Shown here: in pieces, positions 1 to 36,912 of the stretch
Layout: every line of letters starts with the position of its first letter
Numbering within the stretch: the first letter of the stretch is position 1
NCBI GenBank assembly: GCA_051652765.1
Contig: JBOFUV010000113.1
Location: forward strand, 1-36,912
Length of the DNA stretch: 36,912 bases
Direction: 5' to 3'
Source: Microcoleaceae cyanobacterium
GTDB lineage: Bacteria > Cyanobacteriota > Cyanobacteriia > Cyanobacteriales > Microcoleaceae
The notes under the pieces: model-generated
The model's input: the letters and a program-made list of their open reading frames with translations, nothing else
Database searches by the model: none
What the model was told of the DNA's origin: nothing
Made by a program: the position numbers and the translations under genes

Positions 1-405
1 GTCGTTGGCGGCTTGACCTGGATGTCCGTTGCTCGGCTCGTTCGGGCGAGTTTTTTGACAACCCGAGAAATGGATTTTGTCACCGCAGCGCGAGCAATTG
101 GAGCGAGACCTCGACGATTAATTTGGGTGCATATTTTACCCAATGTGCTCAGTCCGGTGATTGTGGCTGCAACCCTTGCCGTTGGCAATGCGATGATCAC
201 GGAGTCAACCCTGAGTTTCTTGGGTTTGGGCTTTCCCCCGGATGTGCCAACGTGGGGACGAATGCTCTACGATGCTCAGAACTATATTGAAACCGCGCCT
301 CACATGGCACTGTTTCCAGGGGCAGCAATTTTCTTGACGGTATTGAGTATTAACTATATTGGGGATGGATTAAGAGATGCGTTAGATCCCCAGTCTAGAC
401 GATGA
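1..405 (+). CDS. Oligopeptide/dipeptide ABC transporter permease (OppC/DppC family), C-terminal part; truncated by window start
   Basis: Frame open from base 1; EAA-loop-like DFVTAARAIGA..RLIWVHILPN, ESTLSFLGLG, PTWGRML and terminal GDGLRDALDP motifs. Confidence 0.93.
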   Translation, partial: VVGGLTWMSVARLVRASFLTTREMDFVTAARAIGARPRRLIWVHILPNVLSPVIVAATLAVGNAMITESTLSFLGLGFPPDVPTWGRMLYDAQNYIETAPHMALFPGAAIFLTVLSINYIGDGLRDALDPQSRR

Positions 406-504
406 TTTTTCTAACATAGAAGTCGGCAATAATTGGTGCAATGGAGGGAAAGGACGTTGCCCTTTTTCGGCGGTTTATCCCCAAGCCCCGCTTTGATTTT
501 ATCT

Positions 505-532
505 AACTACTTTAGATAAACTACTTTAGACA
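505..532. repeat. 14-bp tandem duplication AACTACTTTAGA(T/C)A x2
   Basis: aactactttagata (505-518) followed by aactactttagaca (519-532), intergenic. Confidence 0.8.
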
Positions 533-678
533 AACCCCTCGTAACTTCAGCCAATTAAGCAACTGTAACACGGCTTAAATTTATCCGGAGTTGCAGCACT
601 TGAACCCGAATGAACTTAACGAATCTTACGATCACTAACGTATATTCGCTAACGTTCATTACTTGGAATCAATTTACG

Positions 679-1701
679 ATGTTTAATCAGTTTAATCGAA
701 TTCTTAATTTCTTAGTTGATGAAGCTTGGCCCTTTGCAAAGCCCTTTATGGAAGTGTTTCTCCCAGGATATATGCCCTGGATTAACACCGTAGATAAAGT
801 TGTGACTCCTTGGCTGGATCAACTTCTAGAAGACGCTGAAAATGCTACAGATGGTAACTCATCTATTGGTTCAACTGATTCCACTAAGATTCTAAGTAAT
901 CAAGATATCCTGACAGAATATCAGGTTTTAACTCGTCGTTCTGCTGACTCTTCTAAGCTCCATATCCTAACAGCAGGGGATGATGTTTTAGCCCCTGCAG
1001 GAATGCCTTTGCCCTTCTCTGCAAGAGGTGAAGTGCAAGCCCAATGGACAGCGGATAATCCGGGGGGAATTTTGGCCTTAGACGGAAATGATTTCTTGAT
1101 TGGGTCTAGTCAAGTTGACTTCATCAATGGCAACCAAGGTGATGATTTGCTCTCAGGAGCTGCCGGGAATGATCTGATCCGAGGAGGAAAAGGTAACGAT
1201 GCGATCGCTGGAGATCTGGGGCATGATATTCTCAACGGCAACCGTGAGAGTGACTTGGTTCAGGGGGGTGAAGGGGATGATTTGCTCCGGGGGGGCAAGG
1301 AGAATGACACACTCCAAGGCGATGCCGGAAATGATATTTTAATTGGAGATTTGGGCACTGATTTACTGATTGGAAATGCTGGTGCAGACCAGTTTATTCT
1401 GGCTTCAACTCCTGAACCTCAAACCGATATCTTGCTGGCTGATGTTGTAACAGACTTTGTTCTGAGTGAAGGCGATCGCATTTTAGTCATAGCAAACTTT
1501 GATGCCAGCAACTTGAGCTTTGAATCCTTCAATTCAACAACCGATTTAGAACTAGTAAATGGTAGCACCCAGGGAACGATCATCCGAGAAATTTCCACAG
1601 GTAGCATTCTTGGAATTGTTGCCGATGTAACCAATTCAGAACTGGTGAAAGAGAGTGTAACCGTTATCAGTCCCAATGATTCTTTATTACTAATTGGATA
1701 G
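679..1701 (+). CDS. RTX/hemolysin-type calcium-binding repeat protein
   Basis: Multiple GGxGxD-type nonapeptides (GNQGDD, GGKGND, GGEGDD, GDLGTD, GNAGADQF) then a DVVTDF...GDRI tail; ORF is open from 610, ATG 679 chosen as the likelier start. Confidence 0.85.
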   Translation: MFNQFNRILNFLVDEAWPFAKPFMEVFLPGYMPWINTVDKVVTPWLDQLLEDAENATDGNSSIGSTDSTKILSNQDILTEYQVLTRRSADSSKLHILTAGDDVLAPAGMPLPFSARGEVQAQWTADNPGGILALDGNDFLIGSSQVDFINGNQGDDLLSGAAGNDLIRGGKGNDAIAGDLGHDILNGNRESDLVQGGEGDDLLRGGKENDTLQGDAGNDILIGDLGTDLLIGNAGADQFILASTPEPQTDILLADVVTDFVLSEGDRILVIANFDASNLSFESFNSTTDLELVNGSTQGTIIREISTGSILGIVADVTNSELVKESVTVISPNDSLLLIG

Positions 1702-1809
1702 AGAGATCAAATCATGGCATTGGATAGCAGATTCAATCAGGCAACTTTTCATGAATTTCTGCTCCATCAAGGAGTATTCTAAGTCTAGACCAGACTCAGA
1801 AAGGCAACC

Positions 1810-3522
1810 GTGATGGCATTCAAGGATATCCAAACGCATTGGGCAAAAGCCTGCATCGAGAAATTAGTGGCCCTTGGACTCACCAAAGGGTATGCAGATG
1901 GGACGTTCAAACCCGATATCCCCGTTACACGGGCTGAGTTTGCCGTCTTTGCCAGTCGTGCTTTTCCTAATCAGCCGGAGATTCGGAAGGGATTTGAATT
2001 CAAGGATGTTCCCTCTAGCTATTGGGCCTATAGCCAAATTGCCAAAGCCTATCGTCAGGGATTTCTCAGTGGATATGCCGATCAGTCGTTTCGCCCAACT
2101 CAAAATATTCTTCGGGTTCATGCCTTGGTTTCCCTGGCCAGTGGGTTAAAACTGCCCCTGACTCAACCTGCAATTTACACCTTAATTAAGACCTTTACCG
2201 ATGGCAACGAGGTGCCTGAGTACGGCAGAACGGTCACAGCAGCAGCCACAGAAAAAGGATTGGTGGTCAATCATCCTGATGTCCGGTTTCTCAGACCCAA
2301 TGTCTCTGCCACACGGGCTGAAATCGCGGCATTTCTGTGTCAGGCTCTACTGAAACCTGGAGAACAGTCTCCTGTTCCAGACCAATATCTGCCGAAAGTG
2401 CTACTTGTTCCAGCTCCTCGGGGAGAAATTCGAGGGGTTTGGTTAACGAATATTGATAGCAACGTTTTATATTATCCAGAAACTATTACCAGAGCCGTGA
2501 ATCATCTGGCTAATTTAAACATTAATACCCTCTATCCTGTCGTTTGGAATCGGGGTCATACCCTTTACCCGAGTGCAGTGATGGAGCAAACAATTGGCGT
2601 TAAAATTGACCCTATTTCACTGTTGAAAGATCGGGATATTTTAAATGAAATGATCCCTCAAGCTCAGGCAAAAAATATGAGTGTCATTCCCTGGTTTGAG
2701 TTTGGATTTATGGTGCCTCAATCCTCCAAATTTGTGCAACTCCATCGGAATTGGATTACTCAACGTCAAGATGGCACTTTTCTAGTTCCAGAGAGTGCAA
2801 ACTCAACTAACATGCTGGCTTGGCTCAATCCATTTCATCCTGAAGTTCAGCAGTTTATGCTAGGTTTAGTCCTTGAAGTCGTTAAAAACTATGATGTGGA
2901 TGGCATTCAATTTGATGACCATTTTGGTTTGCCGGTTGAGTTGGGATATGATCCCTTCACGGTGCAACTTTATCAACAGGAACATAACGGTGCAAACCCT
3001 CCCACTGACTTTAAGGACTCAAAATGGATGGCTTGGCGAGCCAATAAAATTACAGACTTTGTGATGCGACTCTTCTGGGCAATTAAAGATGCTAAGTCTA
3101 ACTGTATTTTGAGTCTATCTTCAAACACTCAAGCTTTTTCCTACAATTATTATTTACAAGATTGGCAAGCTTGGGAACGCAGTGGTTATCTGGAAGAGAT
3201 TGTTATGCAAGTCTATCGCAATAATCTGGAGTCATTCTCACCTGATCTACAACGACCTGAAGTATTAGAAGCCAAAATTCATGTTCCGTTTGGCATCGGT
3301 ATTTTAACAGGTTTAAAAGATCGACCTGCATCGTTGAAAATGATTAATGCCCAAGTTCAAGAAGTTCGAAAGCGGAGATTTGCTGGATTTGCATTCTTCT
3401 TCTATGAAAGTCTGAGGATGCTAACGGCTACAGAACCCGGAAAAACAGAGTTTCAAGCCCTATTCCCTTCCACATCTGAACGACCCAAGAGTATCGCAGC
3501 TTCGACTCCTCCAACCTTTTAA
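1810..3522 (+). CDS. S-layer homology (SLH) domain protein with glycoside hydrolase family 10-like (GHL10/DUF187) domain
   Basis: Three SLH repeats (FKDIQTHWA..GYADGTFKPD..TRAEFA; FKDVPSSYWA; TRAEIAA), then EIRGVW, WFEFG, WLNPFHPEVQ and YDVDGIQFDDHF motifs. Confidence 0.9.
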   Translation: MMAFKDIQTHWAKACIEKLVALGLTKGYADGTFKPDIPVTRAEFAVFASRAFPNQPEIRKGFEFKDVPSSYWAYSQIAKAYRQGFLSGYADQSFRPTQNILRVHALVSLASGLKLPLTQPAIYTLIKTFTDGNEVPEYGRTVTAAATEKGLVVNHPDVRFLRPNVSATRAEIAAFLCQALLKPGEQSPVPDQYLPKVLLVPAPRGEIRGVWLTNIDSNVLYYPETITRAVNHLANLNINTLYPVVWNRGHTLYPSAVMEQTIGVKIDPISLLKDRDILNEMIPQAQAKNMSVIPWFEFGFMVPQSSKFVQLHRNWITQRQDGTFLVPESANSTNMLAWLNPFHPEVQQFMLGLVLEVVKNYDVDGIQFDDHFGLPVELGYDPFTVQLYQQEHNGANPPTDFKDSKWMAWRANKITDFVMRLFWAIKDAKSNCILSLSSNTQAFSYNYYLQDWQAWERSGYLEEIVMQVYRNNLESFSPDLQRPEVLEAKIHVPFGIGILTGLKDRPASLKMINAQVQEVRKRRFAGFAFFFYESLRMLTATEPGKTEFQALFPSTSERPKSIAASTPPTF

Positions 3523-3554
3523 TGTCTCTTGAATACTTCTAGCGCCGAGTTGGT

Positions 3555-4001
3555 ATGATTACGATTCGTCCGTACTTAGACCAAGATTGGGAAGCGATTT
3601 GCCAGGTGCATGACCGAGCACAACCCAGTGAATTTGAAGGGATATTTGACAGTTCTCTAGTTGCTCCTCTAGCAGAGAATTTTAAGATTCGAAATATCCT
3701 TCCTCAAAGCCTTAAATTTGTCGCTTGTGAAGGCGAAAAAGTAGTGGGCTTTATTATCATGAATGATCACTCGATCAACCTGTTATACGTTGATCCAAAT
3801 TATCAAAATCAAGGAGTTGGCGCAAGATTGCTAACCTTAGCAATTAATATTATCGGCTCTCCGATTTGGACAGTAACGATTGCTGGAAATATGCGAGCCC
3901 GTCGGTTTTATGAACGGGCAGGGTTTAAACAGATGAACCAGTTTGAGGCCAAAGTGAAGGAAAAACCCTGTCAGTTTGTGCGATTGCAACGGCTTACCTA
4001 A
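3555..4001 (+). CDS. GNAT family N-acetyltransferase
   Basis: LYVDPNYQNQGVGARLL acetyl-CoA motif and N..ARRFYERAGF. Confidence 0.9.
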   Translation: MITIRPYLDQDWEAICQVHDRAQPSEFEGIFDSSLVAPLAENFKIRNILPQSLKFVACEGEKVVGFIIMNDHSINLLYVDPNYQNQGVGARLLTLAINIIGSPIWTVTIAGNMRARRFYERAGFKQMNQFEAKVKEKPCQFVRLQRLT

Positions 4002-4299
4002 TGATGGGATGAGAGGTGGGTAATCGCATCGATACAATGACCCAAAGCATGACTGACACAATGACCAGCATCACTTACCGTCTGTTCTATTGCTTGTAAA
4101 TCGCCTTCATCAGATGAAGACAGAACTTCATAAGCGGTCAAGTTAACAGTCTTACTCCCTCTAACTGAGAGTCTGTAACAATAACACTTGAGCTTGAATT
4201 CTGATGCATGTAAAGAGTTGGTAAAGCCATCGATGGAATCTTTGATTGCTCAACTCCTCGTATAAGATATATCGATAAGGTTAGAGCTATATATATTGT

Positions 4300-6195
4300 A
4301 TGAGTCCGCACCCCGCAAAGCCGGAACTGATTAGCACTCTAGATGTGCGTGGACATCCGCCCCGAATTTGTATTTTGGGTGGGGGTTTTGCCGGACTTTT
4401 CACTGCCTTGGAATTAAGTAAACAACTGAGCAAACAATCCTGGCGGGACGACCAAAAACCTCAAGTTACTCTAGTTAATAGTGAGTCTCGATTTTTATTC
4501 ACCCCATTTTTGTACGAACTCATCACTTCAGAATTGAAAACTTGGGAAGTGGCTCCAGCATTTGAAAAGTTGCTGGCTTACACTGATGTGCGATTTCATC
4601 AAGGAACAGTTCAGAGTGTCGATTTAAACCATCGTCAAGTTCACCTGCATTCTAGAGACGTTCTCGCCTACGATTATTTGGTGTTGGCAGTTGGGCGCGA
4701 GATGCGAGCTTGGGGCGAACTGGAAGAGGTCTCTAGACCTTCACTGTCCATTCGTGGATTTCGAACCTTGGCCGATGCTGAGTGGCTCCAGGAGAAACTT
4801 CAGGCGCTAGAAGCTTCAGATAGTTCCCTGATTCGGGTAGCGATTGTGGGAGGGGGACCAAACGGCGTGGAGCTAGCGGGCAAGCTAGCGGATCGGCTGG
4901 GAAAACGCGGGCAAATCCATCTGATCGTTCGGGGTTCACAGATTCTTAAGGACTTTACCCAATTTACCCGTCGTGTTGCTGACCAATCCCTAGTTCGACG
5001 GGGTGTGCAGTTAAGATTCCAGACCACAGTTGCTGCCGTAGGCGAAAATAGCATTACGCTTCGTTTTCAGAAAAACGCTCAGAATCAACTCACAGAACAA
5101 CCCCAAGAACAATCAGAAGAATTACCTGTGGACTTGGTGATTGGAACGGTCGGAACCCAGGCGAGGGACTGGATCACGCATCTGGAATGTCAGCACGATG
5201 CCATGAATCAATTGCTCACCCATCCAACTCTCCAGCTTGTGGATTATCCAGAGGTCTTTGCCGTAGGAGATTTGGCGGACATTCGCAACCATCGTGGCCA
5301 AAAAATCCCAGCTACGGCTCAAGCAGCGTTCCAACAGGGGAGCGCTGTTGCTAGAAACCTAATGGCACTTCTGCGAGGTCAATCTCTGCAACACTTTCAC
5401 TACCTGCATTTAGGAGAAATGCTCACCCTTGGAACTCAGGATGCGATCGTCGTTAGCTTCAGAATTTGCCTGCGGGGCAGACTGGCGTGTTTGGCAAGAC
5501 ATTGGATTTATATTCTGCTGCGAATGCCCACGTTGCATCATCGGGTACAGGTCACTCGATCGCGACTTCAAGTCCAAATGCAACTCCAATTTCAGTCATT
5601 ATTTCGGTTTTTTGGATTTAATAATTACAACGAATCTAACAGCTTTAACGGATCTACAAATTCCAATCATTCTGAAAGTAACCTACCCCAAAAAGTTATG
5701 ACGAATTCGTCTATGCATCAATCTCAATTTAGAGGGTTATCCGGTTTGATTTTAACAGTTCTAGTGACTCAATTGATGCTGGCATTTCGACTGCTTTGCT
5801 TGCCCAGTGCAATTTCAGCCCTGCCTAAATCTTTAAACTTGGCTTGTGATCCGATTCTCTATCCATTCTTATCCTATGCGATGTATTCCTATCCCAGATA
5901 TCCTGGACAAAAACTTGCTGACCATCAACTATTTGGAATCTTAGTGGATGGGACAGAGATTCCGGTAACTGAAAAGGAACTCGGAATTGGGTTGTACAAA
6001 TTTAAAAAAGCCTATATGAAGCCCATTCGAGAGGGAAAATCAGAAGCAATTCAGTCTTTATTTGAATTGTATCAACAAAACAATCGGCAGAAATTAGTGC
6101 ATTTAGTGTTGAAGTCCTATCCCGTTACGATTACAAAATCAGGGATTCAGCAGCGACCCATGGAAACAAGAATCATTCCAATTCAACCACTGTAG
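4300..6195 (+). CDS. Type II NAD(P)H:quinone oxidoreductase (NdbB/NDC1-like) fused to a C-terminal ~165-aa membrane-anchored domain
   Basis: RICILGGGFAGLFTAL, FLFTPFLYEL...WEVAP, VAIVGGGPNGVELAG, VFAVGD, PATAQAAFQQ and LGEMLTLG motifs; then an N/S-rich linker, a TM helix and a YPFLSYAMYS motif. Confidence 0.85.
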   Translation: MSPHPAKPELISTLDVRGHPPRICILGGGFAGLFTALELSKQLSKQSWRDDQKPQVTLVNSESRFLFTPFLYELITSELKTWEVAPAFEKLLAYTDVRFHQGTVQSVDLNHRQVHLHSRDVLAYDYLVLAVGREMRAWGELEEVSRPSLSIRGFRTLADAEWLQEKLQALEASDSSLIRVAIVGGGPNGVELAGKLADRLGKRGQIHLIVRGSQILKDFTQFTRRVADQSLVRRGVQLRFQTTVAAVGENSITLRFQKNAQNQLTEQPQEQSEELPVDLVIGTVGTQARDWITHLECQHDAMNQLLTHPTLQLVDYPEVFAVGDLADIRNHRGQKIPATAQAAFQQGSAVARNLMALLRGQSLQHFHYLHLGEMLTLGTQDAIVVSFRICLRGRLACLARHWIYILLRMPTLHHRVQVTRSRLQVQMQLQFQSLFRFFGFNNYNESNSFNGSTNSNHSESNLPQKVMTNSSMHQSQFRGLSGLILTVLVTQLMLAFRLLCLPSAISALPKSLNLACDPILYPFLSYAMYSYPRYPGQKLADHQLFGILVDGTEIPVTEKELGIGLYKFKKAYMKPIREGKSEAIQSLFELYQQNNRQKLVHLVLKSYPVTITKSGIQQRPMETRIIPIQPL

Positions 6196-6272
6196 TGTTC
6201 CCCACAAATCCACTGCTCAAGTTTAGAAGAATCAATTCAGAATTGTTTGGAACATAATTAGGAGAATTGTTA

Positions 6273-7643
6273 ATGCAGCTACAAGCAACTCAAAATATCT
6301 GGATTCAGCGCTGGCAGGAGTATTGGTTTGCGCCTTCTCCCCTATTTGACTTGGCAATTTGTCGAATTGTTGTTGTTTTGTTTCAGGTCACTTATTTTTT
6401 TCGGTACGAGACACATGCGAAAGTGCTGGATTTATCAGCAACTTCAGAGGAGTTGTATGATCCATTGCCTCCGGTTCGGGCTTTAACCTTTTTCTTTGGC
6501 TTTGATAACCCTCCACCCAACGAATTTTTGAGTTTAATTTTTTGGGTAACTCTGATTTCTGGATTATCTGCTTTAGTTGGACTTCAAACTCGCTTGAGCC
6601 TGATCATTTTTGCAATTGGCAATCTTTTTATCCAGTCCTTTTTGTATTCTTTTGGTGAACATCATCATCCCCAAGGCTTGATTCTGATTACCTTTTTTCT
6701 ATTGGCCTTTAGTCCAGCAGGCAAAGTATTGTCCGCAGATGATTTAATCCAACGGCTGCGGCAGAACATTCGACGTAGAAAATTTACAGCCTTCAGCTTA
6801 GTTGATGAATACAGTGAATTTGCAAAATGGTCACTGCGTTTGGTGCAATGCTTGCTCGCGCTTGCTTACTTGAGTGCAGCGGTCAGTAAAATAGCAGCAG
6901 GGGGTCTAGACTGGATGAACGGTTACACCTTGCAATTCTACCTTCTCGCCGACGGATTTCTCTGGGATCGACCTTTGGGGATTTTCCTGTCTCAGAACCA
7001 TTTTCTCTGTGTCATCTTCTCTTGGATGGCCATAATTTTTGAGGGAACATTTTTCTTAGTCTTAATTTTTCCAAGATTAGTCTGGCTCTACATTCCTGCA
7101 GGAACCTCCTTTCACATCGGCATTTATCTAGCGCAATGGGCACCCTTTTTTCAGTTTGTCACCTTGTATTGTGTATTTTTACCTTGGGCAGCACTAGTGA
7201 AAATCCTGTCTCGCCGTTTGTGGCGCTACCGAACTGATCAGAAACCCGAAGTTCTATTTGATGGTGAGTGTCCGCTATGTATTGGTTGCATGACTGTGGT
7301 GTGTTACTTGGACTGGTTCCAGTGGATCACCTACAGTGACCTGCAATCCCGCTGGCCAGAACTGGTAGAAACCCATCCTGAAATTTCCTTGAAAGCCTGT
7401 CTAGGGGAAATGCATCTGATTTTGCCGAACAATGGGGTGCGACGAGGGTTTTTTGCCTTTCGGAATATAGTTTGCTATCTGCCTGCCCTGTGGCCACTTT
7501 GGCCCATTTTGTATTTCCCTGGTATGTCCTACCTGGGCGATCGCACATACCGCTTTGTGGCTGCTCACCGTCCCCGCTTTGTACAAAGTTGTAGTTCCGG
7601 CGCTTGTTCAATTGGTACGGATCGAGACATCAAAAGGCTTTGA
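6273..7643 (+). CDS. HTTM-domain (vitamin K-dependent gamma-carboxylase-like) membrane protein fused to a DCC1-like (DUF393) thiol-disulfide oxidoreductase
   Basis: Multi-TM; LAICRI, SFGEHHH, LSAD, YLSAAVSKI...DWMNG, FEGTF and FHIGI motifs; C-terminal VLFDGECPLC (DxxCxxC); AGGAG at 6260-6264 precedes ATG 6273. Confidence 0.85.
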   Translation: MQLQATQNIWIQRWQEYWFAPSPLFDLAICRIVVVLFQVTYFFRYETHAKVLDLSATSEELYDPLPPVRALTFFFGFDNPPPNEFLSLIFWVTLISGLSALVGLQTRLSLIIFAIGNLFIQSFLYSFGEHHHPQGLILITFFLLAFSPAGKVLSADDLIQRLRQNIRRRKFTAFSLVDEYSEFAKWSLRLVQCLLALAYLSAAVSKIAAGGLDWMNGYTLQFYLLADGFLWDRPLGIFLSQNHFLCVIFSWMAIIFEGTFFLVLIFPRLVWLYIPAGTSFHIGIYLAQWAPFFQFVTLYCVFLPWAALVKILSRRLWRYRTDQKPEVLFDGECPLCIGCMTVVCYLDWFQWITYSDLQSRWPELVETHPEISLKACLGEMHLILPNNGVRRGFFAFRNIVCYLPALWPLWPILYFPGMSYLGDRTYRFVAAHRPRFVQSCSSGACSIGTDRDIKRL

Positions 7644-7760
7644 TTCTCCTCTGAACAGTTCCGGTATCAAAGGGTCAGCGTTCCTGGTTTGACAGAGAAG
7701 AAGTATAACTGGCAGAACTTCTCAAAGATTTTAAGAGGGTTTTGCAGCTTGATTTTCTGT

Positions 7761-8714
7761 TCAGGATCGCCGATGTAAAATACTCAGTAACTTTTTCATT
7801 TCTAACGGTAAAGGTGCAACGGCCTCAATTTTTTCTCCTGAAACTGGGTGTTGCAACGTTAACTTCCAGGCATGAAGGGCTTGACCTTGGAGGTTGACCC
7901 CAAGAGAATGTCCTCGGCTGTAGTCTGGATCACCCACAACAGGATGTCCAATCCATGCAGAGTGTACTCGAATTTGATGGGTACGCCCTGTGCCCAGAAG
8001 AAAATGCACTAGAGTATAGTTGCCTAGACGTTCTTGAATCTGCCAATGGGTCACTGCTTCCCGCCCGCCTTTTTCAACTGGAATCACTGCCATTTTAAGG
8101 CGATCGCCTAAATGCCGACCAATGGGTTGATCAATTGTGCCAAAATCATCCTTGGGCGCACCATAAACAATTCCTAAATATTCTCGACGGGCTGTTTTTC
8201 TCCGAATTTGATCTTGTAAATGTTGCAATACAAAATCTGTTTTTGCAACTACAATTGTCCCCGTTGTATTTTTGTCTAAACGATGGACAATTCCAGGTCG
8301 TTGGACTCCACCAATTCCAGCTAGAGCATCACAATGGGCTAATAAAGCATTCACTAAGGTATCGTTCTCATGACCTGCAGAAGGATGAACCACTAACCCA
8401 GCAGGTTTATTGATAATAATTAATGCCTCGTCTTCATACAAAATATCGAGGGGAAACTCTAGAGGTTTCAACTCCAAGGGTTCGGCTTTGGGAATTAAAA
8501 CTTGGATGCGATCGCCAACTTTAACGATCTCTTTTTTTGATTGGCAAATGATTTCATTGATCTGCACTTGCCCTTGAGAAATTAAAGTCTGAATGCGCGA
8601 TCGCGATAGTTTTGCAACGTGATCTGCCAACCAACGATCAAGCCGTTGAGTTCCAAACTGTTCCAGATCAGAGTCATTGGATACTGTGAGAACAATGGTT
8701 TGTTCTATGCTCAT
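7761..8714 (-). CDS. rluD: RluA/RluD family 23S rRNA pseudouridine synthase
   Basis: S4 domain RLDRWLA...SRSRIQ, NKPAGLVVHP, RPGIVHRLDKNTTG, GTGRTHQIRVH, QALHA. Confidence 0.9.
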   Translation of the reverse strand: MSIEQTIVLTVSNDSDLEQFGTQRLDRWLADHVAKLSRSRIQTLISQGQVQINEIICQSKKEIVKVGDRIQVLIPKAEPLELKPLEFPLDILYEDEALIIINKPAGLVVHPSAGHENDTLVNALLAHCDALAGIGGVQRPGIVHRLDKNTTGTIVVAKTDFVLQHLQDQIRRKTARREYLGIVYGAPKDDFGTIDQPIGRHLGDRLKMAVIPVEKGGREAVTHWQIQERLGNYTLVHFLLGTGRTHQIRVHSAWIGHPVVGDPDYSRGHSLGVNLQGQALHAWKLTLQHPVSGEKIEAVAPLPLEMKKLLSILHRRS

Positions 8715-8767
8715 TTTGAAGTACTCATCTTAAAATCCTCATTCTAAAGCATTCATCTTGAAGAGTC

Positions 8768-10798
8768 TTATTCTTGCTCAATTGTAATTTCCCAGGTTTC
8801 CAGGGTTGTTCCGACTTCTTGATTCAGATTTGTCAATGCATTTAAGTACTCAATTCTAGCATTTAGTTCTTCATTGCGCGAGCGCCCCAGATCATCTCGA
8901 AACCTAACTAGATCAATACTTGAAGTATTTTCAACGCCCAATCTCAGTTTCTCTTCTTCATTACGAAGTTCCTGTTCTGCAAGTTCCGTAACCCGCTGGG
9001 CAAGCTGTACTCTTTTAAAGCTATCATTGACTTCTCGAATCGCATTTTCGACTGCAATATCAACTTGTTGCTTTTCTTCTTGAAGATCATTTTCAGATTG
9101 TAAAACATCAACCTGTCTGCGCTTAAAATCTCGCTCAATATTTAAGTCTCCCAAGGTTTTACTGAACTCAATTCCTGCTCGAAATTCGGTCTGATCTTCA
9201 ATAATATTTGATACTGGGTCATGATTGACTTGGGCATTTAAATCAATATTCCAGAGCCTGTTATTCTCTGCAATCATTAACGCTAGTTGATTTCGCTCTA
9301 CATTGAGTTTTGATTTGATGTAGTCCGGGCGATTTTCCAAAGCCAGTTGTTGAATTTCTGCAAAGTCCAAAGCTTGAGGTTCAATCGCTGGTATTTCTGC
9401 TGCAAGAATATTTAAATCATCACTTAAATCTAGGACTTCTAACAGATCTAGTTGGCGTTGCTTTAAACGACTTTCTGCATCTAGCACCCCAACTTCTTGG
9501 TTGGCAACACCACGTTCAAAACTAATCAGATCAATTTGAGGAAGGCGACCCGCATCGATTAAAGCTTGAGTATTTCTGACTTGTTGTTGAGCAATTTCTA
9601 GGGAATTTTGCTCAATTTTTAATTGTTCTTGTGCTTGGAGTAAACGCCAATAGGCAAGGATAGTATCTGTAATTTGATCAACCAAGACTGTTTTCAAATC
9701 TAACAAGTTGATCGTCTCAATAATGCGAGCAATTTTAATGGGCGCTTTATTCACATTGAACCCTGCCCCTCTCAATAAAGGCTGCCTTAAAGTTAGTTCT
9801 AAATTTTGCTGTAGAATATCATCTGTGCCCACAAAACCAGATCCATCTCGTTGTTCACCCTGACCGTTCCAGGTAAAATTTAATTCTCCCCCGGTCGGAA
9901 CCCGCAGCACTAAATCGGCTGACAGGGCTATATTGTTGGTTACTGAATTTCGATTACCCCGTTCTAAGTTGTTCCAACCAATGGATAATCGAGGAGTAAA
10001 ATCTGGAACAAATTCATCTTCAGCAACAGCTAGATCTTGACGTTGAACAATCCGTTCTAAATATTGATTTTTAATCGTTCGATTGTTTTCTAGGGCAAGA
10101 ATAATGGCATCTCTTAACATCAATTCAACTTTAGGTTGATCTGAGGTGGGTAAGGTTCGTTGATCAGTTTCTAATTCTGTTGTCGGTTGCTGGAATATTT
10201 TCACAGATTCCTCTGTATTTCTAATGACTTGAGTTGAAGATTGAGCTAAAGAAGATCGGGGATTGACGATTAAACTCGGTTGATAATCAACCTGGGAATT
10301 TCCAGAACCTGAAATGGATAAGCTTAAAATCTGACCTGAGATCTTTAAACTATTACCGTTCACTTCAAGGAATTTTTGAAAAGTATCATCTTCCTGAGTT
10401 TTGCTCAAGATTGAAGGGATAAATAGGTTATTCAATGAGTCTGAAACGGTAGGAACCTTCTTCCCCCAAACAAATTGCCTATCTAATACTTGTGGATTAA
10501 AAATATTTTCAGGATTGGGATTCTCTGGCCAGAGTTCTGGAACATTTTGGGGGACTTGCTCCGAAGAGAATAGGCTCGAAGTCTGCAAGATATTATCTAG
10601 CTCAAACATAGAGTCTGATGACGATGAATACTTGGCATCGGCGCGCAAAACTGGCTGAGAAGAGAGGACTAGGATAGCAACATTAATGCTGGCCGAAGTA
10701 GCAAAAATTACCCCGAAAAAACGAAACCACCAACTAGAATTAGTCTGTGGTTCCTGAGGCGAATTAAGAAGAGATTTAGGAGTTGGAGGTCGATTCAT
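8768..10798 (-). CDS. TolC family outer membrane efflux protein with long N-terminal extension
   Basis: LRDAIILALENN, LRQPLLRGAG, LALENRPD and coiled-coil OEP repeats; ATG 10798 lies 1 nt after the GNAT stop (ORF track start 10810). Confidence 0.88.
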   Translation of the reverse strand: MNRPPTPKSLLNSPQEPQTNSSWWFRFFGVIFATSASINVAILVLSSQPVLRADAKYSSSSDSMFELDNILQTSSLFSSEQVPQNVPELWPENPNPENIFNPQVLDRQFVWGKKVPTVSDSLNNLFIPSILSKTQEDDTFQKFLEVNGNSLKISGQILSLSISGSGNSQVDYQPSLIVNPRSSLAQSSTQVIRNTEESVKIFQQPTTELETDQRTLPTSDQPKVELMLRDAIILALENNRTIKNQYLERIVQRQDLAVAEDEFVPDFTPRLSIGWNNLERGNRNSVTNNIALSADLVLRVPTGGELNFTWNGQGEQRDGSGFVGTDDILQQNLELTLRQPLLRGAGFNVNKAPIKIARIIETINLLDLKTVLVDQITDTILAYWRLLQAQEQLKIEQNSLEIAQQQVRNTQALIDAGRLPQIDLISFERGVANQEVGVLDAESRLKQRQLDLLEVLDLSDDLNILAAEIPAIEPQALDFAEIQQLALENRPDYIKSKLNVERNQLALMIAENNRLWNIDLNAQVNHDPVSNIIEDQTEFRAGIEFSKTLGDLNIERDFKRRQVDVLQSENDLQEEKQQVDIAVENAIREVNDSFKRVQLAQRVTELAEQELRNEEEKLRLGVENTSSIDLVRFRDDLGRSRNEELNARIEYLNALTNLNQEVGTTLETWEITIEQE

Positions 10799-10799
10799 G

Positions 10800-11291
10800 T
10801 TAACCCTCAAGCCACTGATACATTATAAAAATATCAACAAATCCGAGTTGCCGATGTTGAAATCCCTTTGGGACAATTCCAATAATCTCAAAGCCTAACT
10901 TTTGCCATAGTTTGATCGCCTGTTTGTTGGTGCTCACCACAAAATTGAACTGCATTGCCTTAAATCCTAAATGTCTTGCAGAGTGTATCGCATGTTCTCC
11001 CATGATTTGACCAATTCCCTGTCCTCTTGCTACTTCGGCGACCATGAAACCTGCATTACAAATGTGAGAAACAAGTCCAGAATGGTTGGGTTTTAAGTAA
11101 TAAGTTCCTAGCACATTCTGATCCTGAACAGCAACGTAGGTGACCTGAGGGAGCTGCATCCAGAGGGTATAGGCTTCCACTTTTGTTGTTTCAGGAGCAA
11201 ACGCATAAGTATCACCCTGGCTGACAACTTGGTGAAAAATCGGCCAAATTTGCTCAAAGTCTGCAACACTTGCCTGTCGAATTTCAATCAC
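10800..11291 (-). CDS. GNAT family N-acetyltransferase
   Basis: HICNAGFMV...ARGQGIG, GFKAMQFNFVVSTN..A..LWQKLGF. Confidence 0.92.
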   Translation of the reverse strand: MIEIRQASVADFEQIWPIFHQVVSQGDTYAFAPETTKVEAYTLWMQLPQVTYVAVQDQNVLGTYYLKPNHSGLVSHICNAGFMVAEVARGQGIGQIMGEHAIHSARHLGFKAMQFNFVVSTNKQAIKLWQKLGFEIIGIVPKGFQHRQLGFVDIFIMYQWLEG

Positions 11292-11355
11292 ATTTTTCAG
11301 TTACATTTTTCAGTTACATTTTTTAATCATATTTTTCAATTACACTTTCTGATCA
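11291..11355. repeat. 13-bp degenerate tandem repeat, 5 units (CATTTTTCAGTTA consensus)
   Basis: catttttcagtta / catttttcagtta / cattttttaatca / tatttttcaatta / cactttctgatca, directly abutting the GNAT GTG start. Confidence 0.85.
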
Positions 11356-11405
11356 AGTCTTTGTTCTAGGGCAGGTTATCTTCCTTCCACCTACTCTTTT
11401 TGAGG

Positions 11406-11448
11406 AAAATTGGTAGGTAAGGCAATGCCTGCCTTACCTACCAATTTT
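11406..11448. repeat. Perfect 19-bp inverted repeat, GTAG-type REP-like palindrome
   Basis: aaaattggtaggtaaggca-atgcc-tgccttacctaccaatttt between divergent genes. Confidence 0.85.
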
Positions 11449-11740
11449 AGGGGGTCAACCTGGGCAGTCAACCTCCCGCTGCAAATGAACCTAGAATTAA
11501 AATTGACAAGGCCATACCAGGGAGTAAAAGCAATCCCAACATTAACAAATCATGTCCAGTCATAGTACGTTCTGCTTCTAAAGGATCTTATTCATCAACT
11601 TAGCATTTAAATCGTGATCGTCCTGTCTCCCTTAAAGTTTCTTTTAGTTTAAAATAGGGGAGAACTGATTAACCCTCCATAAAACTCTTGGATTTTACGG
11701 ATCAGTTCACTAAATCAATCATTTAATCATGGATTGAATT

Positions 11741-12220
11741 ATGCCTATCTCACCGGATCTGATTTTCGATATTGGCAACATATTTGTGCTTCCGTTTTGG
11801 GCACTCATGATCGTACTACCAAACTGGGAAGTAACTCGCAAAGTTATGTCCTCTTACATTCCGTTTATTATTCTGGCGGGGGCTTATATCTACTTGTTTG
11901 TGATTAGTGTTACTCCAGAAAATGCTGCTGCACTTTCGAGTCCCAAATTGGCAGATATAGCTCGATTTTTTGCCGATGAAAAAGCAGCAGCGACTGGATG
12001 GATTCATTTTTTAGTCATGGATTTATTTGTAGGTCGCTACATTTACTGGGAAGGTCAAAATCAAAAGATTTGGACAATTCATTCCTTGATTTTATGCTTA
12101 TTTGCAGGGCCTTTAGGGTTACTATCTCATATTCTGACGACTTGGATCAAGCAGTTTCTCTCTAAAGCTGATCAGGTTAACCCAACATCAACAGATGCTT
12201 CCTCAGCTCAACAAAATTAG
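11741..12220 (+). CDS. ABA4-like (DUF4281) membrane protein
   Basis: VLPFWALMI..P.W..T, GWIHFLVMDLFVGR and LCLFAGPLGLLSH motifs. Confidence 0.88.
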   Translation: MPISPDLIFDIGNIFVLPFWALMIVLPNWEVTRKVMSSYIPFIILAGAYIYLFVISVTPENAAALSSPKLADIARFFADEKAAATGWIHFLVMDLFVGRYIYWEGQNQKIWTIHSLILCLFAGPLGLLSHILTTWIKQFLSKADQVNPTSTDASSAQQN

Positions 12221-12345
12221 CAAGAGTGGAGAGTCTGAACAACTCCCCAGATAATTCTCAGATTTCCCTCAGCTTGCTCAGTTGAAATAGTAGATGAGTA
12301 GGGGTTAATACCAAATTTTGCTAAGGGTTAGCGGGAAGTGAAATC

Positions 12346-13767
12346 ATGGCAGTTGAGTATGACATTGTGATTATCGGTGGCGGATCGGGAGGGCTTGTGG
12401 TTGCCAGTGCCGCAGCTCAACTAAAAGCAAAAGTAGCCTTAGTGGAGCGAGATCGCCTCGGGGGAGATTGCCTCTGGTTTGGCTGTGTTCCCAGTAAATC
12501 TCTGATTCATGCCTCACGGATTGCCCACGAAGTCAAAAACGCCGCTCGATTTGGGATTTACATCGATAGTCCTAAAATTAATTTTGCTGAGGCCACAGGC
12601 CATGTGCAGCAAGTGATTAAGACGATTGAACCCCATGATTCCCCTGAACGCTTCCGAGGACTGGGAGTCGATGTGGTGTTTGGAGAGGGGAAATTTATTG
12701 ATCGCCATACTTTTGAGGTCAATGGACGACAGTTAAGGGCCAGAAATTTTGTGATCTCTACGGGTTCACGTCCGGCAATTCCATCAATTTCCGGTTTAAA
12801 AGAAGCTGGATTTCTAACCAATGAAAAGGTGTTTTCTTTACAAGAATGCCCTAATTCTCTCGCTGTAATTGGCGGTGGGCCAATTGGTTGTGAACTGGGT
12901 CAAGCCTTTTCTCGTTTAGGCGCAACCGTTAGTATTTTTGACAGTGGAACTCATATTTTAGGCAAAGAAGATCCAGAGGCAGCCCAGGTTATTCAAGATC
13001 AACTGATAGCTGAAGGTATTCAAATTTTCACCGGTTCAAGAGTTGAAAAAATTGAAATTAAGCAGGGTAAAAAACACATTACTTCAGGACAACAAATCGT
13101 AATTACAGATGAGATTTTGGTTGCCTCTGGACGACTGCCCAATGTGGAATCATTGAATCTAGAAATAGCTGGAGTTGAAATCGGTAAACAAGGTATTAAA
13201 GTCAATGCCAAACTACAAACAACCAATCCTCGAATCTATGCTTGCGGAGATGTAATTGGGGGCTATCAGTTTACTCACGTTGCAGGATATGAGGCTGTTG
13301 TGGTACTCACAAATGCCCTATTTTTTCCCGTGAGTAAAGCAAATTATCGCGTGATTCCTTGGGCAACTTTTACTGATCCTGAATTAGCCAGAGTTGGATT
13401 GACAGAGGCTCAGGCTAGAGAGCGATATGGTGAGGATATTTATGTTCTAAAGCAGCCCTTTGCTGGGGTCGATCGAGCCCAAGCAGAAGCATCAACCCTG
13501 GGATTTGGTAAGATTATCACACGAGGCAATGGAGAAATTTTAGGCGCACATCTAGTTGGCTCTTCAGCAGGAGAATTAATCCATGAAGTTGTACTAGCCA
13601 TGGCCAATAATCTTAAGGTTTCTGCCTTAACTGGAATTCATATTTACCCAACACTGTCTGAAGTGAACAGCAAAGCCGGATTACTTTTGAAAAAACAAAA
13701 GTTTGCTAATAATCAGTGGCAGCAGAACTTTCTAGAAAAATTCTTTAACTGGCGGCGATCACTATAG
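12346..13767 (+). CDS. Class I pyridine nucleotide-disulfide oxidoreductase (mercuric reductase/dihydrolipoamide dehydrogenase-like)
   Basis: IIGGGSGG, GGDCLWFGCVPSK redox disulfide, VIGGGPIGCELGQ, IYACGD, HIYPTLSE; no HMA domain or C-terminal Cys-Cys. Confidence 0.9.
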   Translation: MAVEYDIVIIGGGSGGLVVASAAAQLKAKVALVERDRLGGDCLWFGCVPSKSLIHASRIAHEVKNAARFGIYIDSPKINFAEATGHVQQVIKTIEPHDSPERFRGLGVDVVFGEGKFIDRHTFEVNGRQLRARNFVISTGSRPAIPSISGLKEAGFLTNEKVFSLQECPNSLAVIGGGPIGCELGQAFSRLGATVSIFDSGTHILGKEDPEAAQVIQDQLIAEGIQIFTGSRVEKIEIKQGKKHITSGQQIVITDEILVASGRLPNVESLNLEIAGVEIGKQGIKVNAKLQTTNPRIYACGDVIGGYQFTHVAGYEAVVVLTNALFFPVSKANYRVIPWATFTDPELARVGLTEAQARERYGEDIYVLKQPFAGVDRAQAEASTLGFGKIITRGNGEILGAHLVGSSAGELIHEVVLAMANNLKVSALTGIHIYPTLSEVNSKAGLLLKKQKFANNQWQQNFLEKFFNWRRSL

Positions 13768-13819
13768 TTAACCTAGCTTTAAGTAAGCTTAAAATCTCTC
13801 CATTTCTACTTAAAGTAAT

Positions 13820-14263
13820 CTAAAACTTTTTGAGTTGATCCTTGAGATGGGAACCCGAAAAGAGATCAATGCCCAAAGCTGATTTTATTAAGTAAAGCAA
13901 TAAAAAAATAAAAGCACTAATCAGCAGATTCATTCCAATTAAAAGAACAGTTCCAGCAATCATATTGCCCAATTGAGTTACTCTAGTTACGGGATGCTCT
14001 CGATATCCACGACGGCGTTCTTTTCCTACAAACAGCACGATATAAAACCGAGAAAGGATCAAATCAACAGTGAATCTTAAATCTACAATTTTAGGGGAAG
14101 GTTTTGGAATAGCTTGTTCTATAACATCTCGAATTGCTTTAATTTGAGGAGCATCGAAGCTAGATAAAATTTGTGGATGAAAGAGCTTGAGATAGTCTTC
14201 AGCAGTTCTAGATTGATAACTCGACAGGGTAATTTTTTCTGGATTAACAGGAAGTTGATTCAC
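13820..14263 (-). CDS. Hypothetical membrane protein (cyanobacterial type)
   Basis: GTG start with AGGAG upstream; IVDLRF...RFYIVLFVGKERR and a C-terminal TM helix ending YLIKSALGIDLF. Confidence 0.75.
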   Translation of the reverse strand: MNQLPVNPEKITLSSYQSRTAEDYLKLFHPQILSSFDAPQIKAIRDVIEQAIPKPSPKIVDLRFTVDLILSRFYIVLFVGKERRRGYREHPVTRVTQLGNMIAGTVLLIGMNLLISAFIFLLLYLIKSALGIDLFSGSHLKDQLKKF

Positions 14264-14295
14264 AGAATTCTCCTAACAAATAAACAAAAACTTTA

Positions 14296-14745
14296 TTACA
14301 GTAATGTAAGTTTAACGATAAAATATCCTACTCCTAAAGCCATCCAAACTATGCTGAATAAAGGATCGGTTTTTTGAGAAAATTTTAGTTTTTTCAATGT
14401 CATTCGCCTCTGAACAAAGGCTGAAAGTACCACTAATCCAATCGCCAAGAACCATAGAAATATCATTAGACTTGCCCAAAGAGGGGCATTGATTTTAGGG
14501 AGATAACCAAATAAAAGTGGGGGCCAAATTTTTTGAACAACGGCAATAAAAATAACTGCTAAAATCCAAGCATTGGCTAGAACCACAGCTTCAGTTCCAG
14601 TATTTGTCAAATGTAAAGTGATCACCAGGGTTCCTAACCAAACCCAAACTGAAGCCTCAAATATAGTTAGTAAGCCTCCAGCTAGCATGTAACCTAATAT
14701 TAAGAAAGTGAGCATGATTAAATTAACAGAACTGAGACCTTTCAT
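14296..14745 (-). CDS. Hypothetical integral membrane protein
   Basis: 149-aa ORF with 4-5 hydrophobic segments, co-oriented with the neighbour. Confidence 0.65.
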   Translation of the reverse strand: MKGLSSVNLIMLTFLILGYMLAGGLLTIFEASVWVWLGTLVITLHLTNTGTEAVVLANAWILAVIFIAVVQKIWPPLLFGYLPKINAPLWASLMIFLWFLAIGLVVLSAFVQRRMTLKKLKFSQKTDPLFSIVWMALGVGYFIVKLTLL

Positions 14746-14898
14746 TTGATTTTTTAGATTGACTTTAATTTCTTCCGTAAATTGTTACTTTTCAGGTGTA
14801 AGTGTAAATACCATAACATCCTTGAATCAGTCATGAGGAAGCTAGAGAGAGGCCCTGAAAGGGGATCGTACCTCCTCTAGTCTAGTCTTATCCGCCAT

Positions 14899-17403
14899 TT
14901 GGGGCTGTTATTGGTGAAGCGTAAATTAATCAGTCAGACCATGAGCCCGTTAAAATCAAAACCAGAATTAAAATCAAAACTTTTATCGTTGTTCAAGCAG
15001 AAACGAGTAAAGCTCTGTTTAGGACTTATCCTAACTGGAATTACAGTGCGATCGCTTCCTTACCTTTTCCCTATTCACCCTCAAGATATTGCTCAAAATC
15101 AGCTCGCTATTGAATTTGGCGATCGCAATGGATTACCTCTAGGAACCCTCCTAAGTCAGGATCAAAATCATACTGTTATTGTTCCTCTCCAGCAAGTTTC
15201 ACCGCTATTTATTCAGGCAATTATTGCGGCGGAAGATAAACGATATAATCACCATGGAGCCCTGGATTTTCAAGCCATCACTCGTGCAATTTTAGAAGCA
15301 GTTCAAGCCCAGGAAATTGTGAGTGGTGCCTCGACGATTACGATGCAGCTTGCTCGCATGTTAGATGATTCACCTCATGCTATTTCTGATAAGGTTTCTG
15401 GCAAACTTTCTAGCAAAGCCCTAGAAATTTGGCTGGCTTGGCGATTATTTGCTGGAATGAATCGAGAGGAGATCCTACAAGCTTATATTAATCGTTTGCC
15501 CATGGGGGGAAATCTTTATGGAGTTGAAGCAGCGTCACGGGTTTATTTTGGAGTTCCAGCAATCGATTTAACCCTAGCACAAGCAAGTTTGTTAGCAGCA
15601 TTGCCGAATGATCCAACAGATCTAAATCCTTATGAAAATTGGGAGGTTTTGAAACAGCGACAACGTTATGTTCTAGATCGTATGGTTACAGATAACTATA
15701 TTACAAATGATCAGGCTGAACGAGCATTTAAGCAACAAATTCAGTTACAATACCATCGCCAGGGAATTATTACAGCTCCTCATTTCTTATTTCGAGTTTC
15801 CAGTCAACTATTGGAGTCTGACCCTTCTTACCAAGATTTGCCAATATCACAACAGCCTTATATCCGCACAACGTTAGATCGAAACTTACAACAATTTGTA
15901 GAAGCTCAAGTACAGCAAGTTTTAACCCCATTAATCGATAAGAATGTGAATCATAGCGCTGCAATTGTGATTGACAATCACACCCGAGAGGTCTTAGCCT
16001 ATGTGGGTTCTCCTAATTATTTTGATACGGTTAATTTAGGCCAAAATGATGGCGTACAAGCCTTGCGTCAACCTGGGTCAACCTTAAAGCCATTCTTGTA
16101 TGAACTAGCCTTAGAAAAACGTATAATTCATCCCAATACTATTCTGGCTGATGTGCCAACTTATTATGCAATTCCAGGAGCAAAGTTATACACACCAGCA
16201 GACTACAGCGAAACATTTCTAGGCCCGGTTCGAGTGCGAATTGCCCTAGCAAACTCCTTAAATATTCCAGCCGTAAGAGTGTTAGAAAAAGTGGGAGTTT
16301 CTGTGTTTTTAGACCGATTACAGTACTTGGGCTTTCAAAGCCTGAATCAGACCTCAGAACATTACGGTTTAGGGTTGGCTTTGGGGAGTGGAGAAGTAAA
16401 TCTTTGGGAACTTGCACAAGCCTATGTTACGATTGCCAACCAAGGGAAGTTTCAACCTTTAATCACAACATTTGATCGAACTCTAAATCAGAGCTTAACA
16501 TCAAAAACTTGTGTGAATCAATCCTTCTGCAATTCTGACTCTTTAGCGACTCTATCTCGTCAGATTGATCGTCCTGTAACCTGGAAGTTGATCACGGATA
16601 TGTTGAGTGATCGCCACGCCCGTGCAACTGCTTTTGGCGTAGATTCTGTTCTCAGTTTGCCCTTTCCAGTTGCGGTGAAAACAGGAACTTCTTCTGATTA
16701 TCGAGACACTTGGACAGTCGGATTTACGCCAGATTATACGGTTGCAACTTGGGTCGGAAATTTTGATGGGGCACCAATGCAAAAAGTGTCTGGAGTGACA
16801 GGTGCAGCACCCCTCTGGAGTCAAATTATGTTGCATTTACACAGAGCCCAAAAAGCTAGAAGTTTCCCACCGGCGGATGAATTGATCCAACTGCCGATCT
16901 GTGACACAACAGGATTAAAACCAACTCATAACTGTTCATCTGGAGTGGTCTTAGAATACTTCTACCCTGAGGATATTACTCAATATCAGAATCATCCAGA
17001 TGAATTTGAATTGACCGCTGAGTATCATGAATGGCTGGTAGAACAACCTCAAACAAATTTGTCAAATTCTCAATCCAAACAGTCTCAGCTTAAAATTATT
17101 TCTCCCCAAAATAACGATTATTTTTTGGTTTCTCCGGGTGAGGTAGCTCGATTAGAATTTAAAGTTATTTCCAAAGTCGAAGATCATTCTAAACAGCCAA
17201 TTGAATGGAGGTTAAATAACAAAAAAATGGCTTCTCAGTCTTCTAATTTATTATTTCAGGAAGTGCCTGTTGGAGAGTGGATATTAACAGTTAATCAGGG
17301 AGAAAATAGCGATCGCATTCATTTTCAAGTGCAAGTTGCAGATCAAAAATCCTATCGTCAAGGGTTTTCACTCAATAATTCCCTAAATCATGCTGATGAT
17401 TAA
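14899..17403 (+). CDS. pbpC: Penicillin-binding protein 1C (transglycosylase + transpeptidase + C-terminal BiPBP_C-like domain)
   Basis: AEDKRY, SGASTITMQLAR, RQPGSTLKPF (SxxK), SLN (SxN), AVKTGTSS (KTG); true start may be ATG 14941. Confidence 0.9.
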   Translation: MGLLLVKRKLISQTMSPLKSKPELKSKLLSLFKQKRVKLCLGLILTGITVRSLPYLFPIHPQDIAQNQLAIEFGDRNGLPLGTLLSQDQNHTVIVPLQQVSPLFIQAIIAAEDKRYNHHGALDFQAITRAILEAVQAQEIVSGASTITMQLARMLDDSPHAISDKVSGKLSSKALEIWLAWRLFAGMNREEILQAYINRLPMGGNLYGVEAASRVYFGVPAIDLTLAQASLLAALPNDPTDLNPYENWEVLKQRQRYVLDRMVTDNYITNDQAERAFKQQIQLQYHRQGIITAPHFLFRVSSQLLESDPSYQDLPISQQPYIRTTLDRNLQQFVEAQVQQVLTPLIDKNVNHSAAIVIDNHTREVLAYVGSPNYFDTVNLGQNDGVQALRQPGSTLKPFLYELALEKRIIHPNTILADVPTYYAIPGAKLYTPADYSETFLGPVRVRIALANSLNIPAVRVLEKVGVSVFLDRLQYLGFQSLNQTSEHYGLGLALGSGEVNLWELAQAYVTIANQGKFQPLITTFDRTLNQSLTSKTCVNQSFCNSDSLATLSRQIDRPVTWKLITDMLSDRHARATAFGVDSVLSLPFPVAVKTGTSSDYRDTWTVGFTPDYTVATWVGNFDGAPMQKVSGVTGAAPLWSQIMLHLHRAQKARSFPPADELIQLPICDTTGLKPTHNCSSGVVLEYFYPEDITQYQNHPDEFELTAEYHEWLVEQPQTNLSNSQSKQSQLKIISPQNNDYFLVSPGEVARLEFKVISKVEDHSKQPIEWRLNNKKMASQSSNLLFQEVPVGEWILTVNQGENSDRIHFQVQVADQKSYRQGFSLNNSLNHADD

Positions 17404-17444
17404 CTTCAAATTAGAATTAGAGTTTGGCTTTAGTTTGCAATTAA

Positions 17445-18197
17445 ATGCTAAGTTTAGTAATATTTTTATCAATTATTGTGGGATGGGTTGTGAATCATTG
17501 TGACAAGTTCAAAGTGACAAGTTCAAAATGTCAGTTTGCCGGAGAATTTGTCCGAGCAATGAGCTTTCAGTATCGCCGACGTGGAGTGTGGCACTATTTC
17601 CGAGCAACCGGAGTGATTATTGGTTTAGTTCTTATGTTTCCAGCCCTAAAACTGTCTAGAGTAGGGCTGTTAATTTATGGTGGATGTCTAGTTGCCGCCT
17701 ACTCGTTATTGAGGGAAGGTCAACGGTCTATGCAACGAGCTGACAATGCTTTGGCAGGCGCTAGAGCTGAAGGAGAAGTTGCGGCCTTAGTCCATCTTCT
17801 CGTGGTTCAGGGTTGGCACGTTGAGCATAATTTTATCCTTAAATGGGGAGATGCTGATGTTGTTTTGCAGTCTCCCTTAGGCAATAGTTTTGTGATTGAT
17901 GTCAAATCTCATCGGGGGACAATTATTCTCGACGGAGATTATTTAAAGCGACGAATGGGTGACGGTACTTATGATTTTCAAGAGGGAAATTTAATCAACA
18001 AAGTGAAGGGTCAAGCCGTAGAAACTAAACGGCTAAAACAGTTAGGCTGGGTAACGGCACTGCTCTGCTTTACCCAAGCAGAAATTCAAATTAAAGAACA
18101 ACCAATTCAGGGTGTTTATGTTGTATCGAAACAGAATCTAATAGATATTTTGCGGAGACTTGATCATGAGCTTACTCTCTCCAATCCAATAGATTGA
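17445..18197 (+). CDS. NERD (nuclease-related domain) protein with N-terminal TM helices
   Basis: A..GARAEGEV, W.VEHN....GDADVVL, FVIDVKSH (PD-(D/E)xK-like); start may be GTG 17514. Confidence 0.8.
   Translation: MLSLVIFLSIIVGWVVNHCDKFKVTSSKCQFAGEFVRAMSFQYRRRGVWHYFRATGVIIGLVLMFPALKLSRVGLLIYGGCLVAAYSLLREGQRSMQRADNALAGARAEGEVAALVHLLVVQGWHVEHNFILKWGDADVVLQSPLGNSFVIDVKSHRGTIILDGDYLKRRMGDGTYDFQEGNLINKVKGQAVETKRLKQLGWVTALLCFTQAEIQIKEQPIQGVYVVSKQNLIDILRRLDHELTLSNPID
17500..17527. repeat. Perfect 14-bp tandem duplication GTGACAAGTTCAAA x2
   Basis: 17500-17513 and 17514-17527 are identical. Confidence 0.85.
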
Positions 18198-18265
18198 TCT
18201 GAGTTTATCGACAAAGAGTGAAGCCTGAAAATACCTTCTAATAGGACATTAATACTGATGATATT

Positions 18266-18297
18266 AATATCAAATCCGGCTGATTGCTGGTGATCAG
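18266..18297 (+). repeat. Dispersed repeat; solo copy of the end of the 29392-29503 element
   Basis: AATATCAAATCCGGCTGATTGCTGGTGATCAG matches the reverse complement of 29473-29504 at 29/32 positions. Confidence 0.8.
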
Positions 18298-18417
18298 CGC
18301 AGTGAGTACCTGTATGCAGTGTCAAAAGAAGAGGATTATACTGAAACGTTCCATCTGCCCTGCAATGGAATATTGTCTGAAATGTAAAATTTAGACTCAG
18401 AAAAACAAAGTCTAATG

Positions 18418-19239
18418 TTAACCATTTGCCACTAATTTTTCTTCCAGCCAATTCATCCATCCGCCTTTATACGGCTCAGAAATTCTCTGGATGATTGCTT
18501 CAGAGTAGTCGCAGCCCCGAAAGCTAATAATGTTACCGTAGATCGCATTGGCTGCAAAAATAGCATTAGGATCAAGATCAAGTGATTGCAGATCAAGGAT
18601 TTTGATTTGGGCATCATAGGCATAGTCAATCAGAATACTAAACCCATAGCCACACTCCTGCAAAGTTTTCAAGCAAGTCATGGTTCCCTGCAAGAACTTG
18701 GGAGACCATCCTTTGCTGCCTCGATGACGACTCCCGCCACCGCCATACTCAAACATCGTCAAGGTAGGCAATTGAGCCGGAGGCAAATCTGTAAATTGCT
18801 GGATGACCACTGATTCCCAGCCTTCAATATCCAGTTTCAGACAGGTTACGGTTGAGGCCGCAGTCATTCGCAGCAATTCGGCCAAGTCCAGGGTAGGAAC
18901 CTGTTTTGTCTCCGCAGAGGAACCAAACCACTCCGCCTCTAAAGAGTTAAAGTTTTGGTTGGAAAGACGCGCAAATCGCCCGACATGTAGGGGTTGAGTC
19001 CCGTTCCGATCAGATAGGCAGTACTCCAATAGCCGAATCGAACGGCGCTGACAAATCCGCCGCAACTTAGGCACAGGCAACGGCTCTATGGCAAAGGTCG
19101 AAAATCCCAACTGGGAAAATAATTCACAATAGAATGCAAATGTCCCTACTCCCACATCCAGACAAAATCCATTGCGATTGGGATCAATATCAGGCAGAAT
19201 TTGCTTTAGAAGAGCTTGGCAGCAAGGTTCAACACGCAT
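18418..19239 (-). CDS. FkbM family SAM-dependent methyltransferase
   Basis: CLDVGVG, FAIEPLP, LSDRNG, CLKLDIEGWE motifs. Confidence 0.85.
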   Translation of the reverse strand: MRVEPCCQALLKQILPDIDPNRNGFCLDVGVGTFAFYCELFSQLGFSTFAIEPLPVPKLRRICQRRSIRLLEYCLSDRNGTQPLHVGRFARLSNQNFNSLEAEWFGSSAETKQVPTLDLAELLRMTAASTVTCLKLDIEGWESVVIQQFTDLPPAQLPTLTMFEYGGGGSRHRGSKGWSPKFLQGTMTCLKTLQECGYGFSILIDYAYDAQIKILDLQSLDLDPNAIFAANAIYGNIISFRGCDYSEAIIQRISEPYKGGWMNWLEEKLVANG

Positions 19240-19285
19240 AAAGATTTCTAGAGTGAAACTCTCTAAATATTAAACATTAAACGTT

Positions 19286-22200
19286 TTAAATGCTGAAATA
19301 TTTTGCAACTGGATGGTAAGTCACAATTGCTGAGGTCGATTGTTCAGGGTAAAGCTGCTCACTCTCATCCATATACATTCCAATTCGATCTACTTTTAAC
19401 AGATCCATTTGTTTGTATTGATCCTGCATATTTGGGCAAGCTGGATAACCGAAACTGTACCGAGAACCGCGATAGCGTTGCTTTAAAATATCCCGAACAT
19501 TGCCTGCATCCTCATTCCCAAACCCAAGTTCTTTCCGAATCCGGGCGTGTAACCATTCTGCCATAGCCTCGGCAGTTTGAACTGCCATACCGTGGAAATA
19601 CAAATAGTTGGTGTAATCGTTATTTGCAAATAGTTTCTGAGCGTATTCTGTGGCAACTTCTCCTACGGTGACGGCGTGCATTGGGAATACGTCAATCTGA
19701 CCCGTTGCTTGAGGCGCAAAAAAGTCTGCAATACAGAGCCTTCGTCCTGAGGCTTGGCGAGGAAATTCAAAGGAGGTTATCGGTTGAGTCAATTGAATTT
19801 CAGCTTGAACAGCTTCCGGGTTATAAATGAACAATGTGTTCCCCTCTGTCTGACAGGGAAAGTAACCATAAATCGCTTGAGGACGGAGCAAGTTTTCCTC
19901 AAGAATGCGTTGTTTCCACTCAGCTAAAATGGGATGAACAGTTTCCTGTAAAAAAGCATCATAGACTTCACGAGATTGATCTTTTGGCTTGCGAAATTGC
20001 CACTGCCCAACGAACAATGCCTGCAAATCAAAGTACCAAAATACCTCTTCTAAAGGAATATCTTCCGGCTGTAAAATTTGCGTTCCCCAAAATGGCGGTG
20101 TTGGACGTTCAATATTAATATCAACTGCTTCTGAACGCTTTGTATCAGCCACTTTTGGTATCGCAGGTTCAGTTGCTCCAATGGTTACTTCTGCTGCTAG
20201 GGGCGTATCCAAGGCAATATCTGAATGACCGTGATTAGAAGAACCATTTTTCTCAGTTAGCTCATCCAGAAATCCTTGCAAATCATCCCATTTCCCGTTG
20301 GTTTTTGCAGGCATTAACTTGTCCATAAAATGCAGATCTGAGAAGGCATCTTTGCCATAAACAACCTGACCCTTGTAGGCGTTCTGACAATCATCATGGA
20401 CAAACTTTGGAGTTAAGGCCGCACCCCCCAAAATAACAGGAACAGTAATGCCTTCTTGGTTGAACGTTTCTAAGTTCTCCTTCATAAACGCAGTCGATTT
20501 GACTAATAAACCACTCATGGCAATACAATCTGCCTGATGTTCACGATAGGCCGAAATAATGTGATCAACAGGTTGCTTAATTCCTAGATTAACAACTTTA
20601 TAGCCGTTGTTTGACAAGATAATATCAACTAGGTTTTTTCCAATGTCATGAACATCCCCTTTCACGGTGGCAATTACAAAGGTTCCCTTGGAATTATTTC
20701 CGGCTTCATTTTTCTCCAGATAGGGCTCTAAATAAGCAACGGCTGCTTTCATAGTTTGGGCAGATTGCAACACAAATGGTAGCTGCATTTGCCCTGAACC
20801 GAACAATTCTCCTACCACTTTCATGCCATCTAGCAAGAACACATTGATGATATCGAGGGGGGGATGACTTTCTAATGCCTTCGCTAGAGCGTCTTCCAAC
20901 CCAATCCGTTCACCATCGATAATATGCTGCCTTAATTGCTCTTCAATGGGTAGAGTTGCGGTTAAGCTCTTATCTTTCTTGGCGGTTTTCCCTTCAAATA
21001 ATGTCGTCAATTCCGCCAAGGGATCGTAGATGCAAACATCCCCATCAAATTCCCGTTGGTCATAGATTAACTTGCGACAGATTTCTTGATGGTCGGGTTC
21101 GATTTTTGCTAAGGGTAAAATCTTGCTGGCACTTACAATCGCTGAGTCTAAGCCAACTGCCATTGCTTCATGGAGAAACACAGAATTCAACACCTGGCGG
21201 GCAACAGGATTTAAACCAAAAGAAACATTAGAAACCCCTAGGATCACATGACATCCCGGCAGTTCTTCCCGAATTTGCCGAATAGATTCAATTGTGGCTT
21301 TGCCATTCTCTCGATCCTCTTCAATTCCTGTAGAAATCGGTAAGGCTAAGTTGTCAAAAAAGAGTTCTTCTGCCGGAATTCCAAACTCAATCACAGCATC
21401 ATAGGCGCGCTTGGCGATCGCAAACTTTTTCTCCGCCGTTCGAGCCATGCCGTCTTCATCAATGGTGCCGACAACAATCCCAGCTCCATATTTTTTTGCC
21501 AATTCTAATACTTTGCGAAACCGGGGTTCTCCATCTTCGTAATTGGTTGAGTTTAGTAAACATTTTCCCCCAGCAACTTTTAACCCAGCTTCCATTTTTT
21601 CCCATTCAGTGGAATCCAACATTAGAGGCAAGTTGACATTAGTGACTAGCCGGGAAACCAACTCGTGCATGTCTTTTACCCCATCTCGACCCACATAATC
21701 TACGTTGACATCGAGGATTTGTGCTCCTTCTTTGACCTGGGATTTTGCCAGGGCGACTAACCCATCCCAATCTTCTTGGTTCAGTAAATCTCGGCATTTT
21801 TTAGACCCGCTAGCGTTCAATCTTTCCCCAACAATTAAAAAAGAATTCTCCTGTTCATAGGTCTGGGAACTGTAGATCGAAGCAGCACTCGGAATATAGT
21901 AAGGCTGACGCTCTTTTGGACTTAGGGTTTGGGCAATTTCAGCTAATGCTTTGATGTGATCAGGACGAGTTCCGCAACACCCTCCAATCACCTGCACACC
22001 CAAGTCTTCTACAAAGTGCATCAACGCCATTTTCAACTCCGTTGGTGTTAATTTATAGTGGGCTTGTCCTCCAACATTTTCAGGTAAGCCTGCGTTGGGA
22101 ACACAGGAAACAACGAAAGGAGAATTCTCGGATAAATATTGAATATGTTCCTTCATTAAATCTGGGCCAGTTGCACAATTTAGCCCCAGAATATCAATCG

Positions 22201-22858
22201 GATAGGGTTTTAAAATAGTCAAAGCTGCGTTAATTTCAGACCCGACTAACATGGTACCAAAAGATTCCATTGTTACAGAAACCATGATCGGACGGCGTTC
22301 CCCTTTCTGCCTAAAAACAGTCTCAATCCCGTTTAGGGCTGCCTTAATTTGCAACACATCCTGACAGGTTTCAACGATAAATAAATCAACTCCGCCATCG
22401 AACAGTCCTGTGGCCTGTTCGGTGAATGCTTCCTCTAAAGTGTCGTAGTGAATGTGCCCCAAAGTGGGTAATTTTGTTCCTGGCCCCATGGAACCTGCCA
22501 CAAACCGGGGTTTTTCTGGTGTCGAAAACTCCGCTGCTACTCCCTTGGCCAGTTCTGCTGCGGTTTTGTTGAGGGAATAGGCTTGATCCGCTAAGTCGTA
22601 TTCTGCCAGTACTACGGAGATTCCGCCGAAGGTGTCAGTTTCGATCACGTCGGCTCCTGCCGCCAAAAAGTCCCGATGTACCGTGGCTACTGCTTCCGGC
22701 TTCGTATGCACCAAATATTCATTACAGCCTTCGTACTCTTTCCCGCCAAAGTCGTCCGCCGTCAGGTTCTGAACTTGCAGGTTTGTACCCATGGCACCAT
22801 CAAACACGATCACGGGACGTTCGGGACTGTGGAGACGTTCAAGAAAGAGACTTTTCAT
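19286..22858 (-). CDS. metH: Cobalamin-dependent methionine synthase
   Basis: [42 protein letters not shown] (B12-binding DxHxxG), [17 protein letters not shown] 22858 (ORF track start 22864). Confidence 0.98.
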
Positions 22859-22934
22859 AATCAATCGACAGAACCACTTTAAGATTACAAAATCAACAAC
22901 TTTAGCTTTATCTAACTATATCTATAGTGCTGGT

Positions 22935-22963
22935 ATTCTAACGTGAACAGATGACGCAGTAAA
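22935..22963 (-). promoter_or_regulatory. Candidate sigma70-type promoter for metH
   Basis: Minus strand TTTACT-17 nt-TAGAAT, about 77 nt upstream of the ATG; motif match only. Confidence 0.35.
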
Positions 22964-23313
22964 AGCGCATAACAGTCAAGGTTTTACAGAAACTTTACAA
23001 ACCCGACTGCCTTAGGAAAGACCTATTGCCAAACCAGATTAGTAAACGTTCTTGTTGAAACGGTCAGGCTACCCTGGGGAATCACCATGACGAGAAGGTT
23101 TAGGAGTGTCCAAATCGGATTTTTCTGACGTTCAGCTTTGAGGCGCTGAGCCGAACGACACTCCCGACCCGCCAAGGACTCTGTGATAGAATTGAGGTAA
23201 CATTTTTTGAATTTTGGGTGGTCATCAACCACCCTATTCTTTTTTAGGTGCTTTTGGCTAGACCTTCCTCTGGCACAGCTTTTTAACACCCTTGTCACCT
23301 TTTAAGCTCATGT

Positions 23314-23520
23314 TCATTCAATTACCAGCTTTGTCAAGAATTGATCCGTGAGTGCGATCGCCTCTTCCATCGGTTCATCATCTGGAACCTCACTACCATA
23401 CTGAGCCAGTGCAGATTGAAGTGGGTCGGGACGAGAACGGTAACGAGGATACTGGGTTTCAGCCCTGTGTTCTCACGCTAACCTTCCAAGTCGTGTTCCT
23501 GACAGTTGTCGGGAAAGCTC
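23314..23520 (-). pseudogene. Possible C-terminal remnant of an unidentified gene
   Basis: Frame reads ELSRQLSGTRLGRLA*EHRAETQYPRYRSRPDPLQSALAQYGSEVPDDEPMEEAIALTDQFLTKLVIE*; one internal stop, no start, contains a HIP1 site. Confidence 0.25.
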
Positions 23521-23524
23521 TAAA

Positions 23525-24310
23525 CTATTGGCAAAGTTCCTCAATCGTTTTTTGGATCACCTGTTTCAACTCTGCCGAAGGCTGCTCAACCGACAAGACT
23601 TCTTGCCAGAATTCTAACCAGAGTTTCTGACTGGCAAAGTAGTCAGCCCGCCGCAATTTTGCTGCATCCCCTGTGATGTTATTGGCTGCAAGTTCCTGCT
23701 CTAATTTTTGCAATGCTTGAGTTACAGCATTTCGTTCCTCAGGAGTCATTACCTTGAACTGAATTGGACGGTAGGCAATAGGCGGATTGGTGGAAACATG
23801 AAGCCCATAGGTTTGACCCGGCTTGAGCGCAGTTTCAACCTTGACCTGATAGATTTTCAGTGGATTATTGGCTTCGGTTTGAATCTTTAAATCCACCTGA
23901 TCTTCAGCAGAAATCGTCTGATTCCAGACAACTGTTCCTGTTCCCTGCTCTCGAATTTCAACTTTAGCCAGGTTTCCAATCCAGGTTAATGTGAGGCGAT
24001 CGCGCCAAACTCTTCCCACCTCTGAAAGTTGATAAGGGGCAACTGGACAAAATCCATCGCCTTTGCCACCGCCTTCTGAACCCCCAATTGGGGGTTCGCT
24101 CGTGGGAAATCTTCTGCGCCAGAACTGTCCGCCACCTTCTGAACCACCGGTTAAAGGTTCATCACGACTGAGCAATAATTTGTGCCATTGCTGCGTTAAG
24201 ATGATGTGTGGAAAAACTTCAGCTTGGGCAATCACCGGAATCATTGCAGACAGCAGAGTACAAGATACACAAACCATTTGAGCCAGGATATTGAGTGGGT
24301 AGAGTTTCAT
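23525..24310 (-). CDS. Secreted protein, DUF928-like, with duplicated GGSEGGG motif
   Basis: Signal-peptide-like N-terminus ending AQA; Gly-rich motif followed by Cys; LKPGQTY beta region; helical tail ADYFASQKLW; lies just after the CHASE2 gene. Confidence 0.6.
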   Translation of the reverse strand: MKLYPLNILAQMVCVSCTLLSAMIPVIAQAEVFPHIILTQQWHKLLLSRDEPLTGGSEGGGQFWRRRFPTSEPPIGGSEGGGKGDGFCPVAPYQLSEVGRVWRDRLTLTWIGNLAKVEIREQGTGTVVWNQTISAEDQVDLKIQTEANNPLKIYQVKVETALKPGQTYGLHVSTNPPIAYRPIQFKVMTPEERNAVTQALQKLEQELAANNITGDAAKLRRADYFASQKLWLEFWQEVLSVEQPSAELKQVIQKTIEELCQ

Positions 24311-24347
24311 GAAAGTTCACCCCTTGAGGTTAGGTTGACTAGTATAT

Positions 24348-26741
24348 TTATTGCTTGGCAATTGGTCTACGAATCAAAGTTGGCAAGATATAAATCCAAA
24401 CAATTATGACTGGAATTAAGATGGGTAATAGAATTAACGCTGAAACATAAAGTTGCAAACCAATTAATCCATAGATCAGGGTTCCTCCAATCAGAAAATA
24501 CAAAACTTTTTTGAGGGTTGGTTTGTGTTGAGCCAAGCTTACGGCAGTGACTTTCCCAGCTAATGCAAACAACCAAAGCATCCATAAATCTGGAATGGGC
24601 ATAATCGGTTTCTGCTTCAGAAAATGATGGAAGAGATAAGCATGAACTTCACCCCCCAGCAAAACCTGACAGGTTTGCCGAGGATTCTGCCGCTGTTGCC
24701 AATAGCAAAATCCGGGTGGTGCAGGTAAATTATCTTCACCCGATTGGTTTAAGCCTGCATTGCTGTATCCGCCAGGAATAATCATCATCATAGGTTGCTG
24801 ATACTGTTGCTGAAGACGTTCGGGTGGAGTGTTGAGGAATTTCTGGGCTGAAATACTGCGATAAACTCGCTCAGATGGAATTGAAAAATCTACAATTGGG
24901 TGCAGCCAAAACTGGTAAAGCCCATAGGCAGCAATGCTGAGAGGAGAAGGATACATCCAGTTGGCAGAGAGGTAATGAGTCAGTTGGGCTGGATTTTGTT
25001 GTTGCAGATCGGTTTCCACTTTTCCAGCTTGATAAGTCAGCGCCAAGAGGTAACTCAGGGGCAGAGGACGTTCTTCTTTGGTCAGAGGTAGAAGGGTTGC
25101 ATAGCGTCCTTTTCTCCACAGGCGGATATCCCCTTGCCATTCTCGCTCAGCAAACTTCGGCAATGTCCAGAGCCGTTTATCCTGTTGATTGCGGGTGGTG
25201 GCGAAGATGTAGGAGGAATCCGAATTATTTCTAGCGGAATTGAGTGAAGCTTCTAATACTGGATCTTCCTCGGGTTCAACCGTTTTTAAGGCATAGTCAA
25301 TACCCACGACATCATAATTCAGTAGAGCAGCATGATCAATTAACTGAGCCAGATATTTCCGACTGATCAAGGGGTCGGGAAAACCAATATCTGTTAGAGA
25401 TTCATCGTCAATTTTGACCAGCAACAGTGACGGGTCAGTTTGAGGAACCTGCCTCGTGAGATTGCGATAGGCAGCTTGGGTTTTAACCCGTTGGTCGAGG
25501 AGGTGATACTGAACCGACAGTTGCCAACTCAAAATTGATAGGGTTACCAGGGCCGCAACTTCGTACCATTTTGGTTTGAAGATTTGTTTAAAAAATTCTC
25601 GCCAGCCCGATGGTTTGAGGTGGAAGCATTGAGTGTTGGGATAGCGGAAGAGAGAGGGGATTAAATGGGCGGAAGGATAGGTGAAGGACTTATCAACCTT
25701 GAGGAATTTGCAAGCGGCGATTAGAGATTCCTGAACATTTTTATATGCGGCCAAGTTTTGCAGGAATTGCAGTAGAAATTCCTGGGCAACTCGGTTGTGA
25801 ATTGGTTCGCGCATTACCGCTACCTGACTCAATCCCAGATCGATCAGAGATTCAGCAATCTTCAATCCATTGCAGGAATTGAACAGGGCAAATTGCAAGC
25901 CTCGGTTTTTGGCAATTTCTAATTGATAGGCAATCTCACTAATTTGTAGAAACTCTCCTGGAGCAATGCCCAACTCTCCTCCCGTCATCTGGGTCTCGTT
26001 GCTGTGTCCGGCAAAGAACAATACATCCCAACCTGATTCATCGGTAATGGCTTGTTTGATGTCAGTTTCCAATTTTGCAGTGGATTTTCCAGGTTTCCAT
26101 CCGACCGCTTCAACGATGGCAACCGGTTTGAGTTTAGATTGCAGTGCCACCAAATCCTGCTGAAAATCTTGATTACTATCCTGACCGATAATTGCCAGAA
26201 TTCTAGGACGTGATCGCTCTACCGTTGGTGCAGGCGCTGACTTGCGCTGACTCGGAATACGAATAATTTTAGGTGGGTCAAAGATGGCAAAGTCATTGCT
26301 AATTTCCCAGGATTCCCAGGGGAGTTTTGCCAGTTCAGTGGTGCTACAACTCAGGAACAGATCAACCGATTCCTGGGGAGATTGTTGGCGACAGACTCCA
26401 GCAATTTTGGCTCGAATGTCAAACAACTGCTGATTCCGGAGCCATTGATTGAATTCATACAACAGTTGGGTTTCGGCATTCACCAAGCACCCTTTCCAAT
26501 CCGTAGTGAGAGAGGCAATCATGCCACTGCCTCCCTTTCTGCCCCGAAAGTTGTTGTCTGTTTCCTCCAAGCTTAAATGGGGTTGGTTTTGATAGAAGTT
26601 GATGTAAGCGATGCGCCACTGTTGATAGAGATCAATCACGGTCAGAGGAAATGGTGTTTGAGCCTCAAGCCGTTGCCCCTCTTCCCCGGAAAGCTCAAAC
26701 AGACAGGATTGCTCGAAATGTCGAATGTGCAGTTGCAGCAT
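24348..26741 (-). CDS. CHAT (caspase/HetF-like peptidase) - TM - CHASE2 sensor membrane protein
   Basis: LAKLPWESW, WDVLFFAGHS (His) and ALFNSCNG (Cys) dyad, VAVMREPI; TM; LLVKIDDESL, SRKYLAQLI, VVGIDY, GGEVHAY; three C-terminal TMs. Confidence 0.88.
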   Translation of the reverse strand: MLQLHIRHFEQSCLFELSGEEGQRLEAQTPFPLTVIDLYQQWRIAYINFYQNQPHLSLEETDNNFRGRKGGSGMIASLTTDWKGCLVNAETQLLYEFNQWLRNQQLFDIRAKIAGVCRQQSPQESVDLFLSCSTTELAKLPWESWEISNDFAIFDPPKIIRIPSQRKSAPAPTVERSRPRILAIIGQDSNQDFQQDLVALQSKLKPVAIVEAVGWKPGKSTAKLETDIKQAITDESGWDVLFFAGHSNETQMTGGELGIAPGEFLQISEIAYQLEIAKNRGLQFALFNSCNGLKIAESLIDLGLSQVAVMREPIHNRVAQEFLLQFLQNLAAYKNVQESLIAACKFLKVDKSFTYPSAHLIPSLFRYPNTQCFHLKPSGWREFFKQIFKPKWYEVAALVTLSILSWQLSVQYHLLDQRVKTQAAYRNLTRQVPQTDPSLLLVKIDDESLTDIGFPDPLISRKYLAQLIDHAALLNYDVVGIDYALKTVEPEEDPVLEASLNSARNNSDSSYIFATTRNQQDKRLWTLPKFAEREWQGDIRLWRKGRYATLLPLTKEERPLPLSYLLALTYQAGKVETDLQQQNPAQLTHYLSANWMYPSPLSIAAYGLYQFWLHPIVDFSIPSERVYRSISAQKFLNTPPERLQQQYQQPMMMIIPGGYSNAGLNQSGEDNLPAPPGFCYWQQRQNPRQTCQVLLGGEVHAYLFHHFLKQKPIMPIPDLWMLWLFALAGKVTAVSLAQHKPTLKKVLYFLIGGTLIYGLIGLQLYVSALILLPILIPVIIVWIYILPTLIRRPIAKQ

Positions 26742-26746
26742 GATAA

Positions 26747-27928
26747 CTATTTCATGAAAGTGAAGGGTGGCAAAGTGACGGCAGTTGCATTGGGGAAGTT
26801 GATGGTGACAAAAAACTGCTCGTTGTAGTCGCCAATCACGCGGGTGTAGAGGTATTCCTGGGTTGGATCGCTCAGAATCGGATCTTCCAACACCTGTAAT
26901 TCATCTCGAACTTGCAGTTGCGTTCCCTGAGGTAAACGCGAACCAGGTTGAGCCGCCAGCAACAGTAACAGTGACCATTCGGAAGTGTTCGTTTCCACTT
27001 CCCAGGTGGTAACAAATAACCGCAGATTAATCTCACTCCAGGTAAAGTCGCGATAAGCTGTTCGAGCAGTTAGGGGAATCACTAACTGAGCCCTATTTCT
27101 TAGCTGTGCTGCTACATCGGTAAATAATTCCATTGGGCTTCTTGCATCTCGAAAGACATCACCATAGGCGAGGGACGGCAGCAACATCCAGGACAATTCT
27201 TCAACAATCTGATTCGCCTGAGCCCTCAACCAGTTCCCAACATTCACCACAGTTTGAGTCAGTTCCGGCTGAAGTGGAACCACCTCTGACTGATTCCTAA
27301 CATCTGATACCTGAAGACTAACCGCTTCTGGTTCCAAACATCGCAAATACAATAACAATTGATCTGGATTTAACTCAAACCAATCGGTGGATAACAATGC
27401 CAATTCTTCATTTAGAATGATGGGATTATGTTGATTGATTTGGTGGACAGGGAGATATCCCAGAATCGAAATATTCACCTGTTCTTCAGAGCTTTCAGTT
27501 ACGGCCAGATCTTCTAATACCTCCACCAGAACATAAAATTCATCAGGTCGATTAGAATTTTCGAGCAAGGTTCTAGTAACCCGAACTTCAGGATCAATTG
27601 AGTCGTCAGTAACAACTAAATTGAGTTTGAAATGACCAATTTGCAATTGATCAATCGGTGGAGTCAATTGCTCAATTGAATGGGCAAGGAATTCAGGTTC
27701 TCGCATCAGTTCGGGGGCACGTTGATGTAACCATTCTAGAGTTCCAAGTCTAGCCAGGATCTCCAGATAAATCTGCCATTGGTTTCGAGGATGAGCGGCT
27801 AGGGTTTGGCTACGTTTTGCTGCTCGATGCCGCTGCTCTAAGTTCAGAACAATGCTATCTTGACTCAGGAACTTTCCGGAGTTGATGTTGTCATATTCCA
27901 TCGGGATGGTGTTAATAGGGCTGCTCAT
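26747..27928 (-). CDS. DUF1822 family protein
   Basis: QWQIYL..LA, FYVLVEV, ILGY, VNVGNWL...LSW, and a C-terminal beta domain LPQGTQLQV.D...YLYTRVIGDYNEQFFVTI; ATG 27928 (ORF track start 27988). Confidence 0.75.
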   Translation of the reverse strand: MSSPINTIPMEYDNINSGKFLSQDSIVLNLEQRHRAAKRSQTLAAHPRNQWQIYLEILARLGTLEWLHQRAPELMREPEFLAHSIEQLTPPIDQLQIGHFKLNLVVTDDSIDPEVRVTRTLLENSNRPDEFYVLVEVLEDLAVTESSEEQVNISILGYLPVHQINQHNPIILNEELALLSTDWFELNPDQLLLYLRCLEPEAVSLQVSDVRNQSEVVPLQPELTQTVVNVGNWLRAQANQIVEELSWMLLPSLAYGDVFRDARSPMELFTDVAAQLRNRAQLVIPLTARTAYRDFTWSEINLRLFVTTWEVETNTSEWSLLLLLAAQPGSRLPQGTQLQVRDELQVLEDPILSDPTQEYLYTRVIGDYNEQFFVTINFPNATAVTLPPFTFMK

Positions 27929-27972
27929 AATCTTATGCTCCGAATTTCTGATTAAAAAAACGCTACAAATTA

Positions 27973-29301
27973 CTACAAATAACGACAAAGACGGCGAGTG
28001 AACAAGCTATTGCGAGCGCAATTACTGCTGCCGGTTTCCCGATCTGCTGCCGCCATAATCCGGTCAACTTCCTCAGCAACGACTCGCTCTAAATGGGTCA
28101 GTTGAATCCGGTCAGTGTAGTAGCTTGCTAGCTGGAAAACTGGATGTTTTAAGCTGGTCAGTAACCGTTGTTGAACATCCTGCCGCATTGCTGTTAACTG
28201 CAACAACCGGGACACCTGATATTGTTTGCTGAGTCCAATCTGTTTGGCAATTGTTGCCATGGGTTGACCCTGACAGTGAAGGCGCAACCCTTTAAGAAAG
28301 TTCAGATCCTTGGGAGGTGTGCGTTTCAGGTAATTTACCCGGTCATTCAAGACCTGCTGGATGGCTTTATCAAGCTGATCCATGAGCACCTGACGATAAC
28401 GCTGCAAAAATTCCTGTATTTCCTGCTCTGTCTCATCTAGAGGGGACTTGTCGGGGTAGATGTCATCAGGTGGGGGCTCTAGCTTGGGTTGGCGTTGCCG
28501 GATTAACTCGGCGATGGCCGCCAATTGCTCCAGCAAACGATCGGGGCGGTAATTGGCAATCCCTTTTTCCACCAGATTTGCTACCATGCGATCCAACTGC
28601 TGAGGGGTGGGGGTTTGACAGCGAGAACAGGAACGCTGTTGCAGCCGATCTGCCAGGTAAACTGTTTGATAGCTGTCCAGGATTTCAGCAGCTCGATTGG
28701 CTGTGATCTGGGAGTAGCCGTGGACTTGAGTGAGTAGACGTTCTAACTGGCGAGGATGGTGATTGTTCAGAATTGCCCAGTCACTCCTCAGATAGACTCC
28801 GCATTCTCCTAGAAAATAGACCAAGTCTTCATGGGATTTTACCAGTCGAACTGTCCAGGTACTGAGTTGGGCTCGTTCAGGGTTGAAGGTGCGGAGGATT
28901 TTATTGGCGAGAGATTCATAGCTTGAGGCCGGTTTGGGGCTTGAGCGCGGTAACAGTTCAAAGTCATCCAGTACCAGGGATAACAAGTCGGCAGATCTGA
29001 AGCCACCTTCCTTCCCAAAGCACTGGAACAGATCCGAACAGGTCTGGTCAATCTGGTAGGAGATGAAGCACCGCAAACAGGCTTCAGCTCCAGATTGGTG
29101 GGCTGAATTCTCGGCTGAGGGTTCAGAACGGAACCAGTCTATCAGTTGGCGCTGAATGGCTGCGTCTGGAACTTTGTCTGAGTCAACCCATTCAGAGAAT
29201 TGTTGTCCAAAGAAGGCTTTAGCCTCTGGAATTTCTTCTTGCTGGCGATCGCCCGCCCCGTTCAATCTGACCCACTGCCAATATCGCAATGCAGAACCCA
29301 T
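27973..29301 (-). CDS. Sigma-70-like / HetZ-related DNA-binding regulator
   Basis: Region-2-like ILRTFNPERAQLSTWTVRLV and C-terminal HTH GQPMATIAKQIGLSKQYQVSRLL; directly upstream of DUF1822; ATG 29301 (ORF track start 29322). Confidence 0.65.
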   Translation of the reverse strand: MGSALRYWQWVRLNGAGDRQQEEIPEAKAFFGQQFSEWVDSDKVPDAAIQRQLIDWFRSEPSAENSAHQSGAEACLRCFISYQIDQTCSDLFQCFGKEGGFRSADLLSLVLDDFELLPRSSPKPASSYESLANKILRTFNPERAQLSTWTVRLVKSHEDLVYFLGECGVYLRSDWAILNNHHPRQLERLLTQVHGYSQITANRAAEILDSYQTVYLADRLQQRSCSRCQTPTPQQLDRMVANLVEKGIANYRPDRLLEQLAAIAELIRQRQPKLEPPPDDIYPDKSPLDETEQEIQEFLQRYRQVLMDQLDKAIQQVLNDRVNYLKRTPPKDLNFLKGLRLHCQGQPMATIAKQIGLSKQYQVSRLLQLTAMRQDVQQRLLTSLKHPVFQLASYYTDRIQLTHLERVVAEEVDRIMAAADRETGSSNCARNSLFTRRLCRYL

Positions 29302-29391
29302 AAGAATTTGAATAACCTCCAACGTTAGCGTATCGGTTTTCGTCCAGTTCTACATATTTAGGGCGGGGTAAACTTATGCAATTTAAAAGTT

Positions 29392-29503
29392 ATATAAAAT
29401 CCGGTTGAATAACTGTAGAAAAAGGAGGTGAAGGGGCCAGCCCCCCTCGTGGAGGCTGGCCCCTTCACCTCCCTAATCACCAGCAATCAGCTGGATTTTA
29501 TAT
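29392..29503. mobile_element. MITE/REPIN-like element, 112 bp, with 17-bp imperfect terminal inverted repeats and an internal 19-bp palindrome
   Basis: ATATAAAATCCGGTTGA (29392-29408) vs reverse complement of 29487-29503 ATATAAAATCCAGCTGA, 15/17; related end at 18266. Confidence 0.55.
29418..29472 (-). terminator. Terminator-like GC-rich hairpin followed by T5 on the minus strand
   Basis: GGAGGTGAAGGGGCCAGCC (29424-29442) pairs perfectly with 29454-29472, 11-nt loop, then TTTTTC on the minus strand. Confidence 0.6.
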
Positions 29504-29723
29504 TGCTGCTCATCGTTGCCGAGTTTTGCTCAAGCGCACTGACTTGGCTTAAGAATTGACGAACTTTCAATCGCCAGAGAAGATCAAGGAAACTTACCCA
29601 TGGAGATACTGGTAAGCCGGAGCTTTCAATATCTCCAACTTCCTTTAATGCATGGCTATTACTGCTTTTGAAGGGTATTGCGGGCTGATAAGGCGCAACA
29701 CTCAAATTGGAACAAAGGTCGGG

Positions 29724-31247
29724 TTAACTACCTAACTTCTTCTGAATCTCTGCATGTTTATCAACTCCTTCCAGAGCATAGCGATTGTAGCCATTCCGCT
29801 GGATGAATTCCTCCAAATACTGAACACGTGACTTAGGATTCGGGTGAGTTGAGAAATATTCGATCTGGGATTCGCTATTTTCACTCAAGGTTGCCATGAA
29901 GTTTCGTAAGCCATCGGCAGCATATCCGGCCCTAGCCAGAACCCGAGTTCCCATCATATCGGCACGTCGTTCTTGACCTCGATTAAACCGTAGATCAACC
30001 ATCTTGGTCACAAAATCACCAAATGGAATTTGGTTCGACAACTGACCGAGGGCATTTCCCCTCAGCATCCCCTGAATATTGTGGGACATGACAGAATGGG
30101 CTGCTTCGTGGGCTAGTAGTCCTGCCAGTTCCGCTTGAGAGTTTGCTGCCAAAATTGCACCTGTATTAACGAAAATTTTACCGCCAGGGAGGGCAAAAGC
30201 ATTGACACTGTTATCTCGGACAACAATGAACTCATAGTCAAACTCTCGCCCCATGAATTGGGCAACTTCCTTACCCAATCCATTGACGTATTCTAGAACT
30301 TCTGAATCTTCAACCAGAGAATATTGTTTCTTGTACTCGTCAGTAATTTTCGCACCAAATTCGGATTCGTCAGCCATCATCAGTTGAACAATCGAGATCG
30401 CTTCAGTGGCGGAATTCCAGGACTCCCAAGGGGGCTTTCCAGTCACAATACCAGTAACAATATTCACCACCCCTCCAAAGATTGACCTCCGTTTTTGAGC
30501 ACTAGAAAACTTATCGAATTCTTCCTTCGCAATGTTCTTAAACTCTTCCGCTTGAGGGTGATCTAGGTTTAAGATTGAGAACTCGCGGGCAGCAATCGCA
30601 GATTCCAAGTGTTTACCATCGTCTGATAGGGTTCTGACCAAGGCCATTACAACTTCGGCGGAGTTGGGGTAGAAGGTAACTAACTCCTCCAAAAGAGCAA
30701 TTGCTTCGTCTTCATCCCCGTCTTCGTTCAGCATTTCAGCCAGTTTCACCTGAGCCGGAATAAATCCGGGCTTCTGTTCTACTACTTGCCGTAGCATTTG
30801 AATTGCACCCTCTTTGTCGCTATTCTCAATTGCTTGTTGGGCGGTCTTCCATTGTTCTAAAATCTCAGTATCCAGTTCATCTTCTTCATAGATTGGTTCA
30901 GGAACTTCAGGAACTGAGACGGCCTCAAATTCTGGCTTGGCTTGACGATAGATTTTTTCAGCCTCAATCCTCTCACCTTGCCGATAAAGCTGATCTCCTT
31001 CCAAAAGCATGGCACGGGGTATGAGGGACGGCGTTACATCGCCACCCCCAGGCAAAATATTATCCGGTGCAACCTGATTTTGTTGAACAGGTTGGTCACT
31101 AAAGGGTGTGGTCACATTCTGTGACAACTCCTGTGCTGGTTCAGTTGAATGGGCAGGTTGGCTAAAGGTTGTAGGGAGTTGCCAGCTCCAACAGGTAAAC
31201 GCGATCGCTCCAAGAGCGACCATCAGCAAATACTGTAAACGTTTCAT
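29724..31247 (-). CDS. M48 family zinc metallopeptidase with TPR region (BepA/YfgC-like), exported
   Basis: Signal peptide, TPR-like helices, VNAFALPGG, ELAGLLAHEAAH (HExxH), QERRAD, YFSTHP...R. Confidence 0.9.
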   Translation of the reverse strand: MKRLQYLLMVALGAIAFTCWSWQLPTTFSQPAHSTEPAQELSQNVTTPFSDQPVQQNQVAPDNILPGGGDVTPSLIPRAMLLEGDQLYRQGERIEAEKIYRQAKPEFEAVSVPEVPEPIYEEDELDTEILEQWKTAQQAIENSDKEGAIQMLRQVVEQKPGFIPAQVKLAEMLNEDGDEDEAIALLEELVTFYPNSAEVVMALVRTLSDDGKHLESAIAAREFSILNLDHPQAEEFKNIAKEEFDKFSSAQKRRSIFGGVVNIVTGIVTGKPPWESWNSATEAISIVQLMMADESEFGAKITDEYKKQYSLVEDSEVLEYVNGLGKEVAQFMGREFDYEFIVVRDNSVNAFALPGGKIFVNTGAILAANSQAELAGLLAHEAAHSVMSHNIQGMLRGNALGQLSNQIPFGDFVTKMVDLRFNRGQERRADMMGTRVLARAGYAADGLRNFMATLSENSESQIEYFSTHPNPKSRVQYLEEFIQRNGYNRYALEGVDKHAEIQKKLGS

Positions 31248-31298
31248 GGTGAGTTTTCCCCCCGATAATTGTGTTGATTGCGATGAATTGAAAGTTCT

Positions 31299-32774
31299 CT
31301 AGGGACAGCGCAAGATGTAATTCCACAGTGTCCCAGACGTTTCTTGGTTCCCGGTCAGAATCACTTCCATGCGCCCAGATTGGCCGCTGTAGGGAATAGA
31401 CAGACGTTTGCTACCAGAGGTAAAGCCTGTATCCACTAGCTTCTTCCCTTCATAATTGATTTCCATGCGGTCGGGAACGCTGTACATTTCGTATTCGATC
31501 TTCAGTTCACCCTGATTGCTGCTCATTTGTATGGTACGCCTGTCCCCTTCTTGACCACCGCTCGCCTGTTCAAGATTACAAAAAGTCACTGGGCCTTGGC
31601 CGCTCGACAGACTAAAACTGGCTTCATTACACGCTGCAACCCGGAGATCATTCTCTTCATAGGAAGCAAATGCACAGAGAACTTCCATATCAATCGACTT
31701 CAAGGCAGCATCTCGATCAAAGGTCGTTACCTTGCCACTGCCAGAATTGGAGTGAACATATCGTTCTCCCTCCTTCAGCAATCGCAGTTCAGGTTCATTA
31801 CTAGAACGCACATTGATTGCACCCTGCAAAACATCTACTATCAAACCTGTGTCAGTATCTTGTGTCTGCACCAGGATTTCATCATCCTTCTGGTCTAAAA
31901 CCACATCATCAGGCGCTGGAGTGATTTCAAAATCCTGAGGTCTACTGACCCGGACGCTACAGGATTGTCCCTGATTTTGTTCTAGTAAACTTTCAATCTC
32001 CGCTTTGATCGTTTCTCCTGTCGCTTGGGCAACAACGGATTGATCTCCAGCACAAGTGAGTTGGGCCTTAAGCTGTTTCTCGGTCGTCCACCAGAATCCT
32101 GTGGTTGTCGCTTCACATTGGGTTGCTCCTGATTCTTGACAGCGTTGAACAGCGATCGCACAGGGATCATTAGAAGATGTCGAAGATGTCGTGGCAAAGC
32201 CTGTGCTACCATTCTCACCTATCGCACTACAGTAGAAAAACTGTCGCGCAGCAGTTTGAGCTATCGGGAAAGAGACAAGCTGAAATGGGGATGTGAGAGC
32301 TTTTTTGGGAGCAGAAGCAGTTCCTTCCATCACGGTCAATCCCTGTTCACAACCGCGCAGTCCATTTTTCACCAATCCCCAACCGATCAGATAATCACCT
32401 CCCTGAAGGCGGCAGGGAAAATGGTAGATTGCTTGATCTGAGTGCGAATTGGTCTGGATATACATATTCAGGTCTGTATTATCCGCCGCTAGGAATCTCA
32501 AAACAGCCCGTGCATTATTTGGGGGAGACGTGATTAGCGCGTCCCGAATCTGCCGCATAATCGAACCCACTTGGGCTGATTCGCGTTGACCGCTCCGACG
32601 AATGAACAATTCACTCGTACTGCCTAAAATATTACTAATTGTAGTTTTCTCGGGAATTGTGGCCCGCATCGGGCAATTGGCCAAGACAGCAAAAACAGCG
32701 ACAGTCAAGGCTGAAACCCGCCACCATTGTTTGCCCTTTCGAGTAGGCTGTGGGTCAATCGGTTCTTGATTCAT
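31299..32774 (-). CDS. Exported Cys-rich protein with FecR-like segments and a C-terminal beta-sandwich domain
   Basis: N-terminal hydrophobic segment; AQVG....DALIT...ARAVLRF and VDVLQGAINV...LKEGERY resemble FecR-domain ends; C-terminal YEMYSVPDRM...DTGF.SG...GTLWNY.L.CP. Confidence 0.5.
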   Translation of the reverse strand: MNQEPIDPQPTRKGKQWWRVSALTVAVFAVLANCPMRATIPEKTTISNILGSTSELFIRRSGQRESAQVGSIMRQIRDALITSPPNNARAVLRFLAADNTDLNMYIQTNSHSDQAIYHFPCRLQGGDYLIGWGLVKNGLRGCEQGLTVMEGTASAPKKALTSPFQLVSFPIAQTAARQFFYCSAIGENGSTGFATTSSTSSNDPCAIAVQRCQESGATQCEATTTGFWWTTEKQLKAQLTCAGDQSVVAQATGETIKAEIESLLEQNQGQSCSVRVSRPQDFEITPAPDDVVLDQKDDEILVQTQDTDTGLIVDVLQGAINVRSSNEPELRLLKEGERYVHSNSGSGKVTTFDRDAALKSIDMEVLCAFASYEENDLRVAACNEASFSLSSGQGPVTFCNLEQASGGQEGDRRTIQMSSNQGELKIEYEMYSVPDRMEINYEGKKLVDTGFTSGSKRLSIPYSGQSGRMEVILTGNQETSGTLWNYILRCP

Positions 32775-33056
32775 TGTTGCACATTAGTAAGCTTAAGAGT
32801 TTCTCAAGTGTTCCTTCGATGGATACATATATCCCAGCAGTCAGCCGTTATGCGTTTTGATACAAGGGTTGTTTTATAAATAACCGAATGAGCACTGAAT
32901 TTTTCAGGTTTTTTGGTTAAAAGTTATGGTACTCCTAAAAAGGAAAGGATTTTGCTGAAGGGGTTGTGTCTGTAGGACTTCATACACACCAGGGGGCAAC
33001 ACCCCCTAAGCCTCTAGTTTCCACTATACCACCGCCAAAATTATCACAATAGCCTC

Positions 33057-33560
33057 ATGCCTCAAGAGATATTCAAGCAATTCAAAGTAATTGGCCTAAC
33101 GCTGTCAATTGTCACATTCATTCCACTGAGTTCCGCAAGAACCGAAGACGGAGATGGAATTCCTCCGAATGCTATTGGTGATCCAGTAAGGAATTTGAAA
33201 ACACTACAAACTAAAAACCAATGTGCAGAATGCAATTTAACCAATCTTGACTTGAGCAATGCAGATTTAATTGGTGTCTTTTTACAGGGTGCTGATTTAT
33301 CAGGTTCAGATTTGCGGGGTGCTGACTTAGTTGGAGCTAATCTAGAATATGCTAATTTACAAAATACAAATTTGTCAGAAGCAGATTTAACAGATGCTAA
33401 CCTCCAGGGAGCAAATTTACAGGGGGCAAATTTACAGGGGGCAAATTTAAAAGATGTGACCTTGTGTAGAGATACTAATTTGACCGAGATTAATTTAACA
33501 GGTGCAAACCTAGAAGGGACAAATTTACCGAGTGGAGATTTAGGGGAGTGTTTGATTTGA
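33057..33560 (+). CDS. Exported pentapeptide repeat protein
   Basis: Signal peptide, QCAECNL cap and A(D/N)Lxx repeats. Confidence 0.9.
   Translation: MPQEIFKQFKVIGLTLSIVTFIPLSSARTEDGDGIPPNAIGDPVRNLKTLQTKNQCAECNLTNLDLSNADLIGVFLQGADLSGSDLRGADLVGANLEYANLQNTNLSEADLTDANLQGANLQGANLQGANLKDVTLCRDTNLTEINLTGANLEGTNLPSGDLGECLI
33405..33449 (+). repeat. 15-bp tandem repeat x3 encoding QGANL
   Basis: cagggagcaaattta / cagggggcaaattta / cagggggcaaattta. Confidence 0.85.
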
Positions 33561-36500
33561 GACTTGCAGTGAAACAGGGAATCGTCATTGCTTTACTCAT
33601 CTTTTTAGCTGGATTTACCGCTGCTGGTTTGACAACTGAGAATCCTAAGAATTTTACAGAACTTTGTCTTCAACGAGATCAATTGTCCAATTCTGAACAG
33701 CACACCGTTGAGGTACTGGTAGAAATTGCCGGACAGAAAGATTGTCAGGCAGCAAATGAGCAATTATTAAAGCTGACTCAGTTGGATTTAAGCGATCGCA
33801 GACTCTCCAATCTCAAGCCTTTATCTAGTCTAACTCAGCTTCAAAGTCTGCGACTCAATCAAAATCAAATTACTGATATTAGTCCTTTATCCAGCTTAGT
33901 CAATTTAACAAAACTGTACTTGGCTGATAATCAAATTGTTGACATACAACCAATTGTAAATTTTGAGAATTTAGAAACTCTCTATCTTGACAACAATCAG
34001 ATTCAAGATCTCAGCCCTATATCGAATTTAGAATCACTGCAAGTTCTTTATGGGAATGGCAATCAAATCGAAACCCTTGCTCCAATCAGAAATTTATCTA
34101 ATTTAACTGAGCTATACCTGGATAGTAATAAAGTTGCCGACACTCAACCCTTAGAATCCCTCCATCAACTGACTCATCTCAATCTAGGCAATAACCAAAT
34201 TATCAATCTTGAATCCATTGCATCTCTGGATCGCTTGCTGCAATTAAGTGTGAACGGTAATCAAATTTCTCGCATTGACTCTTTATCAAATCTAAAAAAC
34301 CTAACCACGCTTGATCTAAGAGATCTGCCAATTCCTCAAAAAACTTGTCCAGTCTATCCTGCGACAATCTGTTTATTCTCTGATGATGCGGCTGAACGGT
34401 ATGAAAAGGGTCAACAGGAAAGGGAACAAGGAGAATTCACAACTGCATTAAAAACCTTTGAAGCTGCGTTGCAGGTATATCGGAATGTTGGTCACACCCT
34501 GCGAGAAAGTGATGCCCTGGATCAGATTGGTATTGTCTACGATGAAAAAGGAGAGTATGCTAAGGCCCTGGATTACTATCAACAAGCCGCAGCTATTCGG
34601 GAAAGCATTGGCGATCGCCAAGGTCAAAGTGAAACCCTGACCTATCAAGGGGTTACCTACATTCGGATTGGGCAAACGGAAAAAGCAGTTGAATCACTTG
34701 AAAAAGCCTTGGAAATTTATCAGGGAATTAGTCAAGAACTGAGTAACAAAAATCGGAGTTGGCTTCGACAAAACCCACCAGAAAGTCGGATTTTCAGCAA
34801 TCTAACCTTGGCCTACAGCCGATTGGGCGATCAACCTAAGGCATTACAATTCGCGAAGCAAAGTTTAGCTAGTGCTCGAATCAATAATCCACCCAGCAAT
34901 AATCGCCGTGAAGAAATCATTGCCCTCAACCGAGTAGGGGAAGCTTATTTGAAAACGGGCAACCTGGAAATGGCTCAACTGTATCTGGACAAAGCATTCA
35001 GAATTAGTCAGGAACAACAGGATAATACTGGAATTGCCCGTAGCCTGAAAAATTTAGGTGATCTCTCTAGCCGTTTAGGCAAGACTGCAACGGCCCTAGA
35101 GCAGTACCAACAGGCACGGGATCTGCAACAAAATGATCCAGCTGCACAAGGGGAAACCCTGAATGCACTGGGTACACTGTTGCTAGAAATTGGACAATCG
35201 TACGAAGCTTCCACAGCCTTGAAATTAGCAGTTAATCGGTGGGAGACTCTCCGGCCAGGGCTAACAGATGCAGATAAAATCTCGATTGCCGAAATTCAAG
35301 CTCAAACCTACCGTTTACTTCAGCACGCTTTGATCGATCTCGGAGATGTCGAAGCGGCCCTGGAAATTTCTGAACGGGGTCGGGCGAGAGCATTTATAGA
35401 ATTGCTAGCCCATCGACTGGCTTTGCAGGGGCAGGCCGCGCCGTCAGATCGGGTTCAACAGCTTACAGTTACTCAGATTCAACAAATTGCCCAGGAGCAA
35501 AACGCGACACTCGTAGAATATTCTTTGATTGGAAAAGAGATCTATATTTGGGTGATCGAACCCACGGGAAAAATTCACTTCCGTTCTCGGCCCTTGGCCC
35601 AAGATTCAAAGGAGAAACCTGAGGTCAGCTCAGGCATCGAATCCCTAGCAACCTTGGTCGAAAGCAGTCGATTAGCCTTGGATATTCCTGGCCGAGGGAA
35701 CAGAACTGACGACGCAACTATTGTTTTCAAGGAGAGTCCGGAAAATCGGGATCGCAGACTTCAAGATCGGAGTCAAAAACTTCAACAACTTTATCGCTTG
35801 CTGATGCAGCCCATTGCCGATCTCCTACCCACCGATGGCAAAACCACAGTCATCATCATTCCTCAGGGAGAATTGTTCCTTGTTCCCTTCGCTGCCTTAC
35901 CAGATGAAAACGGCACGGATCTGATTGAAAAACATGCTCTGCTCTACAGTCCAGCCATTAGTCTCTTGGCCATTCAACCCCCTCAGCGTAATCCCCTTCA
36001 GGTTGGACAGGACTCCGCCTTGGTAGTGGGTAATCCCACGATGCCTGATGATCCGGCAACAGGAGCGCCACTCGAAGCTTTATCAGGAGCAGAAGAAGAA
36101 GCGCGAGAAATTGCCAACTTACTGAATACCCAACCGTTGATTGGTGAAGCAGCAACAAAAACTGCTGTACTGTCAAAGCTTAAGGATGCTGCGATCGCTC
36201 ATTTTGCCACCCACGGTTTGCTGGATGATTTTGCCACCCGTGTTCCTGGGGCACTGGCCTTGACCCCGACCTCAGATGATTCTGATTCCGGTTTCCTCAC
36301 GGCGGCTGAGATTCTGACGCTACCGCTGCAAGCTCGGCTAGTCGTTCTGAGTGCTTGCGATACCGGCAGAGGTCAGATCACAGGGGATGGTGTAGTTGGT
36401 CTGTCTCGCTCATTTCTGACTGCAGGGGTAGAGAGTGTGATTGTTTCCCTCTGGTCAGTGCCCGATGCACCAACGGCACAACTGATGACGGAATTCTATC

Positions 36501-36640
36501 GCCAACTCCAGAAGAATCCGAATCGGGCGGCTGCCTTACGTCAAGCCATGCTGGCAACCCGAGACAGTTATCCAGATCAACCATCAAGCTGGGCTGCATT
36601 TAGTCTATTTAGCCAGGGGACGGAGGACGACTATCAGTAA
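33548..36640 (+). CDS. Exported leucine-rich repeat - TPR - CHAT domain protein
   Basis: Signal-like N-terminus; about 9 internalin-type LRRs (LxxLxLxxNQIxDIxPL) with Cys caps; TPRs; ALEISERGRARAF; IIIPQGELFLVPFAAL; AHFATHG (His) and LVVLSACDTGRG (Cys); VIVSLWSV; WAAF. Confidence 0.92.
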   Translation: MFDLRLAVKQGIVIALLIFLAGFTAAGLTTENPKNFTELCLQRDQLSNSEQHTVEVLVEIAGQKDCQAANEQLLKLTQLDLSDRRLSNLKPLSSLTQLQSLRLNQNQITDISPLSSLVNLTKLYLADNQIVDIQPIVNFENLETLYLDNNQIQDLSPISNLESLQVLYGNGNQIETLAPIRNLSNLTELYLDSNKVADTQPLESLHQLTHLNLGNNQIINLESIASLDRLLQLSVNGNQISRIDSLSNLKNLTTLDLRDLPIPQKTCPVYPATICLFSDDAAERYEKGQQEREQGEFTTALKTFEAALQVYRNVGHTLRESDALDQIGIVYDEKGEYAKALDYYQQAAAIRESIGDRQGQSETLTYQGVTYIRIGQTEKAVESLEKALEIYQGISQELSNKNRSWLRQNPPESRIFSNLTLAYSRLGDQPKALQFAKQSLASARINNPPSNNRREEIIALNRVGEAYLKTGNLEMAQLYLDKAFRISQEQQDNTGIARSLKNLGDLSSRLGKTATALEQYQQARDLQQNDPAAQGETLNALGTLLLEIGQSYEASTALKLAVNRWETLRPGLTDADKISIAEIQAQTYRLLQHALIDLGDVEAALEISERGRARAFIELLAHRLALQGQAAPSDRVQQLTVTQIQQIAQEQNATLVEYSLIGKEIYIWVIEPTGKIHFRSRPLAQDSKEKPEVSSGIESLATLVESSRLALDIPGRGNRTDDATIVFKESPENRDRRLQDRSQKLQQLYRLLMQPIADLLPTDGKTTVIIIPQGELFLVPFAALPDENGTDLIEKHALLYSPAISLLAIQPPQRNPLQVGQDSALVVGNPTMPDDPATGAPLEALSGAEEEAREIANLLNTQPLIGEAATKTAVLSKLKDAAIAHFATHGLLDDFATRVPGALALTPTSDDSDSGFLTAAEILTLPLQARLVVLSACDTGRGQITGDGVVGLSRSFLTAGVESVIVSLWSVPDAPTAQLMTEFYRQLQKNPNRAAALRQAMLATRDSYPDQPSSWAAFSLFSQGTEDDYQ

Positions 36641-36683
36641 TTGACTGTTGAGGTTTGATGTTGGCCATTGTTGTTTAAATCAT

Positions 36684-36810
36684 TAGGACTTACGCAGTTA
36701 AGCATTCTTTGGCCCCCAGCCCCCGTTCGGCCCTTCGACGTTGAGCTCAGCCGAAGCCACGACGAAGCCAATTCTGGGGGAGCAAGACTTCTCAAAGTCC
36801 CCCAGAATTG
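36684..36810. repeat. Composite cyanobacterial dispersed repeat with nested insertions
   Basis: TAGGACTTACGCA (36684-36696); CCCCCAGCCCCC; duplicated CGAAGCC ends; 13-bp inverted repeat caattctggggga (36769-36781) / tcccccagaattg (36798-36810). Confidence 0.65.
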
Positions 36811-36912
36811 ATACTGCTGGCGAACTTAACATTTGTTGAGCCAAAAATTAAATGGGAGTTAAAAATAGAATCAGTTCTTAAAAAAAAGGAGTGAGTCAAA
36901 TGAGCTTTAGAG

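Follow-up and report, generated by a model that had tools for sequence, protein, structure and literature searches.

The stretch of DNA analysed here (the window, 36,912 nucleotides from a Microcoleaceae cyanobacterium) carries two co-oriented genes on the forward strand, on which all of the features given below are located. ORF A (4300..6195, 631 aa) encodes an accessory NdbB-like NDH-2 that, according to its translation and Pfam, continues in frame into the gene of an HTTM partner, and ORF B (6273..7643, 456 aa) encodes an HTTM domain, the membrane core of GGCX, followed by a DCC1-like domain. An earlier note on this DNA had described the pair as lying 77 bp apart; both genes are present, the distance holds with the ORF B start at the ATG at 6273, which is preceded by a ribosome-binding site AGGAG (6260..6264), and every motif quoted in the note is found in the two translations. 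A Pfam domain search of the flanks revealed a GNAT, an SLH-GHL10 protein and a pseudouridine synthase, with neither a glycosyltransferase next to the pair nor an adjoining LinE hydrolase in the window. No co-oriented precursor-like ORF was seen in the gaps flanking the pair, and promoter and terminator scans performed no better than chance level.

The NDH-2 domain of ORF A (aa 22-425, 4363..5574) is assigned by Pfam (Pyr_redox_2 at aa 22-347, E 4.6e-36), by its best solved relatives, which are NDH-2 enzymes, and by trees. It is a two-Rossmann FAD flavoprotein with NDH-2 motifs, namely the FAD motif GGGFAG (4378-4395), the second Rossmann motif GGGPNG (4849-4866) and AQAAFQQ (5317-5337). As had been proposed, it falls with cyanobacterial NdbB-like proteins and apart from other NDH-2s in three trees (support 96/98, 98/96 and 94/89), in which the NdbB anchor is one housekeeping member carrying the UniRef name demethylphylloquinone reductase, slr1743 and NDC1 being absent. 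A separate housekeeping copy, for which the note had advised to look, does exist in the genome: G000:C43, 47% identical to the window domain, sits in a 100/100 housekeeping clade, and the window copy lies outside it in a clade of HTTM-linked copies (support 100/98). Judged by these sequence comparisons, the ORF A reductase is an extra NdbB-like paralog and not the housekeeping orthologue. An extra copy is present in all five genomes checked, and the paralog of the window is 44-50% identical to the housekeeping clade. A single clade for all accessory copies has a support of 26 in one tree, and the copies are paraphyletic in another; those of genus g26 branch off separately at the base, and their 1.5-kb flanks contain no HTTM gene. 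Several accessory reductase copies appear to be decaying. Throughout the window-type clade the acidic residue of the second Rossmann strand is lost, being replaced in ORF A by V210-R211 (4927-4932). As a general rule, such a loss can mark a switch to NADPH; this reading is given little weight here, NADPH being on record as a substrate of NdbB too.

The ORF B protein matches the Pfam families HTTM (E 7.5e-12) and DCC1-like (E 1.2e-15, with CPLC), and its proposed likeness to GGCX is borne out by the fold and by the predicted positions of the catalytic Lys, Trp, acid, His and Phe residues. The Foldseek ranks 1-16 are all GGCX, and structure comparison with GGCX gives a Z of 13.2 (rmsd 3.4, 209 aligned residues; the next match has 8.5). 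PDB sequence searches with the protein or its profiles returned nothing significant. The residues were mapped onto GGCX through a bacterial bridge sequence, and their conservation was counted over 120 HTTM homologues. K206 and W214 (6888..6914; both 120/120) align directly with the catalytic base K218 and with W223 of GGCX, whose roles are taken from PMC12647623, as does E257 (7041..7043; 115/120) with D263. H131-H132 (6663..6668; 115/120 and 119/120) correspond within one residue to N159/H160, and F292-F293 (7146..7151; F292 in 119/120) correspond within one residue to F299 of the CO2 pocket. No propeptide-binding domain was found in the HTTM protein or in the pair. The DCC1-like domain (7251..7607; Pfam and conservation) has the CPLC motif at 7269-7280 and a C-terminal Cys pair at 7590-7592 and 7605-7607; the domain is absent from 14 of the 120 homologues, and the CxxC cysteines are kept in 84 and 92 of them. 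Judged by the helix count and the positive-inside bias, DCC1 probably lies on the cytoplasmic side, whereas K206 and the His pair lie on the outer one. The thiol relay suggested earlier for DCC1 is not upheld by a domain that some family members lack or carry without its cysteines and that probably faces away from the active site.

By comparison with homologues, the C-terminal part of ORF A is a partner protein of 165 aa that starts at its own conserved ATG (5698..6195) and consists of a TM helix (about 5719-5784), the motif YPFLSYAMY (5860-5886) and a following alpha/beta domain. Its assignment as an HTTM partner agrees with its position, since it adjoins an HTTM gene in 80 of the 80 loci with room for one, and with the modelled complex with the HTTM-DCC1 protein, which scores 0.84 as opposed to 0.00 for the best control; the mark used for this score was reached by 116 of 157 solved pairs and 2 of 215 mismatched pairs. 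The complex runs share at least 95% of contacts with a partner pLDDT of at least 77, and the modelled partner touches the putative active site in the region of K206, W214 and H132. The partner is therefore predicted to bind the HTTM-DCC1 protein, but the score may reflect the likeness to the solved GGCX. The partner has no Pfam, NCBIfam or fold match (best Z 4.5), its Atlas matches are unnamed clusters, profile and fold searches revealed no similarity to the GGCX-like lumenal region, and its profile gave nothing significant against the GGCX-like and 620-aa types. Pfam DUF5819 is matched by 0 of 129 partner members at E 0.1, with a model that lacks a positive control. By eye, YPFLSYAMY resembles a GGCX segment with Y395, M401 and M402, a resemblance that profile and fold searches do not show.

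The fusion itself, which the earlier note had regarded as a Rosetta-stone link, does not appear to be a conserved or selected trait. Among 499 candidates the window protein is the sole fused one, none of 80 partner-bearing loci has the NDH-2/partner fusion, and of 410 partner relatives the best 150 all stand alone. The fused form is found only here, as read in one assembly. The linker (5578..5697) consists of about 40 N/S-rich codons ahead of the single TM helix and YPFLSYAMYS, and probably comprises the old NDH-2 tail and an intergenic spacer, with an out-of-frame TAA TAA at 5619-5624. Homologues end about 45-60 bp upstream of the partner ATG. In a DNA comparison with the same-genus genome G002, the coding parts on either side are 75-76% identical, but the linker is only 55% identical and has a 2-nt indel; it thus evolves like a spacer and looks like a former intergenic one. 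The in-frame fusion is topologically harmless; it would have arisen either recently, by a read-through of the frameshift type, or as an error of assembly, and the unit would work without it. A homopolymer error, in which the T run ahead of TAA TAA would be one base short, is not favored, because the same-genus genome shows no indel there.

The link between the reductase and the HTTM enzyme, for which a neighborhood survey had been proposed, recurs across cyanobacterial families both by adjacency and by co-occurrence. In a sample of 401 genomes, 32 have two NdbB-like genes and 120 have one; the HTTM-DCC1 enzyme is encoded in 27 of the former and in 2 of the latter (16 of 21 versus 2 of 120 without the 11 seed genomes), and the nine genera that contain both states all agree with the association. 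The HTTM gene lies directly downstream of the reductase in 15 genomes, in three architectures that have the Lys and Trp positions in common, but not the His pair, which is lacking in the most frequent reductase neighbor, an HTTM type of ~620 aa. The reductase is adjacent at 10 of 41 loci with room, and in all five genomes where the window-type HTTM has no reductase beside it, a second copy immediately precedes a different HTTM gene, an outcome that had been predicted beforehand. Exceptions are G259, with HTTM and one NdbB-like copy; G010, G081 and three genus g26 genomes, where two copies are present and no HTTM was found; and G002, where HTTM and partner are intact and the reductase is reduced to a remnant. 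A Pfam HTTM search of the genomes (14 of 401 matched) is a weak check, since known positives were missed. That the extra reductase tracks the HTTM enzyme, often next door, suggests that the spare reductase supplies it with a reduced vitamin K1-type quinone; literature searches found no published link of NDH-2 to an HTTM gene. The genome has menA and menB as well as two VKOR homologues. A dedicated reductase could be needed because the bulk quinone pool of cyanobacteria is plastoquinone. The need would also follow from the location of the housekeeping NdbB, which PMC12223511 describes as concentrated on lipid droplets.

Taken together, the accessory NdbB-like reductase, the HTTM-DCC1 protein and the partner could form a three-part, quinol-fed unit that modifies the cell envelope, a reading to which we give a probability of roughly one half. 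By homology, the extra flavoprotein lies at the cytoplasmic membrane face; with NAD(P)H as reductant, it would convert phylloquinone, or a naphthoquinone related to it, to the quinol. HTTM-DCC1 with its TM-anchored partner would act as a split GGCX-like enzyme with the active site on the outer face; here the fold is shown by structure comparison and the binding is modelled. As in GGCX, K206 would deprotonate the quinol, O2 would add, and the resulting strong base would take a proton from an acidic substrate, leading to carboxylation. The substrate might be a glycan or glycoconjugate of the cell envelope: the genes most often found near HTTM loci are glycan genes, which are among the nearest neighbors in 14 of 28 de-duplicated loci (a raw count with no background rate), and with no precursor seen, the neighbors point to envelope glycans rather than to the protein or peptide substrate expected earlier.

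Next in plausibility, with a real but minor chance, is that the wiring is the same and the chemistry different, so that the carbanion is resolved by elimination, epimerisation or oxidation, or a benzoquinol (plastoquinol) is used. The HTTM protein LinG has been implicated, together with LinL and LinE, in the dehydration of threonine, the ~620-aa type lacks the His pair that in GGCX binds the substrate carboxylate, and no epoxide reductase is evident; the window-type family, however, is almost invariant at the N159/H160 and F299 equivalents, and MloH, the one characterised bacterial homologue cited, is a carboxylase. It is rather unlikely that the reductase and HTTM are fellow passengers of a shared cassette for envelope modification (acyl-AMP ligase, acyl-CoA dehydrogenase, ACP, MBOAT, SGNH-like protein and glycosyltransferases) with no quinol passed between them and the reductase serving the dehydrogenase or general redox balance. 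Such an arrangement would account for the 12 genomes where the extra reductase has stayed beside MBOAT and/or SGNH-like genes with HTTM elsewhere, and for the decaying copies and G002, but all 12 retain an HTTM gene, the trio is present in the window genome without the dehydrogenase, the SGNH-like gene and the 620-aa HTTM, and in G031, G371, G443, G444, G445 and G194 the reductase is directly upstream of HTTM with no MBOAT or SGNH in the DNA examined. Quite improbable is the strict version of the earlier note, with a selected fusion, a full vitamin K cycle, thiol electrons relayed by DCC1 (e.g. in epoxide recycling) and protein-glutamate carboxylation, which the in-frame, topologically sensible fusion, the DCC1 domain of all three reductase-linked HTTM types and the VKOR homologues would suit, but not the single occurrence of the fusion, its spacer-like linker, the patchy and probably opposite-facing DCC1 or the lack of a propeptide-binding domain and a nearby precursor gene.

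The quinol-fed unit can tentatively be taken further, to a vitamin K1-dependent carboxylation outside photosystem I, in which phylloquinol from the dedicated NdbB paralog feeds split GGCX-like enzymes, and these carboxylate a glycan or glycoconjugate at the cell surface; this is possible, but well short of probable. If true, bacteria would have their own equivalent of the FSP1-GGCX arm with a non-peptide Gla-type chemistry, and a vitamin K epoxide would occur where none is believed to exist. Against carboxylation of this kind, a review holds naphthoquinone epoxides to be absent from bacteria and plants. Phylloquinone would gain a second job in cyanobacteria, parallel to the animal FSP1-GGCX link, and the second NdbB-like gene in about one in five sampled NdbB-bearing genomes (32/152) would be explained. 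The cofactor and substrate of most bacterial HTTM proteins are undefined; a reductase paralog that tracks HTTM across cyanobacterial families is genomic evidence for quinol use, and the linkage names a small gene set for reconstitution.

Among the known systems, linaridin LinG/LinL/LinE (PMC9927463; 10.1101/2020.07.09.196543) likewise has an HTTM protein with a functionally undefined partner, whereas its LinE hydrolase and precursor are missing from the window pair, which has DCC1 and NDH-2 instead. Split HTTM pairs are already in print: the Melghirimyces DUF5819 and HTTM-DCC1 pair (bioRxiv 10.64898/2026.08.19.745780, 2026), as given in the accessible part of the preprint, has adjacent genes, a TM-anchored partner, an HTTM-DCC1 protein of ~450 aa, a predicted complex and conserved Lys, Trp and Phe, as here, but its partner is a DUF5819 protein, unlike the window type as far as that uncontrolled model tells, and no linked reductase is mentioned in that part. 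MloH of malonomycin biosynthesis (Law et al. 2018), a bacterial vitamin K-dependent HTTM carboxylase, offers a model for the chemistry, although it is reported to be a single chain acting on an Asp in a PKS/NRPS intermediate, and the window has no such cluster. By tree and motifs, the reductase belongs to the NDH-2 subgroup of the demethylphylloquinone reductases NdbB (slr1743) and NDC1 (AT5G08740), described in PMC13452876 and PMC12223511, from which it differs as an extra, HTTM-linked paralog with an altered second Rossmann strand, NdbB being near-universal. Finally, human GGCX (PDB 9BUM, 9L6Q, 9WFC; PMC12647623) shares the HTTM fold and, at K218, W223, D263, N159/H160 and F299, the matched positions, at about 17% structural identity; it is a single chain with a large lumenal clamp and a propeptide site, whereas the window enzyme is split, lacks both and has the additional DCC1 domain. 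GGCX is paired with the vitamin K reductase FSP1 (PMC9929328, PMC9402432); both systems have an NDH-2-family reductase as a candidate quinol source, and the window system differs in that its reductase gene is physically linked to the HTTM enzyme.

The earlier note's two co-oriented genes 77 bp apart were borne out, with the start of the second placed at the ATG at 6273. ORF A (4300-6195, +; 631 aa) comprises an NDH-2 reductase (Pyr_redox_2, E 4.6e-36; NDH-2s are its closest solved relatives) that runs on through a linker and a single TM helix into a domain without a Pfam match, here called the partner, while ORF B (6273-7643, +; 456 aa) contains HTTM and DCC1-like domains, both above cut-offs. 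No further HTTM or partner gene was found in the window's genome, which encodes menB, a cyanobacterial-type menA and two VKOR homologues (G000:C27:28987-29397 and G000:C3:26982-27425, G000 being this genome). A further Pyr_redox_2 flavoprotein of 473 aa, not NdbB-like, is located at 12346-13767 (+).

The reductase is, judging from its sequence, an NdbB-like paralog. A separate copy, 47-49% identical to that of the window, is present in five of five genomes examined, and one such copy bears the UniRef name demethylphylloquinone reductase. In the trees, which contain long branches and were built without slr1743 and NDC1 themselves, the housekeeping copies group together at 100/100 and the window copy falls within a 100/98 clade of HTTM-linked copies, both inside one NdbB-like group set apart from other NDH-2s; a single clade uniting all accessory copies was not recovered with support in these trees. 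The proposed placement in the NdbB/NDC1 clade holds for the wider NdbB-like group but not for the housekeeping clade, and the separate housekeeping ndbB that was to be looked for does exist. Three short insertions in the window reductase (4420-4445, 4710-4750 and 5075-5120; a repeated SKQL and two Q/E/S-rich loops) are not present in its relatives, and the protein sits on a long branch, which possibly reflects relaxed selection.

The recurring link between such reductases and HTTM genes is the new, testable part of the finding. A profile of the linked reductases, run at a threshold of E 1e-100, hit 152 of the 401 genomes sampled from the phylum, 32 of them twice. HTTM-DCC1 proteins are encoded in 27 of the 32 two-copy genomes versus 2 of the 120 single-copy ones, and in one of the latter two the HTTM gene has five stops. 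In 21 two-copy genomes the HTTM-DCC1 protein is ~600-620 aa long (partial in one) and has a C-terminal domain fused to it; the other six encode the window type or a 648-aa single chain. The Fisher p of 1e-22 overstates the association because related genomes are not independent; with the 11 profile-seeding genomes dropped the counts are 16/21 versus 2/120, and the nine genera containing both states (g1, g3, g21, g35, g46, g47, g52, g58 and g63) all agree. The window-type HTTM search used a slightly different genome sample, 377 of the 401 genomes are at least 90% complete, 3-4 candidates were scored per genome, and the named loci (L) and genomes (G) come from overlapping collections, so that their counts are not additive.

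The neighbourhood survey proposed in the earlier note likewise returned a positive answer: the gene immediately preceding the HTTM unit is the reductase in 15 of the 32 two-copy genomes. Where the window-type pair has no adjacent reductase, the predicted second copy was present in five of five genomes, each time as the immediate upstream neighbour of a gene that the ~620-aa HTTM profile matches. There are, however, contrary results. Adjacency is seen in only 10 of 41 loci with room for it, those bearing a name all being cyanobacterial. In G002, of the same genus as the window, the pair is intact but the reductase is reduced to a remnant, and in 12 genomes an extra reductase lies beside MBOAT and/or SGNH-like genes with the HTTM gene elsewhere (nine distant HTTM loci were viewed). 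No HTTM or partner gene was found in the two-copy genomes G010, G081 and three of genus g26; the g26 second copies form a separate basal NdbB-like lineage in the tree. This basal paralog adjoins an ABC transporter gene at L307-L309, with no HTTM link found there. Stops occur in the reductase of L032 and L043 and in the HTTM-DCC1 gene of L039, L037 and L047, and a degraded 620-aa HTTM gene is found at L300 in genome G339.

The fusion of reductase and partner, which had been taken as a Rosetta-stone link, does not carry that weight; it is incidental and private to the window's genome in the sets searched. In a word-limited search, scoring of the partner region over 499 candidates (proteins of 347-1105 aa) gave one match, the window's own protein, and the best 150 of the 410 representatives matched by a partner profile are all 103-234 aa long. 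Among 95 loci (19 genome, 76 metagenome) the partner gene is directly upstream of HTTM in 80, in none of which it is joined to a reductase; the remaining 15 start less than 200 bases from the locus edge. Homologous reductases end ~45-60 bp ahead of the partner ATG. In G002 the stop is at this usual distance and the partner ATG is the same as in the window, and the linker is 55% identical with a 2-nt indel, the coding flanks being 75-76% identical. The simplest reading would be a frameshift-type read-through within the window's lineage, although the fusion may also be an assembly error.

The GGCX-like core suggested for the HTTM protein was strengthened by structural comparison. With its model (pLDDT 95), Foldseek ranks 1-16 are all GGCX, 14 of them at E <0.001, and VIA-align to GGCX gives Z 13.2 (rmsd 3.4, 209 aligned; next 8.5). 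Residues were mapped via a single-chain homologue from bacteria that matches GGCX at E 2.5e-32 (profile match 87%). K206 and W214, corresponding to GGCX K218 and W223, are conserved in 120/120 homologues and E257 (D263) in 115; H131/H132 map within one residue to N159/H160 (115 and 119 of 120), and F292/F293 to F299 (F292 in 119). Roles of the matched GGCX residues are described in PMC12647623. The partner is predicted to bind the HTTM protein, the complex scoring 0.84 against 0.00 for the best of three controls, a mark reached by 116/157 solved pairs versus 2/215 mismatched ones, with at least 95% contact agreement between runs and partner pLDDT of at least 77; likeness to solved GGCX may, however, account for this pass. 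In the model the partner TM helix packs into the HTTM bundle, and partner residues 52-69, holding the YPFLSYAMY motif, belong to the interface together with HTTM residues 132, 206 and 214. The partner resembles the GGCX Y395-M402 segment by eye only, profile and fold searches having detected no similarity. By helix count and positive-inside bias, the active site would be on the outer side of the membrane and DCC1 on the cytoplasmic one.

The idea of a thiol relay from DCC1 to the active site is unsupported, since the domain is absent in 14 of 120 HTTM homologues, its cysteines are found in 84 and 92 of the 120, and at L157 and L171 it is a separate neighbouring gene. The protein or peptide substrate envisaged earlier likewise lost ground. 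No precursor-like ORF flanks the window pair, and glycosyltransferase, GT-C, flippase or polysaccharide deacetylase genes lie near HTTM in 14 of 28 de-duplicated loci with upstream room, a count with no background rate (two nearest genes on each side; ORFs >700 aa skipped; L141 counted via the near-identical L142). The 620-aa HTTM type resides in a cassette with acyl-AMP ligase, acyl-CoA dehydrogenase, ACP, MBOAT and often GT-C genes, which looks like a lipid-acylation and HTTM envelope pathway. Together these neighbours, the cassette and the lack of a precursor-like ORF beside the window pair weakly favour an envelope glycan or glycoconjugate as substrate. The cassette also holds a ~320-aa unannotated SGNH-like protein, an accessory NdbB-like reductase and the ~600-aa HTTM-DCC1 protein, with GT-C genes following in one case; the SGNH-like and ACP labels are our presumption and not Pfam matches. 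It is conserved in cyanobacteria (L246, L270-L275; split forms at L245, L247-L249, L251-L255, L262 and L264), and its acyl-CoA dehydrogenase and SGNH-like genes were not found in the window's genome.

Several loci show other arrangements. At L126:4848-6794 (-), where an accessory reductase is the immediate upstream neighbour, a 648-aa single chain runs from HTTM and DCC1 through a TM segment to a partner-like domain, which has the motif AWPFSCYPKF and matches the partner profile at E 0.0005 in a five-sequence search; as far as its sequence tells, the chain is a natural enzyme-partner fusion in reversed order. L142:431-8291 carries in a row a reductase, a 623-aa HTTM-DCC1, GT-C, partner, window-type HTTM-DCC1 and GT2 gene. 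In family f43 (L288-L290; genomes G063, G106 and G091), ~445-aa single-chain GGCX-like proteins, that of L289 with E 2.5e-32 to human GGCX, lie behind three lipoprotein-like genes. A 322-aa short-chain dehydrogenase (adh_short), which we take to be light-dependent protochlorophyllide reductase, is encoded downstream of the reductase-partner-HTTM trio at L031-L035 and L044 and is probably a lineage-specific neighbour.

No literature joining NDH-2 to an HTTM gene was found in a search that mostly did not extend to subscription journals. The individual components have known counterparts. According to one proposal, a DUF5819 and HTTM-DCC1 pair makes up a split complex resembling GGCX, with menaquinol co-folded (bioRxiv 10.64898/2026.08.19.745780). 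MloH is, per citing literature, a bacterial vitamin K-dependent carboxylase; linaridin HTTM proteins are linked to dehydration by an unclear mechanism (PMC9927463, 10.1101/2020.07.09.196543). On the reductase side, NdbB/NDC1 reduce demethylphylloquinone ahead of methylation (PMC13452876), NdbB makes up ~24% of Synechocystis lipid-droplet protein (PMC12223511), and FSP1 is the warfarin-resistant vitamin K reductase (PMC9929328, PMC9402432); bacteria and plants are said to be without naphthoquinone epoxides (PMC13452876). The window HTTM protein differs from GGCX in not being a family member by architecture, and the window reductase from NdbB in being its paralog rather than NdbB itself, but the reductase and HTTM unit would together function much as reductase and carboxylase do in that arm of the vitamin K system.
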